This document shows, in pieces, positions 1 to 64,000 of a stretch of 64,000 bases of DNA. This stretch comes from Desulfuromonadales bacterium (lineage in GTDB: Bacteria > Desulfobacterota > Desulfuromonadia > Desulfuromonadales > BM103). Made by a program: the position numbers and the translations under genes. Position 1 is the first letter of the stretch, and every line of letters starts with the position of its first letter. Where the stretch lies: positions 4,686-68,685 of the forward strand of contig JBPPMB010000044.1 of assembly GCA_051305855.1 (NCBI GenBank), given 5' to 3'. The notes beneath the pieces were generated by a model. That model worked only from the letters and a program-made list of their open reading frames with translations, was not told where the DNA came from and made no database searches.

Positions 1-27
1 AACTGGCCATGCTGCTATATGGCTGGC

Positions 28-270
28 TCATTCTAGCAGATATTCAAATCCTTCGATGTCGGTGAACTCCTCGACCCCCTCGGTTTTTATGGCTTCAAGC
101 CCTTCCCGGATGGCTTCATCAGCCGAGGGAAAGAACTCTATCCAATTTGAACTGACCCCCAATGTGTTAATCACTGAGAGCATCCACTCTCTCTCACCGA
201 TCCGAGTTGCAATAATCTCCAGTCTAACGCCGTCCATAACGACGGATTGTATCCGTTCCTCTTCATACAT
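28..270 (-). CDS. Hypothetical 80-aa acidic protein (cassette ORF)
   Basis: Intact ORF with GGAGGGG 5 nt upstream of the ATG. No motif recognised. Lies downstream of attC-like element 371-448. Confidence 0.45.
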   Translation of the reverse strand: MYEEERIQSVVMDGVRLEIIATRIGEREWMLSVINTLGVSSNWIEFFPSADEAIREGLEAIKTEGVEEFTDIEGFEYLLE

Positions 271-370
271 AAGTCCCCTCCGTGATGTGTTCGTGCCTCA
301 GTTAAACAATAAATGGCAAACATAATATGCAATCCAAAGAAAAACTGTATTTCCCGAAGGCTAACGATTC

Positions 371-448
371 CCATAACCAGCGGGCCACCCGAACTAGACC
401 GACAGGCCGCAAACGTTCTTCACGTCTGCGTTTATGGGCTGGTTATAT
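371..448 (-). repeat. attC-like junction element 3 (minus-strand reading: ATATAAC ... GTTATGG)
   Basis: Imperfect palindrome ATAACCAGC ... GCTGGTTAT (78 bp) starting 3 nt after the hydrolase stop. Its opening 7-mer is the exact complement of GTTATAT at 1354-1348. Confidence 0.6.
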
Positions 449-450
449 GT

Positions 451-1329
451 TCATATTATTTTTTTTGATTCTATGGCGTTAATTGCCTGTTTCAACAGTA
501 TATTAAACTCCTCGGGCTTTTCTAGCATTGGAAAGTGACCAGTTCCCTCAATATATAAAAGTTGATAATTTTTTATATGCTTTCTGTTTTCTTCAGGCGC
601 TGTCGGCCATAATCTAGCGTTTATTGAGACCACAGGCACAGTGATATTTTTAAATACTAAAGCGGCTTCTCCGGTTACATACTGGCCCATATAGTTACGA
701 AAGGCGTTCAAAGCAATCTCCTTTGGGGCAGAAGACATGTCTTCTTTTACCCAATTCACCAATTGTTGATTACTGCCTTCTGGAAACATTGGTGAAACAA
801 AATTCTGTGCGGCACTTTTAAAATCAGTTTCAAAAGGTTTTGTCACTTCGTCAATTACACTTTGAGGCGTGCGCTCTGCAACATTTTGCAAGGTATCAAC
901 TCCTACAATTCCAACTACTTTTCCCGGCATTAAACTGGCTGCTTCAGCAATTACACCTCCTCCCATTGAATGCCCAATCAAAATTGCTCTATCAATGTTT
1001 TCCTTCTCAATAATTGCCTTCACATCGTTAGCGAAAGACAACATTGAAAACTCGGATCTATCCAATGAAGAATGGCCATGACCAGCCAAATCAACTGTTA
1101 TTACTTGATACTCTCTTGCGAATACAGGAATTTGTTTCTGCCAATAACGTCCATCACAACTCCAACCATGAATAAAAATCAGCGCGGTTTTTCCTTTCCC
1201 GACCACATCATAGGCGATACGTTCGGAATCAAAAGACAATGCGACATCATGCCTGAGAGAAAGCTCGTTGCTCGCACATCCTGATAATAGAAGGAAAGGT
1301 ATTAATACAAATAATATCTGTTTTTTCAT
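451..1329 (-). CDS. Alpha/beta-fold hydrolase, predicted lipoprotein
   Basis: N-terminal signal with lipobox LLSGC. HGW oxyanion region and GHSMGG nucleophile elbow. C-terminal GTGHF histidine motif. Confidence 0.85.
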   Translation of the reverse strand: MKKQILFVLIPFLLLSGCASNELSLRHDVALSFDSERIAYDVVGKGKTALIFIHGWSCDGRYWQKQIPVFAREYQVITVDLAGHGHSSLDRSEFSMLSFANDVKAIIEKENIDRAILIGHSMGGGVIAEAASLMPGKVVGIVGVDTLQNVAERTPQSVIDEVTKPFETDFKSAAQNFVSPMFPEGSNQQLVNWVKEDMSSAPKEIALNAFRNYMGQYVTGEAALVFKNITVPVVSINARLWPTAPEENRKHIKNYQLLYIEGTGHFPMLEKPEEFNILLKQAINAIESKKII

Positions 1330-1347
1330 GTTTGTTCCTTGTTTGTC

Positions 1348-1451
1348 ATATAACGGTTTGGAGCTGAGCTGCGGGTCACCGGGCGTGGAGTAGCTGCGTA
1401 TCTTTCGAGAAGCAAGATCATCTTTCCGTCAGCTCTTGCGATTTGTTAGAG
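1348..1451 (-). repeat. attC-like junction element 2 (minus-strand reading: CTCTAAC ... GTTATAT)
   Basis: Begins inside the brnA 3' end. GAGCTGA / TCAGCTC inner inverted repeat. Shares the 18-mer TAACGGTTTGGAGCTGAG (plus strand 1351-1368) with element 1. Confidence 0.55.
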
Positions 1452-1683
1452 TCTGCTCCTGGGTATCGACGTAAGCATCGATCAATTGACGAATCATGCG
1501 CTGGTATTGTGTATGATGCTTGCCAGCTTCCGATTTGAAGAAATCGACGCTCTTTTTGCTGAGCGCGATGGTTACCTTCACAGACTCTTCGCGGAACGCC
1601 AATTCCTCGGGAGAGGGAAGGAAGTCTGAGATCACCCGAAATTCCCCGAGGGGCTCATCGGTGTATTGAATTTTCTTGCTCAT
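1429..1683 (-). CDS. brnA: BrnA-type antitoxin (ribbon-helix-helix)
   Basis: 84 aa. Overlaps the upstream DUF497 toxin gene by 29 nt. The C-terminal VKVTIALSKKSVDFFK segment is typical of BrnA. Confidence 0.8.
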   Translation of the reverse strand: MSKKIQYTDEPLGEFRVISDFLPSPEELAFREESVKVTIALSKKSVDFFKSEAGKHHTQYQRMIRQLIDAYVDTQEQTLTNRKS

Positions 1684-1945
1684 AAGTCAACTTTCCTTTT
1701 CGCCAGTATCCAGCCCCGATGATGCGAATGACGTGCTCGCGGTAGGTAAATCGTACCGTGAGGATGCCGCCACCCACTTTGCCGAAACAGTAGTAGCGCT
1801 GTTCCTGGTCGCTGTGGGTCACGTCTTCGGCGATGACGCGGTGCGGGTCGGCAAAAGCATGTTGGGCCTCGGAAAACGTAACGCCGTGCTTCTGCTGATT
1901 GTCTAAGTCTTTTTTCTGATCCCACTCGAAGCGCGTCATGGTCAT
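1655..1945 (-). CDS. brnT: BrnT-type toxin (DUF497)
   Basis: FEWDxxKxxxNxxKHGVxFxEA N-terminus and ...RIISARxA-like IRIIGAGYWRKG C-terminus. Toxin-first operon order, as in brnTA. Confidence 0.85.
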   Translation of the reverse strand: MTMTRFEWDQKKDLDNQQKHGVTFSEAQHAFADPHRVIAEDVTHSDQEQRYYCFGKVGGGILTVRFTYREHVIRIIGAGYWRKGKLTYEQENSIHR

Positions 1946-1964
1946 GGCAACATTCTATCACAAG

Positions 1965-2006
1965 ATGGCTATAAAGCCATATTATTATATGGCTCAAGGT
2001 ATGGCT
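1965..2006 (-). promoter_or_regulatory. Candidate brnTA operator: ATGGCT hexamer repeats
   Basis: ATGGCT(1965) ataa AGCCAT(1975) ... ATGGCT(1989) ... ATGGCT(2001), 20-60 nt upstream of the brnT start. One inverted pair plus two direct copies. Confidence 0.35.
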
Positions 2007-2017
2007 TTCTTTTGTGG

Positions 2018-2123
2018 CTCTAACGGTTTGGAGCTGAGACGCGCAGTAGCTACCTCTCAGCATGTAGAATTCCTACGCGAGCAACCCCTGATTCACGTGT
2101 CGCTCTCGGGCGAGTGGTTAGCC
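2018..2123 (-). repeat. attC-like junction element 1 (minus-strand reading: GGCTAAC ... GTTAGAG)
   Basis: Begins inside the parE 3' end. Its closing 7-mer is the exact complement of the opening 7-mer of element 2, and its opening 7-mer is the exact complement of the closing 7-mer of element 0. Confidence 0.55.
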
Positions 2124-2416
2124 GTGTCCTCTTCTGGATGATCTGGTATTTGTGCGTCATGCCAAGTAGCCACAATCCATATTACATTATCTTTAACTCT
2201 GTAGAAAAAGCGGTATGGGGCAACAATGACTTCACGATAAAGGTTCCCGGGAAATTCAGGAAGTGTTCGACCGGACGCTGGTTGATCTTTGAGTCTTAGT
2301 AGTACCTTCTCGGCTTTATGCCGGAATGAAACTGCGGCGGATGGATTGTCGCGGCGAATATAGGCGAGGGCACGCATAAACTGATCGCGTGCAGATGGAG
2401 TAAAAACTATCTTCAT
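2093..2416 (-). CDS. parE: ParE/RelE-family type II toxin
   Basis: 107 aa. PSARDQFxxALAYIRRDNP ... REVIVAPYRFFYRV ... IWIVATWH pattern typical of ParE. 4-nt overlap with the upstream antitoxin gene. Confidence 0.85.
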   Translation of the reverse strand: MKIVFTPSARDQFMRALAYIRRDNPSAAVSFRHKAEKVLLRLKDQPASGRTLPEFPGNLYREVIVAPYRFFYRVKDNVIWIVATWHDAQIPDHPEEDTANHSPESDT

Positions 2417-2691
2417 CGTTGCCCTGTCAGAAAGGCGTCAGCCTCGGCCAGAACGTTTTCAAGGTCAAAGCCTATGCCAGCCTCGATCTCCTTCTCGCCA
2501 TGAGCAAGTAATCGCAGGATTTCCAATTCGTGCTGAGTGTGCTCGTAATCTTTCATGCTGACCATTACCGCAGTTGCTCGTCCGCGTTGCGTAATAAACA
2601 GAGGTTCGTGAGATGCCGCCACGCTTTTAATAATGCCACTTGCATTTTGACGGAGATCGGAGATGGGAATGATCTTGGGTGATTTATTCAT
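2413..2691 (-). CDS. phd: Phd/YefM-family antitoxin
   Basis: 92 aa. N-terminal ISDLRQNASGIIKSV ... EPLFITQRGRATAVMVSMKDYE is the Phd/YefM fold signature. Confidence 0.85.
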   Translation of the reverse strand: MNKSPKIIPISDLRQNASGIIKSVAASHEPLFITQRGRATAVMVSMKDYEHTQHELEILRLLAHGEKEIEAGIGFDLENVLAEADAFLTGQR

Positions 2692-2754
2692 TAGTTGTAC
2701 CTCCTATGGTTCTTCCAAGGGTACCATTAGGAGTAAGGTGTGGCAATGGTTTTC

Positions 2755-2808
2755 GGCTAACATGTGATTCTACATGCGAGCACGCTTGATATCGCAACGC
2801 AGTTAGCG
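2755..2808 (-). repeat. attC-like junction element 0 (minus-strand reading: CGCTAAC ... GTTAGCC)
   Basis: 54-bp element bounded by the inverted GCTAAC / GTTAGC. Shares a roughly 25-nt segment (CATGTGATTCTACATGCGAGCA) with element 1. No ORF lies between it and the intI remnant. Confidence 0.45.
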
Positions 2809-3040
2809 GTTTAAGTTGTTGTATGTAAATGCACAAAATGCCGTGCAAACTGACAGCCTGAAAACAAAAATATCCAGAACAAAACCCGAGTGGAGCGTAT
2901 CGGTTTGCGCTGGACGATTGTCACTATTTCCCCCTCAGCGTGCTGTTAACATCTATAGATGACAGTACTTTCTGATTCCGGTATCTTAGTTACATTTAAT
3001 GCCTTTGGCAATGTTATTGATTCACTCCCTGGAAGGGACC

Positions 3041-3225
3041 ATGCAGAAACCACGTCTGCTGTATCTGAAGCGCGAATCGTGCCGGGTCCATCATGACAGC
3101 CCACGCACAGAAAAAACTACATTCAATGGATTAAGCGCTACATCTACTTACATGACAAGCGCCATCCGCCCGAGATGGACAAGGTCGAGTTCGAAGCGTA
3201 CCTGTCCTGACTGGCGGAGCATCGC
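3041..3225 (+). pseudogene. intI: Remnant of an integron-integrase-type tyrosine recombinase (N-terminal SAM-like domain only)
   Basis: Frame 1 reads MQKPRLLYLKRESCRVHHDSPRTEKT. After a 1-nt frame slip near 3116-3118 the next frame reads YIQWIKRYIYLHDKRHPPEMDKVEFEAYLS, then TGA (3208-3210) where IntI proteins have Trp, then LAEHR. This matches the IntI N-terminal pattern HYSxRTExxYxxWIxRFIxFHxxRHPxxMGxxEVxxFLSWLA. No catalytic domain follows, because the next gene starts at 3326. Confidence 0.6.
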
Positions 3226-3325
3226 ATCATGAGGTCGCCACGGTTTTCTTGACCCACAAACGAGAGCAGGTATTATTCTTAACAGTCCCTCAGACCTGCC
3301 ACCCCACTCTGAAAAGGATCGCCAC

Positions 3326-4507
3326 ATGCATATACGCTCTTTCAATCCCCCCGTCCGCACCCTGATGGGCCCCGGCCCCTCCGATGTCCATCCACGGGTT
3401 CTCGAAGCACTCTCCCGGCCGACCATCGGCCATCTGGACCCGGCCTTCATCACCATGATGGACGAGCTGAAGGAACTGCTGCAGTACACTTTCCAGACCA
3501 GAAACGCCCTGACCATGCCGGTCTCAGCTCCCGGCTCGGCGGGCATGGAGACCTGCTTCGTCAACATGGTGGAGCCGGGCGACAAGGTGATCATCTGCCA
3601 GAATGGTGTTTTTGGCGGCCGCATGAAAGAGAATGTCGAGCGCTGCGGTGGTGTCGCAGTAGTGGTGGAGGATGCCTGGGGCGAAGCCATCGATATCAAC
3701 AAGCTTGAAGAGGCGTTGAAGGTTCATGGCGACGCCAAAATCGTAGCCATGGTGCATGCCGAAACCTCCACCGGGGCACAATCGAACGTGGCGGCCCTGG
3801 TCAAGCTGGCCCATGATTATGACTGCCTGACCATCGTCGATGCGGTGACTTCCCTGGGCGGCACGCCGGTCAAGGTCGATGAATGGCAAATCGACGCCAT
3901 CTACTCCGGCTCGCAGAAATGCCTCTCCTGCACCCCCGGCCTCTCACCGGTGAGCTTCAACGAGCGTGCCCTGGAGAAAGTCCGCAACCGTAAGACCAGG
4001 GTGCAGAGCTGGTTCATGGACCTGAACCTGGTCATGGGCTACTGGGGATCCGGCGCCAAACGTGCCTACCATCACACCGCTCCCATCAACGCCCTTTATG
4101 CGCTTCACGAGGCCTTGCTGATCCTGCAGGAAGAAGGTCTGGAACATGCCTGGGCCCGTCACCGGAAGAATCATTTGGCGCTCAGGGCGGGGCTGGAGGC
4201 GCTGGGACTGCAGTTCATCGTCAAGGAGGCCGACCGTCTGCCACAGCTGAACGCCGTCACCATCCCTGCGGGTGTTGATGATGCCGCCGTGCGCAGCCGC
4301 CTGCTCAACGAATACAACCTGGAGATCGGTGCCGGTCTTGGCGCCCTGGCCGGCAAAGTCTGGCGCATCGGTCTCATGGGGCATGCCAGCCGCGCCGAAA
4401 ACATTCTACTCTGTATTGGCGCTCTCGAATCGGTGCTGGGGAATATGGGCGCCAACATCAACCTTGGCGTCGCCCTGCCGGCCATGCAGCAAGTACTCAA
4501 TAACTGA
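3326..4507 (+). CDS. Class V pyridoxal-phosphate aminotransferase (alanine-glyoxylate / serine-pyruvate type)
   Basis: 393 aa. LMGPGPSDVHPRVLEA N-terminus and SGSQKCL PLP-lysine motif. Confidence 0.85.
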   Translation: MHIRSFNPPVRTLMGPGPSDVHPRVLEALSRPTIGHLDPAFITMMDELKELLQYTFQTRNALTMPVSAPGSAGMETCFVNMVEPGDKVIICQNGVFGGRMKENVERCGGVAVVVEDAWGEAIDINKLEEALKVHGDAKIVAMVHAETSTGAQSNVAALVKLAHDYDCLTIVDAVTSLGGTPVKVDEWQIDAIYSGSQKCLSCTPGLSPVSFNERALEKVRNRKTRVQSWFMDLNLVMGYWGSGAKRAYHHTAPINALYALHEALLILQEEGLEHAWARHRKNHLALRAGLEALGLQFIVKEADRLPQLNAVTIPAGVDDAAVRSRLLNEYNLEIGAGLGALAGKVWRIGLMGHASRAENILLCIGALESVLGNMGANINLGVALPAMQQVLNN

Positions 4508-4530
4508 CAAGGAGTTGGGTCCTTAGCCAC

Positions 4531-4568
4531 ACAAAACCGCAGCACGATCATCGTGCTGCGGTTTTTTA
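4531..4568. terminator. Bidirectional intrinsic terminator
   Basis: Perfect 11-bp stem CCGCAGCACGA / TCGTGCTGCGG (4537-4561) with a 3-nt loop. TTTTTT follows on the plus strand and an A-run on the other side gives a U-run on the minus strand. It lies between convergent genes. Confidence 0.8.
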
Positions 4569-4596
4569 TGCTCTTAACTCTTCGGGTTTTTATTGT

Positions 4597-5166
4597 TCAC
4601 TTGCGCTTCCAGCTGCCGTCGTCTCCCTGCAAATACCAGCCTTTGTGGGCCTTTTCGCGCCAGGACGCTGCAAAAATAGTCTGGATTTCGTCAACCTTGT
4701 CGGGGAAATCATTGGCCGTGGCGATCTCCTTGTATAGTCGCAGTCGATCCTGGTTCTCGACCTTGATCAATCGGCTGAGCTCGGCCTTCTCCTTCATGCC
4801 AAGCCCTTCGGCGGTGCGGATTTCGAGCAGTCCGTTGCGGGTGATACCGACTTGTCCGGAGTCGAGGAAGGGTGTCAGCTGCTCGAAGCGCGCCGTCATG
4901 TCTGCTTTGATGGCACGGATTTCCGGGGTGGACACATCGAGGTCCTGAGCGGCATGGGCAACTGTCGGCGTGAACATCCGGTAGAAGCTGCTCCCGGGTT
5001 GAGCGGACGGCGTGTCAGCGGGTTTAGCTTTCTCACCATAGACCTCGTCGACAATGCGGTCGGCAACGCCGCGGATCTCCTCGGCAGGGAAATAGATATT
5101 GATGGTCACGCAGGAGATCACCGCGCCAATCGCCAGCAGTCCAAATCCTCGGATGAGACGTTTCAT
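4597..5166 (-). CDS. ydbL: YdbL-like periplasmic protein (DUF1318)
   Basis: N-terminal hydrophobic signal. C-terminal ENQDRLRLYKEIAxAN motif typical of DUF1318. Sits immediately downstream of a YdbH-like gene. Confidence 0.7.
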   Translation of the reverse strand: MKRLIRGFGLLAIGAVISCVTINIYFPAEEIRGVADRIVDEVYGEKAKPADTPSAQPGSSFYRMFTPTVAHAAQDLDVSTPEIRAIKADMTARFEQLTPFLDSGQVGITRNGLLEIRTAEGLGMKEKAELSRLIKVENQDRLRLYKEIATANDFPDKVDEIQTIFAASWREKAHKGWYLQGDDGSWKRK

Positions 5167-5284
5167 TTAATACCTCCGGTAAGAGTGTGCTTGGGTCATG
5201 TCTATTCGCAAGATCCGCATGGACACGATGTCGTTTTTATCAGGAACACTATATCACGTGACTATACAAGATACGTGTTTAATA

Positions 5285-8200
5285 TCAATTATCAGCACGC
5301 TCGATGCGCTTGAGACGACTCATCATTTCCTTGAATGAAATTGTCGGCGAGGAAACAATCACATCGATTCGCGGCGGCAACAGGCCACCGTAAACCAGAT
5401 GATGTTCTGAACCCTCACGAGCGGTCCCTTGAAGATGGAAGAGGTCATTCTGCAGCCAGCAGACGATGCCGATCTTGCGGTAACGATAGAAATCAATGAA
5501 CTGATAAATCCCCTGGGAAAGGGCTGCCGACAGGCCTCCCATGCTGAGTGTGTTGAGATTGCGGATCGCCTTGACGCTGATATTGCGGGTACCTTCTGAA
5601 CGTGTCTCAAATTTCGCGCGAAAGGCTGATGGGGTGCCGTCAAACAAGCGCAAACCATGGATATAACCGTCGGCAATGCCATTGATTTCACCAAATTCAA
5701 AGGTATTGGTCAGCTGGTAAAGGTCGATACCGCTGAAATCGACATCGGCATGATAAGTCGGAAAACGCGAGAAAGGCGACTCCACACGTATATTGTTGAT
5801 CGAGAAGTCGCCACCGAAGACGTGCATTGATGCGTCACCGATGGTGCTGATTTCGTCTCCGGCGATACGAACTTCTTCCAGGCTGGCATTCAACCGACCG
5901 CCCATTTCCGGCCAGTCTAGGCTCCTGGAAATTTGCAGCAACTCAACATCCTGCACTGCGAGCGATGCCCGCAGTTGTGGCACCAGGTTTGGCAGATCAA
6001 GTTGCAGGTCAGTCAAACTCAGCTCGCCGCCGGCGACGGTCAGCTTGAGCGGCAGCTGCAGCCGCCAGCGGTTGGCGGACGCCTGCAGCTGCATCCTGCC
6101 AGGCCCGGAATTGAGCAAACCAGCCTGTAAACGGGTCCACTGCAGGTTTGCAGTTTCAGCCAACGCGTCTGTGGCCGAAGCACCTTGCCGCAGGTGAACC
6201 GGCAGGCGCCCGTGCAACCCGTCAACCCGGATATCCTGGCCCCGGGCGATGGTCACATCAGTCGGCGTGATGACCAGGTCGAGGCCCCAGCTTCCCTCTC
6301 GCTGGCGGGCGGCACCCTCAAGCATCAGCCGACCGCTCAGCGAGGCCTGATCGATACCCGGCAGCAGCTCACCGGCCAAGGCCTGGAGCGTCTTCTGGAA
6401 AGCTCCTTGCATCTCTGCAACTTCGGCCTGCCCACTCAGGCTTGTCTCGCCTTCAACATAGACTGCGGAGAAGCGCCCGCTGACCAGGCCGGCCAGGTCG
6501 ACATCAGCGGCGCTCAGCTCCAGGCGCTGCCGATCGCCCAACCAGTTCCCCTTGACGACAAAGTTGACAGGCAACCCTTCCAGGCTGCCATACCAGCTAT
6601 CCACAAGAGCCTCGCCGGCACCGGCCTGCCCGGACAGATCAAAATGAATACGTTCACCGGTCAGTTCGAGGCGACCGCTCAGGTCAAGTTTGCCGCCAAC
6701 CAGCCCGGCCATGCCGTCTTCAGCCTGATAGTCAAATTTGTCCAGCGTTACGGCTTCAAGCATGATCGCCAGGTCCATGCCGGGGGCAGTCTGCAATGCG
6801 AGTCGGCCATGCAGACGTCCGGAGAAGCCCGTACCGGTCAATTTGCCGGAAAGGTCTATCCCCGGCAGACTCAGGCGTTCATTCTGAAAGCGCAGCTTGC
6901 CTTGCAGTGACAGCTCCTGCAGCTCGGGCTGGCCAGCGGGCAAAGGATAGCCGCTGCTAAGTGCCAACCGGGTCACATCGGCCACCTGCAGCGACCAATT
7001 CCCCTGCCAGTCGGATTCGGCCGGAGTCCCCGCCAGAGACAGCGTTGCCTCAGCCAGCGGGGTCTTGCCATCCCGGGAGGTGAGGGTCAGGCGGTCGCAG
7101 GCAAGCGTCAGACGTCGGTCACGCCACTCGCTGTGCATATCACCCGCCAAAGTGCCGAGTTTACCAAGGTTGCTCACCAGTCCAGCCTTGCTGATCCGGG
7201 CTGAGTTCCGGTCAGCCTCGATCAGACCCTGCATCTTCAGATCGCTTGGCACGGGTGCTGCTGTCGGCATGGCCATGCCGATACTTTGCAAGAATTCGAC
7301 AGGACTCTCCGCCGCCACACTCCAGCTGCCGTTCAGCTTCTGCTCGGCCCAGGCGCCGGTCAGGGCAAAGCTTGTGTCGCCGGCCAGGCCGATCGTAGCA
7401 GCCAGTTCCAGACTATCCGGATCGCCCTGCAGCTCCAGAGTCATGCTCAGCCACGGCCAATGCTGACCGGCCGTCTGCAGAGAACCGGCACCGCTCTGCA
7501 GCTTGGCCTCAAGACCTCCGTCGCGAAGGCGGAATTCAAGGGCAGGCGCCGTCACCTGCCAGTGCAGATCTGCCGGCCATGGAGCCGGTTCACCGAGTGC
7601 GGCAAGCAGTTCGCCAACTTCTGTGTCATCGAGTTGCTTCAGGCCCAGTGTCGCACCGAGCGCAGTATCAACTCCCGGCTCGACCGACACCGGCTGGGCC
7701 AGCAGGTTCTTCTCATCCCAGGAGAGTTCCTCAAGAGTCAATGCGAGGCCGTCTTGCCAGCGGGCGTTGCCGACCAGGCTGGCCGGCACACCGGGAGCAA
7801 CGCCGATGTTGGCTGTCATGGCAAACGGAAACTGACGACCCAGGCCACCCTCGGCAGCCAGTTGGTCTAACAGCAGTTTACGCTCGCCCCAGCTCAGCTC
7901 GACACGGCCATTTTCGAGACGCCAGGAATCGATTGACAGTGGTGCATCCTGTGGCCAGGTTGCCGGTTCGGCCGCCGTTTCTTGCGCAGCGGCCATCCAG
8001 ATCAGCTGCGGATCGTGGATCACCAGTTCGCTGATCCGGCGCTGCAGCAGCCCGGACCAGGCAAACTGCACGTCGATGGCTGCCACTTCGAGCCTGAGTT
8101 CTCCCGGTCGGATAAGGGTCAGGCCGATCAGGTGCAAGCTGCCATCGGCATAGGCCAGTTTCTCGAGTTCCACCTCGGCATCGAGTTCGACCGCTGCCCG

Positions 8201-8323
8201 TTCGCTCAGCCAGGAGCGGACAATGCCGTCCAGGAGTCGGTCGGCAGTCAGCCAGAGACCGCCAGCCACCAACAGCAGCACCAGCAAGATCAAGCCGATC
8301 AATATGCGCACGCCTCTGCTCAT
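5285..8323 (-). CDS. ydbH: YdbH-like AsmA-family large envelope protein
   Basis: 1012 aa with an N-terminal TM helix and a long repetitive beta-rich body. The C-terminal GIDLYQLTNTFEFGEINGIADGYIHGLRL ... YRYRKIGIxCWLQND block resembles the DctA-YdbH domain. Confidence 0.7.
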   Translation of the reverse strand: MSRGVRILIGLILLVLLLVAGGLWLTADRLLDGIVRSWLSERAAVELDAEVELEKLAYADGSLHLIGLTLIRPGELRLEVAAIDVQFAWSGLLQRRISELVIHDPQLIWMAAAQETAAEPATWPQDAPLSIDSWRLENGRVELSWGERKLLLDQLAAEGGLGRQFPFAMTANIGVAPGVPASLVGNARWQDGLALTLEELSWDEKNLLAQPVSVEPGVDTALGATLGLKQLDDTEVGELLAALGEPAPWPADLHWQVTAPALEFRLRDGGLEAKLQSGAGSLQTAGQHWPWLSMTLELQGDPDSLELAATIGLAGDTSFALTGAWAEQKLNGSWSVAAESPVEFLQSIGMAMPTAAPVPSDLKMQGLIEADRNSARISKAGLVSNLGKLGTLAGDMHSEWRDRRLTLACDRLTLTSRDGKTPLAEATLSLAGTPAESDWQGNWSLQVADVTRLALSSGYPLPAGQPELQELSLQGKLRFQNERLSLPGIDLSGKLTGTGFSGRLHGRLALQTAPGMDLAIMLEAVTLDKFDYQAEDGMAGLVGGKLDLSGRLELTGERIHFDLSGQAGAGEALVDSWYGSLEGLPVNFVVKGNWLGDRQRLELSAADVDLAGLVSGRFSAVYVEGETSLSGQAEVAEMQGAFQKTLQALAGELLPGIDQASLSGRLMLEGAARQREGSWGLDLVITPTDVTIARGQDIRVDGLHGRLPVHLRQGASATDALAETANLQWTRLQAGLLNSGPGRMQLQASANRWRLQLPLKLTVAGGELSLTDLQLDLPNLVPQLRASLAVQDVELLQISRSLDWPEMGGRLNASLEEVRIAGDEISTIGDASMHVFGGDFSINNIRVESPFSRFPTYHADVDFSGIDLYQLTNTFEFGEINGIADGYIHGLRLFDGTPSAFRAKFETRSEGTRNISVKAIRNLNTLSMGGLSAALSQGIYQFIDFYRYRKIGIVCWLQNDLFHLQGTAREGSEHHLVYGGLLPPRIDVIVSSPTISFKEMMSRLKRIERADN

Positions 8324-8367
8324 AAGAATAACTCTACAGCAAGAAAGGTCTCCTGGCGCCTTATTCC

Positions 8368-9996
8368 TCAGTAATTTTCATGTCCGCTCTTGTGCAGGTA
8401 ATAATCGTAACCCCCCTCGTAGGAGATCATCTGCCCATGATCGATTGCGAACACCCGCGAAACCAGCGACCGCAGGAAATGACGATCGTGACTGACCAGG
8501 ATCACGGTGCCAGCGAAGTTTTTCAACGCTTCGAGCAGCACTTCCCGTGACTGGATATCGAGATGATTGGTCGGTTCATCGAGCACCAGAAAATTGATCG
8601 GCCGGGCCAGCAGCATCGCCAGCACCACACGGCTCTTCTCTCCCCCGGAGAGCCTGTCGATACGTTTGTCGACATCATCGCCCTGGAACAGGAAGGCAGC
8701 ACAGAGGTTGCGAATTACGCCGATCGAGACCATCGGCATGACGTCCTGAACGGTTTCGAAGACGGTTTTTTTCGGCTCGAGCAGGTCCATCGAGTGCTGG
8801 CTGAAATAGCCGAGGTTGACGTTGGCACCGATGGTCACGCTGCCGGAGGTCGGTTCGACCTGGCCGGCCAGGCACTTGAGGAAAGTCGACTTGCCGGCAC
8901 CGTTAACCCCGACCACGGCGATCTTCTCGCCACGCCGAATCAGCCCGGAAACGCCGCCGAAGACAGACTTCTGTTTGCCCTCAGCCAACGGCCAGCTCTT
9001 GGCCAGCTTGTCGAATCTGGCCGCGTCGTCGCCTGAGCGCGGCGGCTCGGCAAACTCAAATTTAACAACTTTTTGCTCGGAGGGGATTTCGATGCGCTCG
9101 ATCTTCTCCAGCTTCTTGACCCGCGATTGCACCTGGGCGGCATGTGAAGCCCGGGCAGCGAAGCGGCTGATGAAATCCTCTTCCTTGGATAGCATCTCCT
9201 GCTGGCGACGGTGGCTGGCAACCAGCTGCTCAAGGCGGATTTCCCGCTCGCGCAGGTAGAAATCGTAGTTGCCTCCATAGGTTGTAATGGTGCCGGCGCC
9301 GACCTCGATGATGCGGGTGACCAGGCGGTTCATGAACTCGCGGTCATGGCTGGTCATCAACACCGCACCCTTGAACTCGGTTGCCAGCCAGTTCTCCAGC
9401 CAGACGATCGATTCGATGTCGAGATGGTTGGTCGGCTCATCGAGCAGCAGCACATCAGGGTTGATGGTCAGGATTTTCGCCAGAGCGATGCGCATCTTCC
9501 AGCCGCCGCTGAAGCTCTCCACCGGTCGGAGGTAATCCTCGGGACCAATGCCGAGACCGGTCAGCACGGCCTGGGCGCGGTTCTCCAGGTCGTAGCCGCC
9601 GCGATGTTCGAACTCCTCCCGGGCATCGCCGTACTTCTCCAGCAGTGCCGCCAGGGCATCGTCGTCTATCGGCTCGCACATTGCCGCTTCCATGGTTTTG
9701 ATCTCTTCACCGAGCTGCATGGTGCGGGCGGAGGCCGCCATGACCTCGGCCAGCGCCGAACGGCCTGCCATCTCACCAACATCCTGGGAGAAGTAGCCGA
9801 TCACGGTCTTCCTGCTGCAGCTGATCTCACCACCGTCGGGCTGTTCTTCGCCGGTGATCAGGCGGAAGATCGTCGACTTGCCGGCGCCGTTCGGCCCGAC
9901 CAGGCCGCTGCGGCTGCCGGCAGTGATCTGAAAACTGGCATTCTGGAACAGGATATGGTTGCCGTGCTGGCGGGCAATATTGGTCAGATGTATCAT
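8368..9996 (-). CDS. ABC-F family ATPase (tandem ABC domains, no TM domain)
   Basis: 542 aa. Two Walker A motifs (GPNGAGKST, GVNGAGKST), two signature motifs (FSGGWKMR, LSGGEKSR), LLLDEPTNHLD and LVLDEPTNHLD, and an inter-domain linker. Confidence 0.9.
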   Translation of the reverse strand: MIHLTNIARQHGNHILFQNASFQITAGSRSGLVGPNGAGKSTIFRLITGEEQPDGGEISCSRKTVIGYFSQDVGEMAGRSALAEVMAASARTMQLGEEIKTMEAAMCEPIDDDALAALLEKYGDAREEFEHRGGYDLENRAQAVLTGLGIGPEDYLRPVESFSGGWKMRIALAKILTINPDVLLLDEPTNHLDIESIVWLENWLATEFKGAVLMTSHDREFMNRLVTRIIEVGAGTITTYGGNYDFYLREREIRLEQLVASHRRQQEMLSKEEDFISRFAARASHAAQVQSRVKKLEKIERIEIPSEQKVVKFEFAEPPRSGDDAARFDKLAKSWPLAEGKQKSVFGGVSGLIRRGEKIAVVGVNGAGKSTFLKCLAGQVEPTSGSVTIGANVNLGYFSQHSMDLLEPKKTVFETVQDVMPMVSIGVIRNLCAAFLFQGDDVDKRIDRLSGGEKSRVVLAMLLARPINFLVLDEPTNHLDIQSREVLLEALKNFAGTVILVSHDRHFLRSLVSRVFAIDHGQMISYEGGYDYYLHKSGHENY

Positions 9997-10002
9997 CGTC
10001 TA

Positions 10003-10043
10003 CCTCAAAAGAGCCGGGGAGCAGCTACCTTGCTGCTCCCCGG
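10003..10043 (-). promoter_or_regulatory. Terminator-like hairpin in the ABC-F 5' leader (candidate attenuator)
   Basis: Perfect 12-bp stem CCGGGGAGCAGC / GCTGCTCCCCGG (10014-10043) with a 6-nt loop. On the minus strand it is followed by CTCTTTTGAGG, which overlaps the GAGG ribosome-binding site 7 nt before the ABC-F ATG. Confidence 0.45.
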
Positions 10044-10371
10044 AAAATTGTCCTGCAGGGTGTACCGGCTTACTTGAAGGAACAAACGTACTCGGTGATC
10101 TCCGCGTTGACCGCAAAGGTGAAATACGAGATGGCGGTCACATCAGCACATTGTTCAGGCTTTTATCGATCACATCTGTCTCCTTGAAGCCAGGTTGAAG
10201 CCATTGCGTGTCTGTTTCCCACCTTCTACAACACACCATAACCTTTGTCACGCTCAAAACTTTTCTGAAATCCTTTCTTCTGCAAAAAATTGCAAAAGCC
10301 TGAAATCCGTCGAAGCGGGAAGGACTTTCTGCAGAAAATCGCAAAAAAACGCATATATTCCAAAAAACCTG

Positions 10372-10400
10372 TTGACCTGTAAGGTAAAAATGTTTTAACT
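10372..10400 (+). promoter_or_regulatory. Candidate sigma70-type promoter of aceB-aceA
   Basis: TTGACC (10372-10377), 17-nt spacer, TTAACT (10395-10400), about 80 nt upstream of the malate synthase start. Confidence 0.35.
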
Positions 10401-10480
10401 GACTAAAATAGTCATGTTTAACCTTGGACAGATGATATCACCTTACACAGATGCTTACACCATATTGCAGGGAGAGATAT

Positions 10481-12397
10481 ATGAGAACAGCAACAGCACC
10501 CGAACAGGGCCCTGGCCTACAGATCAGAAACAACCTGGCAAAAGAGTATGCGGACATCTACACACTGGAGGCGCTTGAGATTCTAACTTTCATGGCGCAG
10601 TTCAACGCTGATCAGAAGCGCCTGATGAGTGAGCGCACCCGTCGCCGTGCTGCGCGCATCAAGGAATGCAGAGCCATTACCTTCCTCGACCCTGAGTCCA
10701 CGATCAGGGGAACCGGTCTCCGCGTCCAGGATGCACGCGACGGCAAGTTTGCCGGAGCAGTGATCCCCCACGACCTGCAGCGCCAGTGGCTGCAAGGGAC
10801 CGGCCCGGCTGCCAAACCGAATGCCCCCGTCAAAGCAAACCTACGCAACGTCGCCTACGCTCTGCTTTCAGGGGCCGACGGCTGGATGTTCGATGGTGAA
10901 GACGCCCTCGGCCAGGTCACCACCATGTCTCTGGACAACCAGCGCAGCCTCAAGCTGGCCATCGCCCGCGATCCACTCTTTATTGAGGTTGCCGAGCAGG
11001 TTGCCGGAGAGATGAACAGCTGGTCCCGGGACTTTTTCGACAGGGACATCATTGCCGACTGGCGCAGCCAGCTCGACTTCACCACCAAGATCTTTCGCGC
11101 ACGCGGACTGCACCTGGACGACCGCCATATCCGGGTTGGCGGCCAGTCGCTTTCCGCCTCCGTCGTCGACATGGTGCTCTACGTGGTCAACAACTACAAA
11201 GCCCTGCTGGATGCCGGTTCTTCCATTGTTCTCTACCTGCCGAAAATCCAGACTGCCGAGGAGGCCGGTTTCTGGAACAAGCTGATGACAGCTCTCGAGG
11301 GACGTCTCGGTCTCGATGAAGGCACCATCAAAGTCTACGTGCTGGTGGAGCAACTTGAGGCGACCTTCCAGCTCATGGAAATACGCGCCGCTCTTGGCCT
11401 GCATTTCGTCGGGTTCAATACCGGGCGCTGGGACTACATCAACAGCGTCTCCGATGCCAACTGCTGGGATCCCGACTTTGTCAATCCCAACATCGAATCG
11501 ATCGTCATGACCTACGGCTATATGCGCAATTACGAGGATCGCGTACGCCGGGCCGTCAACACCCCGGATGCCAATGGCAACTGTGCCCTGTGGCAGGGGG
11601 GGATGGAGCCAAACATCCCGGTTGGCTCAGCAGAGGGCGTTGCCAGCAGCATGAAAAAAGCCAGGGCCGGTGCAGTCCGCGAACAGCAGGAAGGTGCCAG
11701 CGGCAAGTGGATCGCCCACTGGAAGATGGCGCACATCATCCGCCCGGTCTGGGAAGAGGTGGGTGATGCCAATCAGCTCGGGCGCAAGTTTCCGGCCCTC
11801 GAGTACGGCGCTGCAGCAGCAGCCGGCCTGACGCTGCTGGAGACGGCGCCTCGCACGGTGCGCGGCGCCCGCAACCTGCTGAGCGTAGGCCTGCAGTACG
11901 GCAACGCCTTTGGCCAGGGACTCCAGGCCGCAGCCCTGAAGCCGGCTGACTTTTTCGGCAACGACGACATCCTTTACCTGATGGAGGATATGGCGACCGG
12001 CGAAATCCGCCTGAGCATCCTCTGGGAATGGATCCACAAAGGGGCCGCCCTGACCGAAGACGATACCGAAACCGGCCTGAAATCTGGCGACGTCTTTACT
12101 GAAGAAATCTTCGCCCGCCTGCTCACCGAGGAGTACGCCAAGCTGCTGGCGGCGAGCAACCGCGACGTTCATGACAACTCCAAGGGTACCACGCTGCCGA
12201 TCGCGCGGGCTATTGTCGAGGCTTACGTGCTCGACCCGGTCAAAGCTCCCTGGTACATCGACCTGTTGAACATCAACCTGGACAACCAGAACCTGGATAT
12301 CGGCAAACAACGCATCGCCCTGTATATGTCGGCTTTCAAGACCGATGGCATTCGTATCACCGAAAACCTGGACACTTCACCGGCTAACGGCCGCTAG
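10481..12397 (+). CDS. aceB: Malate synthase
   Basis: LYLPKIQTAEEAGFWN ... GTIKVYVLVEQLEATFQLMEI ... GFNTGRWDYINS blocks match the malate synthase catalytic core. I prefer the start at 10481 (AGGGAGAG ribosome-binding site) over the ORF-track start at 10451. Confidence 0.8.
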   Translation: MRTATAPEQGPGLQIRNNLAKEYADIYTLEALEILTFMAQFNADQKRLMSERTRRRAARIKECRAITFLDPESTIRGTGLRVQDARDGKFAGAVIPHDLQRQWLQGTGPAAKPNAPVKANLRNVAYALLSGADGWMFDGEDALGQVTTMSLDNQRSLKLAIARDPLFIEVAEQVAGEMNSWSRDFFDRDIIADWRSQLDFTTKIFRARGLHLDDRHIRVGGQSLSASVVDMVLYVVNNYKALLDAGSSIVLYLPKIQTAEEAGFWNKLMTALEGRLGLDEGTIKVYVLVEQLEATFQLMEIRAALGLHFVGFNTGRWDYINSVSDANCWDPDFVNPNIESIVMTYGYMRNYEDRVRRAVNTPDANGNCALWQGGMEPNIPVGSAEGVASSMKKARAGAVREQQEGASGKWIAHWKMAHIIRPVWEEVGDANQLGRKFPALEYGAAAAAGLTLLETAPRTVRGARNLLSVGLQYGNAFGQGLQAAALKPADFFGNDDILYLMEDMATGEIRLSILWEWIHKGAALTEDDTETGLKSGDVFTEEIFARLLTEEYAKLLAASNRDVHDNSKGTTLPIARAIVEAYVLDPVKAPWYIDLLNINLDNQNLDIGKQRIALYMSAFKTDGIRITENLDTSPANGR

Positions 12398-12406
12398 GAG
12401 AGAAGC

Positions 12407-14662
12407 ATGAGCACATTCACTGAAGAGGTCAAGGCAACCCGTGACTGGTTTGCGAGCCCGCGCTTCAAGGACATCATAAGGCTGTACACGGCTGACCAGG
12501 TTGTCGAGCAGCGCGGCACCATCCCGGTTGACTACACCATCGCCCGGGACGCCGCAGCAGCCTTTTATGACCGCCTGCACGAACTCTTCACTGCAGACAG
12601 GTCGATCACCACCTTCGGCCCCTACTCTCCCAGCCAGGCCGTTGCTATCAAGCGCGTGGGCATCGAGGGGATTTACCTGGGCGGCTGGGCCACCTCGGCG
12701 AAAGGTTCAGGCAGCGAGGATCCAGGTCCCGACCTGGCCAGCTACCCTCTGAGCCAGGTCCCTGATGAGGCGGCGCCCCTGGTCAGGGCACTGCTCGCCG
12801 CAGACCGCAACCAGTATTTTCTGCGCCTGCGCATGAGTGAGGATGAGCGTGCGCAGACCCCCGAAAGCGACTACCGGCCATTCATCATCGCCGACGCCGA
12901 CACAGGCCATGGCGGCGATGCTCACGTACGCAACCTGATCCGCCGCTTCGTCGAAGTCGGTGTGCCCGGCTACCATATCGAGGACCAGAAGCCCGGCGTC
13001 AAGAAGTGCGGGCATCAAGCCGGCAAAGTGCTGGTTCCGGTGGACGAGCAGGTCAAACGTCTTAACGCCGCGCGTCTGCAGCTCGACATCATGCAGGTGG
13101 CCGGCATCATCGTGGCGCGCACCGACGCCGAGGCCGCCACCTTCCTGGACGGTCGCGGCGATGAACGCGATCACCAGTTCATCCTGGGCGCCACCAACAC
13201 CAACATCCCCAATTACAAGACCGCTTTCCTGGCGATCATGCGCCAGTTCCATCGCAAGGATGTTGCCGAGATCAACGGCCACTTGATGTACCGCATCTCC
13301 GAGGCGATCTATGCCGAAGCCGACAAGTGGCTGGAGCGAACCGGCCTATCCACAGAAATCGACGCAACTATCAAGGCGATGCCGACGCGCAGCACCGCCG
13401 CCATCAACGCGGCTCTCGACCACGCGGCCACCCGCCTGCTGGAACTCTGGCAGATGGAGGCCAGCCTGAAGACCTACGGAGAAGCGGTTGCCGACGTCAT
13501 GGCCTTCCACATCGATGAAGGTTCAGAACTGCCGATGACTGTCGAAGAATGGCACACCTGCGTGGAGAACTCCTCCTTCGTTGAGGCGCGTGAGAAAGCC
13601 CGCTCCATGGGCTTCAACATCATCTGGAACTGCGACATCGCGCGCACCCCCGAAGGCTACTACCAGGTCAGGGGAGGCATCCCCTACGCGATTGCAAAAT
13701 CTCTGGCCGTGGCGCCGTTTGCCGACATCATCTGGATGGAGACCAAGACCGCGGACCTGCACGATGCCAAAATTTTCGCCGACGCCATTCACGCCGTCTA
13801 CCCCGACAAGATGCTCGCCTACAACCTGTCGCCATCCTTCAACTGGGATACCACCGGCATGAGCGAAGACGAAATGCGCCGGTTCCCCGCCGAGCTCGGC
13901 AAGTTGGGTTTTGTCTTCAACTTCATCACCTACGGCGGCCACCAGGTCGACGGACTGGCGGGCGAGGAATTCGCTACGGCCCTCAAGGAAGACGGCATGC
14001 TCGCCCTGGCCCGTCTGCAGCGTAAACTGCGCCTGATCGATTCGCCTTTCAAGATCCCGCAGACCTATGTTGGCGGTCCGCGCTCCGATGCCGGCCTGAT
14101 GGCAACCTCCGGCGGCACCGCCACCACCAAGGCGATGGGCAAGGGCTCCACCCAGTTCCAGCACATGGTCGAAACCGAAGTGCCGCCGAAGCGTCTCGCC
14201 GACTGGCTCAAACTCTGGGCTGGCCACTACAGCCTGGCAGCGCAGCTCAGGGTCATCCTCAGGCCACACGTCTCCGGTTCGGAGCTGCTGGAGTTGACCG
14301 TCGTCGACGAGAGAAACGCCAGGATGGCCAACATCATCTTCGCCACCCTGCAGGACCGCCGTGACCGGAACATGCTGTCGATCCGCGACCAGAATACCTT
14401 CAGCGAGGATTTCCGGCAGAAGCGCCTGATGACCCTGGTCTCCCTGTTCCTGATTCACCGCTACAAGGTTGACACGGTGCACTACGTGACCCCCACCGAG
14501 GATAACCAGCGGCAGGCCCAGGGCATGCTCGGCCTGGGCCTCTACGAGGACATCCAGACTGAAATCGGCCAGATTATCGTGGCCCGCGTCAACGCCGAGC
14601 GGGTCAAGGAGCTGGTTAAGCCGGAAAGCAAGGAGTTGATCAAGCTCATCGCCAAGAGCTGA
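12407..14662 (+). CDS. aceA: Isocitrate lyase, long (about 750 aa, ICL2/AceAb-like) form
   Basis: [13 protein letters not shown] catalytic loop, [15 protein letters not shown]. Extra inserted and C-terminal domains bring it to 751 aa. Confidence 0.9.
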
Positions 14663-14707
14663 CCGCTTTCGGCGCACAGAGATGAATGTGCTCAGTCCAG
14701 CCGGGCG

Positions 14708-14746
14708 CACAAAGAAAAGCGGGAGAGGACAATGGCCTCTCCCGCT
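14708..14746 (-). terminator. Intrinsic terminator of the cytochrome gene (weakly bidirectional)
   Basis: Perfect 11-bp stem AGCGGGAGAGG / CCTCTCCCGCT (14718-14746) with a 7-nt loop. The minus-strand reading is followed by TTTTCTTTGTG. Confidence 0.75.
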
Positions 14747-14795
14747 TCAGGGTGTATCCGTACGGGTCCATTTCGCAGGCCCGGGATGTCAGTTG

Positions 14796-15887
14796 TTAGT
14801 CGTGCTTCCGCTTCGATTCACGATGAAAGATGCGATCCCGGCTGTGGCCATCGTTTGAATCCTCGTAAGAGCTGTCCCTGTCGCGATCCTTGTCGCGATC
14901 CTTGCCACGGTCCTTGCCGCGAGCCTTGTCGTCATCGCTGTCGTCATCGCTGTCATTGTTGCAGCTGGACAGAGCATCCTCGATCATTTTGACCTGCTCA
15001 TCGGTTAAAGAGCTCAATCCGCTCATTCTGCGTTCTTCGCGAATCGCCTCCCTGATGTCCTTGGCATCATCACCACACACATCTGAACCAGGCAGGTCGC
15101 CGTGGCAGCTGGCGCAGCTTGTCTCGTAGATGGTGGCACCGTCGGCGTTGGCGATGTCGCAGTTCTCATCGACGGAACCGTCACAGTCGTTATCGATTCC
15201 ATCTCCGCACAGTTCTTCTGCACCCGGGAAGGTCGTGCCTTCGCTGTCGTTACAGTCCTGTGCGGTGGTACAGTCCGCCTGGGCAAAGAAACCATCTACA
15301 TCAGCATCAGTACAGGTAGACGGAGCAGGACATTTATTGCTGTCCATACCATCAATTAAACCGTCGCAGTTATTGTCAACGCTGTCGTTACAAACCTCTG
15401 CAGCGTTCGGGTTGACGGACGCGAGAGTATCATCACAGTCATTTCCACCAAATGCAATTGCGTTAAAACCATCACCATCTTCGTCAGTTACAGGGGTAGG
15501 GGTAGGGTCTACTGGGCAAGACAAGTCAGCACCACTGCAGTCCTCGTCAACGCCGTTGCCACAGATTTCAGTTGCACCGGGATTGATGGAAGCATTGGTG
15601 TCGTTGCAGTCGTCAGGAACGGCGTAATTATCATTGTCAGCATCAACAGGTGCAGGTACAGGACAGAAATAGTCTGTAAGGGTTGCACCACCTGCCGAAT
15701 AAGCGGATTTTGCGGGGGTTGGTGCACCTCTATCATTTAGATGACATAGAGTACAGTCGCCAGTGTATGGAGCAAGTGGAGCGCAAGCATTGTTGACATC
15801 AGTGCCGTAACCACCAAAGCCGAAAGCGACCGAGGCGGTCATTACCAATGCCAGTGTTAAACATACGAAAATTGCGTTCTTCATCAT
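14796..15887 (-). CDS. Secreted Cys-rich protein with three MopE-type putative metal-binding repeats and two CxxCH haem-c motifs
   Basis: Signal peptide MMKNAIFVCLTLALVMTASVAFG. CTLCH and CASCH motifs. Three repeats of the form D.D.DG....DC(N/D)D....(I/V)(N/F)PGA.E.C.(N/D).(V/I)D(E/N)(D/N)CDG. The C-terminal tail is highly charged and low-complexity. Confidence 0.7.
   Translation of the reverse strand: MMKNAIFVCLTLALVMTASVAFGFGGYGTDVNNACAPLAPYTGDCTLCHLNDRGAPTPAKSAYSAGGATLTDYFCPVPAPVDADNDNYAVPDDCNDTNASINPGATEICGNGVDEDCSGADLSCPVDPTPTPVTDEDGDGFNAIAFGGNDCDDTLASVNPNAAEVCNDSVDNNCDGLIDGMDSNKCPAPSTCTDADVDGFFAQADCTTAQDCNDSEGTTFPGAEELCGDGIDNDCDGSVDENCDIANADGATIYETSCASCHGDLPGSDVCGDDAKDIREAIREERRMSGLSSLTDEQVKMIEDALSSCNNDSDDDSDDDKARGKDRGKDRDKDRDRDSSYEDSNDGHSRDRIFHRESKRKHD
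14880..14951 (-). repeat. In-frame 12-bp tandem repeats encoding the charged tail
   Basis: Four units of GYCRCGRKCCTT (14880-14927; the first two are identical, GTCGCGATCCTT). These are followed by two identical units of GTCGTCATCGCT (14928-14951). They encode (G/D)KDR-type and SDDD repeats. Confidence 0.9.
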
Positions 15888-16118
15888 TTCTTTCTCCTTT
15901 TGTGATTGATGCTCATTCTGAATTAGATGAGGCTGGTGGATGCCGTTTTGCTTTGTCCAATCGTGCTGTTCAGCTCCTTTCCTGGTGCAGACTGGAGAAC
16001 AGTGTCTTCAGAACCCATCCCCCCACGTAACTTGCTTGCCATTTTGTTGCTGCGTTATGCTCAGGTTCATCAACAATGAACCGGATTTTTCTGCGTTGTG
16101 ACAGGCTGGCTTGTGAGA

Positions 16119-16245
16119 ACAAAAAAGCCAGCTCGCCTTATATCTGTCAGATACTTCGGCAACCCGGCTATCTCAGTGAGACCCTGTAGGCTTTCCGCCC
16201 CATTCTCGCGAATGGTTTAGTATTATCGACTATCACTTAACGATG
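16119..16245 (-). promoter_or_regulatory. Candidate riboswitch-like leader: GEMM-I-like motif plus intrinsic terminator
   Basis: The minus strand reads AAACC-AUUC-GCGA-GAAU-GG-GGCGGAAAGCC (16189-16220). That is a GNRA-capped hairpin with the same flanks as the c-di-GMP-I core AAACC..GNRA..GGGACGCAAAGCC. It is followed by a 12-bp stem AGCCGGGUUGCC / GGCGAGCUGGCU (16169-16126, one mismatch, one G-U) and UUUUUGUU. Confidence 0.35.
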
Positions 16246-16764
16246 TAACGGTGAGACTTGATCTGCAGCAGGGTCCGCGCTTCGAGTTGCTGATTGCGCA
16301 AGCGACCATCGCCATGTCCTGCCGGGAGATAACGCAAGAGGAATACCAATAAAAACAGTGCATAAAATTTTTGCGGGGATGTTCAGAAAATGAGGATTAA
16401 AACGACATGGGATGAGTGTGCATTCGCACAGATCGGCAGAAAGCTTTGCCGAAAAATGTCAGTGCTTGATTATGCAGCAGGTTACAGGCGGCCGCTTGAT
16501 GAAGCTCAATGATTCAAGTGGTTTGGAGCTCCATCAGGCCATGGATGTGATTTTATGCCCGGAAAAGGGATTTCCAGGATTTATGTGAAGGGTAAGGAAC
16601 AACTCATGTATTAGAATCTAATTGTGTTAACAGAATCAAGCGCTTCTGCGATGTTACCGCCATTACTTCAGCCATATGGCCAACCCGGTCAGCAATTATT
16701 GTCAACAGACCGGGACCGGCTGCTCAGGTCGCAGATATTGCAGTTACATGCTGAGCAGGATCAA

Positions 16765-17832
16765 TCAGAGCAGGTCAACCCACCCATGGGGATCAGGCAC
16801 CCGGCCGAACTGGATGCCGGTCAGGGTGTCGTAGAGCTTGCGCGTCACCTCACCCGTGGTTTTGCCGTCTCCCAGCACCGCTATGCGATCCTGGTAGGTA
16901 AACTGGCCAACCGGAGAGATGACAACCGCGGTGCCGGTGCCGAAGGCTTCGCTCAGGCGTCCGCTCCTGGCGCCGGCGAAAATTTCGTCGACCGACAGGG
17001 CACGCTGCTCGATTTCCACTCCCATGTCTTTGGCCAGGGCCAGAATCGAGCGGCGGGTGATACCATCGAGAATGGTGCCGGCCAGGGGGGACGTCATCAA
17101 TTTGCCGTCGTAGATAAAGCAGATATTCATGCTGCCGACTTCCTCGACGTACTTCTTGTCCTTAGCATCCAGCCAGAGCACCTGGTCGTAGCCATTGGCT
17201 GCAGCTTCCCTTGCGGCAAAGAGGCTGGCTGCGTAATTGCCGCCGGTCTTGACCTCGCCGGTTCCGCCATGGGCGGCCCGAACATAGTGATCGGAAATCC
17301 ATATTTTTACCGGCGCCAACCCACCTTTGTAATAGGCACCCACCGGACAGACGATAATATAACAGAGGTATTCGTCTGCCGGACGCACGCCCAGCATCGG
17401 TTCAGAAGCGATCATGGTCGGGCGGATGTAGAGACTGGTCCCTTCACTGCGCGGCACCCAATCCGCTTCGAGCCGGATCAACTCCTTCAGCGACCGCAGC
17501 ATGAAGGCTTCGTCGACCTCAGGCATGCACATGCGCCTTGCACTGTGGTTGAAACGGCGGAAGTTATCCATCGGCCGGAAAAGGGCAATGCGACCATCGG
17601 GACGGCGGAAGGCCTTGAGACCCTCGAAAATCTCCTGAGCATAGTGCAACACCATTGCGGCTGGATCGAGGGAGAAGGGCTGGTAAGGCTGGACACGAGC
17701 ATCATGCCAGCCCTGTCCGGTCTTATAGTTCATGACGAACATGCGATCGGTGAACTGCTTGCCGAAGGTCAATTTGGTCTCGTCATCGATGCGAGGCTTG
17801 AGTTTTTCCAGGGGTAGAATTTGCAGGTCCAT
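16765..17832 (-). CDS. ilvE: Branched-chain amino acid aminotransferase (class IV)
   Basis: 355 aa. EGLKAFR, GTGEVKTGGNYAASL and LDGITRRSIL motifs. Confidence 0.9.
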   Translation of the reverse strand: MDLQILPLEKLKPRIDDETKLTFGKQFTDRMFVMNYKTGQGWHDARVQPYQPFSLDPAAMVLHYAQEIFEGLKAFRRPDGRIALFRPMDNFRRFNHSARRMCMPEVDEAFMLRSLKELIRLEADWVPRSEGTSLYIRPTMIASEPMLGVRPADEYLCYIIVCPVGAYYKGGLAPVKIWISDHYVRAAHGGTGEVKTGGNYAASLFAAREAAANGYDQVLWLDAKDKKYVEEVGSMNICFIYDGKLMTSPLAGTILDGITRRSILALAKDMGVEIEQRALSVDEIFAGARSGRLSEAFGTGTAVVISPVGQFTYQDRIAVLGDGKTTGEVTRKLYDTLTGIQFGRVPDPHGWVDLL

Positions 17833-17953
17833 GCGTTTGACGCCCTCCCTAAAACACCGCTATTTCCAAGACTTCAGTCTTGAATTTATTAGCACAAGGA
17901 AGAGCGATTAGGCAAGCCCTAAGCTGTCAGGGCAGGTAAAGCCAAGGGAAGAG

Positions 17954-18133
17954 TCAGGCCTTTGGATCCGTATTGCCATGTGAACCGAAGCGGGCATCGC
18001 CGTAGAGCAGATTACGCTGATTCTCAGAGGCCTCCTCAGCCCGGAAGCGGTCAAGGAAACGGTGATATTCAGCCAGGTCAGCCAGGTCTTTCATATCGAC
18101 GGATGAATTCTTAACGCGCCAGAGATCTTCCAT
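17954..18133 (-). CDS. Hypothetical small protein (59 aa)
   Basis: AAAGGAGG ribosome-binding site 4 nt upstream of the ATG at 18133. The longer ORF-track start at 18202 lacks a ribosome-binding site. No motif recognised. Confidence 0.35.
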   Translation of the reverse strand: MEDLWRVKNSSVDMKDLADLAEYHRFLDRFRAEEASENQRNLLYGDARFGSHGNTDPKA

Positions 18134-18343
18134 GGAGCCTCCTTTTCCCGGCAAACCCGTTTGCCAGCAAGAAAAGCATACCCCCTTCGACATATTAATC
18201 AAGGTATTTTTTACACTATATAGTAAAACACGGTCTCACTCTGGCTTGCTCCTGTCTTCCCGTTTAGCTTCTTATTCCTTGAAAATACGAGCTATTTACT
18301 GTTTTATTGAAAATGACAAGTCCCTACACTCCAGAGGAAAAAA

Positions 18344-18652
18344 ATGACCTATCGTAAATTCAAACAGGCAATCGAGGTGTTCGGCCTTGGAGAACGGGCG
18401 ACTTTGGCCCAGATCAAGGCTCGCCACCGGCAGCTTGTGAAGACCCATCACCCCGACCAGGGGAAGGATACCGACCCGGAAGCTATTCGAAGAGTCAATT
18501 GCGCCTATGAGGCCCTGACCGCCTATTGCGAGAATTACCGGTATTCTTTTGCTGAGGAAGAATTTCTTGAGCAGGTTCCTGAGGAGCGGTTACGCCGCCA
18601 GTTTGGTTGGGATCCGGCCTGGGGAGGTCAGGGAGAAGCCGAAGAAGACTGA
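18344..18652 (+). CDS. J-domain (DnaJ-like) protein
   Basis: 102 aa. KARHRQLVKTHHPDQG contains the HPD tripeptide of J domains. Confidence 0.75.
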   Translation: MTYRKFKQAIEVFGLGERATLAQIKARHRQLVKTHHPDQGKDTDPEAIRRVNCAYEALTAYCENYRYSFAEEEFLEQVPEERLRRQFGWDPAWGGQGEAEED

Positions 18653-19284
18653 TTCAAAGGGCCATCCACCAGCTCGAAAATTTCATTCTGGTCATTGAAG
18701 TTAAAAATTTCCCCCGTTTCAATAATGTAATACCAGCCATAAATATTCAGTCTCCCCTGCTCATAACGTTCTCGTACGTAGGGGTAAGTAAGCAGGTTAC
18801 GCATCTGCACGAGGATGTTGATCTGCTCAGTCAGCCATTCACGCTTCTCCGGACACTCGATATCCATCTGCCGATCGACCCGGCCCCGCACCTCGCGTGA
18901 AATCTCAAGCCAGCGCCGCACATTCGGCAGATGAGCCAACTCCTCGGGCGACTGGTTCATGGCCGCGCATCCGCCGCAGTTGGAGTGCCCGCAGACGACG
19001 ATGTTTTCTACATCAAGCGACAGTACCGCGTACTCAATGGATGATGTGGTTCCGGCATACTCTTGCGTCTGTCGATAAGGCGGCACGATATTGGCGATGT
19101 TGCGGACAGTGAAAAGCTCACCGGGCATGGTCCGGGTAATCAGGTCCGGGACCACCCTTGAGTCAGCACAGCCGATAAACAGGGTATGCGGCTTCTGTTT
19201 TCGGCTCAAAGACTCGAAAAGTTCCTTGTGCGCCTCGAAATCATCCTGACGAAACCTGGCGACACCTTTAAATAGTTTCTCCAT
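18628..19284 (-). CDS. can: Beta-class carbonic anhydrase
   Basis: CADSRV and GHSNCGG zinc-ligand motifs. 218 aa. Confidence 0.9.
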   Translation of the reverse strand: MEKLFKGVARFRQDDFEAHKELFESLSRKQKPHTLFIGCADSRVVPDLITRTMPGELFTVRNIANIVPPYRQTQEYAGTTSSIEYAVLSLDVENIVVCGHSNCGGCAAMNQSPEELAHLPNVRRWLEISREVRGRVDRQMDIECPEKREWLTEQINILVQMRNLLTYPYVRERYEQGRLNIYGWYYIIETGEIFNFNDQNEIFELVDGPLNQSSSASP

Positions 19285-19538
19285 GAATCCTCACCAAAAC
19301 GGGGAAAAGGCCACCTTTCAAGTCATGCCGTCGCAGATGCTCTCATAACCTAGCACAAGATCAATATCAGACAAAAGCTTCTAAACAGGAGATTTCGACC
19401 AATCTATCCGAAAAAGTCCAGGTTTCCTGCAGAATCCTTGTTTACACTGAAAAGAACGTGCTATTTCTTATGTTTTCATGTTGCGACAAGCAGAAGCCGC
19501 TGTTGCCCTTACAAAACTGAGACTGACATTGTCAGCAT

Positions 19539-22070
19539 TTGAATATCATGACGAGTAAATCATCCTTGTATGAACTGAATCGCCCGGCTCGCTACCTGGG
19601 TGGCGAACGCGGCAGTGTCTGCAAAGACTGGGACCAGGTCGACGTGACTTTCGCCCTGGCCTTCCCGGATGTCTACGAAGTCGGCATGAGCCATATCGGT
19701 TCGGCCATCCTCTACCGGGTTCTCAACGATACGCCGTGGATTGCCGCTGAACGGACCTATACGCCCTGGCCGGATAGGGAGGCACAACTGCGCAGTGACG
19801 GCACGCCGCTTTCCTCCTTGGAAAGTGGCCGGAATCTGGCCGACTTCGACATTATCGGCTTCTCCCTGCAGTACGAACTCTGCTACACAAATATCCTGAT
19901 GATGCTTGACCTGTCCGGCCTGCCGATGCGGGCCAGCGAACGCGGCGGGCAGGCACCATTGATCGTCGTGGGCGGACCCTGTGCCTTTAATCCGGAACCG
20001 CTTGCCGACTTTTTTGACTGTGCCGTCATCGGCGATGGTGAAGAGGTCATCATTGAACTCTGCACCGCCGTCCGGGACAGCAAGGTTTCAGGAGAGAGCC
20101 GGGCGAGTCTGCTGAAGCGGCTGGCGGCGATCGAAGGGATTTATGTCCCGTCCCATTTTACCATCACGTATCAGCAGGACGGCCGGATTGCGGAGATCAC
20201 AGCGAAAGATCCGCAGCAGCCGAAAGTGCGACGTCGGGTTCTGGCCGATCTCGACTCAGCCACCTACCCGGAACAGCCGATCGTACCTTTTCTGCAAACC
20301 ATCCACGACCGGGTTGCCATCGAAGTGGCGCGGGGCTGCACCCGCGGCTGCCGCTTCTGCCAGGCCGGTTACATTTATCGGCCGGTGCGCGAACGCCAGC
20401 CTGACACCGTCCGTAGGCTGATTGATCAGCTGTTGCGTCACTCCGGTCACGACGAAGTATCCCTGCTCTCCCTCTCGACCGGTGACTACAGCGCCATTGA
20501 GACCCTGATGCAGAACCTCATGGGCTGTTACGCTGACCAGCGGGTCGCCATCTCGCTGCCAAGCCTGCGGGTCGGCTCCCTGACACCGGCGCTGATGAAC
20601 GAAATCAGGAAGGTTCGCAAAACCGGTTTCACTCTTGCTCCCGAAGCGGGCAGCGAGCGACTTCGCCAGGTGATCAACAAGGGGATTCTCGAAGAAGACC
20701 TGGTGGAAAGCGCACGTACTGCTTTTGAGCTTGGCTGGCGCGTCATCAAACTCTATTTCATGATCGGCCTGCCGACCGAGACCGAGGAAGATCTCGCCGC
20801 ACTGGTCGACCTTTCCGCCCGGGTTAAAGCCGCCGGACGCCGCACGCAGGGGGGAGCCGACGTCAATGTGTCGGTCTCGACCTTTGTCCCCAAAGCCCAT
20901 ACCCCCTTTCAATGGGACGCCCAGATCGGTATCGAGGAGACCCGCGACCGCCAGAGAAGCTTGCGAGACGCCCTCAAGAAGAAGCGACTGCGACTCAAAT
21001 GGCACGAGGCGGAGCTTTCCTTTCTCGAAGGTGTTTTTGCCCGTGGCGACCGACGCCTGGGAGAGGTTCTCGAAGAGGCCGTCAAACGCGGCTGCCGCTT
21101 CGATGGCTGGCGCGAGCATTTCCGCTGGGATTTATGGCAGGAGGCGTTTACCGTTGTCGGGCTTGACCCGACCTGGTACCTGCGTCAGCGACTGCCGGAA
21201 GAAAACTTGCCCTGGGACCATATCGACGCCGGGGTCACAAAAGAGTTCCTGCTGCGCGAACGCCAGGCCGGCATGCTCGGTGAGGCTACCCCTGATTGCC
21301 GGGACGGTCAGTGCAGCAACTGCGGCCTTTGCGATTTCGACACTGTGCGGCCACGGCTGGCCGACAGTCACCGGCTGGAAGCACCGGTTGCCGGGCAAGA
21401 GGCAGTGTTTCCGGAACCATTATTGCTCCCGAAACTGCGCCTGACTCTGACCAAAACCGGCCGAACCGCCAGCCTCAGCCACCTGGAGTATATGACCCTG
21501 ATCCACCGGGCGGTGCGCCGGGCCGGCTTGCCGGTCAAATACTCAGCGGGCTTTCATCCTGCACCACGTATCAGTTTCGGCGACGCCCTGCCCCTTGGTG
21601 TTGCAAGTGAAGCGGAGCTCATCGACCTGGAATTGTCGGGCCCCTGCCAACCTCAGGAAGCCATGCAGCGACTCAACCAGGAGCTGCCGGGAGGGGTTCG
21701 CGTCCTGAAGGCCGAGAACTGGCCGCGCAAGAGTGAAGCGCCGGCGAACAGCATCCTTGCCGCGACCTATAAAGTCCCTTTGCCTGAAGATACGGATGAC
21801 GGACTCAAGGAGCGGCTTGATGATTTCCTTGGTCAGGACGCGGTCATTGCCACCCGGACAAAAAAGAACCTTGCCAGCGAACTTGACCTGCGGCCGTGGG
21901 TGCTTGACCTGAAACGAGAAGGCAGCATCCTCTGGATGAAAATGCATTCCGGCAGCCCTCTCTTTCTGGCGGCCTACCTGCTGGGGAAAGATGTTGAGCT
22001 CGTCCGGGCTCTGGGGATTCACAAAACCGCCATCGATTTGAAGGATGCCGGGACAGGGTCAGTTGAATAG
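19539..22070 (+). CDS. Large uncharacterised radical SAM protein (B12-binding-like N-domain, radical SAM core and DUF2344-like C-domain fused)
   Basis: CTRGCRFCQAG (CxxxCxxC) cluster motif. 843 aa. Positioned directly upstream of RNase G. TTG start in the ORF track; an ATG lies 9 nt downstream. Confidence 0.85.
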   Translation: MNIMTSKSSLYELNRPARYLGGERGSVCKDWDQVDVTFALAFPDVYEVGMSHIGSAILYRVLNDTPWIAAERTYTPWPDREAQLRSDGTPLSSLESGRNLADFDIIGFSLQYELCYTNILMMLDLSGLPMRASERGGQAPLIVVGGPCAFNPEPLADFFDCAVIGDGEEVIIELCTAVRDSKVSGESRASLLKRLAAIEGIYVPSHFTITYQQDGRIAEITAKDPQQPKVRRRVLADLDSATYPEQPIVPFLQTIHDRVAIEVARGCTRGCRFCQAGYIYRPVRERQPDTVRRLIDQLLRHSGHDEVSLLSLSTGDYSAIETLMQNLMGCYADQRVAISLPSLRVGSLTPALMNEIRKVRKTGFTLAPEAGSERLRQVINKGILEEDLVESARTAFELGWRVIKLYFMIGLPTETEEDLAALVDLSARVKAAGRRTQGGADVNVSVSTFVPKAHTPFQWDAQIGIEETRDRQRSLRDALKKKRLRLKWHEAELSFLEGVFARGDRRLGEVLEEAVKRGCRFDGWREHFRWDLWQEAFTVVGLDPTWYLRQRLPEENLPWDHIDAGVTKEFLLRERQAGMLGEATPDCRDGQCSNCGLCDFDTVRPRLADSHRLEAPVAGQEAVFPEPLLLPKLRLTLTKTGRTASLSHLEYMTLIHRAVRRAGLPVKYSAGFHPAPRISFGDALPLGVASEAELIDLELSGPCQPQEAMQRLNQELPGGVRVLKAENWPRKSEAPANSILAATYKVPLPEDTDDGLKERLDDFLGQDAVIATRTKKNLASELDLRPWVLDLKREGSILWMKMHSGSPLFLAAYLLGKDVELVRALGIHKTAIDLKDAGTGSVE

Positions 22071-22222
22071 AAAGATTGCATTGTTGACGCGAGCAAAGAC
22101 AAATGAGAAGGCAGCCCCCCCCGCTTCCGGATCTCGATTCTGTCGCGCTTGCAGTCACTGCGATCAATGGCGAATTTGACGCTTTAGCACATATAACTTT
22201 TGACACTGAAGGAGGACATGCC

Positions 22223-23734
22223 ATGGCCAAAGAACTGGTCATCAACACCACCTCGCACGAGACGCGCATTGCGCTCCTGGAGAGCGGCCACATTGCCGAG
22301 CTCTACATCGAGCGCAACCGCGAGCTTGGCATCGTCGGCAACATCTACTGTGGCCGGGTCATCAGGGTGCTGCCCGGCATGCAGGCGGCGTTCGTCGATA
22401 TCGGCCTGGAAAAAGCTGCTTTCCTCTACGTCGCCGACGTCCTCGACGAGATGGAAGCCGTCGAACACTTCGTTGAAGTCGGCCACCGTCACGAGCAGTC
22501 CAGCGAGGAGAACAGCGAAGAGCGTCCGCCCCTGCCGCCGATCGAGGAACTGCTCCAGGAAGGTCAGGAGATCCTGGTCCAGGTTGCCAAGGAGCCGATC
22601 GGCACCAAGGGCGCACGCATCACCTCACACATCTCGCTGCCCGGCCGCAACCTGGTGTACATGCCAACCGTCGATCACGTCGGTATCTCCCGCCGCATTG
22701 AGAATGAAGAAGAGCGCGAGCGCCTGCGCCACCTGATAGACGTCATGCGTCCGGCCGGGACCGGCTTCATTGTCCGCACTGTCGCTGAAAGCCGCGGCGG
22801 CGAAGAGCTCAAGGCAGACATGGACTATCTGGTCAATCTCTGGGAGCATATCAGCGAACACCGCGAGGACAAAGGAGCCCCCCGTCTGATCCATTCTGAC
22901 CTTGATGTCACCAGCAAAGTCCTGCGCGACATCCTCACTGAGGACGTCTCGCGGATCATCGTTGACAGCCCTGTCGAACGAAGCAAAATCATCCATTTTC
23001 TTGATACCTTTATGCCCGGTCACAACTTCCAGGTCGAACAATACACCGGCAGCGAACCGATTTTCGACACCTTCGGCCTCGAGGTGGAAATCGCCCGTGC
23101 CCTGGGCCGCAAGGTCTGGCTGAAGAGCGGTGGCTACATCATTATTGAGCAAACCGAAGCGCTGACGGCCGTTGATGTCAACACCGGCCGCTTTGTCGGC
23201 AAGCACAATCTGGAAGACACCATTCTCAAAACCAACCTGGAGGCCGTCAAGGAGACCGCATTCCAGCTGCGCCTGCGCAACATAGGCGGACTGATCATTA
23301 TCGACTTCATCGACATGGAAAAAGAGGCTCATCGCGAGATGGTGCATGGCTCACTCGAGGAGGCCCTCAAAAACGACAAATCAAAGACCAACATTCTCAA
23401 GATCTCGGAACTTGGACTCGTTGAGATGACCCGCAAGCGAGTCCGCGAGAGCATCGGCAGGACTCTGTGCGAAGCCTGTCCCTACTGCGACGGCAAAGGC
23501 TATGTGAAAAGCCGCACGACCACTGCATACGAAATTTTCCTCGAACTTCAACGCGAGATGGGACCCGCACCGGGCTATCGCATGACGCTGCTGGTTCATC
23601 CGGACATTGCCTCTCTGCTCTATGACGACGAGCGTCACGGCATCGAAGAGCTGGAGAAGAAATTCGAAAAGCAGATTACGATTTCGGCACGGCAGAATTT
23701 TCATCTCGAACAGTTCGAGATCGTTGTTGGCTGA
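22223..23734 (+). CDS. rng: Ribonuclease G (RNase E/G family catalytic domain)
   Basis: MAKELVINTTSHETRIALLE..., S1-like GNIYCGRV, TEALTAVDVNTG and IIDFIDM motifs. I prefer the start at 22223 (GAAGGAGGA ribosome-binding site) over 22103. Confidence 0.9.
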   Translation: MAKELVINTTSHETRIALLESGHIAELYIERNRELGIVGNIYCGRVIRVLPGMQAAFVDIGLEKAAFLYVADVLDEMEAVEHFVEVGHRHEQSSEENSEERPPLPPIEELLQEGQEILVQVAKEPIGTKGARITSHISLPGRNLVYMPTVDHVGISRRIENEEERERLRHLIDVMRPAGTGFIVRTVAESRGGEELKADMDYLVNLWEHISEHREDKGAPRLIHSDLDVTSKVLRDILTEDVSRIIVDSPVERSKIIHFLDTFMPGHNFQVEQYTGSEPIFDTFGLEVEIARALGRKVWLKSGGYIIIEQTEALTAVDVNTGRFVGKHNLEDTILKTNLEAVKETAFQLRLRNIGGLIIIDFIDMEKEAHREMVHGSLEEALKNDKSKTNILKISELGLVEMTRKRVRESIGRTLCEACPYCDGKGYVKSRTTTAYEIFLELQREMGPAPGYRMTLLVHPDIASLLYDDERHGIEELEKKFEKQITISARQNFHLEQFEIVVG

Positions 23735-23779
23735 ACCTTCTCCGATTGCTTGCAGAAACAGAAGAGACCGAAGCAACCC

Positions 23780-23808
23780 GGGCCCTGGAGCGACACTCTC
23801 CAGGGCCC
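23780..23808. terminator. Hairpin between convergent genes (possible bidirectional terminator)
   Basis: Perfect 11-bp stem GGGCCCTGGAG / CTCCAGGGCCC with a 7-nt loop. No strong U-run on either strand. Confidence 0.4.
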
Positions 23809-23820
23809 GCAGCTTGTTCG

Positions 23821-25479
23821 TCAACGTGCCGCAACCACCTCTTCGCAGAGGCCAAGTCGGGCCTGGGCAATTTCACGCAATTTGTACTTTTGCACCTTGC
23901 CGCTGGCAGTAAGCGGAAAGGTGTCGACAAAAAACACATAACGGGGCTTCTTGTAGGCAGCAATACGGCTGCGGGCGTAATCCTGCACGTCTTCCTCGGT
24001 CAGATCCGCGCCCTCCTTGCGGATGATAAAAGCTCCGACCACCTCACCATATTTACGGTCGGGGATGCCGACCACCTGTGCATCGAGCACGCTCTCCAGA
24101 GTGAAGAGGAACTCCTCGATTTCGCGCGGGTAAATATTCTCTCCTCCCCGAATGATCATGTCTTTGATCCGGCCGGTGATCCGATAGTAGCCATTTTCGT
24201 CGTACTCAGCCTGATCACCGGAAAGCAGCCATCCCTCCGCATCAATAGCTGCGGCAGTCTGCTCCGGCATGTTGTAATAGCCCTTCATGACATTGTAACC
24301 GCGGCAACAGAGCTCGCCCTTTTGTCCGGGGCCGCACGTTTCTCCGGTCTCCGGGTCAACCACCTTCACTTCGATCTGAGGCAGGGTCGCCCCCACCGAG
24401 CCAACCCGGTAATCGAGACTGTCATCCGTACGGGTCTGGGTGATCACGGGAGAGGCCTCGGTCAGGCCGTAGGCGATGGTGATCTCACTGCAGTGCATTC
24501 TTTCCATGACTTGCTTCATGGTTTCTTCCGGGCAGGGGGACCCTGCCATAATGCCCGTGCGCAGTGATGAGAGATCAAAGAGATTAAACATGGGGTGATC
24601 AAGCTCAGCAATAAACATGGTCGGCACGCCGTAAACGGCCGTGCACTTCTCTTTCTGAATGGCCGCGAGCACCATCAGCGGATCGAATATCTCCAGGGGT
24701 ACCAAGGTGGTGCCGTGACAGAGCGCTGCCATAACACCGAGGACGCAGCCGAAGCAATGGAACAGCGGGACCGGTAAGCACAGCCGGTCTTTAGTGCTGA
24801 ACTGCTGACGTTCGCCGATAAAATACCCGTTGTTGAGAATATTGTAATGACTCAGCATGACGCCCTTGGGAAAGCCGGTCGTCCCTGAGGTGTACTGCAT
24901 ATTTATGACATCATGCGCTGTCAAGGTTGCTTTCACGGCATCGAGATGCCGATTGTCCGCCTGGCTGCCCAGCACCAGCAGTTCGCGGGTGTTGTACATG
25001 CCGCGGTGTTTCTCCTGGCCGATATAAATGACGCTCTGCAGCTTCGGGAACCGATCGCTCTGCAGGTGGCCACGCTGGCAACTGCGTAGCTCCGGGATCA
25101 GGCCATAGACCGTTTCCAGGTAATCGTGATCACGGAAGCTGTCGATAATCACCAGGGCTTTCATATCAGCCTGGCGCAGCACGTATTCCATCTCAAAGCT
25201 GCGGTAGAGGGTGTTGATGGTCACGAGCACTGCACCGATCCGGGCGGTCGCAAACATGAAGGTCAGCCAGTCAGGGACATTCCGCGCCCAGATGCCGACA
25301 TGGTCTCCCTTGCCGAGGCCGATGGCAAGCAACCCCTTGGCCAGGCAGTCGACCCTGGCATTGAACTCGGTAAAGTTCCAGCGCAGATCACGGTCCGGGT
25401 AAACGATAAAGTCATGGTCCGGAAGAGTCCGTGCCTGCTTTTCCAGGTATTCGCCTAGAGTCAGTTCCGTATAGGGCAT
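23821..25479 (-). CDS. AMP-dependent acyl-CoA synthetase/ligase
   Basis: 552 aa. [15 protein letters not shown]-binding motif, GYGLTE, and SGDxA...DGYxxIxGRxKD. Confidence 0.9.
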
Positions 25480-25500
25480 CGCTGCTTCCTCCGTGGACTA

Positions 25501-25663
25501 GCAACCTGTCGGACGATCCATGAGCCGGCTTCAAATCCGGATGTTTGGCCCATATTTCAGCTCCTTCTTGCTCCATAGCTACGGTTATGAACCTGCAAAC
25601 AAGCTATAATCTGTTCTCAAACATCCAAATTTTCGCTTCGGCCCGTATAGTCCGACAGGCTGC
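25501..25663 (-). repeat. Palindromic MITE-like element, copy A (inverted relative to copy B, central hairpin degraded)
   Basis: Terminal inverted repeats GCAACCTGTCGGACGAT / ATAGTCCGACAGGCTGC. The interior aligns with the reverse complement of 43078-43239. Its right end supplies the stop codon of the XRE-cupin gene. It contains AGGAG plus a mini-ORF (25553 down to 25461) reading into the acyl-CoA synthetase start. Confidence 0.7.
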
Positions 25664-26238
25664 TAGAAGGGGGCATAGACCACAGCCAGGATACGGGCAA
25701 CTCCGGCGTTGGCAGATACATTGTGAGGAACAATCGAATCATAATAGAGGCTGTCTCCGGACTCGAGCTGGTATGCCATTTCACCGTAGTTGACCCTGAT
25801 GCTGCCGGAAAGGACATATATGAACTCCTCCCCTTCATGTGATGAAACTGATGGCGCCTCTTCACCACAGGGCTGAACGTCGATCAGAAAAGGCTCCATG
25901 TGCCGATCCTGCTTGCCGGCAGCCATGGAACTGAACACCAGGTTGCTGCTGGTTGCGTTGGGATCGTTGCCGGAGAAGCGGATCACGTTCAAAGACTCGC
26001 CGGCTTTGACCAGAATCGGCCCGTCGTGCGGCTCGTCGTCCAGCAAGGTGCCGAGACGCAGGCCAAGGGCACGGGCAATACCCATCAGCGGCGCCAGGGA
26101 AGGGACCAGTTCTCCGGCCTCGATCCGCAAAAGAAGATCGACATGACACTGACTCTGTTCCGCCAGTTGCGCAATGGTCATTCCCCTCATTTCCCTCAAT
26201 TGGCGGACCCTGGCTCCGAGCTTGTTGGTAACAGGCAT
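25663..26238 (-). CDS. XRE-family HTH plus cupin-domain transcriptional regulator
   Basis: N-terminal LGARVRQLREMRGMTIAQLAEQS HTH. C-terminal cupin (GEEFIYVLSG ... GDSLYYDSIVPHN). Confidence 0.85.
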   Translation of the reverse strand: MPVTNKLGARVRQLREMRGMTIAQLAEQSQCHVDLLLRIEAGELVPSLAPLMGIARALGLRLGTLLDDEPHDGPILVKAGESLNVIRFSGNDPNATSSNLVFSSMAAGKQDRHMEPFLIDVQPCGEEAPSVSSHEGEEFIYVLSGSIRVNYGEMAYQLESGDSLYYDSIVPHNVSANAGVARILAVVYAPF

Positions 26239-26450
26239 AATGCAAAAACTCCTTCTCTACAAGAATCAGTACCGGGAATTTGCTGAGTCGGCAGATAATT
26301 TTACGGCGGAAGATTATCACAAGACGTTGCGCTCGAAAAGCCCGGAAGTCCAAATATCACTGACGGCAACAAAAGCCCTCGGCAAACCAGGGACAAACGT
26401 TCAGAACTGTCTGTTCCGCAACGATTCTTTCGCAGGATATTGATTTTTTC

Positions 26451-26480
26451 TTGACACATCTGCACGCACAGACGTATAAG
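26451..26480 (+). promoter_or_regulatory. Candidate sigma70 promoter of rplU-rpmA
   Basis: TTGACA (26451-26456), 18-nt spacer, TATAAG (26475-26480), preceded by an AT-rich UP-like tract. Confidence 0.55.
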
Positions 26481-26541
26481 TACCAGTTCCTGAGCGGACC
26501 AAAGTCCGTAATCTAAGGTACGAAAGCGAGGTGAACCGGCT

Positions 26542-26850
26542 ATGTACGCGGTCATTAAAACCGGAGGGAAGCAATACAAAGTTTCCGCAGGTGACCTTCT
26601 TAAGGTCGAAAAACTTGATGGTTTGGTGGGTGATACCATTGAACTGAACGATGTCCTCATGGTTGGCGGAGAAGAGGTTAAAATCGGAACACCTCTCTTA
26701 CCTAATGCGAAAGTCAGAGCGCAGATCGTAGAACAGGGTAAAGACAAAAAGATCCTGGTCTTTAAATCGAAGCGCCGCAAGAACTATCGCAAGAAGTACG
26801 GCCACCGTCAGCCTCTCACCCGTCTCAAGATCATGGATATTGAAGCTTAA
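26542..26850 (+). CDS. rplU: 50S ribosomal protein L21
   Basis: [14 protein letters not shown] ... [15 protein letters not shown]. Confidence 0.95.
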
Positions 26851-26861
26851 GGAGTAAGATC

Positions 26862-27113
26862 ATGGCTCATAAAAAAGCTGGCGGCAGTTCTCGTAACGGT
26901 CGCGATAGCGCAGGCAAACGCCTCGGAGTCAAGCGTTTCGACGGCCAATTGGTGACAGCCGGATCCATTCTGGTTCGTCAGCGCGGCACGACCATTCATC
27001 CCGGCAACAACGTCGGTTGTGGCAAAGATTATACTCTCTTTGCCTTGATAGAAGGCAAGGTCAAGTTCGAGCGTCTCGGCAAGGATCGCAAGAAAGTCAG
27101 CGTCTACCTCTGA
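26862..27113 (+). CDS. rpmA: 50S ribosomal protein L27
   Basis: [16 protein letters not shown] ... [22 protein letters not shown]. Confidence 0.95.
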
Positions 27114-27139
27114 GGCTAGACTCCTGAACAGTTAAAAAG

Positions 27140-27171
27140 CCCGAGGTTCTTTAGAGAGCTTCGGGTTTTTT
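27140..27171 (+). terminator. Intrinsic terminator after rpmA
   Basis: Stem CCCGAGG / CTTCGGG (7 bp, one G-U) with a 12-nt loop, followed by TTTTTT. An A-run lies upstream. Confidence 0.6.
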
Positions 27172-27312
27172 ATGTTAAACAATTAAGATGGCGTCTCAGC
27201 CATCCCATGAGTTTTTGCGAGTGCATCAATTAAAGAAGGTACACGCGGCGAGAAACGGGACGAGAGAAGACGCTTTTCCCGCCTCGCCCTTTGCGCTTAA
27301 CACTATTAAAAC

Positions 27313-28353
27313 ATGAAATTCATTGATGAGGTCAAAATACAAGCCAAGGCTGGCGATGGTGGTCGTGGTTGTCTCTCCTTTCTCCGTGAGAAGTTCGTGC
27401 CGCTTGGCGGCCCGGATGGCGGCGACGGCGGTCGGGGCGGGGATGTCCTGTTTGAAGTCGACATGGCCCTTTCGACCCTCCTCGACTTGCGCTACAAGCA
27501 CCATCTCCATGCCAAAAACGGCGCTCCGGGCCTGGGCAAGAACAAGCACGGCAAGAGCGGTGACGACCTGGTCATAAAAGTCCCGCCCGGTACCTTGGTC
27601 TACGATGACGAAACCGGGGAATTGCTTGCCGACCTGACCAAGGCCGACCAGGGTTTTCTCCTGCTTAAAGGCGGCCAAGGCGGTCGCGGCAATGCCCGTT
27701 TCCTCTCTTCGACCAATCGGGCTCCACGCCACACCCAGCCAGGAATGCCGGGAGAAGAGCGCACTCTGCGCCTGCAACTCAAACTGCTTGCCGACGTCGG
27801 CCTGATTGGTCTACCCAACGCCGGCAAGTCGACGCTGATCTCCTGTGTCTCCGCAGCCCGACCAAAGATTGCCGACTATCCTTTCACCACCCTGGTTCCG
27901 AATCTCGGCGTAATACGTTATGGCGACTTCCGCTCTTTTGTTATGGCCGACATACCCGGACTGATCGAAGGCGCCAGCGATGGCCAGGGCCTCGGGTCGC
28001 GTTTTTTGAGACATATCGAACGCACTGACCTCTTTCTCCATCTCGTCGATCTTTCCTATCTCCAGGAAGGCGACCCGATCGAGAACTTCGACAAGATCAA
28101 TCGAGAGCTCAGGCGCTACAGCCAGGAATTGAGCGAACGGCCCATGCTCGTGGTCTTTACCAAGCAAGACATAACCGAGGTCCGTGAACGGACTGAGGAG
28201 ATACGGTTAATCATTGAAGGTCGCGGCTTTCGAACGCTCTCCATCTCGGCCGTCACCAGGGAGGGTATTCCTGAGCTTGTGACAACGGCCGCCGGCGAAC
28301 TGGACCGTATGCGCCAACAGACCAAGCTTGACAGCTCTGCCGGAGAGAGTTAA
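27313..28353 (+). CDS. obg: GTPase Obg/CgtA
   Basis: MKFIDEVKIQAKAGDGGRGCLSFLREKF glycine-rich Obg fold. G1 motif GLPNAGKST and DIPGLIEGA. Confidence 0.95.
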   Translation: MKFIDEVKIQAKAGDGGRGCLSFLREKFVPLGGPDGGDGGRGGDVLFEVDMALSTLLDLRYKHHLHAKNGAPGLGKNKHGKSGDDLVIKVPPGTLVYDDETGELLADLTKADQGFLLLKGGQGGRGNARFLSSTNRAPRHTQPGMPGEERTLRLQLKLLADVGLIGLPNAGKSTLISCVSAARPKIADYPFTTLVPNLGVIRYGDFRSFVMADIPGLIEGASDGQGLGSRFLRHIERTDLFLHLVDLSYLQEGDPIENFDKINRELRRYSQELSERPMLVVFTKQDITEVRERTEEIRLIIEGRGFRTLSISAVTREGIPELVTTAAGELDRMRQQTKLDSSAGES

Positions 28354-28403
28354 TATTTTACAGTATTTTCAATAGCTTCCACAGACAGGTCATTGTAAAG
28401 ACA

Positions 28404-29543
28404 ATGCGTACAATCCTTTTGTCACATGTTAAACGAGTCGTCATCAAGATTGGCAGCGGTGTCATTTCCAACAGTGACGGCCTCGATCTTGAGCGAATTG
28501 CAATCCTCTGCCAAGATGTCCACAAACTGCGCCAACGGGGATACGAGGTCATCCTGGTTTCTTCGGGAGCTGTCGCAGCCGGCAGGGCAGACCTGGGAAT
28601 AGTCGGCAAGCCCCGTAGTATTCCTCTCCCGCTCAAACAGGCCGCAGCAGCTATCGGCCAGAGCCGCTTGATGCGTGCCTACAAAGATGCTTTGCGCGAG
28701 CATGGCCTGAAGGCAGCCCAGATTCTCTTGACGCGTGACGACCTCGCCAATCGACGCCGCTATCTGAATGCGCGCAACACTTTGATGACACTTCTCGAAT
28801 ATGACATAGTGCCAATCATCAACGAAAACGACACTGTCGTGGTTGACGAAATCCGGTTCGGCGATAACGACAATCTTTCGGCGATGACCACAAGTCTGGT
28901 TGAAGCCCAGCTTCTGGTCATACTCTCTGATGTGGACGGGCTGTATAACAAAGACCCGAGACACAGCCCCTCTGCCGTGCTGATTCCCGAAGTTGAACGC
29001 ATCACCCCGGAGATTGAAGCCATGGCCGGCCTCCTGGGAACGGAACTCGGCACCGGCGGTATGACGACCAAGCTGAAAGCCGCCAAGCGCGCCACCCTGT
29101 CCGGTGCCGGCACGGCCATTATCAATGGTCGCACACCGCACAACCTGCTCTATCTCTTTGATGGCCATGAACTCGGAACATATTTCCTGCCGGCACGTGA
29201 CCCGATGGCTGCCCGCAAACACTGGATCGCCTTTACCAAAAAACCAAAGGGCCGGCTGATTTTGGACGATGGCGCTTACAAGGCCGTGGCCGACCGCGGC
29301 AAAAGCCTGCTGCCATCGGGAATCCATAAACTTGACGGCAGTTTCGAGCGCGGTGACGCGGTACGGCTCTGTGATGCCGAGGGCAATGAGTTTGCCAAGG
29401 GTGTAACCAATTACACCTCGGCGGAGTTGAACCGCATCATGGGCAAAAAGACCAAAGAAATTGAATTGATTCTCGGCTACCAGTACGGAGACGAGGTTGT
29501 GCATCGCGACAACATGGTGATCGACAACAACGACACAGAGTGA
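28404..29543 (+). CDS. proB: Glutamate 5-kinase
   Basis: VIKIGSGVI, VSSGAVAAG, and the C-terminal PUA domain (GRLILDDGA...). Confidence 0.95.
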   Translation: MRTILLSHVKRVVIKIGSGVISNSDGLDLERIAILCQDVHKLRQRGYEVILVSSGAVAAGRADLGIVGKPRSIPLPLKQAAAAIGQSRLMRAYKDALREHGLKAAQILLTRDDLANRRRYLNARNTLMTLLEYDIVPIINENDTVVVDEIRFGDNDNLSAMTTSLVEAQLLVILSDVDGLYNKDPRHSPSAVLIPEVERITPEIEAMAGLLGTELGTGGMTTKLKAAKRATLSGAGTAIINGRTPHNLLYLFDGHELGTYFLPARDPMAARKHWIAFTKKPKGRLILDDGAYKAVADRGKSLLPSGIHKLDGSFERGDAVRLCDAEGNEFAKGVTNYTSAELNRIMGKKTKEIELILGYQYGDEVVHRDNMVIDNNDTE

Positions 29544-29611
29544 GGCGCGCAGGACTCGCGGTTCTCTCTAACCTGCCCCTGCGGCCATTGGAGACTTGAA
29601 GGAGCTTAACG

Positions 29612-30868
29612 ATGAGCGTCGCTGAACAGATGCTGAAGATAGCACGGGATGCCAAGGCGGCATCCCAGACCCTGGCCAGCCTTTCTTCTGCAATCAAGAA
29701 CGAGTTGCTGCAATGTATGGCTCAAAGCCTTCTGGACCATACCGAAGAGCTGATTGAATCCAACGAGAAAGACCTGGATGCCGCCCGGGAAGCAGACCTT
29801 GCCCCGGCCATGGTCGATCGCCTGACTCTCGATGCCCAACGTATCCGCGCCATGGCTGACGGTTTGCGCGAACTAGCCGAACTGCCGGATCCGGTCGGCG
29901 AGGTCACCAGTATGTGGCGGCGCCCCAATGATCTGCAAATCGGCCGTATGCGGATACCACTGGGGGTGATCGGCATCGTTTACGAGTCACGCCCCAACGT
30001 TACCGCTGATGCTGCAGGGCTCTGTCTGAAGAGCGGCAATGCCGTGATTCTGCGCGGTGGCAAAGAGGCAATTCACTCCAATCTGGCGATCGGCAAGATT
30101 ATTAAAAGTGAACTGGAGCGGATGAGACTGCCTGCCGCAGCCGTGCAGGTCATTGAAACGACGGACCGGGCTGCTATTCTCGAGCTGCTTAAACGGGAAG
30201 AGGAGATCGACCTGATTATCCCGCGCGGCGGCGAGGGGTTGATCCGTTTCGTCAGCGAGAATTCACGGATTCCTGTCATCAAGCACTACAAGGGAGTTTG
30301 TCACACCTTCGTCGATGCCAGTGCCGACTACGAGCAGGCGGAAAAGATCTGCATCAATGCCAAGGTTCAGCGACCCGGGGTCTGCAATGCCATGGAAACC
30401 CTGCTGATTCACCAGGATATTGCGGAAACCTTCGTACCACGCATCACCGCAGCCATGCGAACCCATGGCGTGGAACTGCGCGGCTGCGAAGCCGTTCGTG
30501 AATTCGCTGTTGAAGTCTTGCCGGCCACAGAAGAGGACTGGTACGCTGAGTATCTCGATTTAATCCTTGCCATAAAGGTTGTCGAGAACCTCAACGGGGC
30601 CATTGAACACATTCGCAAGTATGGATCTTTGCACACTGAAGTTATCGTCACCCGCGACTACGAGAACTCGCAGCGCTTTTTGCGCGAAATTAATTCGAGC
30701 GTCGTCATGGTGAACGCCTCATCACGCTTTTCCGATGGCAACCAGTTCGGCCTCGGCGCGGAAATCGGCATTTCCACCACAAAACTGCATGCGTTCGGTC
30801 CCATGGGCCTGGAAGACCTGACCACACGCAAGTTCATAGTGCTCGGCAGTGGCCAGGTTCGTACTTAA
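29612..30868 (+). CDS. proA: Glutamate-5-semialdehyde dehydrogenase (gamma-glutamyl phosphate reductase)
   Basis: 418 aa. YESRPNVT, ILRGGKEA, PGVCNAMETLL and HTEVIVT motifs. Confidence 0.95.
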   Translation: MSVAEQMLKIARDAKAASQTLASLSSAIKNELLQCMAQSLLDHTEELIESNEKDLDAAREADLAPAMVDRLTLDAQRIRAMADGLRELAELPDPVGEVTSMWRRPNDLQIGRMRIPLGVIGIVYESRPNVTADAAGLCLKSGNAVILRGGKEAIHSNLAIGKIIKSELERMRLPAAAVQVIETTDRAAILELLKREEEIDLIIPRGGEGLIRFVSENSRIPVIKHYKGVCHTFVDASADYEQAEKICINAKVQRPGVCNAMETLLIHQDIAETFVPRITAAMRTHGVELRGCEAVREFAVEVLPATEEDWYAEYLDLILAIKVVENLNGAIEHIRKYGSLHTEVIVTRDYENSQRFLREINSSVVMVNASSRFSDGNQFGLGAEIGISTTKLHAFGPMGLEDLTTRKFIVLGSGQVRT

Positions 30869-30881
30869 CGGAACAGACACT

Positions 30882-31535
30882 ATGAAAACCGGCATCCTCG
30901 GCGGCACATTCAACCCGATCCATTTTGCTCATCTGCGCATAGCCGAAGAGGTTCAGCAAGCGTGTGATCTCGACAGGCTGCTTTTTGTCCCGGCTGCCGA
31001 GCCGCCACACAAGGATGTTGCAGATCAGGTTTCATTCTCGCATCGACTGGCGATGGTTCATGCGGCGATCCGTGACAATCCCAGATTCCAGGTCTCCGAC
31101 CTCGAAATCCGGCGCCGCGGCAAAAGCTTCTCCGTTGACACTCTCGAGATTCTGCGCAAGGAAGATCCTCACGGAGAGCTTTATTTCATCATCGGCCTTG
31201 ACTCATATCGTGACATCGCTTCCTGGAAAGATTTCACCCGGATTTTCAGCCTCTGCCATCTGGTGGTGATGACCCGCCCCGGCGTGCGTGGAGGCGACCC
31301 ACTCGGCCCCCTCCCCGTTGCGGCCCGCGAAGACTTCTGCTACGATGGTAAAAGTGAAAAGATTCAGCACAAATCGGGCAACAACTTGATTTTTCTAAAG
31401 GAAATTTATCTGGACATCTCTTCGACCGAGATTCGTCGCATGTTGAGCAACGGCCAGTCGATCCGCCACCTGGTTGCTCCTGCAGTCGCAGATTACATTA
31501 ATGAGCATCGTCTCTACCAAACAACGATAAATTAA
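30882..31535 (+). CDS. nadD: Nicotinate-nucleotide adenylyltransferase
   Basis: GILGGTFNPIHFAHL (H/TxGH motif) and ISSTEIR. I prefer the start at 30882 over 30849. Confidence 0.9.
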   Translation: MKTGILGGTFNPIHFAHLRIAEEVQQACDLDRLLFVPAAEPPHKDVADQVSFSHRLAMVHAAIRDNPRFQVSDLEIRRRGKSFSVDTLEILRKEDPHGELYFIIGLDSYRDIASWKDFTRIFSLCHLVVMTRPGVRGGDPLGPLPVAAREDFCYDGKSEKIQHKSGNNLIFLKEIYLDISSTEIRRMLSNGQSIRHLVAPAVADYINEHRLYQTTIN

Positions 31536-31549
31536 AGGGAGTCAGTGAT

Positions 31550-31915
31550 TTGCAATCGCAAGACCGCGCGCAAAAATGCGCCGCCTATGTCCTCGACAAA
31601 AAGGCTTTTAACGTCCGCATACTGGACGTTCGCAAGATTTCATCATTAACAGATTTTCTCGTACTCGCGTCCGGAAGTTCAGACCGTCAGGTCAAAGCAG
31701 CGGCGGAATCTGTTCATCTTGGCCTGAAAAAAGAGCATGACACCATGCCGATCGGTATCGAAGGACTCAACGAAGGCCGCTGGGTACTGATCGACTACGG
31801 TGATGTCATGGTTCACGTTTTCCACGAACCGGTCCGGCTCTTTTACGATCTGGACGGCCTCTGGTGTGATGCCCAGGAGATCGAGATACTGGATGAAGCA
31901 GCGGAAACAGCTTAA
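31550..31915 (+). CDS. rsfS: Ribosome silencing factor RsfS (Iojap family)
   Basis: 121 aa. DFLVLASGSSDRQVKA ... WVLIDYGDVMVHVF. Non-ATG (TTG) start. Confidence 0.9.
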   Translation: MQSQDRAQKCAAYVLDKKAFNVRILDVRKISSLTDFLVLASGSSDRQVKAAAESVHLGLKKEHDTMPIGIEGLNEGRWVLIDYGDVMVHVFHEPVRLFYDLDGLWCDAQEIEILDEAAETA

Positions 31916-31923
31916 CCCGCCTC

Positions 31924-32394
31924 ATGAGAGTGAACCTGCTCTGCGTCGGACGCCTGACCCTGTCTTATCTGAATGATGGCTGCGCCGAATTTGCCGAACG
32001 GCTCAAGCGCTACCTGCCCCTCTCAATCACTGAGATCAAGGAACATAAAACCGGTCGCAAGCAAGACCTGAAGCGTATCATAGCGACTGAGGGGGAAAAT
32101 CTCGAGCAGCGCATTCCGGCAGGGACCTTTGTTATCGCCCTGGACCAGAGTGGCAAGAGTTTGAGCTCTGAGCAACTGGCCGAGCTTATGAGCGACCATA
32201 TGGTGCGCAGCATTCCGGAATGGACCCTGCTGATCGGTGGCCCTTACGGGCTGAGCGAAACATTGCGAAAACGTGCAGACCTGGTCCTTTCCCTGTCAGC
32301 CATGACTCTGACTCACCAGATGGCACGGCTGTTATTGCTCGAGCAACTCTATAGATGCTGTACGATTATACGCAATGAGCCATATCACCATTGA
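31924..32394 (+). CDS. rlmH: 23S rRNA (pseudouridine1915-N3)-methyltransferase RlmH
   Basis: 156 aa SPOUT fold. LLIGGPYGL ... LSLSAMTLTHQMAR. Confidence 0.9.
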   Translation: MRVNLLCVGRLTLSYLNDGCAEFAERLKRYLPLSITEIKEHKTGRKQDLKRIIATEGENLEQRIPAGTFVIALDQSGKSLSSEQLAELMSDHMVRSIPEWTLLIGGPYGLSETLRKRADLVLSLSAMTLTHQMARLLLLEQLYRCCTIIRNEPYHH

Positions 32395-32531
32395 AGGCTG
32401 CGTTTTTGTGCTTCAATGGAGAGAAACCAGTACTTTCCGGGTGATTTTTTCTTCGCCTGAAACCCTACTTTTGTGGTTAACTGCCTAAATAATTTTTTGC
32501 ATGAAATTATTTAGATATCAAGGAGAGTGGC

Positions 32532-32882
32532 ATGAGTGGACGGTTTGACCTGATCAAGGCGCTGTTGATTAAAGAGCGCCAGGGCCTGCTGAAAGAAGTC
32601 AGCGATTCTTACGAGACCTGCCGTGAGATAGGACAGGATGGCGTTCCGGACATCGGAGACATGTCATCCGTAGCTTACAGTCGTGACGTTCTGTTTAACG
32701 TCAGCGAAACCAAACGCCAGCGTATCCATGACATAAACGTGGCTTTGACCCAGATTGAAAAAGGGGAATACGGCATCTGCATGGGTTGTGGCGAAGAAAT
32801 TTCACCGCGCCGCATGGAAGTTCGACCTTTTTCACGTTATTGTATTGACTGTAAAACCGATATCGAAAAATTTGGGGAGTAA
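32532..32882 (+). CDS. DksA/TraR-family C4 zinc-finger protein
   Basis: CMGCGEEISPRRMEVRPFSRYCIDC four-Cys finger after a coiled-coil region. Confidence 0.8.
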   Translation: MSGRFDLIKALLIKERQGLLKEVSDSYETCREIGQDGVPDIGDMSSVAYSRDVLFNVSETKRQRIHDINVALTQIEKGEYGICMGCGEEISPRRMEVRPFSRYCIDCKTDIEKFGE

Positions 32883-32924
32883 CCAACCCCTGACGCTTGA
32901 CGGGGTAAATCCCGGGAGGAATCA

Positions 32925-34307
32925 ATGACATTCATGGCCGTAATTTTGCTGTTTATCTTCTTTGTTCTGTTTTTCCTTTATTTCTGGGGTCTCAATCCGC
33001 AGATGGTAACGATTTTTTACCTGCCTGAACAAAGCCTGACCCATCCGGCGGCGATAATCGTGATCAGCTGTATCGTTATTGGTCTGATTCTTGGTTTCGG
33101 TGCCCACCTTTACAGCACTGCGGTACATTGGATGAGACACTGGACCCGGGATCGTTCTGAGAAGAAACAGCGCGAAATCGGCCTTATCTATCGCGAGGGC
33201 GTCGGCCGACTCCTCTCCGGCGACCTGAAAAAAGCCCGAGTCCTGCTCAATAAAGCCCTCGATCGCGACCCAAAACGGGTTGACATCCTGATTGCCCTGG
33301 CCAGTCTTGCCAGCCAGGAAGGCAATCCATTAGAAGGTCTGGAATGTCTGCGTAAAGCCAGCGAGATCGAGCCAAAAAGCATGGAAGTGCTTTTCAAAAC
33401 CGCGGCCATGCAGGAAGAGCTCGGAAAAGATGAAGAGGCCATAGTGTCTTACCAGGCCTTGATCGCGCTGGAAAAAAACAATCGCAAAGCGTTGCGTCAC
33501 CTGCGGGATCTTTACATCAAGCACAACAGCTGGTCGGAGGCCCTGGAGAGTCAACGGCAGGTTATTAAAGCCGGACCCGGTGCCAACCGCGTCGCCGCAG
33601 AGAAGGAGCTACTTCTCTACCTGCGTTATGAAGTGGCCCGTCAGGCAATCAACGACAACTCTCCCGCCGACGCCAAATCCGAGTTAAAGGACATTCTGCG
33701 CCAAAAAACCGATTTTACCCCGGCTCAGGTTTCACTCGGCGATGCTTATGCCGCCACAAACCGAGGCGACGATGCCGTTAAAACCTGGCAGGAAGGCTAT
33801 AAGAAACAGGGTAAAAGCGTGTTTTTGGAGCGCCTGGAAGCTTATTTCATGAAGCGTGAAGACCCCTCTTCGCTGCTCAATTTCTTCCGCAGCCAGGTTC
33901 TCGAGCAGGGGGATGACCTGATTTTCCGCCTCTTCTACGGAAAGCTCTGCCTGCGCCTGGAAATGATTGATGAAGCCAAAGAGCAGCTGCAGGCGGTGGA
34001 AAGCTCCGGCGTCGATTCCTCACAACTGCACCTGCTGCTGGCGGAGACCTATCGCCGCAGCCGTGAACTAGAACAAGCTATCAATGAGTACCAGAAGGCG
34101 CTGGGTATCTCCAAGCGTCTTCATCTCACCTTCGTCTGTGAACAATGCCAGAGCATTTCCTCTGAGTGGAACAGCCGCTGTCCTTCATGCGGAGAGTGGA
34201 ATACGATCAGCCTGATTGACCGCAAGGTTATCCAGGATGCCCGCCCGCTTGCGCTGGACAAGATGATCATTCATCATGGCGAGCAAAAAGAATGGCAAGG
34301 AGCATGA
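32925..34307 (+). CDS. lapB: LapB/YciM-like TPR protein with LapA-like two-TM N-terminus and C-terminal rubredoxin-type zinc site
   Basis: Two N-terminal hydrophobic helices and multiple TPR-like repeats. C-terminal CEQCQ...CPSCGEW metal site as in LapB. Confidence 0.7.
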
Positions 34308-35833
34308 AGAGACCTGTTGCACTAATTATCCTTGACGGTTGGGGCCTCAGCCCGAGTTGCGAGAACAATGCCGTTTGCCAGGCGCACACCCCGAATCTCG
34401 ACAGGCTCAGCAAAAGCTTCCCGACATCTTCGCTGGAGGCCTCCGGTCTGAATGTCGGCTTGCCCGAAGGGCAGATGGGTAATTCGGAAGTCGGACATCT
34501 AAACATCGGTGCCGGTCGCATAGTTTACCAGGAGCTGACCCGTATCAGCCTCAGTATCGAAGAGGGTGATTTCTTTGCCAACCCGACCCTCATCGAAACC
34601 TTGAGGTGTATTCGCAACGCCGGTGGCAAACTGCACTTGATGGGCCTTTTGTCGGACGGCGGTGTCCATTCCCACAACAGCCATCTCTACGCCCTGATTG
34701 CGCTTGCAAAACGTGAGGGAGTTGAAGCATGCGTCCACGCCTTCATGGACGGACGTGACACCCCTCCGCAGAGTGGCGCCGCCTACCTCGAACAGCTCGA
34801 AGTCGAGATGACGCGCCTGGGACATGGCCGACTGGCAACGGTAATCGGCCGCTACTATGCCATGGACCGCGACAATCGCTGGGATCGCGTGAAGCGGGCC
34901 TGGCAGGCGATAGCTCTGGGAGATGGACAACCGGCGGCCTCGAGCGCTGCGGCAATCCAGGCCGCCTATGCCGCCGGCCAGAACGACGAATTTATCGAAC
35001 CACGGGTCATCCAGCGGGACGGCTTGCCGGTTGGCCGCATTAACGACAAGGATGGCATCATCTTTTTTAATTTCCGCGCCGACCGGGCCAGAGAGATCAC
35101 CCGCGCCTTTACCCAAGCGGATTTCGCCGCCTTCGAAAGGCCCGAAGTTCCGCAACTCTCGGCATTTGTCAGCCTGACTGAATACGACGAGACCTTTAAC
35201 CTGCCGGCGGCCTTTGCCGCTGCAAGCCTTCCCAGAATCCTGGGAGAGGTTGTCGCAGATGCCGGACTGCGCCAGTTGCGGATCGCGGAAACCGAAAAAT
35301 ATGCCCACGTCACCTTCTTCTTCAACGGCGGCATAGAAACGCCTTTTGCCAACGAAGATCGCGTACTTATCCCGTCACCCAAGGATGTCGCCACCTATGA
35401 CCAGAAACCGGCCATGAGTGCCATCGAGGTAACCGATGAAGTGATCCGTCGCATCCGGCAGGGCACCTATGACCTGATTATCCTGAACTTTGCCAACCCT
35501 GACATGGTTGGCCACACCGGCGTGCTCGCAGCGGCTATCTCTGCCATGCAAACGGTCGATAGTTGCACCGGACGCGTCGTCGACGCCCTGCTTGATGCCG
35601 GTGGCTGCGCTCTGATTACAGCCGATCACGGCAACTGTGAAAAAATGGTCGATGTCAACGGTTCGCCGCATACCGCACACACAGCCAACCGGGTGCCATT
35701 AATCTTTGTGGATCCGGACCACTGCCATGCCAATCTGCAGCCGGGCATTCTCGCCGACATAGCACCCACCATACTCAACCTGATGGGCCTCGCCGTGCCG
35801 GCGGAAATGACAGGGAAAAACCTGATAAGCTAG
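34292..35833 (+). CDS. gpmI: 2,3-bisphosphoglycerate-independent phosphoglycerate mutase
   Basis: [22 protein letters not shown], and ADHGNCE near the C-terminus. Confidence 0.95.
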
Positions 35834-36032
35834 CATCCATCCGGAAACTCCAGATTGTTAAAAACAGTTTTCGATCTGGAAACGAGCAATTTTTCGCAAG
35901 GTCAAGGGATCAAGGATGTGAGCCGAGGCGTAGTCCTTTACGCCGTACAATCACATCCGTCGATTGACGCAGAGATTGCAGAAAAGGGCCGTTTCCGAAC
36001 GAAAACTAGCGATATCACTGGAGGGGATATCC

Positions 36033-36758
36033 ATGTTGACACGTTTTCGCCTGGCACTGGCGGCGAGCATCGACCTGCTGCTGCCGCCAGCATGCCTGCT
36101 CTGTGGAGAGTTGCTTCCGGCAGCTCTTGACACCCGGTTTCTCTGTCGGAGCTGCCTGGCAGCCATGCCCCCCTTGGATCAGGCGCATTGCCGTTGTTGT
36201 GCTCAGCCTTTCCCGAATACCATCTCAAGCCATCTCTGCGGCACCTGCCTGAAAAGGCCTCCATCTTTCACAATTGTCCGTGCCGCCGGCTTTTACCAGG
36301 GCAGCCTCAAGGAGGCTGTGCACAAACTGAAATACCGCAACCAGCTCAGCCTGGCAAAACCGCTCGGCCAACTCCTCGGCAAAAGGGCCATTGCAGAAGC
36401 GAATGACTTTACTCCCGACCGTATCATACCGGTGCCGCTGCATCCCAAACGTTTAAGACAGCGCGGCTACAACCAGGCCCTCGAAGTGGCCCGACCGATC
36501 GCTCGACAACTGGTCCTCCCTCTCGATTCCTCTCTCTTGCAGCGTACCCGAAACACACCGCAGCAGCAGGGTTTGTCAGCGATCGAACGCAGAAGCAATC
36601 TGCGCAACGCATTTGCCCTCACCGCAAAAGCAACGTCTCTCAGGATTCTGCTGGTCGATGATGTCATGACCACCGGCGAGACAGTGCGCGAATGCTGTCG
36701 AACTCTTCTGGCCGGCGGTGTTGAGGAGGTTCAGGTTGCTGTCGTTGGCCGAGCCTGA
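36033..36758 (+). CDS. comF: ComF-family protein (phosphoribosyltransferase domain)
   Basis: N-terminal Cys pairs (CLLCG ... CRSC ... CxxC ... CGTC). C-terminal ILLVDDVMTTGET PRTase motif. I prefer the start at 36033 (GGAGGGG ribosome-binding site). Confidence 0.8.
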   Translation: MLTRFRLALAASIDLLLPPACLLCGELLPAALDTRFLCRSCLAAMPPLDQAHCRCCAQPFPNTISSHLCGTCLKRPPSFTIVRAAGFYQGSLKEAVHKLKYRNQLSLAKPLGQLLGKRAIAEANDFTPDRIIPVPLHPKRLRQRGYNQALEVARPIARQLVLPLDSSLLQRTRNTPQQQGLSAIERRSNLRNAFALTAKATSLRILLVDDVMTTGETVRECCRTLLAGGVEEVQVAVVGRA

Positions 36759-36823
36759 CCAGCAAATATTGTGCTTATTCAGGTCTTTGTATAGTATGGA
36801 ATGTATATGCACGGAGATCTTGC

Positions 36824-38332
36824 ATGCGTATGGAAACTGATAGCACCATCATACTGAACATCTCGCTGGAACAGGCTTTGGCTACCATCCCCAGCGGGCT
36901 CTATGTCGTCGACAAAGAGATGCGGATTGTCTATTGGAATCCCGCTGCAGAACGGATCACAGGCTTTACAGCAGAGGAAATCGTCGGTCGGCACTGCTCC
37001 TTTCTGCAAGGGCTCCCCTGCACTGACAGCTGTGGACTCTACGACGATGATATCCCAAAGCCGATTATCGGCGCCCACTGCACCATCGTCACAAAATCGG
37101 GAGAAACGGTTCACCTGCTCAAGAACATGGAGTACCTGCGCAATGCAGACGGCGAGATTATCGGCGGCATCGAATCCTTCACCGACGTCACTCGACAGAA
37201 CGCTCTGGAAGAATCTCTGCGCGAGCAGGCAGCTTCACTCGAGACCCGGGTAAAAGAACGCACCGCCGAACTTAAACAGAGCGAAGCACGCTTCCGCAGC
37301 GTTCTCGATAACATGGATGACATGGCCTATATCGCCACGGAAGAGTATATTCTGACTTTCATGAACCGGGCCATGCTGGAAGCTTTCGGCGATCGGATCG
37401 GTGACGACTGCTTCGAGGTTCTGCATAACAACTCGACAGTCTGCTCCTGGTGTCCCATGGGTAAAGTTTTCAGGCACCGCACGGTACGGGATGAGCGCCA
37501 GCTGGGCAACCAGGGGAGAATTTACGAGATCGTCCATTCTCCTCTGCCTGACGAAGATGGCCTGCAGCAGAAACTTGCCGTGTGCCGTGACATCACTGAA
37601 CGGAAAAAAGCCGAGCTCGACTTAAGGGAGGCCAACCGCGAGCTTGATGCATTCACCCACTCCATCTCCCACGATTTGCGCGGCATACTGTCTCCGGTCG
37701 TGACCTATATGGATTTCCTTCGCCTGACCTATAGCGAGGTTTTCGATGAGCAGATTCTGCAGATCCTCGCCGATGTGGAACGGCAGAGTGAACGGGCCAT
37801 CGCCTTGCTCGATGATCTTCTCGACCTGGCCAAGGTCAGCCATATCACACCTGGCGACCACCCGACCGATGTCAACATGATCGTCAACGAGATCATGAAT
37901 GAGCTGGACCTCGAAAACAGTGACCATCCACAGGTCAAGACCGAAGAGCTGCCACAGACCTGGCTGCCAGAGACACTGGTTTACCAGCTTTTCAGCAACC
38001 TGCTCAGAAATGCCTGTCACTATGCGCCGGAAGGAAGAGCCCCCATTGAAGTCGGCAGCTGGAAGGAGGACAGCAGGGTGACCTATTTTGTCCGCGACCA
38101 CGGCCCGGGAATCTCTTACCAGGAGCGGGAAACAGTCTTCGACATTTTCTTTCGAGGCAAAACCTCCAAGGACACGCCTGGCAATGGTGTCGGCCTGGCC
38201 ATTGTGCGTAAAATCGCCCTGCGTTGTCACGGTGAGGCGTGGGTGGAACAGACCCCGGGTGGAGGAGCGACCTTCTGCATTTCTCTACCGAAAACCCCGA
38301 CCTTTGGTAAAGCAGCCGAAGAAAAACCATAA
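36824..38332 (+). CDS. PAS-domain sensor histidine kinase
   Basis: Two PAS-like segments, the H-box FTHSISHDLRG, and an HATPase with GNGVGLAIV and GGGATF. Confidence 0.85.
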   Translation: MRMETDSTIILNISLEQALATIPSGLYVVDKEMRIVYWNPAAERITGFTAEEIVGRHCSFLQGLPCTDSCGLYDDDIPKPIIGAHCTIVTKSGETVHLLKNMEYLRNADGEIIGGIESFTDVTRQNALEESLREQAASLETRVKERTAELKQSEARFRSVLDNMDDMAYIATEEYILTFMNRAMLEAFGDRIGDDCFEVLHNNSTVCSWCPMGKVFRHRTVRDERQLGNQGRIYEIVHSPLPDEDGLQQKLAVCRDITERKKAELDLREANRELDAFTHSISHDLRGILSPVVTYMDFLRLTYSEVFDEQILQILADVERQSERAIALLDDLLDLAKVSHITPGDHPTDVNMIVNEIMNELDLENSDHPQVKTEELPQTWLPETLVYQLFSNLLRNACHYAPEGRAPIEVGSWKEDSRVTYFVRDHGPGISYQERETVFDIFFRGKTSKDTPGNGVGLAIVRKIALRCHGEAWVEQTPGGGATFCISLPKTPTFGKAAEEKP

Positions 38333-38379
38333 ACGAGCGACTGAAGAAGGGCTTCTCGCCCCTTTATGCCCGGCCTGAT

Positions 38380-39081
38380 ATGAGCACCCTGCCCGACCAA
38401 CAATTCTTCCACCTTCAACGCCGACTTCAAGAGCATTTTGGTTCGCTCCACTGGTGGCCAGCTGACAGCCCGTTCGAGGTTGCCGTCGGGGCGATCCTGA
38501 CCCAGAACACGACCTGGACCCAGGTGGAAAAAGCCATCGCCAACCTTAAGCAGGCCGAAGCCATAACGGCAGAGAAACTGGCGGCCCTCCCGATTCATCA
38601 ACTTGAAGAGATGATCATGCCTTCCGGATTTTACCGTCAGAAAGCAGCGCGATTGCAAAACTTCGCCACGCATCTGGTGGAAAACTGGCAGGGCAACCTG
38701 GTTGATTTCTGCGGCGGCCCACTGGATGATGCCCGCTCCAGGCTGCTGGCCCTGCCGGGGATAGGTCCGGAAACCGCCGACTCCATTCTCCTGTACGCCG
38801 CTGAGCGCCCTTCTTTCGTCATCGACGCCTACACCAGGCGCATCTTCGAGCGCATAGGCCTGTTGCAAGGGCAAGAAAAGTACGGGGAGATTCGTCAGTT
38901 GTTCATGCAGAACCTCCCGGAGGATGCCAAGCTCTACAACGAATACCATGCGCAGATCGTGCAACTGGCCAAAACTTGCTGCCGGAAGCATAAAACTCTC
39001 TGCTCAGACTGCCCTCTCTACAGGAAATGCCTCTACGCGCGAGGCCAGCTCGGGCGCACTACGAGGGTGACTCCAGATTGA
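38380..39081 (+). CDS. Endonuclease III-related HhH-GPD base-excision repair protein
   Basis: LPGIGPETADSILLYA helix-hairpin-helix, and a C-terminal Cys cluster CCRKHKTLCSDCPLYRKC. Confidence 0.8.
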   Translation: MSTLPDQQFFHLQRRLQEHFGSLHWWPADSPFEVAVGAILTQNTTWTQVEKAIANLKQAEAITAEKLAALPIHQLEEMIMPSGFYRQKAARLQNFATHLVENWQGNLVDFCGGPLDDARSRLLALPGIGPETADSILLYAAERPSFVIDAYTRRIFERIGLLQGQEKYGEIRQLFMQNLPEDAKLYNEYHAQIVQLAKTCCRKHKTLCSDCPLYRKCLYARGQLGRTTRVTPD

Positions 39082-39372
39082 CCTGCAGAGATCTGTTGCA
39101 GGCATAAACCTGAAGTCAGCATCCGGCTATACCTGCCATAGAACGATACATCATCCACAGGCAATGTCCTGATAGAATTTTCGGCAATCCAGCGACCAAC
39201 GGCACAGAAATGCTCTTCCAGCAGCCTGAGCCAGCGAGAACTTCGCACCAGACCTCCCGCTCAGCGGCCGTGCGTCAGCGCAAATGCCTTGAATTCCCTT
39301 GACTTATTCAGCCACTTTGATAAGTTGCGGTGTTCTAAATCTGCACCACAAGGGGGCCTGCGGGGCTGAACA

Positions 39373-42147
39373 ATGGATTATAAAGAGACACTGAATCTTC
39401 CGGTAACCGACTTTCCGATGCGTGGCAACCTGCCACAGCGCGAACCGGAAATCATGCAGCGCTGGACTGAACTTGACCTGGACCGCAAACTTAGCGAACC
39501 GACACCAGGCAGGCCGAACTTTACCTTGCACGATGGTCCTCCCTACGCGAACGGCAACATCCATATCGGCCATGCGCTGAACAAGATTCTCAAAGACATC
39601 GTCATAAAAAGCAAGCGCATGCAGGGTTTCTATGCGCCTTACGTCCCCGGCTGGGATTGTCATGGCCTGCCGATCGAGCTGAAGGTCGACCAGAAACTCG
39701 GTAAGAAGAAACGGGAGATGAGCAAGGCCGAAATCCGCAAGGAGTGCCGGACATATGCCATGGAATGGGTCGGCATCCAGAGTGATGAATTCCGTCGCCT
39801 CGGTATTTTCGGTGACTGGCAGCACCCCTACCTGACCATGACCACCGGTTACGAAGCGGCCACGGCCCGCGAACTGGCACGCTTTGCTGAGAGGGACGGA
39901 CTCTACAAGGGGCGCAAACCGATTCACTGGTGTTCATCCTGTGTCACCGCCCTTGCTGAAGCAGAGGTTGAATACGAAGACCACACTTCACCGTCGATCT
40001 ACGTCAAGTTTCCATACAATGACGAGCTTCCCGACGGCTTTGGCGAACTGGCCGGCAAGCCGCTTGCCTTTGTCATCTGGACGACAACACCCTGGACGAT
40101 ACCGGCCAACCTGGCGGTCTGCCTGCATCCAGAACTGCCTTACGTCATTGTCGATGCCGGCGGAGAGCTGCTGGTGATGGCCGAAGGCCTGTATGCCAAG
40201 GTTCTGGCTGAGCTCGGCATCACAGATTTCGAGGTCGTAAAAACCTTCTCCGCCGAGCTTTTTGAGAACCGGAAATGTCGCCACCCTCTCCATGACCGCG
40301 CTTCACTGCTGGTGCTCGGCGATTACGTCACCCTTGAAGCCGGCACCGGTTGCGTGCATACCGCGCCGGGCCACGGCCAGGATGACTACCAGACCGGGCT
40401 CCGCTATGGCCTGGACATCTACAACCCGGTGGATGACTACGGTCGCTATCAGAAAGAGCTGGAATTCTTCGGCGGCGAAAAGGTGCCCGAGGTCAATCCG
40501 CAGGTTACGGCCAAGCTGGCTGAAGTCGGCGCGCTGATGAACGAAAGCAAGATCTCGCACAGCTACCCGCACTGCTGGCGCTGCAAAAAGCCGATCATTT
40601 TCCGTGCCACCGAGCAGTGGTTCATCTCCATGGAAGCAAACCAGCTGCGCCAGAAGGCGCTCGAACATATCAACGACGTGCAGTGGATTCCACCCTGGGG
40701 ACGCAATCGTATCTACAACATGATCGAGAACCGTCCCGACTGGTGCATCAGCCGCCAACGCAGCTGGGGTGTACCGATCACGGTGTTCTATTGCAGCAAG
40801 TGCGACGAAGCCCTGGCCGATGGCAGAATCATGCATCACGTTGCCGACCTCTTCGAAGAGACCGGTAGCGACATCTGGTTTGAAAAGGACGCAAAGGAGC
40901 TGCTCCCGAATGGGACGGTCTGTCCGGGTTGTGGTCACGATGATTTCCGCAAAGAGATGGATATCCTGGATGTCTGGTTCGATTCCGGCGTATCGCATGC
41001 TGCGGTACTGGAGCAGAACGACCATCTGCACTCGCCGGCAGACCTTTACCTGGAAGGGAGTGACCAGCATCGCGGCTGGTTCCACTCCAGCCTGCTGGCG
41101 GCGGTCGGCACCCGCGATGCAGCACCCTACAAGGCAGTTCTGACCCACGGTTTTGTCCTCGACGAGAAGGGCCGTCCGATGTCAAAATCGGTGGGGAACG
41201 TGATCGCTCCAGAGAAAGTCATCAATCAGTACGGTGCCGAGATCCTGCGCCTCTGGGTCGCCACCCAGGATTACCGCAACGACACCCGGGTCGGTGACGC
41301 GATCCTCAAGCAAGTCTCCGAGGCCTACCGGCGCATCCGCAACACGGCCCGCTACATCCTCGGTAATATCCACGATTTCAATCCAGCCACAGACAGCGTT
41401 GCCGACCATGATCTGCTCGAGATTGACCGCTGGGCCCTCTCACGCCTGGAGGGACTGGTCAACCGGGTACTTAAATCTTACGATGCCTACGAATTCCACG
41501 TGCTCTATCATGCCGTACATAATTTCTGTTCCATTGACATGAGCGCGTTCTACCTCGACGTGCTGAAAGACCGGCTCTACACCTCGCCAACGGCAAGCCT
41601 GGCCCGCCGCAGCGCTCAGACCGCAATGTATCGCATCCTCGATGCTATTACGCGCATGATGGCGCCGGTACTGTCGTTCACGGCTGACGAGATCTGGGGT
41701 TTTCTGCCCGGCGAGCGCGAAGCCAGCGTCCACCTGGCCGACTTCCCCAGCTTTAGCTCCAGCCTGATCGATGCCGCTCTGGAAACAAAGTATGAGCGTT
41801 TGCTGACTGTGCGCAGTGATGTCGCCAAGGTTTTAGAACTGGCCCGTGCAGAAAAGACCATTGGCCACTCCCTCGACGCGCGGGTGGAAATCGCCGCGAC
41901 TGGCGACATGGATATACTGCTCAAAAGCGAAGCAGTCCAGCTTGCCAGCCTCTTTATCGTTTCCCAGGTCGAGGTCTGCGACAGTTTGGACGAAGGCAGC
42001 AACGGTGAGAATCTGCCGGGGTTAAAGATCCGGGTCAGCAAGGCTGACGGTGAAAAATGTTCACGCTGCTGGAACTACGCTACTTCGGTGGGGCAGATCG
42101 AAGAACACCCGGAAATCTGTCATCGCTGCATTCTGGCTCTTGCCTGA
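39373..42147 (+). CDS. ileS: Isoleucine--tRNA ligase
   Basis: 924 aa. [12 protein letters not shown] (HIGH), KMSKS, and C-terminal zinc Cys pairs (CSRCW ... CHRC). Confidence 0.97.
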
Positions 42148-42263
42148 AACCGGGACGTGGCACACGGGACAAGGAACGCTTAGAAAAATTCGATCCCAGT
42201 GGCCTTGACACCAGCATTTTATTTTAGGCGCTCCGTGTAACTCGTCCCGCCTACCGAGATTTT

Positions 42264-42779
42264 ATGCCCAGATACCGCACACTATCGATCATCGCTTTTG
42301 TCATTCTGGTTTTAGACCAGGCGACCAAGCTGTACGTGGACACCCATTTCCGGCTCCACGAGACAGTTCCGGTGATCCGCGACTTTTTTCACCTGACTTA
42401 CGTACGCAACAAGGGTGCCGCCTTCGGTCTTCTCGCCGACAGCACTGTGCGCATCCCCTTCTTCATTACCGTGTCAATCGTTGCCATGCTGGGTATCCTC
42501 TGGTACATCAAGCGCATCAGGGCCGACCAGAAACTGGCACTTTTTTCCCTGTCGCTGATTTTTTCCGGTGCCTTAGGCAACCTGATAGACCGCATACGCC
42601 TCGGTGAAGTGATCGACTTTCTCGACGTCTTCTGGCAGCGTCATCACTGGCCGGCCTTCAACGTTGCCGACTCTGCCATCACTGTGGGTGTAACCTTGCT
42701 GTTTATCGAAATGTGGCGCGAAGATCACAAGAAGTCTGCGAGACATGCTGCGGAAGAATCCAAGGAAACCGGGTCTTGA
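42264..42779 (+). CDS. lspA: Lipoprotein signal peptidase (signal peptidase II)
   Basis: Four TM helices. NKGAAFG, GNLIDR and FNVADS motifs. Confidence 0.95.
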   Translation: MPRYRTLSIIAFVILVLDQATKLYVDTHFRLHETVPVIRDFFHLTYVRNKGAAFGLLADSTVRIPFFITVSIVAMLGILWYIKRIRADQKLALFSLSLIFSGALGNLIDRIRLGEVIDFLDVFWQRHHWPAFNVADSAITVGVTLLFIEMWREDHKKSARHAAEESKETGS

Positions 42780-43077
42780 AAAAATCAAGCAAGCCTGGCC
42801 ATAGGCGTATTGTAACTCATCTTACGGCCTGAGTAGCAGGAAGGGCGACGGCAAGGCGGTGCAAGGTCCCTGCTGTACACCCAAAAACGGCTTACCACTA
42901 TCAATTCAAGGCGTTAACTCCAGGCCCACCTTTGCGCTCTCTTGATTTCTCAAATTTAATTATTTCAGTGTGGAATCTTCTTCGCAAACATGGCAACTTA
43001 CGGTGAATCATCACAACCATGTCCCACCCCTCTCCGGTGTCACATACCGCCGCACCCGGGGTCCGGTGACAAGACTT

Positions 43078-43239
43078 GGAGTTTGTCGGACTATACGTAC
43101 CGAAACGAAAATTTGGATGATTGAGAACAGATTTCAGCTCCTTTTTGCTCCATAGCTGTAGCTATAGAGCAAAAAGGAGCTGAAATATGGACCAAACAGC
43201 CGAATATGCAGCCGGTTCATGGATAGTCCGACAAACTCC
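43078..43239 (+). repeat. Palindromic MITE-like element, copy B (intact)
   Basis: Perfect 17-bp terminal inverted repeats GGAGTTTGTCGGACTAT / ATAGTCCGACAAACTCC. Central hairpin with 27-bp arms (43131-43157 / 43160-43186, one mismatch) that buries AAGGAG (43175-43179). Mini-ORF 43187-43261, whose TGA overlaps the ATG of the HD-GYP gene (ATGA). Confidence 0.7.
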
Positions 43240-43257
43240 TAGAACCTCAGAAATATT

Positions 43258-44820
43258 ATGACACAAGGAACAGACAAGCTGCCGCTGTCCCCTTTTGGCA
43301 AACGCACGTCGATACCTGAGGATCACCCTGTCAGACCAGGCGGCCCAAAGCGCAAGGTCGTAAGCATCAGGCTTAAGCTGACAATCCTCACTCTGGCCAT
43401 GATCGCCTTGATCACTACGGGCTCATCCATGGTTGCCATACAAGGTATGGATCGGGAGCTACTCGACTCCCTTGTGAAAAGGGGTGAGTCTATCGCACTC
43501 AGTGCAGCGATCCCGGCGGGCTACAGTATCCTCACCGGCGACCGCCTGGCGCTCGACAACCTGGCAGCGAAAATCGTGGCATCACAAGAGGATCTCGTCT
43601 ACCTTGCCATCCTCGATAACGACAGCAATATTCTGGCTCACAACAAGCTGGCAGAAACCGGCTCTCTCTTTGAAACGGCGGCTGGCGCGCCGTTAGAGCA
43701 CGGTCCCGACTTTACCATGCACCGAATCGACCGGGAGGGCTTGGCCAGCTACGAGTTCCGCGCACCCATTCAGTTTGCCGAGAACCAGGTCGGCAGCATC
43801 ATCGTCGCCATTGATGCCGCGACACTTCAGGCAGCCAAAGACCTTGCCCGCAGGAGAATCCTCCTGATTTCCCTGACGGTGCTGGCTTTCGGAGCCCTAT
43901 GCACCTTCATACTGTCGAGGCTGATAACCGCGCCAATCGAACGCCTGGCAGCCGGCGTCTCCCAGATCACCTCCGGCAATTATCGCGTCGCAGTCAAAGT
44001 CAGCTCACGCGATGAACTCGGCGAACTGACACGCAGCTTCAACGAAATGTCCCGGATGATCATGTCACAGCAGGAGAACCTGGGGGGTTATGCCAGCAAT
44101 CTCGAGGAAGCCTATATATCCACCATTCGGATTCTCGCCGCGGCCCTCGACGCTCGCGACAACTACACACTTGGTCATTCTGCAAGGGTAGCCAGGCTCT
44201 CCATCCTGATCGGCCAAGGTCGCGGCCTCACGGCAGAGATGCTTAAAGAGCTCGAGATGGCGTGTTTTCTGCATGACATTGGCAAGATTCATGTGCCCGA
44301 TGTCATCATCAACAAACCGTTCCCGCTTAACCTTCAGGAATCGCGGATCATCAAGCAACATCCCCAGCAGGGGGCCGATATTCTCCACCTGGCTGAATCA
44401 CTTCACAAATACATTCCTGTCGTTCTGCACCATCATGAATGGTACAACGGCAAAGGCTATCCGCACGGCCTGCAAGGAAACGAAATTCACATCTATGCCC
44501 AGATCGTCTCGATTGCCGATACCTATGATGCCATGACCTCATCGCGTCCCTACCGTAAAGGCTGCTCAAAAGATGAGGCGGCAGCGGAAATCAAGAGGTT
44601 CAGGGGGATCCAATTCAACCCTGAGCTGACTGACATTTTTCTGGTGGCATTGAAGGATTATGAAGACGATCAGGCTCTCTCTTCCATTGGAGTGCCATAT
44701 GAGACGCAGCATTTTTTATATAATCACAGTTCTTCTGTCGATGGTTACGCTCACGGCCTGCGGGATGCTGCAGCGCGAAGCCGCAGTTTCGTTAAAGAGG
44801 GAAAACACACGACCCATTAA
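43258..44820 (+). CDS. HAMP plus HD-GYP domain protein (putative cyclic-di-GMP phosphodiesterase) with TM-bounded sensor region
   Basis: HAMP (RDELGELTRSFNEM). HD motif (FLHDIGK). HHEWYNGKGYPHGL is the HD-GYP signature. Confidence 0.85.
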   Translation: MTQGTDKLPLSPFGKRTSIPEDHPVRPGGPKRKVVSIRLKLTILTLAMIALITTGSSMVAIQGMDRELLDSLVKRGESIALSAAIPAGYSILTGDRLALDNLAAKIVASQEDLVYLAILDNDSNILAHNKLAETGSLFETAAGAPLEHGPDFTMHRIDREGLASYEFRAPIQFAENQVGSIIVAIDAATLQAAKDLARRRILLISLTVLAFGALCTFILSRLITAPIERLAAGVSQITSGNYRVAVKVSSRDELGELTRSFNEMSRMIMSQQENLGGYASNLEEAYISTIRILAAALDARDNYTLGHSARVARLSILIGQGRGLTAEMLKELEMACFLHDIGKIHVPDVIINKPFPLNLQESRIIKQHPQQGADILHLAESLHKYIPVVLHHHEWYNGKGYPHGLQGNEIHIYAQIVSIADTYDAMTSSRPYRKGCSKDEAAAEIKRFRGIQFNPELTDIFLVALKDYEDDQALSSIGVPYETQHFLYNHSSSVDGYAHGLRDAAARSRSFVKEGKHTTH

Positions 44821-45331
44821 AGCACCTGATTTGCCCAGACACAACAACCAACGGGCTCAGCAACAGACTCAGCAACGGGCTCGCCAATTGCTGGACGCAC
44901 AGGACTATACCGGCACCATTTATTTCATCCAGGATGAATTAAGTAAAGGGCTGGACGAACAGGCTCTTGCCAAAGAATACCTGCAAGCCGTAAACGCCAG
45001 CCTGGTGGAGGCGGAGCTCTTGATGAAACAGGGGCATTACCAGAGGGCTGCCCTCCTGTTTAAAACCGTTCGGGACAGCGACCTCCGGAGCCTTGAATTA
45101 CAGCAGCAGATCACAGCCTCACCCACACAGCTCACAGATAAAATTAACCTCTGCACGGAAAAACTCATGGATGCGGGCCTGGTTGCCTACCGTTCCGGAG
45201 ACTTTGCCAAAGCCATCGACTCCTGGGAGCAGGTTCTCAAATTCAACCCGCAGCACCAAGCCGCCCAAAACTCAATCCAAACCACGCAATTGCAACTGGC
45301 AAAGCTCAAGGCCCTGAACAGCAAAGAGTAG
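44699..45331 (+). CDS. TPR-like lipoprotein
   Basis: MRRSIFYIITVLLSMVTLTACG lipobox, preceded by GGAG. Helical repeat C-terminus. With this start it overlaps the previous gene by 122 nt. Confidence 0.55.
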   Translation: MRRSIFYIITVLLSMVTLTACGMLQREAAVSLKRENTRPIKAPDLPRHNNQRAQQQTQQRARQLLDAQDYTGTIYFIQDELSKGLDEQALAKEYLQAVNASLVEAELLMKQGHYQRAALLFKTVRDSDLRSLELQQQITASPTQLTDKINLCTEKLMDAGLVAYRSGDFAKAIDSWEQVLKFNPQHQAAQNSIQTTQLQLAKLKALNSKE

Positions 45332-45498
45332 ACGCCTTTGTGCATGGGGACGCAGAGATGGAATTCACCCAGAGTCTTGAAAGCCGGGGGACTCTATGGG
45401 ATAGTCAGTCTTACTGAAGTGCAAAACGTATTAAACCGATCGTCAATGCAACTGAATTCCAGATTGCGCTCTTGCGCTACAGGAGTTCGGCATAAGCG

Positions 45499-46692
45499 TT
45501 GAGATCGACAGGAGCCTTGACATTGGCCAAGCCAGTCAAAATTCATCTAGCTCAACGCGCCAAAGAGATCACCCCGTTTCTCGCAATGGAAATCATGGAA
45601 CGGGCCAAAGCTCTTGAAGCAGAAGGCCGTGAGATCATCTACCTCTGCCTTGGCGAACCGGACTTCCCCACCCCTGAACCGATTGTCAGAACGGCACGTG
45701 AGGCAATGCAGGGCGGTGAAACACTCTACACCCATTCACTCGGCCGGCTCGAACTGCGCGAGGCACTGGCAGAACATTATCAAAACCGCTATCACGTGAC
45801 TGTTGACCCGGATCAGATCATCGTCTCTTCGGGAACCAGCCCCTTGATGCTTTTGCTCTTTGCAGCGCTGTGCAATCCTGACGACGAAGTCATCCTCACC
45901 GACCCGTGCTACGCCTGCTACGCAAATTTCATCCGTTTTGTAAACGCTGTACCGCGTTTCCTGCGAACCAGGCCGGAGCAAGGCTTTCAGCCGCAACCTG
46001 ATGACGTGCGGGCCCTGATCAACGTCAGGACACGCGCATTGCTGATAAATTCTCCAGCAAACCCGGCGGGTTCCGTTCTCTCCCGGGGTGAGCTCGAGAA
46101 ACTGGCTGAACTGCCGATCCCGATCATCTCTGATGAAATTTATCACGGCCTGACTTACGAGGGAGAAGAGCATAGTATCCTGGAGTTCACCGAAGAGGCC
46201 TTCGTCTTCGGCGGCTTCTCCAAAGCCTATGCCATGACCGGCTGGCGACTCGGTTACCTGATTGCACCGAAGAGCGCTGTCAGGGCCCTGCAGACTTTTC
46301 ACCAGAATGTCGTGATCAGCGCCAACAGTTTTGTCCAGTTGGCCGGGGTGACAGCTTTGCGTGAAGGAGAACCTTACGTTGCTGCAATGCGCTCCGAGTA
46401 CGATCGCCGGCGGCGCCATTTGATCCCGCGCCTGGAAAAGATTGGCCTCAGGGTCCACACGCGACCGGCAGGCGCGTTTTACGTACTTGCTGACGCGCGG
46501 CACATCTGCCGTGACTCGCTCTCCCTGGCCAGGGAGATTCTCGAGGCCACCGGCGTCGCCCTCACTCCGGGTATCGATTTCGGTCAGGGGGCTGAAGGCT
46601 TCCTGCGATTCTCCTATGCCAACTCGATGGAGAATCTGGACAAAGCCGTTGACCGGCTTGCGGACTTTTTTCGGCTGCGCGGCTGGTTATAG
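45499..46692 (+). CDS. Class I/II pyridoxal-phosphate aminotransferase (aspartate aminotransferase-like)
   Basis: LGEPDFPTP, NSPANPAG and SFSKAYAMTGWRLGY (PLP lysine). The exact start is uncertain (TTG in the ORF track). Confidence 0.9.
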   Translation: MRSTGALTLAKPVKIHLAQRAKEITPFLAMEIMERAKALEAEGREIIYLCLGEPDFPTPEPIVRTAREAMQGGETLYTHSLGRLELREALAEHYQNRYHVTVDPDQIIVSSGTSPLMLLLFAALCNPDDEVILTDPCYACYANFIRFVNAVPRFLRTRPEQGFQPQPDDVRALINVRTRALLINSPANPAGSVLSRGELEKLAELPIPIISDEIYHGLTYEGEEHSILEFTEEAFVFGGFSKAYAMTGWRLGYLIAPKSAVRALQTFHQNVVISANSFVQLAGVTALREGEPYVAAMRSEYDRRRRHLIPRLEKIGLRVHTRPAGAFYVLADARHICRDSLSLAREILEATGVALTPGIDFGQGAEGFLRFSYANSMENLDKAVDRLADFFRLRGWL

Positions 46693-46954
46693 GGTACCGC
46701 GATAGCAAGGACGCAGGATGGTATTATGAGTGGACCACCCCGCTGCAACCAGCAGGGTCTGATTAATCCCAAAGATATGTAAGAACGACTTGCGGTAGTC
46801 TAATCAAGAATATGTTACGGTAGGGTTTCCAGGGTTACTGCTGATGGTGACTTGTAACCCCCCCCCGATCCGAAGATTAAGGGCTTTCGCGTTTTATAAA
46901 TAATACAATCATGGATTTGTCTGCAGCCATTCAGTTCCCTCTGGTCTCAATCCC

Positions 46955-47842
46955 CTATTCAAGGTCTTCCGGGAGAAACTTGGAACCCATATGGTAAGAG
47001 AGACCGATCCCGGCAAGAAACTGGTTCTTGTCATCGACTATGGGGCTGTCTGCCGCATCACCCAGCAGCCTCTTGTACTCAAGGTCGCAACCAATCCGCC
47101 AGCGATTGGTGATGGCATAGCCGGCCGTCATGCTGACATTGATATCCTTGATGCCGGCATCGGCCTGATACCTCTTTAACCCCGAGTTCGCCGACTGCTG
47201 CCCGTTCACTCCAAAAAAACTCTCCATGTAGTCGTTACTTGCCCAGGTCGTCCCGATCTCAAAAAAAACTGGCAGACTGGCAATCGGCAGGGCTGTGCCG
47301 CCGGTCAGTTCGACCAAGGCACCTTCATGCCCGGAGTCGATGTCCTGGCGAGCCTCCGCCCTGAAACGCAATGGCTTCTTCCGGTAAGAGACAAACCCTC
47401 CAACCTCTTTGCTGCCGTCGATATCGCCTAGTCCTTTTAGTTTATCGTTGTCATCCTCGTCTCGTCCCGATGAGAAAGAAAGAATTGGACCTGCCTTGAA
47501 GTTTTTCTTCCGGATGAGATTTGCACCCAGGGTCTTCCCCTTGAAAAAGATCATATTCCGCCATGACGCAGAGATATTAGGGCCAAAGACGAAGCCATAA
47601 TCGTTGGAGCCCTCATAATCAGGTGTAAGGCCACTGACAAGTCCAATGCTGAGTGCCCATTTGCGGGTGATATCCTTGGGTTCTTCATAATTTGGAGCTT
47701 CTTCGATCTCTTCTGCGACCACCGCCCAGGGATCGCCTTCAACCAGGGCATGACCTGCCGCCAAAGTCATGCCGGCGCTTGATACTACTGAAAGAAGTGC
47801 TGTTATGAGTAAATATAAAAGCCTTGATAATCCTTTTTTCAT
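46955..47842 (-). CDS. mipA: MipA/OmpV-family outer-membrane protein
   Basis: Signal peptide after MKKGLS (AAGGAG ribosome-binding site). PDYEGSNDY motif, alternating beta-strand pattern and a C-terminal aromatic-rich strand. Confidence 0.8.
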   Translation of the reverse strand: MKKGLSRLLYLLITALLSVVSSAGMTLAAGHALVEGDPWAVVAEEIEEAPNYEEPKDITRKWALSIGLVSGLTPDYEGSNDYGFVFGPNISASWRNMIFFKGKTLGANLIRKKNFKAGPILSFSSGRDEDDNDKLKGLGDIDGSKEVGGFVSYRKKPLRFRAEARQDIDSGHEGALVELTGGTALPIASLPVFFEIGTTWASNDYMESFFGVNGQQSANSGLKRYQADAGIKDINVSMTAGYAITNRWRIGCDLEYKRLLGDAADSPIVDDKNQFLAGIGLSYHMGSKFLPEDLE

Positions 47843-47955
47843 GTCGAGCTCCTTGGCAAGTCTCATTGTATAAAAGGACAGTTGCCCTGGCGTTGCGATA
47901 AATCCACCCAGCAGCCTGCCGGACCTCTTCTGGAGGCGATCACAGAAACCGTTTG

Positions 47956-48645
47956 TCAGTCTTGCAACATCTCCGGGGCAACTTCCCTGATCCTGTCCAA
48001 AAAGAACTGACAGTGCTCCTGACGATTGTCACCAGCCCCCCCTAGAGCCTGCTTGGCAAGGGATATTCGTTTTGAGACCTTCTCAAAACGACCACGGTTT
48101 GTGATTTTGAATGAGTCAGCGGGATGGCGGTTCTCTGGAGTAGTGCAATCACATTTACAATAAATCTCGTCGCTCAAGATCTGGTCTCTTTGCTCAATGG
48201 CCTGATCCTTGGCTCTGGCGAATAGTACTGGGTGGAGATTGTATAAGTATTCCAGGCCTTGCATGGCGTTGTTGAAAAGATTTTCACAGGGGAAGAAGAG
48301 GTCCCTGTACTCCTTGACGGCTCTTCGAATGACTTTTTCCTCCCAACGTATATCTTTCGGCAGCCTTAACGCTGTCTTACGCCCCTTAGCTTTGGAATAC
48401 TCACTATCGTCAAACAGTTCTGGAGTGATGTGATCAACATCTTCGATTAATTCGGAAATATAGTGATCCATGTCTTCAAGAAGTTTGGGGTTAGCCTGTT
48501 CCATCGCCTCCAAAAACTGCTTCGCCCGTAACTTCTCCTTTGGGTTACCTACCGTCAGAATAATCCGCTCAAAAGCGATCCTTTGACGTATCCGATGTAC
48601 CCAGACGAATTCATGAGCGGTCAAAGTTTCAGTGGCTTTTGTCAT
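47956..48645 (-). CDS. Hypothetical protein (229 aa), no recognised domain
   Basis: Intact ORF. I prefer the start at 48645 (GGAG 7 nt upstream), because the longer TTG-initiated version would read through an intrinsic terminator. Confidence 0.5.
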   Translation of the reverse strand: MTKATETLTAHEFVWVHRIRQRIAFERIILTVGNPKEKLRAKQFLEAMEQANPKLLEDMDHYISELIEDVDHITPELFDDSEYSKAKGRKTALRLPKDIRWEEKVIRRAVKEYRDLFFPCENLFNNAMQGLEYLYNLHPVLFARAKDQAIEQRDQILSDEIYCKCDCTTPENRHPADSFKITNRGRFEKVSKRISLAKQALGGAGDNRQEHCQFFLDRIREVAPEMLQD

Positions 48646-48683
48646 CGTTCCACTCCAGCTCATACATTCCCAGGCCATATTAA

Positions 48684-48722
48684 CCCAAAAACAAAAAACC
48701 ACACTGCTGTCAGAGTGGTTTT
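48684..48722 (-). terminator. Intrinsic terminator inside the leader of the orphan gene (attenuator candidate)
   Basis: The minus strand reads AAAACCACUCUG-ACAG-CAGUGUGGUUUU followed by UUGUUUUUGGG. It ends about 40 nt upstream of the ATG at 48645. Confidence 0.6.
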
Positions 48723-48785
48723 GATCGTACTGACTGCTCTCTCCTGACAACAGTTTTCACATTGCGAAACAAATTAAACACCGGC

Positions 48786-48814
48786 AATTTACACCAGCCC
48801 GGAGTTAAGGTCAA
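48786..48814 (-). promoter_or_regulatory. Candidate sigma70 promoter driving the leader and orphan gene
   Basis: Minus strand: TTGACC (48814-48809), 17-nt spacer, TAAATT (48791-48786). Confidence 0.4.
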
Positions 48815-48931
48815 AGGGAAGTCATTATAAATCCTCTCACATTATATTGAGAGTGTAAACTGGCTGCAAGTATTGACGGGAAGAGACATCAATGCTAAAC
48901 ACAATGGCAAGTTCACGTAAAGGGAAAGCAT

Positions 48932-49336
48932 ATGACGTATGTTCAAGAAGGCTTGATACAGATCGGCAGGCTTGCCAAAGAGCTCGATATCACCACACGA
49001 ACCATTCGCTACTACGAAGAGATCGGTCTCATGGGGCCTTCCAAGAGAAGCCGTGGCGGGGCGCGCAGCTACAACCGGGACGATGTCCTCCGCATCAAGT
49101 TCATACTCAAGTTGAAAGAACTCGGCATCAGCTTGAAAGAGATGCTTAGCCTGGCAGACACCTTCGACACCCACAATCAGAACTTCGGCATGATTACGCC
49201 ACGAGTGCTCGAGATTCTCGACCTGCATATCGGCAATATTGATGACAAGATCGGCAGACTCACCTCTTTACGCAACGACATCGTTAGCTACCGCAAGCGG
49301 ATTTCTGACCTGTTACAAAGTCAGTCATCTGCATAG
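48932..49336 (+). CDS. MerR-family transcriptional regulator
   Basis: IGRLAKELDITTRTIRYYEEIGLM HTH, followed by a coiled-coil dimerisation helix. Confidence 0.85.
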   Translation: MTYVQEGLIQIGRLAKELDITTRTIRYYEEIGLMGPSKRSRGGARSYNRDDVLRIKFILKLKELGISLKEMLSLADTFDTHNQNFGMITPRVLEILDLHIGNIDDKIGRLTSLRNDIVSYRKRISDLLQSQSSA

Positions 49337-49378
49337 CCCTTGCGCCTCGATCGACCGATAACGGGCCTGCATCGGTCA

Positions 49379-50560
49379 CTACTGCGTTTTCTTCCTCGCC
49401 AACAGACGCCCCATCCTCTTTTTGGCTCCGCTCACAAGATATGGAGAGAGTCGACCCTTTTCCTTCAAGATTGCGACAAACATGTCTTTGTGCTTTTCCG
49501 GGGGCACCGGTCTTTCGGCACGTTCAACCAGCAAGACGGCTTTCCGGGCACAGGCGGGCACACAGGCACCACAACCCAGGCAGGACTCCGTGTCGATGGC
49601 TGCGCAGGATCCGAACTGGCCTGTGACCGATGTAATCGCAGCCACATTACAGGCAGAATGACAGAGGCCACAATCGTTGCATTTTGCAACGTCGACGGCA
49701 GCCAGGAAAGGCGTTTTGGCAACGCCATCACTGAACCCGGCTTGCACCCCGGCCATCAATTCACAACAGCAGGAGCAACAGTTACAGACAAATGACGGCT
49801 TGTGGCGAACGTTATCGGTGATGTGAGTCAACGTGAATTCTCTGGCCCGATCGAGAACAGCGAGCAACTCTTCCGTGCTCTTCTCTTCGGCAAACCCTCG
49901 GCGCACCATAAATCTTGCCGCCGTCCCGAGCGAAATACAGGTTCCCTCAACAGGAGCGTGCTTGCTGCAGCTTTCACCAAGGTGTTCTTTCTTGTGGCGG
50001 CAGTAACACATGCCAACGGCACCGTAGCCGGCCGAAGTGATTATCTTACGGGCATTCTCGAAATTGCTGACTTCTGAACTGACAGGAACCGCCTCATCGT
50101 AGACCAGGGACCTGGTCAGGTTGGTCTTGCTGCCGAAGAACTCCCTGGCCTGGCCTTGTGTGGAATCTTCATAAAGATACTCGGTCATCAGGCGAGCCAG
50201 TTCCGGCAACGGCAGATCGGCACGCTTCTTCATGAAGGTAAACTCGAAGAAACCGATAAACCCGGGCATGAGCATATAATAGGTGGTGCCGGCGTAAGGC
50301 AAGTCCATGATCAGCCCCTTCTCGGCCATGGTTTCAAGAACCGGCAGCAACACTGCCTCGGCCAGACCTGTCTTGCGGGCCAGTTCATCAATGGTCGCCT
50401 CTTCCAGGGGAAATCTCGATGCGACAAACGCCTCCTCCTCACTGAACAGCAGGGTCAATATCTGGCGGAGCGTTTCGCTGTCGACGAGGCCTATCGGGTT
50501 CATGTTAAGTCGATCGATGAGGGGAACGATACTGCTTTTACTGCCGAGATGATGACCCAT
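49379..50560 (-). CDS. 4Fe-4S dicluster domain protein with Cys-rich CNCCSCCC motif
   Basis: CNDCGLCHSAC and CLGCGACVPAC ferredoxin motifs. Additional CYC, C..C and FVCNCCSCCCE clusters. Helix-rich N-terminal region. Confidence 0.75.
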   Translation of the reverse strand: MGHHLGSKSSIVPLIDRLNMNPIGLVDSETLRQILTLLFSEEEAFVASRFPLEEATIDELARKTGLAEAVLLPVLETMAEKGLIMDLPYAGTTYYMLMPGFIGFFEFTFMKKRADLPLPELARLMTEYLYEDSTQGQAREFFGSKTNLTRSLVYDEAVPVSSEVSNFENARKIITSAGYGAVGMCYCRHKKEHLGESCSKHAPVEGTCISLGTAARFMVRRGFAEEKSTEELLAVLDRAREFTLTHITDNVRHKPSFVCNCCSCCCELMAGVQAGFSDGVAKTPFLAAVDVAKCNDCGLCHSACNVAAITSVTGQFGSCAAIDTESCLGCGACVPACARKAVLLVERAERPVPPEKHKDMFVAILKEKGRLSPYLVSGAKKRMGRLLARKKTQ

Positions 50561-50626
50561 GATTTATCTCCGTAACAATACATACAGGTACTTAACACAG
50601 GATTCCGTTATTTTTCAGCTCGCTTG

Positions 50627-50733
50627 CGCAATCGCACAGCATGTGGGTTGCAGCTGTTGATTGCGGGAAGCTAAGTGCAACGTTGGACTCAGGCAATGGC
50701 TGCAGCCCACTTGCCTTTTCTGCAGATAAGTGC
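50627..50733. repeat. Intergenic hairpin repeat, copy C
   Basis: Aligns over roughly 105 nt with 52697-52803. Hairpin 50639-50714, with a loop containing the palindrome CAACGTTG. Confidence 0.75.
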
Positions 50734-50739
50734 GCGCCT

Positions 50740-50854
50740 CCGCCGTCGGTGGACCGGTATCCAGCAGAACCAGTTCCCCGGCCAGCTCGATGCTGTAGCA
50801 ATGCACCGGACCAACCGGGTAAGGGGTGGCAAGGGTGCGTTGAGTCGGGATCAT
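50740..50854 (-). pseudogene. N-terminal remnant of an MBL-fold metallo-hydrolase
   Basis: MIPTQRTLATPYPVGPVHCYSIELAGELVLLDTGPPTAEA matches the usual MBL-fold N-terminus (PFPVGPVNxYLI...LxDTGP). The HxHxDH motif and everything after it are missing. The reading frame runs into repeat copy C. Confidence 0.4.
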
Positions 50855-50859
50855 AATTC

Positions 50860-52647
50860 TCAGAAAAGGTATTGCTCGGCGTCAAGGGCAGCCGCGGCGA
50901 CCGTTCGTTTGGCCGCAAGCAGGCCGCTGGCGTCATACTTGGTAAAACGTCGCACACCAGACAAAAGCATCATCAGGCTGTCGCCCTCCTCGACGTAGTA
51001 AGCAGCCTTCTTTGCTGCGCTGGCAGCTTCCTCGGTGGCGTTGAAGGTGAAGACCTTGACCGTGGCTTTGAGCTGTTCCTGCTTGGCTTGACTCAGCTTG
51101 GCCAGAATTTTCTCAGCTCGCAGAACGGTGCTTTCAATGGCGAAGATCTGGATGGCGATGTCGGCGGCTGCGATCAGGATTTCCTGCTCGTCCTGCAACT
51201 TCTGCATGTATTTCTGAACACCGGTGCCGGCGAGAATCAGGAAGAGCGTCTTGAGATTTTTAAGCAGCGTCTTTTCAGCGATGAACAGAACCTCTTCATC
51301 GAGTTCCTCGAAGGAAGGTGTCATCAAGGCTTCAAAGGCCTTCATTGCCCCGGCCTGCAAAGGAAGCTCTCCCTTCATCGCTTTACGCAGGATCATGCCG
51401 GTCGTGAGCAGCCGGTTAATCTCGTTGGTACCTTCGAAGATGCGGTTGATCCGTTCATCGCGGTAGAAGCGTTCGGCCGGATAGTCGCTGACGAAGCCGT
51501 AGCCGCCATGGACCTGCACCACCTCATCGACCACGCGTGCGAGCACATCTGAGCAGAAAACCTTCGCAATGGCACACTCGGCGGAGTAGTCCTCAATGCC
51601 TTTCTGGTATTCGACATAATAGTCGTCGGTACCTTTCTCTATGGTCTCCAGCTTGCCGTCAAGCAGTCCTGCCAGACGGTAGACCAGCGACTCGGAGGCA
51701 AAGATGTCGGCGGTCAGGTCAGCGAACTTCTCCTGGATGGCCCCGAAAGAGCCGATGGTCCTGCCGAACTGTTTGCGCTCGTTGGCATATTTGAGACCCT
51801 CTTTCAAGGCGTACTTGGAAGCGCCGGTGACGCAGGCGCCGAGCTTGAAACGCCCGACGTTGAGGACGTTGAAAGCGATCTTGTGCCCCTTGCCGATTGC
51901 GCCCAGGACATTCTCCACCGGGACCTTGCAGTTTTCGAGGATGATCTGGGTGGTCGAACTCCCCTTGATCCCCATCTTCTTCTCCTCGACACCAACGACC
52001 AGCCCTGCAAAGGTCTTCTCGACCAGAAAGCAGGTAAAATGCTCCTTGTCGATCTTGGCGAAAACGATGAACAGATCGGCGAAGCTGCCGTTGGTGATAA
52101 ACTGTTTGGTCCCATTGAGGAGATAATGCAAGCCGTCTGCTGAGAGCACTGCCGAAGACTGGGCGCCGAGGGCATCGCTGCCGCTGCCCGGCTCGGTCAG
52201 ACAGTAAGCGGCCAACCATTCGCCGGTGATGATTTTCTCAAGGTACTGGTCTTTCTGCGCCTTGGTGCCATAGTAGACCAGCGGCAGGGTGCCGATGCCG
52301 GTGTGGGCGGCGTAGGCGACTGAGAAGGAGCCAGCCGGAGCAATTTTTTCGCCGACCAGCATACTGGTCGCCTTGTCAAGTTCGAGACCGCCGTACTCCT
52401 CGGGGGCATCGATCATCAGCAGGCCCAGCTCGCCGCATTTCTTCATCCCTGCCACGACAAGATCGAAATTTTGCTCCTCGATTTCCTCAATGTGGGGGAA
52501 AATTTCGTTCTCGACGAACTGCGTCGTCGTTTCGGCGATGGCACGCTGCTCGTCACTGAAATCCTCAGGAGTGAAAACCGCTTCGCAGGGGGTCTCGGCA
52601 ACCAGGTATTCGCAACCTTTCAGAATCCTCTTGTCCATGTCCGTCAC
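50860..52647 (-). CDS. Acyl-CoA dehydrogenase (long, about 600 aa form)
   Basis: CLTEPGSGSD, the FITNG-type motif QFITNGSFA, GGYGF..DYPAERFYRDERINRIFEGTNEI, and an extra C-terminal helical domain. Confidence 0.9.
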   Translation of the reverse strand: MTDMDKRILKGCEYLVAETPCEAVFTPEDFSDEQRAIAETTTQFVENEIFPHIEEIEEQNFDLVVAGMKKCGELGLLMIDAPEEYGGLELDKATSMLVGEKIAPAGSFSVAYAAHTGIGTLPLVYYGTKAQKDQYLEKIITGEWLAAYCLTEPGSGSDALGAQSSAVLSADGLHYLLNGTKQFITNGSFADLFIVFAKIDKEHFTCFLVEKTFAGLVVGVEEKKMGIKGSSTTQIILENCKVPVENVLGAIGKGHKIAFNVLNVGRFKLGACVTGASKYALKEGLKYANERKQFGRTIGSFGAIQEKFADLTADIFASESLVYRLAGLLDGKLETIEKGTDDYYVEYQKGIEDYSAECAIAKVFCSDVLARVVDEVVQVHGGYGFVSDYPAERFYRDERINRIFEGTNEINRLLTTGMILRKAMKGELPLQAGAMKAFEALMTPSFEELDEEVLFIAEKTLLKNLKTLFLILAGTGVQKYMQKLQDEQEILIAAADIAIQIFAIESTVLRAEKILAKLSQAKQEQLKATVKVFTFNATEEAASAAKKAAYYVEEGDSLMMLLSGVRRFTKYDASGLLAAKRTVAAAALDAEQYLF

Positions 52648-52696
52648 CTCATCATTAGTTCATGTTCTGTTCTGATTGTTAACCAGTCAAACCCTT

Positions 52697-52803
52697 GAGC
52701 AATCACTCCGCATGTTGGCCGCAGCCTTTGCTTGCGGGAAACTAAGTGGCAACGTTGGACGCAGGCAATGGCTGTGGACAACATGCCTTTGACGACATGC
52801 AGA
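52697..52803. repeat. Intergenic hairpin repeat, copy D
   Basis: Lies between the thiolase stop and the acyl-CoA dehydrogenase start. Hairpin 52710-52786: 17-bp outer stem plus 9-bp inner stem, with a 23-nt loop nearly identical to copy C. Confidence 0.75.
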
Positions 52804-52810
52804 AATTGAC

Positions 52811-53983
52811 TCAGACTTTTTCGAAAATGCCTGCAGCACCCATGCCCCCGCCGATGCACATGCTGACCATGCCGTAACGCACGTCACGACGCTGCATCTC
52901 GTGCAGCAGGGTGGCGGTCAATTTGGCACCGGTACAGCCGAGAGGGTGGCCCAGGGCGATGGCGCCGCCGTTGACGTTGATGATATCCACATTCAAGCCG
53001 AGCTCTTTGATGACCGCCAGCGACTGCGCGGCGAACGCCTCATTGAGCTCAAGCAGGCCGATATCGTTCTGCTGCAGGCCGGCCATCTGCAAAGCCGCAG
53101 GAATCGCCTCGATCGGACCAATGCCCATGATCTCCGGCGGCACCCCCTTGACGGCGAAGGCGACAAAGCGGCCCAGTGGCTTCAGGACTGTTTGTTTGAG
53201 AAACGCTTCGGAAACCACCAGTGCTGCCGCCGCACCGTCAGTCATCTGCGAGCTGGTCCCGGCTGTGACTGTGCCATTCAGCTTGAAAACCGGCTTGAGC
53301 TTTGCCAGACCTTCGATTGTGGAATCGGCACGCACGCCGTCATCGATCACAACCGTTTTTTTGCTCCTGACCGGCTTGTTCTTGATGATGGCCACCTCCT
53401 CAACCTCAACCGGGATGATTTCATCCGTGAACCGTCCTGCGGCGATCGCGGCTGCCGCTTTCTGATGACTGGCCAGAGCGAAGGCGTCCTGCTGCTTGCG
53501 GTCGATGCTGTACTTCTCAGAAACCAGCTCGGCGGTGATCCCCATAGAAGCGAAAGCTTCCGGCCAGCTCGCCACCAGCCCCGGATTGGCGCTGAACTTG
53601 TTGCCACCCATCGGAACGACGGTCATCGATTCGGCACCACCGGCGATAATGCAGTCGGCAAAGCCGGCCATGATCCGCTCGGCGGCACTGGCGATGGTCT
53701 GCAGTCCCGAGGAACAGAAACGGTTGACAGTTTGCGCCGGCACCTGGTAGGGGAGCCCGGCCTTCATACTGGCGATACGGGCGAAGTTCATCCCCTGCTC
53801 CCCCTCGGGAAAGGCGCAGCCGATCAGTACGTCGTCGATCTTCATCGGGTCGATTCCCGTGCGCTCGACCAGCCCCCGAATAGCTGCGGCGGCCAGGTCA
53901 TCGGGGCGCATATCCTTGAAACCACCCTTGTTCGCCCGACAACCCGGGGTACGGTATGCCGCAAGTATGTAAGCTTTTTTCAT
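52811..53983 (-). CDS. fadA: Acetyl-CoA C-acyltransferase (thiolase)
   Basis: VNRFCSSGLQ active-site Cys, NGGAIALGHPLG and CIGGGMG. Confidence 0.95.
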   Translation of the reverse strand: MKKAYILAAYRTPGCRANKGGFKDMRPDDLAAAAIRGLVERTGIDPMKIDDVLIGCAFPEGEQGMNFARIASMKAGLPYQVPAQTVNRFCSSGLQTIASAAERIMAGFADCIIAGGAESMTVVPMGGNKFSANPGLVASWPEAFASMGITAELVSEKYSIDRKQQDAFALASHQKAAAAIAAGRFTDEIIPVEVEEVAIIKNKPVRSKKTVVIDDGVRADSTIEGLAKLKPVFKLNGTVTAGTSSQMTDGAAAALVVSEAFLKQTVLKPLGRFVAFAVKGVPPEIMGIGPIEAIPAALQMAGLQQNDIGLLELNEAFAAQSLAVIKELGLNVDIINVNGGAIALGHPLGCTGAKLTATLLHEMQRRDVRYGMVSMCIGGGMGAAGIFEKV

Positions 53984-54025
53984 TTCTGTTCTCCTGGGTG
54001 CCTGCCGGCACCTTGTCTCGATCTC

Positions 54026-56413
54026 TTAGTTGCGTAGCGGCTTGCCGGTTTTCAACATCGCCTGAATCCGCTCCGCGGTCTTTTTGTTGCCGCAGAGCTT
54101 GAGGAACGCCTGGCGCTCGAGCTGCAGCAGGTAGTCCTCGGAGACAGGCGTACCGGCCGGCACGTCGCCGCCGCAGATGACATCGGCGATGATACCGCCG
54201 ATCTCCTGCTCGTAAGCAGTGACGAAACCACCCATCTGCAGGTTCCAGAGGCTGGTCTTGATGCTGGCGGCGATGCTGCGCCCGGGTGCCGGCAGGTTTT
54301 CCAGCGGCCTGCCAGGCCGGTAGTTGACCGCCAGCGCCAGCACCTTCTGCTTGGCGTCGGCGATCAGGCGGTCGAGGTCCATACTGATGCAGTCGCCCGG
54401 TCGCATGTAATTCAGACTGCGCAGTTCGGCGGCGCTCATGGAAACAGTCGCCATGCCGATCTGCTTGAAATGTTTGAAGACATAGGGGGTCGGATCAGTT
54501 TCGTACTGCTGCGCCAGTTCGACCGAGCGCAGGCACATCTCCTTGGTGCCGCCGCCGGCCGGCAACAGTCCGACTCCGATTTCCACCAGCCCCATGTAGG
54601 TTTCAGCAAAAGCGTTAATGGCGTCGGCATGCAGGCTGAACTCGCAGCCGCCGCCGAGAGTCATGCCGAAGGGCGCGGCCACCACCGGCACCCTGGCGTA
54701 TTTGACCGCCATGGTTGCTTTCTGGAAGGCGCGCACCATCAGGTCAATGTCCTCGTAGGTCCCTTCAGCCAGGGCGACGGCGAGCATCATCAGGTTGGCG
54801 CCGACCGAGAAGTTGCTTCCCTGGTTACCGATCACCAGCCCGACGCCCTCGCCTTCTGCACGTCTGATCGCCTTGTGGGTCATGGAGAGAATGTCTCCGC
54901 TGATGGAGTTCATCTTCGAATGGAATTCCAAGCCGAAGACCCCATCGCCGAGATCGACCAGCGAGCAATTGGCGTTCTTCTCCACCAGGCCCCCGGATTT
55001 CTTGAGGATTTGCAGGCTGATCTGCCCCGGTTTGAGGGGCATGGGCTTATATTCACCGGCCTGCAGGTCGAAGTATTCCTTCTGCCCTGCCTCGTTGAAG
55101 CGGTAGAAACGCTCGACGCTCTTCAGTACAGCCGGCACCGGCACACCGTCTTTCTCCGCCCGCATGACGAAGGCCGCAACGCCGACGGCATCGAGCATCT
55201 CGAAGGGGCCAATCTCCCAGTTGAAGCCCCACTTCATGGCGTTGTCAATGTTGACCACGTCATCAGCGATCTCGGGGATGCGATTGACGGTATAGATCAG
55301 GGTATCGCGCAGCGTCTTCCAGGCATATTCGGCGGCCTTGTCTCCCCCTTCGACCACCATCCTGACCTTCTGCGCCGGGTCATCGATCATCTTGACGGCA
55401 GTGACAGAGGCGAATTTCGGCTTGGTGGCCGGCTTGAATGCACCACTGTTATAGTCGAAGTAGAAAATCTGCCGCTTGCCGTCGACCTGCTCCTTTTTAT
55501 AGAAACCGGCCTTGCTCTTGTTGCCGAGCAGCCCGGCCTCGACCATCTTGTTCATGAATACGGGAACCTTGAAGACCTCGCGCTCCTCGTCTTCGGTCAG
55601 CAGCTCATAAGAGTTGTTGCCGACGTGGATCAGGGTATCAATACCGACCAGGTCGGCGGTGCGGAATGCCGCCGACTTGGGGCGGGCCGTGGCCGGACCG
55701 GCGATGGAGTCGACTTCCTCGACGGTCATCCCCATCTCGACCATGTGCTGCACCCCCTTGTATATGGCGTAGACACCGATGCGGTTGGCGATGAAATTCG
55801 GCGTATCCTTGGCGTGGACGATCCCCTTGCCGAGCCTCCGGCTGATGAATTCGGCCATGCCACTGACCACCGCCGAATCGGTTTCGCTGCAGGGAACGAT
55901 TTCCAGCAGGCGCATGTAACGCGGCGGATTGAAGAAATGGGTAACCATGAAATTGCGGCGCACTTCGGCCGGCAGGGCCTCGGCCATAGCGTTGACCGAC
56001 AGGCCGCTGGTGTTGGTCGTCAGGACCGCCCCGGCCTTAAGATGGGGTACGATCTTTTTAAAGAGCCCCAGCTTGATCGGCAGATGTTCGATGACCACCT
56101 CGAGTACCCAGTCGCACTCCAGCAACTTCGGCAGGTCGTCGTTGAAGTTGCCGCAGGCGATCTGTGTGGCGTAGTTTGCCAGGTAGAACGGCGCCGGCTT
56201 CATCTTCATCAGGCCTTCCAGCCCGGTGGCGGCAATGCGGTTGCGCACCTGCGGGCTCTCGAGGCTCAGGCCGGCGGCCTGTTCCTCGGCGTTCAGCTCC
56301 TTCGGCACCATGTCGAGCAACAAGACATCAAGACCGGCATTTGCCAGATGGGCGGCAATCGTGGCGCCCATGACTCCGGCGCCAAGCACAGCCACTCGGT
56401 TGATTTGCCTCAT
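54026..56413 (-). CDS. fadB: Bifunctional 3-hydroxyacyl-CoA dehydrogenase / enoyl-CoA hydratase
   Basis: 795 aa. N-terminal VAVLGAGVMGATIA Rossmann fold. C-terminal crotonase fold (PVVAAPFGMTLGGGCE). Confidence 0.9.
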   Translation of the reverse strand: MRQINRVAVLGAGVMGATIAAHLANAGLDVLLLDMVPKELNAEEQAAGLSLESPQVRNRIAATGLEGLMKMKPAPFYLANYATQIACGNFNDDLPKLLECDWVLEVVIEHLPIKLGLFKKIVPHLKAGAVLTTNTSGLSVNAMAEALPAEVRRNFMVTHFFNPPRYMRLLEIVPCSETDSAVVSGMAEFISRRLGKGIVHAKDTPNFIANRIGVYAIYKGVQHMVEMGMTVEEVDSIAGPATARPKSAAFRTADLVGIDTLIHVGNNSYELLTEDEEREVFKVPVFMNKMVEAGLLGNKSKAGFYKKEQVDGKRQIFYFDYNSGAFKPATKPKFASVTAVKMIDDPAQKVRMVVEGGDKAAEYAWKTLRDTLIYTVNRIPEIADDVVNIDNAMKWGFNWEIGPFEMLDAVGVAAFVMRAEKDGVPVPAVLKSVERFYRFNEAGQKEYFDLQAGEYKPMPLKPGQISLQILKKSGGLVEKNANCSLVDLGDGVFGLEFHSKMNSISGDILSMTHKAIRRAEGEGVGLVIGNQGSNFSVGANLMMLAVALAEGTYEDIDLMVRAFQKATMAVKYARVPVVAAPFGMTLGGGCEFSLHADAINAFAETYMGLVEIGVGLLPAGGGTKEMCLRSVELAQQYETDPTPYVFKHFKQIGMATVSMSAAELRSLNYMRPGDCISMDLDRLIADAKQKVLALAVNYRPGRPLENLPAPGRSIAASIKTSLWNLQMGGFVTAYEQEIGGIIADVICGGDVPAGTPVSEDYLLQLERQAFLKLCGNKKTAERIQAMLKTGKPLRN

Positions 56414-58266
56414 GCGTTTCCTCCATTTCCATTGTGCGGGTAATCATCGGAGCCGTTGCCGTTACGCAGGTAAAGCCGTTCGATGCGCTCCTGGTTCTTG
56501 CCGTAAATTACCTTGCGCTTGAGCTTGAGGGTCGGTGTCAGTTCGCCGCCATCGACCGAAAAATCGCGAGGGAGCAGAATGAATTTCTTGATGGTCTGGT
56601 AGGAAGGCAGCTTGTCGTTGATTAATTGCACGCGATCAGCGTAGAGCTTTTGAACCCGTTGATTGGCCACCAACTCCTCCACATCCAGGTAAGCAAGGCC
56701 TTCCTGACGGGCCATCTGGATCAGCCGCTCCAGATTCGGCGTCAGGAGCGCCACAAGATAAGGCTTGCGATCGCCGAACACAAAAGCCTGTGAAATATAC
56801 TTGTCCATCCTGAGGTCATTTTCAAGCGGCTGCGGGGCAATGTTCTTCCCCCCGGAAGTAATGATGATTTCTTTTTTCCGATCAACAATATAAACGTAGC
56901 CATCCTCATCAATCCTGGCAATATCGCCAGTAGAGAACCAGCCGTCCTGCAAGACCTTGTCGGTCTCCTCGGGCGCATTGTAGTAGCCGCGCATCACCTG
57001 CGGCCCACGTACCAGCAATTCACTGTCTTCGGCAAGCTTGACCTCGGTCCAGGGTAAAGGCGTTCCCACCGAACCGTAGCGTACCTTCCAGGGGCTGTTC
57101 AGGGTAACGGCGGGACTGGTTTCGGTAAGACCGTAGCCCTCAAAGGTCGGAATGCCGATCACCCACATGAATTCATTGATGACCTTGTCGAGGGGTGCGC
57201 CCCCCGAAATGAAATACTTGAGACGTCCACCGAAACGCTTCCGGATCTTGCTGAAAACCAGCCAGTTGAAGAACCGGTACTTCAGGCCGAGCAGGCCGAG
57301 CGGCTTCGGATCGATGTAGCGACGGGAGATATATTTTCGGCCTGTCTCCACCGCCAGGTGAAAAATATTGCGCTTGAGCGGGCGCATCTGGTGAACGTCT
57401 TCATAAATCCGCGTGTAGATTTTTTCAAACAGGCGCGGCACGCTGACCATGACTGTCGGGCCAACCTCCTGCATGTTCTCAACGACTTTTTCCACGCTTT
57501 CACAGAAAGCCACATGACATCCACTCATCAGCGGTGCGTAGTATCCCGCCGTGCGTTCGAGGATATGGCTCAAGGGGAGGAAACTGAGGAACGTCTCATT
57601 CATGCCGAACGCTTCCAGTTTCTCCAGCCCGTAATGGGCGTCGAAGATTATATTGGCCTGGGTGAGCATGACGCCCTTGGGGATACCGGTGGTTCCGGAG
57701 GTGTAGATAATGGTAATCAGGTCGGTCGACTGGACTGCATCGATACATGCCTCTATGTCGCCACGCTCCTGTTCCGAAACCGGATAGGAGATTTCCGATA
57801 ACTGGTAAAGGGTATACACGGGAAGGTCGTGACTGCCGAGGAAGCGTTCAAAGGAAATGACTTGCTCAAGAGTTGGCAGTTGCCCGCGAACGGCAAGGAG
57901 CTTTTCATATTGGAGGCGATTCGAGACGAAGACGATTTTGGCGCCGCAATGGTTGATGACGTAAGCCGTCTGCTCGCCGGTATTGGTGGGATAAATCGGA
58001 ACAGTGATCCCTTGAGCGCACTGGATGGCAAAATCGGCAATCGCCCATCCGGCACGATTTTCTGAAAAAATCGCCACCCGGTCTCCCGCGGCGACCCCGG
58101 CCTTGCGCAGCCCGCGAGCCGCCATCAGCACTCTTTCATAGAAGCTGCGGTAGCTCAAAGAGAGGTACTTGCCCTCTTTCTTATAGCTGATCGCTATCCG
58201 GTCAGCATAACGTTGAGCATTCAGCTTGAGAATTTCCGGCATAGACCGGTGCGGCAATTCATACAT
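56410..58266 (-). CDS. fadD: Long-chain-fatty-acid--CoA ligase
   Basis: 618 aa. YTSGTTGIPKGVMLT, EGYGLTETS, and TGDIARIDEDGYVYIVDRKKE. Confidence 0.9.
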   Translation of the reverse strand: MYELPHRSMPEILKLNAQRYADRIAISYKKEGKYLSLSYRSFYERVLMAARGLRKAGVAAGDRVAIFSENRAGWAIADFAIQCAQGITVPIYPTNTGEQTAYVINHCGAKIVFVSNRLQYEKLLAVRGQLPTLEQVISFERFLGSHDLPVYTLYQLSEISYPVSEQERGDIEACIDAVQSTDLITIIYTSGTTGIPKGVMLTQANIIFDAHYGLEKLEAFGMNETFLSFLPLSHILERTAGYYAPLMSGCHVAFCESVEKVVENMQEVGPTVMVSVPRLFEKIYTRIYEDVHQMRPLKRNIFHLAVETGRKYISRRYIDPKPLGLLGLKYRFFNWLVFSKIRKRFGGRLKYFISGGAPLDKVINEFMWVIGIPTFEGYGLTETSPAVTLNSPWKVRYGSVGTPLPWTEVKLAEDSELLVRGPQVMRGYYNAPEETDKVLQDGWFSTGDIARIDEDGYVYIVDRKKEIIITSGGKNIAPQPLENDLRMDKYISQAFVFGDRKPYLVALLTPNLERLIQMARQEGLAYLDVEELVANQRVQKLYADRVQLINDKLPSYQTIKKFILLPRDFSVDGGELTPTLKLKRKVIYGKNQERIERLYLRNGNGSDDYPHNGNGGNA

Positions 58267-58301
58267 AAAAGAAGACCCCCGGGGGCAGATGACAACTTGA
58301 T

Positions 58302-58330
58302 ATATAGATCACCTTTACGTTCACGTCAAT
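58302..58330 (-). promoter_or_regulatory. Candidate sigma70 promoter of the beta-oxidation operon
   Basis: Minus strand: TTGACG (58330-58325), 17-nt spacer, TATATA (58307-58302), about 35 nt upstream of the fadD start. Confidence 0.4.
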
Positions 58331-58448
58331 CAAAACTTAAAACAGCATTTTATTTTATCTTGTTCATTTAATTCTCAGTATATCAACTGGGAGGGGCTGG
58401 GCAAGACATGTAAAGAGCAAAAGTATTTGGCCGGCAGCGTCCAGGCTC

Positions 58449-59162
58449 TCAGCCAGGGGTGTGCCAGCCGTTCCAGCGCTGCAGCAGAGAGCACTCCTGC
58501 GACAGCGCAAGCGCGGCGAGATAGTGCCTGGCCACCGGGATACTTTTGAGCCACCAGGTTCCATCATGCGTGCAACTGCCGGCAAGATGAGCGGAGTCGA
58601 GATCCTTAACGGGATCAGAAAAGCCGCCACCCTTGCCTTTCAGCCAGGCTTCTTTGCGCGTCCAGATGCGAAAGAACTGCCTGCGTCTGCGGTATGAACT
58701 GCCTGCTTGCAGCCAGCCCCTCTCCCTGGCCGAGAAAAAACCGGCAGCGAGCTTTTCGTAGTCCAGTTGACGATCAACCCTCTCAATATCAACCCCGACC
58801 TCGAAGCCTTTGGTCACGGCACAGAGTCCCCACCCCCCCGAGTGGGCGAGGTTAAAGGCAAGGGCATCGGCCGTTTGACTGACAAGCACAGGCTTGCCGA
58901 AAGGGCCATACTGGAAACGCAAGGTTACCGGAGCAGCATCGAGATAACTCGCCAGGATCTGACGCAGGCGGGCACGGGCGACAACGAACGCTCGGGCCTT
59001 GCCCGGAACACGCAAACGTCGGGCTCGGTGAAGTTCATCCACTTCGAGGAGGTGTTCAAGGGAATCCGTGCAATCCAGGGGGAAGCGCCAGAGATGCACC
59101 TCCTCATCGCTGAGTGTTGGTTGTGATGGTGGAGCCTGCCATGGATGTAAATGAAGCGTCAT
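58449..59162 (-). CDS. 4'-phosphopantetheinyl transferase (Sfp type)
   Basis: GKPVL ... FNLAHSGGWGLCAV ... VGVDIE ... WTRKEAWLKGKG motifs. Confidence 0.85.
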   Translation of the reverse strand: MTLHLHPWQAPPSQPTLSDEEVHLWRFPLDCTDSLEHLLEVDELHRARRLRVPGKARAFVVARARLRQILASYLDAAPVTLRFQYGPFGKPVLVSQTADALAFNLAHSGGWGLCAVTKGFEVGVDIERVDRQLDYEKLAAGFFSARERGWLQAGSSYRRRRQFFRIWTRKEAWLKGKGGGFSDPVKDLDSAHLAGSCTHDGTWWLKSIPVARHYLAALALSQECSLLQRWNGWHTPG

Positions 59163-59309
59163 TAAGAAACCTCAGAATAGCTTTGAAACTGATCGACAAC
59201 TGCACAAGATTACACTAGTACCCAGTAACCCATAACCTACTTGAGTTACTCTAGTCCGGGTCGGGAATCTCTACAAATCCATTAAAGGGGGATTCACCGG
59301 CAAATGAGT

Positions 59310-60371
59310 TTACTGCCAGTCGTCATCTGATGATAGGGCATGAATCAGTAAATAAATTCCAAGAATCATAATCGGAAGCAGTAAATATAGTGCCATTAAA
59401 GCAAACCAGATCTGTTCAATATAGGTAAGATGAAGGTTTGTACCATAAGTTGATCCAAGCAATATCAAAGAAATTAATATAGAGAAGAAAAGTACTTTTG
59501 TCGCTTTTGTAGATATTTTTTTTGTGACATAAAATGTGATTGACAAATGAGGTATCAACAAAAGCAGCAACACATCATTCCAATTCCAATCTTCTGTCAC
59601 TCTCTGCTTAAAAGTTCTTTTATCGACATAAATTTTTGCCTTTTCACCCCAAATATCGTCTCTTTCAATCTTAAGACGACCAGAATCATCTGTATAAAAT
59701 TGCACAGGGGCAACCTCTTTGGCTTCATGTAGTCCATGTTTCTTTAACAAATCAACTCTATTCATCCCCTTTTTTATCCTGTTTTTCCCTATTGCAGAAA
59801 TCAGATCCTTCTCATCATCACTAAGTTGCCATTCGCGATCCTTCGATTCGACCCTGGCCATGACTCTACGCCCACCATGGTACAAACCATCAACCACTAA
59901 ACCACCGAGTTTATCCACTTTCTTCTGTAATTCCATTTGTTTTTCTTTAGAATCTGCTATCAGCAATAATCGAGCTTGGTTTTCCTCCTCTCTTCTTTTT
60001 TTCAAATAGTTTATAAATTCCTCAGAGAATGAACCCAGAAATACATCCAGTTCTCTTGCGGTATTTTGGTCTATATTTATGGTTATTTCTGTTCCATTGA
60101 ATTTTGGAATACATCCAAGATAACTATCCCAATAAGAATTTTTACATTTTATAAACCCATCTTTCTCTAACCCATTAAGTGCAATAGCGATATTTGACTC
60201 TGGAATAAGGTCAATATATTCCTTGTTTTGTGTGTATTTCTCCAAGTTGGTATTGTTTAAAATAAGATGAAGCGTGAAAACTTTTTTTGCCTTAACCAAA
60301 TCCAAGAAATTTGGATTTTTGCAAAAGGATTCATACTCTTTTACCTTATTCATTATGTAACTGGTTTGCAA
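59310..60371 (-). CDS. Orphan membrane protein encoded on an AT-rich island
   Basis: 353 aa. TTG start 7 nt after GGAGGA. Lys/Asn/Ile-rich soluble N-terminal region of about 270 aa, then 3-4 hydrophobic helices. The base composition is clearly lower in G+C than both flanks. Confidence 0.6.
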   Translation of the reverse strand: MQTSYIMNKVKEYESFCKNPNFLDLVKAKKVFTLHLILNNTNLEKYTQNKEYIDLIPESNIAIALNGLEKDGFIKCKNSYWDSYLGCIPKFNGTEITINIDQNTARELDVFLGSFSEEFINYLKKRREEENQARLLLIADSKEKQMELQKKVDKLGGLVVDGLYHGGRRVMARVESKDREWQLSDDEKDLISAIGKNRIKKGMNRVDLLKKHGLHEAKEVAPVQFYTDDSGRLKIERDDIWGEKAKIYVDKRTFKQRVTEDWNWNDVLLLLLIPHLSITFYVTKKISTKATKVLFFSILISLILLGSTYGTNLHLTYIEQIWFALMALYLLLPIMILGIYLLIHALSSDDDWQ

Positions 60372-60501
60372 AACGCTATCCTCCGAAAATCATTTTATTT
60401 CGCAATCGCAAAAACTGCTTCCAAAGCATAATCGCCGACCAGCGTAATGCCAGCAATAGCGTGGTGCTTTAGACAAAAGCCTGGGTATCAGTTCATAATG
60501 A

Positions 60502-61491
60502 TCAGCGATTCGCTAACCACGCCCGCAGCCGCTCAATCCCCTCATCAAAAGGAACCTCAGGCCGATAGCCAAAGTCGTTACGTGCAGCACTAAGATCGAA
60601 CCAGTGCGAGGTGGAGAGTTCTTTAGCCACAAAACGGGTCATGCGCGGCTCGCCTCTGAGGTTGAAGAGGCTGTAGACCTTCTCCAGAATAGCCCCGACA
60701 TTGTAAGCCAGCGCAGGTGAGATGGTGCGGGTCACGGGCGGGAGGCCGCCTGCATCAAGGATGCGGTTAACCACTTCCCAGAGTGGCAGGGGTTCCCCCT
60801 GGGCAAGGAAGTAGGCTTTGCCGGCCACAGCCGAACCGATATCGAGGTGGTCGGCAGCCTGCAGATGAGCTAGCGCCGCGTTGTCGATGTAGAGAGTATC
60901 GACCAGGCACTCGCGTGTACCGATTTTACGCAAGGCCCCCGTGCCACCGCGCGCGAGAATGCGCGGCACCAGGTGATTGTCCTCCGGACCCCAGATCAGG
61001 TGCGGGCGCAGAGCCACGGTAGCCAGCACACCATCATTGGCCTGCAACACCAGGCGCTCGGCCTCGGCCTTGGTCTGCGGATAGAAGGCTTCGAAATGCT
61101 CCGGGTAAGGCACGGATTCGTCGACGCCTTCCATATCGGTACCGTCAAAAACGACGCTCGGTGAGCTGGTATGCACCAGGCGCTTGATGCCGTGTTTGCG
61201 ACAGGCGTTGATGACGTGCCTGGTACCTGATACGTTGGCCCGGTAGAACTCTTCGTAGGGACCCCAGACCCCGGCCTTGGCGGCTGCGTGAAAGATGATA
61301 TCACAACCAGCGGCGGCCCTTTCGACCGCTTCGGCATCGTCCAGTTCGCCACGCCAATGTTCAACCCCCAGCGTGGCAAGGACGGGATGCTCATTGCGCG
61401 AGAAGGTGCGCACCTCGACGCCGCGCTCAAGCAGCAGTTTGACAACCGCTTTGCCAAGGAACCCGCCACCGCCGGTTACCAGCGCTTTCAT
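60502..61491 (-). CDS. oleD: NAD(P)-dependent 3-beta-HSD/epimerase-family reductase, OleD-like
   Basis: VTGGGGFLG Rossmann motif, and YxxxK (YPQTK). Start and stop overlap (ATGA) with the upstream AMP-ligase gene. Third gene of a hydrolase-ligase-reductase triad. Confidence 0.75.
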   Translation of the reverse strand: MKALVTGGGGFLGKAVVKLLLERGVEVRTFSRNEHPVLATLGVEHWRGELDDAEAVERAAAGCDIIFHAAAKAGVWGPYEEFYRANVSGTRHVINACRKHGIKRLVHTSSPSVVFDGTDMEGVDESVPYPEHFEAFYPQTKAEAERLVLQANDGVLATVALRPHLIWGPEDNHLVPRILARGGTGALRKIGTRECLVDTLYIDNAALAHLQAADHLDIGSAVAGKAYFLAQGEPLPLWEVVNRILDAGGLPPVTRTISPALAYNVGAILEKVYSLFNLRGEPRMTRFVAKELSTSHWFDLSAARNDFGYRPEVPFDEGIERLRAWLANR

Positions 61492-63155
61492 GACAATTTC
61501 TCTCCTGCCCAGAGTGCCAGTTTCTCACGAAAAATTTTGGCGTTATGACGGATGTCTACCGGGAACGCCGGGTGGAAGAGAAAGGTCTTGATGTTGCGGG
61601 TGATCGCGTGTCCGGCACCGATCGCCAGCAGTTCCTGGTGGATGCGGGCAAGGCCTGAGGTGTCAACACCTTTTTCCAACTCGACACAGAGCACCGGCCG
61701 CTGCTGGCCCGGCGGACCGACACCAACCAGAGCAGTGCGAAACACGTCCTGATGGGTATTGAAAATTGCCTCACAGGGGATGGTAAAGAGAACTCCTTGG
61801 CCGGTCACGACCCGGTGCGCCTTACGGCCGCAGAACCAGATGCGGTTCTGTTCGTCGCGGTAGCCAAGGTCGCCCATACGATGGTAGAAACCGTCATGAT
61901 CCGGATCGGGGATTTTGCCAAGGGCTGTTGCCTGCACACGGTTGAAATAGCTGCGCGTCACCTGCGGCCCCTTGACGACAATCTCGCCGATCTCGCCATT
62001 GCCAAGCTTCAGGCTGGCGTCCCAGCGTGTGATCAACTCATCAGAAATGGCAATGATCTCCAGTTCGATCCCCGGCACCGGCTTGCCGACACAGACGCCG
62101 CGACCCTGATCGGTAGCATGACGGGTCTCCGCAAGGACCTCGGCGCTGCCGATGGAGCAGACCGGCAAGGCTTCGGTGGCACCGTAGGGGGTAAAGACCT
62201 GGGCCTCGGCAGAGAGCATACTGGTAAACCTCTCCAGCACTGCCGCCGGCACCGGCGCACCGGCGGAGATTGCCCGCTTCAGACTCGGCAGCTTGATCCC
62301 CTGCGCCTGGCCGTAGCGGCCGACCCGGTTGATCAGCGCCGGTGAGCCGAACATGGTCGTGATCTGGAACTTTTCAATTGCGGCAAGGATCTTGACCGGA
62401 TCGGCATCGGCCGGGCGGGTAAAATCCATCTCCGGCATTACCGAAGTCATCCCCAACGCCGGAGCAAACAGGGCAAAGAGTGGAAAAGTCGGCAGATCAA
62501 TTTCACCGGGACGGATGTTGTAGAGCAGGCGCAGCGTCTCCACCTGAGCTGCGAAATTGCCATGGCTGTAAACAGCACCTTTCGGCGCACCGGTACTGCC
62601 GCTGGTGAAGAGAATCGCCGCGGTTTCCTCGCCTTCGGTCTGTGCTGTTACGTAGGGGGTGTCGTCAGGCACGACCATCAGTAACCTGGCAAGGGTCGAA
62701 CCTCCCCAGCAGAGCCGCCGGCCAACCGTCAGCAGGGCCTTGACCGTCGGCTTCCCCCAACCGAGCAGCACACGAGCCAGATGTGCCCTGGGAATGCCGA
62801 TAAAGGCCTGCGGTTGCGCTTCGGCAAAGCAGGTTTTGAGGTTCTTGACTCCCATCCCGGGGTCAACCAGAACCGGTACGGCACCGATCTTGAAAAGAGC
62901 GAAGGTCAGGGCAAAGAATTCGAACCCGGGGGGGACCATCAGAACCGTGCGGACGCCACGTCGAATGCCAACCGATTCGAGGGCATGCGCCATGCGACTG
63001 CTCTCGCGGTCAAGCTCGGAGAACGTGTATTGAACGTAGTTGGTCTGCCGGTGACTGTCTGAGCCCTGCGGGATGAAGATTGCCGGCGTTTCCGGCTGAA
63101 GTCGCGCCATTTCCGGGAGATGCGCGGCGACATTGGCAGAGGCGGGCTTGCTCAT
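61488..63155 (-). CDS. oleC: AMP-dependent synthetase, OleC-like (olefin beta-lactone synthetase)
   Basis: FTSGSTGAPKG and YGATE motifs. 555 aa. Flanked by the OleB-like and OleD-like genes with coupled start and stop codons. Confidence 0.8.
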   Translation of the reverse strand: MSKPASANVAAHLPEMARLQPETPAIFIPQGSDSHRQTNYVQYTFSELDRESSRMAHALESVGIRRGVRTVLMVPPGFEFFALTFALFKIGAVPVLVDPGMGVKNLKTCFAEAQPQAFIGIPRAHLARVLLGWGKPTVKALLTVGRRLCWGGSTLARLLMVVPDDTPYVTAQTEGEETAAILFTSGSTGAPKGAVYSHGNFAAQVETLRLLYNIRPGEIDLPTFPLFALFAPALGMTSVMPEMDFTRPADADPVKILAAIEKFQITTMFGSPALINRVGRYGQAQGIKLPSLKRAISAGAPVPAAVLERFTSMLSAEAQVFTPYGATEALPVCSIGSAEVLAETRHATDQGRGVCVGKPVPGIELEIIAISDELITRWDASLKLGNGEIGEIVVKGPQVTRSYFNRVQATALGKIPDPDHDGFYHRMGDLGYRDEQNRIWFCGRKAHRVVTGQGVLFTIPCEAIFNTHQDVFRTALVGVGPPGQQRPVLCVELEKGVDTSGLARIHQELLAIGAGHAITRNIKTFLFHPAFPVDIRHNAKIFREKLALWAGEKLS

Positions 63156-64000
63156 CAGGGTTTGCCGTCGGGCGACCCGGAAACCGGTTCTGCAAGCGGA
63201 TGCGCCGCCAGGAATTGCTCAATAACCGGTATCACTTCGTCACTGGCGTCCTCGAGAATGTAATGCCCACAGTCGGCAAAGGCATGCACCTCGGCTTTCG
63301 GAAAGCGGTGCTGCCACTCTTTGAGAAAATGCCTGTCGAATACAAAGTCCTTCATGCCCCAGCAGATCGTCATCGGTATATCAGTGAAACGATTCAGCCC
63401 CGCCTCGACTTCACTGACCAGTTCATAACCGGGGTCTTCCGGCTTGAGCGGAATATCCTGGACAAAACGCAGGATGGCGATGCGATCGGTGAAGGTATCG
63501 TAAGGTGCACAGTAGGCGCCGCGCAGTTCCTCGGACATCGGGTTGCGTTTACAGCCGATCCGGGAGGCCATCAGGGCAAACAGGTTCAAGCGCTGGATCA
63601 GGAACGCACCAAGGGCCGTGTCGCGACAGATCTTCAGGGCCAGGGGGAAATGCTTGCCGGCCGGCAGATGAAATGCCGCGGTATTCAGGATAACAAGACG
63701 GGCGATCCGTTCCGGATGTCGGCAAGCGTAAGCCATACCGATCATGCCGCCCCAGTCGTGGACAACCAGGGTGATCCGCTCGCAAATATCTAAATGCTCA
63801 AGCAGAGCAGCGAGATCGTCGACCCGTTGCTGCAAAGTGTAGGAATAATCTTCATCACCGGGCTTTTCCGAAAGGCCGCAGCCGATATGATCGGGAACGA
63901 CGACGCGGTAGCGGGCACGCAGTGCCTTGGCCAGGTCGCGATAGTAGAAGGACCAGCTCGGATTGCCATGGACCATGACCACCGGGTCGCCCTGCCCCTC
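63155..64000 (-). CDS. oleB: Haloalkane-dehalogenase-like alpha/beta hydrolase, OleB-like (partial; N-terminus beyond the window)
   Basis: VMVHGNPSWSFYYRDL and VVHDWGG (Asp nucleophile) motifs. The reading frame stays open to the window edge (EGQGDPVVMVHG...). Confidence 0.8.
   Translation of the reverse strand, partial: EGQGDPVVMVHGNPSWSFYYRDLAKALRARYRVVVPDHIGCGLSEKPGDEDYSYTLQQRVDDLAALLEHLDICERITLVVHDWGGMIGMAYACRHPERIARLVILNTAAFHLPAGKHFPLALKICRDTALGAFLIQRLNLFALMASRIGCKRNPMSEELRGAYCAPYDTFTDRIAILRFVQDIPLKPEDPGYELVSEVEAGLNRFTDIPMTICWGMKDFVFDRHFLKEWQHRFPKAEVHAFADCGHYILEDASDEVIPVIEQFLAAHPLAEPVSGSPDGKP

Follow-up and report, generated by a model that had tools for sequence, protein, structure and literature searches.

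The integrase IntI captures a gene cassette through recombination between an attC site, folded from its bottom strand, and attI or another attC. The attC sites are imperfect inverted repeats with the arrangement R''(RYYYAAC)-L''...L'-R'(GTTRRRY), are ~57 to 141 bp long, and carry unpaired bases on the R''-L'' arm. The crossover in GTTRRRY falls directly after the G (G|TT), so that the six bases beyond it are those of the next cassette and complement that cassette's own R'' box. Toxin-antitoxin modules are enriched in chromosomal integrons (PMC13108822). Clusters of attC sites lacking an integron integrase, known as CALINs, are defined by at least two attC sites with no intI within 4 kb (Cury et al. 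2016, PMC4889954), and a recognizable intI pseudogene lies nearby in only 15 of the 279 CALINs surveyed (PMC4889954). Pseudogenes of intI are themselves common, with about one-third of genomic intI genes inactivated by frameshifts, internal stops, or large deletions, and among closely related strains some orthologues are functional and others decayed (PMC2426708).

Organization of the locus

The window analyzed here is a 64-kb stretch of a Desulfuromonadales genome, and its positions 1 to ~3240 very probably (at a probability of roughly 0.95) represent one end of a sedentary chromosomal integron. The intI gene, on the + strand, is divergent from attI, which is followed by at least four cassettes on the - strand, each ending in its own attC. 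Read from attI, these carry phd-parE, brnT-brnA, a gene for an alpha/beta-hydrolase whose N-terminus is of lipoprotein type, and an 80-amino-acid (80-aa) orphan (Table 1). What the analysis documents directly is the anatomy of the locus, its junctions, the lesions in intI, and the recurrence of the cassettes as modules in other arrays. The GC content of the array is 0.46, that of the window 0.55, and that of the flank 0.60. The original prediction of an integron cassette array with a G|TT recombination footprint is now backed by an intI remnant with attI, by attC model matches, and by cassette presence and absence; its placement of all gene modules on the minus strand holds for all six cassette open reading frames (ORFs).

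Table 1. Coordinates of features at the integron end of the window
Feature	Position	Strand	Description
Class-V aminotransferase	3326..4507	+	Chromosomal flank, outside the integron; marks the conserved insertion site
intI pseudogene	3041..~3238	+	N-terminal ~66 codons
Candidate Pc promoter	2983..3011	-	TTGCCA, 17-nt spacer, TAAGAT; directed into the array
attI	2761..2914	-	Ends GTTAGCC (2761->2755); crossover G2761|T2760
Cassette 1	2024..2760	-	phd (2413-2691) and parE (2093-2416); Pfam Phd, ParE
attC of phd-parE cassette	2018..2123	+ (= bottom strand)	R1 96.1 bits, E 1.5e-24; R'' GGCTAAC (2123->2117), R' GTTAGAG (2024->2018); crossover G2024|T2023
Cassette 2	1354..2023	-	brnT (1655-1945) and brnA-like antitoxin (1429-1683)
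attC of brnTA cassette	1348..1451	+ (= bottom strand)	R1 53.8 bits, E 1.1e-12; R'' CTCTAAC (1451->1445), R' GTTATAT (1354->1348); crossover G1354|T1353
Cassette 3	365..1353	-	alpha/beta-hydrolase, ORF 451-1329; Pfam Abhydrolase_1/6
attC of hydrolase cassette	359..448	+ (= bottom strand)	Assigned from flanking cassette boundaries and architecture; R'' ATATAAC (448->442), L'' ~437->429, L' ~377->370 (contains GTTATGG), R' GTTAGCC (365->359); crossover G365|T364
Cassette 4	1..364	-	Starts at T364 (TTAGCC...); 80-aa orphan ORF 28-270; own attC beyond position 1
7-mer pair 1	2755-2761 / 2117-2123	+ strand coordinates	GGCTAAC / GTTAGCC, exact reverse complements
7-mer pair 2	2018-2024 / 1445-1451	+ strand coordinates	CTCTAAC / GTTAGAG, exact reverse complements
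7-mer pair 3	1348-1354 / 442-448	+ strand coordinates	ATATAAC / GTTATAT, exact reverse complements
CCATAAC	371-377	+ strand coordinates	String present; reads GTTATGG (377->371) on the - strand

Remnant of intI and chromosomal flank

The left edge of the window had rightly been read as an array, but the integrase pseudogene at 3041 to 3238 was overlooked. This stump carries a frameshift in an A-run at ~3110 to 3117 and an in-frame TGA at 3208 to 3210, and alignment to the Desulfuromonadales MAG L001 reveals a deletion of ~800 bp with its junction at ~3238 to 3242, positions 2060 to 2860 of L001 being absent from the window. Its stitched translation matches the integron integrase model TIGR02249 (E 9e-11, model positions 6 to 57 of 315) with 41.6 bits against a cut-off of 265 and is 65% identical to residues 1 to 60 of the intact IntI of L001, which scores 463.5 bits against the same cut-off. 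No similarity to the C-terminal part of IntI was found in the window. With a frameshift, a nonsense codon, and ~80% of the gene gone, the integrase is dead; a complete integron has a functional intI, encoding a tyrosine recombinase with the additional domain specific to IntI, and here only codons 1 to ~66 are left. Further change in the array would have to come from an IntI acting in trans or from ordinary homologous recombination. The array is now a fossil and operationally a CALIN with an attI, since no integron integrase gene lies within 4 kb of its attC sites and the nearest intI is the noncoding N-terminal stump.

The aminotransferase encoded next to the stump shows 92% aa identity to its counterparts in the MAGs L001 and L002. 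Directly upstream of the orthologous aminotransferase gene lies an intact intI in L001 and an internally deleted intI in L009, and the flank genes are housekeeping genes. The locus counts as sedentary: it is chromosomal, occupies a site conserved in related genomes, has attC sites of similar sequence, and is flanked by housekeeping genes. Sedentary integrons, as opposed to mobile ones, lie outside transposon or plasmid contexts and are also recognized by >19 attC sites or by their occurrence throughout the pan-genome.

The attI site and a candidate promoter

Positions 2758 to 2914 of the window are 77 to 79% identical to the array heads of L152 and L162, and the core at 2765 to 2822 has one match per locus in 13 of 13 loci from the L152-L166 series. 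The stretch from 2757 to 3105 matches L118, and L001 aligns over the attI stretch as well. In each compared locus the homology stops at G|TT and the first cassette differs; an attI lies beside intI at the array head and ends in GTTRRRY, at which the first cassette is attached. The element at 2755 to 2808, originally taken for a junction element like the other three, lies inside this attI; as an attC it was rejected, given that it occurs once per locus at array heads, that its TAAC is unconserved (CGCTAAC at 2808->2802 is not TAAC in L001, L118, or L152), and that it has no R1 match. Expression of the array may start from the candidate Pc promoter, which matches the consensus at only 9 of 12 positions and whose hexamers are both conserved in L118 and nearly so in L001.

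Junction 7-mers and attC sites

All six 7-mers are at the originally listed positions, and the three pairs are exactly complementary, as had been claimed. Positions 1 to 2808 contain 26 TAAC/GTTA pairs spaced 400 to 1200 nt apart, from which ~0.41 exact 7-mer complements would be expected by chance, versus 3 observed (Poisson P ~0.008); the three form one unbroken chain at intergenic positions. The rest of the window (61 kb) holds 1 such pair, versus ~2 expected.

The covariance model R1 has both an R box and an L box; the 34 attC sites behind it all come from other contigs, none of them from the window. In its alignment 88.8% of cells are paired, versus at most 45% with the partners slid, and compensatory changes occur at 4 pairs. 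Across the whole 64 kb, R1 matches only 2018 to 2123 and 1348 to 1451, both at full length on the + strand and both ending in the predicted 7-mers, with the unpaired bases on the 3' arm of the + strand. These two of the three attC sites form one sequence family: the first has ~30 close paralogues in metagenomic arrays, with varying 7-mer tails, and the second has an orthologue in L118, attached to the same cassette and with CTATAAC as the differing downstream tail. The element at 2755 to 2808 gave no R1 match, and the third site, 359 to 448, reached 4 bits, which is not significant. The attC layout is borne out at the first two sites by the structure-aware R1 and is compatible with the fold of the third.

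For this third site, no homologue was found by blastn-short in any collected locus, and the cassette boundaries on either side of it are set by homologues found in other arrays. The minimum-free-energy (MFE) DNA fold of 359 to 448 (+ strand) contains the TAAC/GTTA R box and, as we read it, pairs CCCATAAC with GTT(T)ATGGG as the L box, leaving a single T unpaired on the R''-L'' arm. We read the attC after the hydrolase gene as this stretch, with GTTATGG as its L' box. The original prediction had ended the element at GTTATGG (377->371), a string that does exist, and had expected the next attC, beyond position 1, to open with CCATAAC; with the functional end placed at GTTAGCC (365->359), that attC should instead open with GGCTAAC, as in the orthologous 80-aa cassettes, starting ~7 to 13 nt beyond position 1.

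MFE alone is a poor test for attC sites. The folding energies of the two long sites were no better than those of shuffled sequence (z = -0.05 and +0.59); among the elements as originally delimited, 371 to 448 folded better than shuffles and the others did not. A search of 1 to 3400 against Rfam in E-value mode, a database with no attC family, returned a lone spurious snoRNA match.

Cassettes and their reuse in other arrays

All four cassettes are found in other contexts, and the homology breaks at the G|TT crossover in every compared array. L100 and L120 match window positions 2020 to 2761 at 89%; there phd-parE is an internal cassette, preceded by another attC in place of attI and followed by a different tail, AGCTAAC. 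L118 matches 1349 to 2024 at 91%, with brnTA joined straight to attI, and brnTA is the first cassette in L141 too, where it adjoins an intact intI; being joined directly to attI at G|TTAGAG in both loci, it leaves phd-parE absent there. The Pfam match to BrnT is strong (4e-23) and that to a BrnA-like protein weak. The boundaries originally proposed for these two cassettes, 2024 to 2760 and 1354 to 2023, are confirmed to the base by the homologue breakpoints. Toxin-antitoxin modules thus occupy 2 of the 4 cassettes, and these two may stabilize the array.

The hydrolase cassette, first delimited as 377 to 1353, is revised to 365 to 1353. The translation of its gene includes a lipobox-like LLSGC, and homologous cassettes start with G|TTATAT in L170 and L172 and with GTTAAAT in L173, behind unrelated attC sites. 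They are spread over Desulfobacterales, "Ca. Electrothrix," Sedimenticola, and Marinobacter at 80 to 91% aa identity. The fourth cassette, correctly anticipated as an 80-aa orphan ORF running off the window, had no Pfam family, and orthologous cassettes (85 to 91% aa identity) are present in L152, L162, and L167 to L169. These sit behind two different attC types, and their starts read G|TTAGCC (as in L162), G|TCAGCC, or G|TTACCC and continue with TTCGAAAA; at 37 nt past the stop codon comes their own attC, whose opening GGCTAAC pairs with G|TTAGCC. Cassette-level differences between arrays, sought at the predicted junctions, were found precisely there, with neighbors differing among arrays. 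The cassettes behave as discrete mobile units, reused with G|TT breakpoints and linked by R''/R' complementarity at three of three junctions in the window, and IntI would have catalyzed recombination in this array in the past.

Relatives differ in the state of their integrase gene. The intI deletions in the window, L009, and L118 differ from one another and the L152-L166 loci are without intI altogether, making four different lesions, and intI is intact in L001, L141, and L117. It is conceivable, though distinctly doubtful, that in this marine-sediment Desulfuromonadales lineage intI was lost repeatedly and independently while attI and the toxin-antitoxin-rich head were kept, with selection freezing the arrays (a toxin-antitoxin lock) and cassettes moving by trans-acting integrases or transformation. 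The hydrolase cassette's very broad distribution would fit such a scenario; if true, array freezing by selection would be more than simple neutral decay.

Alternative interpretations

The junction elements could be ordinary intergenic repeats (REP/MITE-like sequences or terminator palindromes) between toxin-antitoxin operons, the 7-mers being coincidental, as the nonsignificant MFE z-scores and a set of only three pairs with a chance probability that is not vanishingly small might suggest. The array head with its integron integrase remnant and conserved attI, the same repeats flanking unrelated genes in arrays beside bona fide IntI (L001, L141, L117), and the gain and loss of cassettes exactly at G|TT all speak against this, and with the R1 matches included we count the idea as refuted, its probability being practically nil. 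The end of the hydrolase attC also allows two placements, at GTTAGCC (365->359) or at GTTATGG (377->371). Under the shorter version, the 12 nt TTATGGGAATCG (376->365) would be the remnant of a nearly wholly deleted cassette before the 80-aa cassette. A remnant of exactly 6 + 6 nt would be an unlikely coincidence, and GGTTATG-GGAATC-GTTAGCC has the same L'-spacer-R' arrangement as the homologous hydrolase cassettes of L172 (GGTTAAC-TTAAC-GTTGAGG) and L173 (GGTTAGC-TTGGC-GTTGGAT). The MFE fold of 359 to 448 uses the R box of the longer version, whose bottom strand has a G after AAC, as in most attC sites (PMC2727003). Two core-like sites do lie 12 nt apart, and ATAACCAGC (446->438) and GCTGGTTAT (381->373) make a perfect 9-bp stem right at the ends of the shorter version, yet we judge a deleted-cassette remnant quite improbable and less likely than the L'-spacer-R' reading. 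Even with the GTTATGG end, the next cassette would still start G|TTAGCC and the GGCTAAC opening of its attC would still be predicted.

The integron could still be active if a second, intact integrase, encoded at another genomic locus or by a mobile element, acted on it in trans, making the stump irrelevant to function. More than one intI is present in ~20% of integron-carrying genomes (PMC2426708, PMC4889954), Geobacter species have at least two (PMC2426708), and attI and all of the attC R boxes in the window are intact; however, no other IntI-like sequence was found within the 64-kb window (best tblastn match outside the stump, E 0.11), and we consider such activity unlikely.

Comparison with known integrons

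The locus provides a base-resolved integron annotation in an uncultured Desulfuromonadales genome, with attI, three attC sites, four cassettes, and the exact integrase lesions. It brings to light a previously unnamed attC sequence family common to many sediment metagenome arrays and shows cassettes, including the alpha/beta-hydrolase, exchanged between distant taxa; knowledge of how integrons work is unchanged by it. Standard pipelines would probably report the locus only as a CALIN or miss it entirely. Because the IntI-specific C-terminal part is absent, the pseudogene screen of IntegronFinder (IntI_Cterm profile) would probably overlook the stump and report a CALIN.

The element belongs to a well-known kind, the sedentary chromosomal integron decaying toward a CALIN. 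As in the superintegron of Vibrio cholerae with its VCR repeats and the integrons of Xanthomonas and Geobacter, intI is divergent from attI, the cassettes are co-oriented, and the attC repeats are lineage specific and similar in sequence, the family here opening with TAACGGTTTRGANCTGAG on the bottom strand. It also shares with them a fixed chromosomal site common to relatives (L001, L009), many toxin-antitoxin cassettes, an array GC content below that of the host, and cassettes shuffled between relatives. In contrast to those integrons, the integrase is a 66-codon stump, the host belongs to an uncultured Desulfuromonadales lineage, and the attC family is distinct from every named repeat family; the end of the window limits the visible cassettes to four. 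Like a CALIN, the locus combines three attC sites with the lack of a functional intI nearby, but unlike CALINs in general its origin can still be read from the retained attI and intI 5' end and from the intact orthologue of a sister MAG. The combination of frameshift, internal stop, and large deletion is that of the intI pseudogenes described as "pseudo-integrons" (Nemergut et al. 2008, PMC2426708), from which this locus does not differ in kind and of which it is one more example.

Cassette composition of the array

At its left edge, the window carries a sedentary chromosomal integron whose integrase gene is a pseudogene; in operational terms, the locus is a CALIN (a cluster of attC sites lacking an integron integrase). 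The original prediction had read it as an array of minus-strand cassettes whose junction 7-mers are complementary across cassette boundaries. That reading stands, although the integrase stump and attI had been missed. Sequence reading and a script both placed the 7-mers on the plus strand, with GGCTAAC (2755-2761) the exact reverse complement of GTTAGCC (2117-2123), CTCTAAC (2018-2024) of GTTAGAG (1445-1451), and ATATAAC (1348-1354) of GTTATAT (442-448), and the cassette genes lie on the minus strand throughout. Positions 1-2808 hold 3 exact 7-mer complements versus about 0.41 expected (26 TAAC/GTTA pairs at cassette-like spacing), and the other 61 kb of the window holds 1 versus about 2 expected. 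The GC content is 0.46 in the array, 0.55 in the window, and about 0.60 in the flank.

Features of the integron and its flank
Feature	Position	Strand	Basis or remark
80-aa ORF	28-270	-	without Pfam family
Alpha/beta hydrolase	451-1329	-	Pfam
attC	1348-1451	+	R1, 53.8 bits, E 1.1e-12
BrnA-like antitoxin	1429-1683	-	Pfam, weak match
BrnT	1655-1945	-	Pfam
attC	2018-2123	+	R1, 96.1 bits, E 1.5e-24
ParE	2093-2416	-	Pfam
Phd	2413-2691	-	Pfam
Candidate cassette promoter (Pc)	3011->2983	-	TTGCCA-17-TAAGAT; conserved in L118 and L001; consensus match only
intI stump	3041 to ~3238	+	divergent from cassettes; translation across two frames
Class-V aminotransferase (flank gene)	3326-4507	+	92% identical in two Desulfuromonadales MAGs

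Cassettes in other arrays

The strongest evidence is the presence or absence of individual cassettes in comparison loci from MAGs and metagenome contigs. Locus L118 matches window 1349-2024 at 91%, and its next bases match window 2757-3105, so that brnT-brnA is the first cassette there, joined to attI (...CTCTAA|C-ATAG...) without the phd-parE cassette; L141 is arranged likewise and adjoins an intact intI. The phd-parE cassette is found in L100 and L120 (89% over window 2020-2761), where the attC of another cassette, not attI, lies upstream of GGCTAAC and the downstream tail is AGCTAAC, versus CTCTAAC in the window. Hydrolase homologues (86 to 91% amino acid identity) have cassette starts of G|TTATAT in L170 and L172 and GTTAAAT in L173 and are preceded in these three loci by three unrelated attC sites. 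Copies of the 80-aa cassette open with G|TTAGCC in L162, G|TCAGCC in L152, and G|TTACCC in L167-L169, and two different attC types precede them. Array order varies between loci. Conservation of the modules and their order in relatives, which the original prediction had named as evidence against an array, was not found.

More than 100 homologues of the hydrolase share 80 to 91% amino acid identity, from named sources that include Desulfobacterales, "Ca. Electrothrix," Sedimenticola, Marinobacter, and Marinobacterium, and the attC of the cassette is not the same between copies. This identity is far above phylogenetic expectation, which suggests a widely exchanged cassette. In the metagenomic array L170, the hydrolase cassette is followed by one (1322-2473) for a 383-aa PF00144 (beta-lactamase family) protein. 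In L167-L169 (e.g., L167:1461-1703), the 80-aa cassette has an attC that breaks off after GGCTAACCAGACG and continues into a shortened HigB-like ORF (58 aa versus 96 aa in L152), which looks like a deletion fusing two cassettes.

attC sites

Rfam contains no attC family. A metagenome scan with an 18-mer common to the two long junction elements hit 71 contigs. Clear homologues of these elements, with varying 7-mer tails, are present in about 40, and several contigs have two copies. A covariance model, R1, was built from 34 sites on other contigs, leaving out orthologues of the window's own cassettes. The alignment has a 4-bp R box (TAAC/GTTA) and a 9-bp L box, with 88.8% of cells paired versus at most 45% with slid partners, and four pairs are changed on both sides (e.g., CTG/CAG, CGG/CCG, GCG/CGC, and ACG/CGT). 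In the 64-kb window, R1, a model-based check of the kind that the original prediction had called for, gave exactly two matches, at the two long elements, both full length. Both matches are on the plus strand, which is thus the bottom, recombinogenic strand, as expected with minus-strand cassettes. It is the 3' (R''-L'') arm that holds the unpaired bases, in line with descriptions of attC sites (PMC2727003). Plain minimum free energy (MFE) folding of the two sites was no better than that of shuffled sequence, so their structure is confined to the boxes.

The third site was relocated. On the minus strand, the hydrolase gene is followed by ATATAAC...GCTG GTTATGG GAATC GTTAGCC TTCGGG..., and the attC had been predicted to end at GTTATGG. 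In all other copies of the 80-aa cassette, homology instead begins at GTTAGCC (365->359), and the hydrolase cassettes of L172 and L173 end in GGTTAAC-TTAAC-GTTGAGG and GGTTAGC-TTGGC-GTTGGAT, so that GGTTATG-GGAATC-GTTAGCC in the window corresponds to L'-spacer-R'. In a DNA MFE fold of 359-448 (plus strand), TAAC at 362-365 pairs with GTTA at 442-445, and in our reading CCCATAAC pairs with GTT(T)ATGGG, leaving one T unpaired on the R''-L'' arm. Together, these place the attC at 359-448 and the hydrolase cassette at 365-1353. R1 does not recognize 359-448 as a member of its family (4 bits), and no homologue of it was present among the fetched loci. A minority reading keeps the end at GTTATGG, followed by a 12-nt cassette remnant. 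The prediction for the site beyond the window changes as well: an attC opening with CCATAAC had been predicted, but in orthologous 80-aa cassettes the region after the stop codon, which is alignable to window 30->1, goes on with GAAACT-GGCTAAC, so that GGCTAAC is expected about 7 to 13 nt past position 1.

attI and the integrase remnant

The element at 2755-2808, proposed as a fourth junction element of the attC kind, is attI instead. Homologues of window 2757-3105 (in L118) and of 2758-2914 (in L152 and L162) stand at the head of arrays; L001 also aligns over this stretch, and the core at 2765-2822 has one match per locus in all 13 loci of the L152-L166 group. The first cassette after attI differs between loci, and homology stops at G|TT of the terminal core, which reads GTTAGCC in the window itself, GTTAGAG in both L118 and L141, GTTATGC in L001, and GTTATTC in L152. 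As an attC, the element fails: its CGCTAAC is TTTAC, CTACA, or CTACC in orthologues, and the attC model found no match in it.

The intI stump translates as MQKPRLL...RTEK / NYIQWIKRYIYLHDKRHPPEMDKVEFEAYLS*LAEHR, and the stitched peptide matches two integron-integrase models, TIGR02249 (E 9e-11; positions 6-57 out of 315 in the model) and NF011946, with 65% identity to residues 1-60 of the L001 IntI. Alignment of the DNA to L001, together with motif positions, mapped three lesions: a frameshift of 1 nt in the A-run around 3110-3117, a TGA in place of TGG at 3208-3210, and the loss of about 800 bp (equivalent to L001 2060-2860) with its junction at about 3238-3242. No further IntI-like sequence was found by tblastn in the 64 kb. 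A weak tblastn similarity to the IntI catalytic part at 14132-14458 (minus strand; 24% identity, E 0.11) may stem from an unrelated tyrosine recombinase, or simply be noise.

In L001, one of the two MAGs with the 92% identical aminotransferase, an intact 320-aa IntI (463.5 bits on TIGR02249 versus a cutoff of 265) lies directly upstream of the orthologous aminotransferase gene, with minus-strand cassettes past it, and intI is also intact in L141 and L117. In L009 (9714-9883), intI upstream of the orthologous aminotransferase gene is reduced by a large internal deletion to 56 codons, an in-frame fusion of the first ~15 and last ~36 codons; an attC of a different type lies at 9028-9135. L118 (5405-5754) has kept attI but only about 65 nt of intI, and the position expected for the rest is taken by a gene for a TRAP-type solute-binding protein; a close relative thus shows yet another integrase truncation, the third and unlike the others. 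The L152-L166 group (ENA/JGI contigs) has kept attI (e.g., L152:5286-5442; 77 to 79% identity to the window) without any intI. An AP-endonuclease-family gene abuts attI in this group, and the array holds a 110-aa ORF, the 80-aa ORF, HigB/HTH, DUF3024, Phd/YoeB, and TauE. Upstream of the window aminotransferase is a sigma-70-like site (3249-3276, plus strand; TTGACC, 16-nt spacer, TATTAT). Homology to L001 and L009 picks up again at about 3236-3239 and covers this site. Only about 10 nt separate the end of the intI deletion from the -35 hexamer downstream, the deletion sparing the promoter of the neighboring gene.

Proposed mechanism

The proposed steps follow established integron biology. IntI would have joined the folded bottom strand of each incoming attC to attI by recombination at G|TT, adding each new cassette at 2760/2761, and each cassette would then open with six bases (TTAGCC, TTAGAG, TTATAT, and TTAGCC) that complement its own R''. 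Now that intI is destroyed, any further change in the array would require a trans-acting IntI or homologous recombination.

Overlapping palindromes (ATGGCTATAAAGCCAT and GCCATATTATTATATGGC) at 1965-1993, upstream of brnT but inside the cassette and conserved in L118 and L141, are probably a toxin-antitoxin operator/promoter that would give this cassette its own promoter, and both toxin-antitoxin cassettes probably carry one.

Comparison with known integrons

Toxin-antitoxin cassettes are enriched in chromosomal integrons (PMC13108822). Pseudogenes make up about one third of the intI genes found in genomes, and integrons are already known from Geobacter (PMC2426708); CALINs have been described, occasionally with intI pseudogenes nearby (PMC4889954). 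To these, the locus adds, modestly, an unnamed attC sequence family that sediment metagenomes commonly contain, a set of several different integrase lesions within one lineage, and a hydrolase cassette common to distant taxa.

Follow-up and report, generated by a model that had tools for sequence, protein, structure and literature searches.

Positions 3041–3225 of the window (the whole 64-kb stretch of Desulfuromonadales DNA analysed here) lie between a minus-strand array of small genes and a conserved aminotransferase gene, exactly where the integrase gene of an integron might be expected. The locus therefore raises three questions: whether these residues are what is left of an integron integrase, whether anything is left of its activity, and what relatives carrying the same neighbour can tell about its loss. 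Our analysis leads us to regard the segment, with high confidence, as a non-functional stub of a chromosomal intI, divergent to its own attI, to promoter-like sites and to a minus-strand cassette array on its left. The features of the locus are collected in Table 1.

Table 1. Features of the intI-stub locus in window coordinates
Feature	Position	Strand	Evidence
Cassette 4 ORF, 80 aa, no family	28–270	−	No Pfam match
attC site 3 (putative), different sequence type, weakest of the three	359–448	−	TAAC/GTTA ends, long imperfect hairpin
Cassette 3: alpha/beta-hydrolase, putative lipoprotein-type N-terminus	451–1329	−	PF00561; …LLLSGC… read from the translation
attC site 2 (putative)	1348–1451	−	18-nt motif in common with attC site 1; homologous to L002 1765–1870
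Cassette 2: BrnT toxin (1655–1945) and BrnA-like partner (1429–1683)	1429–1945	−	PF04365 for BrnT
attC site 1 (putative)	2018–2123	−	RYYYAAC...GTTRRRY ends; likeness to L163 site
Cassette 1: Phd/YefM antitoxin (2413–2691) and ParE toxin (2093–2416)	2093–2691	−	PF02604, PF05016
Candidate attI and first-cassette junction (GGCTAAC on +, i.e. G|TTAGCC, 2756–2762)	2755–2830	−	Conserved across six platforms
PintI-like promoter ATGACA-17-TATCTT	2959–2987	+	Consensus scan; putative function
Pc-like promoter TTGCCA-17-TAAGAT	3011–2983	−	Consensus scan only; putative function
intI remnant, codons 1 to ~62, in two frames	3041–3225	+	Translations, PF13495, NCBIfam integron-integrase models, identity to L001
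Frameshift, 1-nt deletion at or next to the A6 run	3111–3117	+	Alignment with L001
In-frame TGA for the conserved Trp (TGG) of FLSWLA	3208–3210	+	Alignment with L001 and other IntI
Deletion junction; ~0.8 kb (codons ~63–320 and part of the post-stop spacer) gone relative to L001	3226–3245	+	ATG–ATG spacing
Aminotransferase promoter TTGACC-16-TATTAT, right integron boundary	3249–3276	+	Consensus scan; conserved in all relatives
Class-V aminotransferase, conserved chromosomal neighbour	3326–4507	+	PF00266; synteny anchor

Reading frames, lesions and identity of the intI remnant

Translation of the three plus-strand frames of 3000–3331 reveals an ATG at 3041 followed by MQKPRLLYLKRESCRVHHDSPRTEKT in the frame starting at 3002, and a continuation, NYIQWIKRYIYLHDKRHPPEMDKVEFEAYLS*LAEHR, in the frame starting at 3001. 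Alignment of the DNA with the syntenic gene of a related genome (L001, contig JBPPMD010000340) places the switch between frames at the A-run at 3111–3116, where the window reads GAAAAA-ACTAC against GAAAAAGCCTAC in L001. Further on, TCC TGA CTG GCG GAG in the window stands against AGC TGG CTG GCC GAG in L001, and the position of the TGA is occupied by TGG (Trp) in L001 and in 12 of the 13 other aligned IntI sequences. Similarity to IntI is recognisable up to approximately 3219–3225, and the start codons of intI and of the aminotransferase gene are 285 nt apart in the window vs. 1081 nt in L001, the endpoint of the deletion being uncertain by about 20 nt. Since the attI region of L001 is just 53% identical to that of the window, this deletion is defined against a different platform subtype. 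No C-terminal IntI fragment is found anywhere in the 64-kb window: tblastn with the full L001 IntI matches residues 1–60 only, with a next-best E-value of 0.11, and the PF00589 catalytic domain with its R-K-H-R-H-Y residues is absent from the window. The additional domain specific to IntI (residues 186–245 of VchIntIA) is likewise deleted, and is present in the syntenic L001 gene. The window locus thus cannot encode an integrase.

The first-pass annotation had read the two adjacent frames as an IntI N-terminal domain with a 1-nt slip at 3113–3118, a TGA in place of the FLSWLA tryptophan, loss of the whole catalytic domain, and an end of similarity some 100 nt before the aminotransferase gene. 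These observations are borne out by the frame translations, the alignments, the profile score given below and the tblastn search; only the slip was placed slightly off the A-run, which is the same feature, and the last distance corresponds to the interval between 3219–3225 and the gene start at 3326.

With one base inserted, the resulting 70-aa repaired peptide matches the Phage_int_SAM_4 profile PF13495 with 56.6 bits (E 3.4e-15, cut-off 27), which is far beyond chance. The unrepaired 31-aa second frame passes this profile by itself (31 bits vs. a gathering score of 27), and the first-frame ORF read straight through has no match in the same Pfam search. The repaired peptide aligns to positions 6–57 of the integron-integrase model TIGR02249 with 42.7 bits, below the whole-protein cut-off of 265; given this score, the frameshift and the in-frame stop, the locus is a pseudogene of the TIGR02249 family and not a member of it. 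Amino acid identity with the N-terminus of L001 IntI amounts to 67% over the first 60 residues (75% at the nucleotide level). When proteins were searched with the 62-aa repaired peptide, the word index limited the yield to two candidates, one of which is merely cut by a contig end. The tests proposed in the first-pass annotation were a search of the repaired peptide with Phage_int_SAM_4 and an intI-specific profile, and a search for an intact intI at the syntenic position in related genomes. The first yielded PF13495 and the NCBIfam integron-integrase models, the second a full-length 320-aa intI in L001, directly upstream of the same aminotransferase gene; neither a lack of resemblance to recombinase N-domains nor an unrelated intact gene at this position, the two outcomes named as speaking against the reading, was encountered.

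Assignment of the stub to the integron integrases is thus supported by the HMM matches, by the attI and promoter context and by synteny with the full-length L001 gene. Descent from a different tyrosine recombinase whose N-domain is SAM-like (a Xer-type recombinase or a phage integrase) might be envisaged because PF13495 is not specific to integrons and just 60 residues are left, with the IntI-specific insertion beyond reach in the window, but this origin is already largely refuted and hardly credible: the NCBIfam matches of the repaired peptide are two integron-integrase models only (over their first ~57–73 positions), its nearest homologues are IntI N-termini, the syntenic L001 gene passes TIGR02249 and carries the IntI insertion, the region upstream is conserved with five other IntI platforms, and an attC array adjoins the stub.

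A frameshift in a homopolymer could reflect a sequencing error, and the position of the indel in an A6 run is what speaks for the view that the lesions are artefacts of sequencing or assembly and that the organism carries an intact gene. The in-frame stop and the deletion of 0.8 kb are independent of the frameshift, and stand even if the A-run indel is an error. The TGA arose by base substitution and not through an indel. The 0.8-kb gap recurs in L002, a relative assembled independently, where the stub can be aligned with that of the window across the junction, and in the tail of a metagenome contig (L092), in which the last ~23 nt before the promoter align. Moreover, the stub shows an excess of non-synonymous change that fits long-term decay: relative to L001, dN is 0.23 and dS 0.61 (omega 0.37), vs. 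an omega of 0.10 for the aminotransferase. Altogether we hold an artefact to be very improbable. The near-invariant positions D8, V10 and F54 are altered in the stub, which forms the longest branch among six IntI N-termini (identity 0.65–0.75, vs. 0.76–0.84 among the others). The pattern of substitutions fits a stub that has been under relaxed constraint for a substantial time.

The attI region, the cassette array and the right boundary

The 290 nt extending from the first cassette to the intI ATG align with five other platforms of the same IntI lineage. Conservation among the six platforms begins exactly at the AAC/GTT crossover (2756–2762) and does not extend to the cassette side, which is the pattern expected of an attI site, so that an adjacent, divergent candidate attI is retained beside the intI stub. 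Within this region the window displays 76–78% identity to L081 and L082, with L081 as its nearest counterpart, vs. 53% to L001, L163 and L164. The hexamers of the PintI-like and Pc-like promoters sit within blocks that are invariant across the six platforms. The two divergent −10 hexamers, TATCTT (2982–2987) and TAAGAT (2988–2983), occupy nearly the same positions on opposite strands with an offset of 1 nt, and both fall in a block (2981–3022) that is largely invariant across the six platforms.

On the right side, the sequence from 3246 onward is the promoter region of the aminotransferase gene, conserved in all relatives whether or not they carry an integron. A consensus scan found no terminator-like site on the plus strand between the stub and this gene. 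Together with the conserved promoter-like hexamers upstream, and with the fact that in an unrelated contig (L081) intI is likewise reduced to its first ~59–68 codons, this might suggest that the N-terminal stub is kept as something useful, for instance as regulatory DNA for the expression of the cassettes or the aminotransferase, rather than as neutral debris. We regard such retention as quite improbable, as the promoter-like sites are located upstream of the ATG and thus outside the stub, the L002 stub has lost attI, the promoters and its first ~20 codons, the window stub gathers disabling and non-conservative changes, and two or three cases are too few for a pattern.

Left of attI, at least three cassettes bounded by predicted attC sites survive, and the array runs past the left end of the window. 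Its GC content is 40–51% (40–43% in the region of cassette 3), compared with 55–65% in the flank. The BrnA-like assignment of 1429–1683 is suggested by its position beside BrnT. According to Pfam, the content of the array is typical of chromosomal integrons. Three candidate attC sites with RYYYAAC/GTTRRRY ends are found at ORF boundaries between 359 and 2123. The first has 84% identity, over 112 nt, with a site between cassettes of L163, in an array beside an intact IntI, and comparison places members of its family in L001 and L002 too. The 18-nt motif TAACGGTTTGGAGCTGAG, common to the first and second sites, occurs in two copies in the window where 0.04 are expected, and the arrays of L001, L002 and L009 have sites of the same attC families, likewise placed at ORF boundaries. 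Single-strand DNA folding of the candidates was no better than that of shuffled sequences (z −1.2 to +0.5 for the window sites), and RNAalifold returned no consensus structure for them; support for the attC sites therefore comes from comparative conservation, not from structure. An Rfam scan of the window, in a database that has no attC family, gave as sole match a c-di-GMP-I riboswitch aptamer (RF01051, 16155–16231, minus strand, 45.9 bits vs. a gathering score of 35), unrelated to the integron. Two palindromic AT-rich repeats were also observed: GCCATATTATTATATGGCT at 1966–1996, upstream of the BrnT/BrnA cassette, which may be a toxin–antitoxin operator, and GCCATGCTGCTATATGGCT at 6–24, at the left edge of the window and just downstream of the stop codon of the 80-aa ORF (28–30).

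Of the elements that make up a complete integron, the locus retains a candidate attI and predicted attC sites, has a consensus match to a Pc promoter and lacks a functional integrase. It matches operationally the definition of a CALIN (at least two attC sites with no integron integrase within 4 kb), with three attC-like sites between 359 and 2123 and no IntI catalytic domain in the 64-kb window. The ~0.8-kb deletion took away everything from codon ~63 to the end of the gene, including the catalytic domain and the IntI-specific insertion, and left the stub within ~20 nt of the aminotransferase promoter. From what is known of tyrosine recombinases and integrons, attI x attC and attC x attC recombination would then no longer be driven in cis, so that cassettes would not be excised, captured or reshuffled from this locus. 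They would persist as ordinary chromosomal genes, expressed from the Pc-like promoter or from promoters of their own, and the two toxin–antitoxin cassettes nearest attI could stabilise the array. The first-pass description of an immobilised CALIN-like fossil is therefore apt as to the CALIN-like state and goes too far as to immobility: an integrase provided in trans could still use the attI and attC sites that remain, and a second integrase is possible elsewhere in a genome of which the window covers 64 kb.

States of the aminotransferase-linked site and probable exchange of platforms

Relatives were found by scanning representative genomes with the aminotransferase (3326–4507). The nearest are MAGs of Desulfuromonadales/Geobacteraceae, with aminotransferases of up to 92% amino acid identity, and all relatives at the locus are MAG or metagenome sequences. 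A scan of metagenomes yielded no relative closer than 89–91%, so the loss of intI could not be narrowed down to a point within one species.

At the locus, a full-length intI is found in L001 only (1866–2828), co-oriented with the aminotransferase that starts at 2947. Its product reaches 463.5 bits against TIGR02249 (cut-off 265) and aligns over residues 7–318 with VchIntIA (PDB 2A3V; E 3e-92). At residues 266–274 (2661–2687) it reads HTFQHSFAT, with Gln for the box-II catalytic Arg, vs. HTFRHSFAT in 12 of 12 aligned homologues and HTLRHSFAT in VchIntIA. This copy may thus be inactive through a missense change; alternatively, the Gln may be an error in the MAG consensus.

The other relatives point to an integron site shared by several genomes in which the integrase has decayed in different ways. 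L002 (JACZKE010000037) carries a decayed N-terminal intI stub at the same locus. Its alignment with the window begins at codon ~34, crosses the junction and reaches into the aminotransferase promoter (114 nt, ~65% identity, z 16.8 vs. shuffles). In both sequences the anchors CGCCATCC and TTTTCTTGACC are spaced 76 nt apart. In the more distant L009 only the last 36 codons (285–320) and the post-stop spacer remain upstream of the aminotransferase (9776–9880), with attC sites at 8233–8350 and 9027–9131, indicative of a different deletion at the same locus. The metagenome contig L092 (1–1250) is a mosaic of a Phd/ParE-like toxin–antitoxin cassette, intI codons 48–194 with 91% nucleotide identity to L001, an L002-like tail and the aminotransferase, which suggests illegitimate recombination between alleles of the intact and the deleted type. 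Four further relatives (L003, L005, L008 and L010) have no integron, and a small Cys-rich gene is the immediate upstream neighbour of their aminotransferase gene. This conserved ORF of 69 aa without a Pfam match is found in L002 at 188–397 (minus strand), ~4 kb from the aminotransferase, and so defines where the insertion site of the integron ends on the far side; in the window it is not seen, as the array continues past the left edge. Outside this site, L081 shows in another genomic context (10001–10258) an internal deletion, independent of that in the window, which joins its remaining N-terminal codons to the last ~13 (...KGVRSPLD). The closest full-length IntIs (87–91% identity to L001) also sit in other contexts: those of L163 (1802–2764) and L164 (391–1356), 87–89% identical to L001 IntI, have as neighbours a 2-oxoacid:ferredoxin oxidoreductase operon, and rhodanese and EamA genes. 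Being found beside such unrelated genes, this IntI lineage is not tied to the aminotransferase site.

Comparison of the flanks (the aminotransferase and ~5 kb downstream) gives the tree (window,(L001,L002)), with nucleotide identities of ~0.89–0.90 and 0.92–0.93 and dS values of 0.38 (window–L001), 0.45 (window–L002) and 0.26 (L001–L002). On the other hand, the attI–promoter region splits into two platform subtypes, with the window, L081 and L082 on one side and L001, L163 and L164 on the other. Moreover, identity between L001 and L002 is 0.69 over the aminotransferase promoter and the first bases of the gene and 0.94–0.98 further in, a drop that points to a recombination breakpoint. As platform and flank identities are discordant and two subtypes occupy one site in sister species, we infer that platforms have been exchanged by recombination at the aminotransferase site. 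L001 would accordingly be a positional counterpart, not a direct ancestor, of the window allele.

The window and L002 appear to have the deleted intI allele in common. A shared junction conflicts with the flank tree, and requires recombination or a retained polymorphism. It could also be that the two lost their integrase independently, and that the junction they have in common is nothing but the fixed right edge of the integron at the aminotransferase promoter. Vertical descent would indeed need two losses, since L001, which has the full-length gene, is the sister of L002 in the flank tree; TTCTTGACC is where flank conservation begins in every relative; and L009 and L081 testify to other independent deletions. 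Against this, the window and L002 align from codon ~34 to the promoter with small gaps only and the identical 76-nt spacing, they have junction-proximal bases in common that are missing in L001 and L009, and the drop in L001–L002 identity indicates a recombination breakpoint. We thus consider independent loss somewhat unlikely, and a shared allele as the preferred reading. Some earlier indications were not retained. In a first three-way MAFFT alignment the window and L002 seemed to have the same deletion endpoints; the comparison given here is a local alignment with shuffle control, as global alignment with cheap gap extension gave spurious scattered matches. A common right endpoint is weakened as proof of one event, given that all relatives share the flank from TTCTTGACC onward, and a possible microhomology at the two ends of the deletion (GCSAC) was set aside, since L001 does not represent the ancestral sequence.

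The first-pass annotation expected the array to date the loss of integrase activity. The changes in the stub fit a substantial time under relaxed constraint; the histories of platform and flank are discordant, and 60 codons with a non-ancestral comparator yield no date.

Relation to known integrons and significance

Decay of intI of this kind is already well documented in other bacteria. Non-functionality has been predicted for 43–46% of intI homologues, owing to stops, frameshifts and inactivating missense changes, in the survey by Cambray et al. (2011; PMC3108266) and in Nemergut et al. (2008) as cited there. That survey considered indels of up to 100 bp only and required a match to the IntI-specific domain, so a C-terminal deletion of 0.8 kb is outside its scope. 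The closest parallel is Xanthomonas, for which a recent preprint (bioRxiv 10.1101/2025.06.18.660453) describes an intI at ilvD that is mostly inactivated by frameshifts, stops and large deletions, recombination between its variants, and an abrupt drop of identity between ilvD and intI attributed to recombination. Integrons downstream of ilvD (Gillings et al. 2005, cited therein) resemble the window in their fixed site beside a housekeeping gene across a clade, in arrays that vary by lineage and in the drop of identity between housekeeping gene and intI. They differ in that the host of the window belongs to the order Desulfuromonadales, the neighbour is a class-V aminotransferase, intI lies upstream of and co-oriented with this neighbour, and our comparison draws exclusively on MAG and metagenome relatives. 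The case described here closely parallels the Xanthomonas situation, as its Desulfuromonadales counterpart.

CALINs, clusters of attC sites without an integrase, were defined by Cury et al. (2016), who found intI pseudogenes near only 15 of 279 and name loss of intI as one proposed origin (PMC4889954). The array of the window resembles them in being bounded by attC sites with no functional integrase nearby. Unlike CALINs in general, its origin is visible, as the intI stub and attI remain. To count in the pseudogene screen of Cury et al., a sequence had to cover C-terminal profiles by more than 50% (PMC4889954); a stub restricted to the N-terminus would presumably escape such criteria. With respect to VchIntIA (PDB 2A3V), the stub matches the N-terminal domain over its first ~60 residues, and all catalytic residues are missing from the window; VchIntIA itself retains the box-II Arg (HTLRHSF) where L001 has Gln.

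As integrase inactivation is known to be pervasive, the conceptual gain is small. What the locus offers is a fully dissected example of the passage from a chromosomal integron to an integrase-less cassette array in the poorly sampled Desulfuromonadales, together with several states of decay at one conserved chromosomal site. If the junction common to the window and L002 goes back to one event, the loss would be older than the split of lineages that are ~11% apart in their flanking DNA. A wider scenario, which on present evidence we think unlikely, would have the deleted allele predate the window/L002 species split (flanks ~89% identical) and persist while an intact-length platform of the other subtype circulates at the site by homologous recombination, arrays turning over without an integrase in cis; many 'orphan' CALINs might also hide N-terminal intI stubs unseen by screens with C-terminal profiles. 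The share of CALINs that arose by loss of intI may in any case be underestimated, inasmuch as stubs confined to the N-terminus would escape screens for the C-terminal or IntI-specific domain. Finally, the aminotransferase-linked site could provide, besides ilvD of Xanthomonas, a second natural system for the replacement of integron platforms by recombination.
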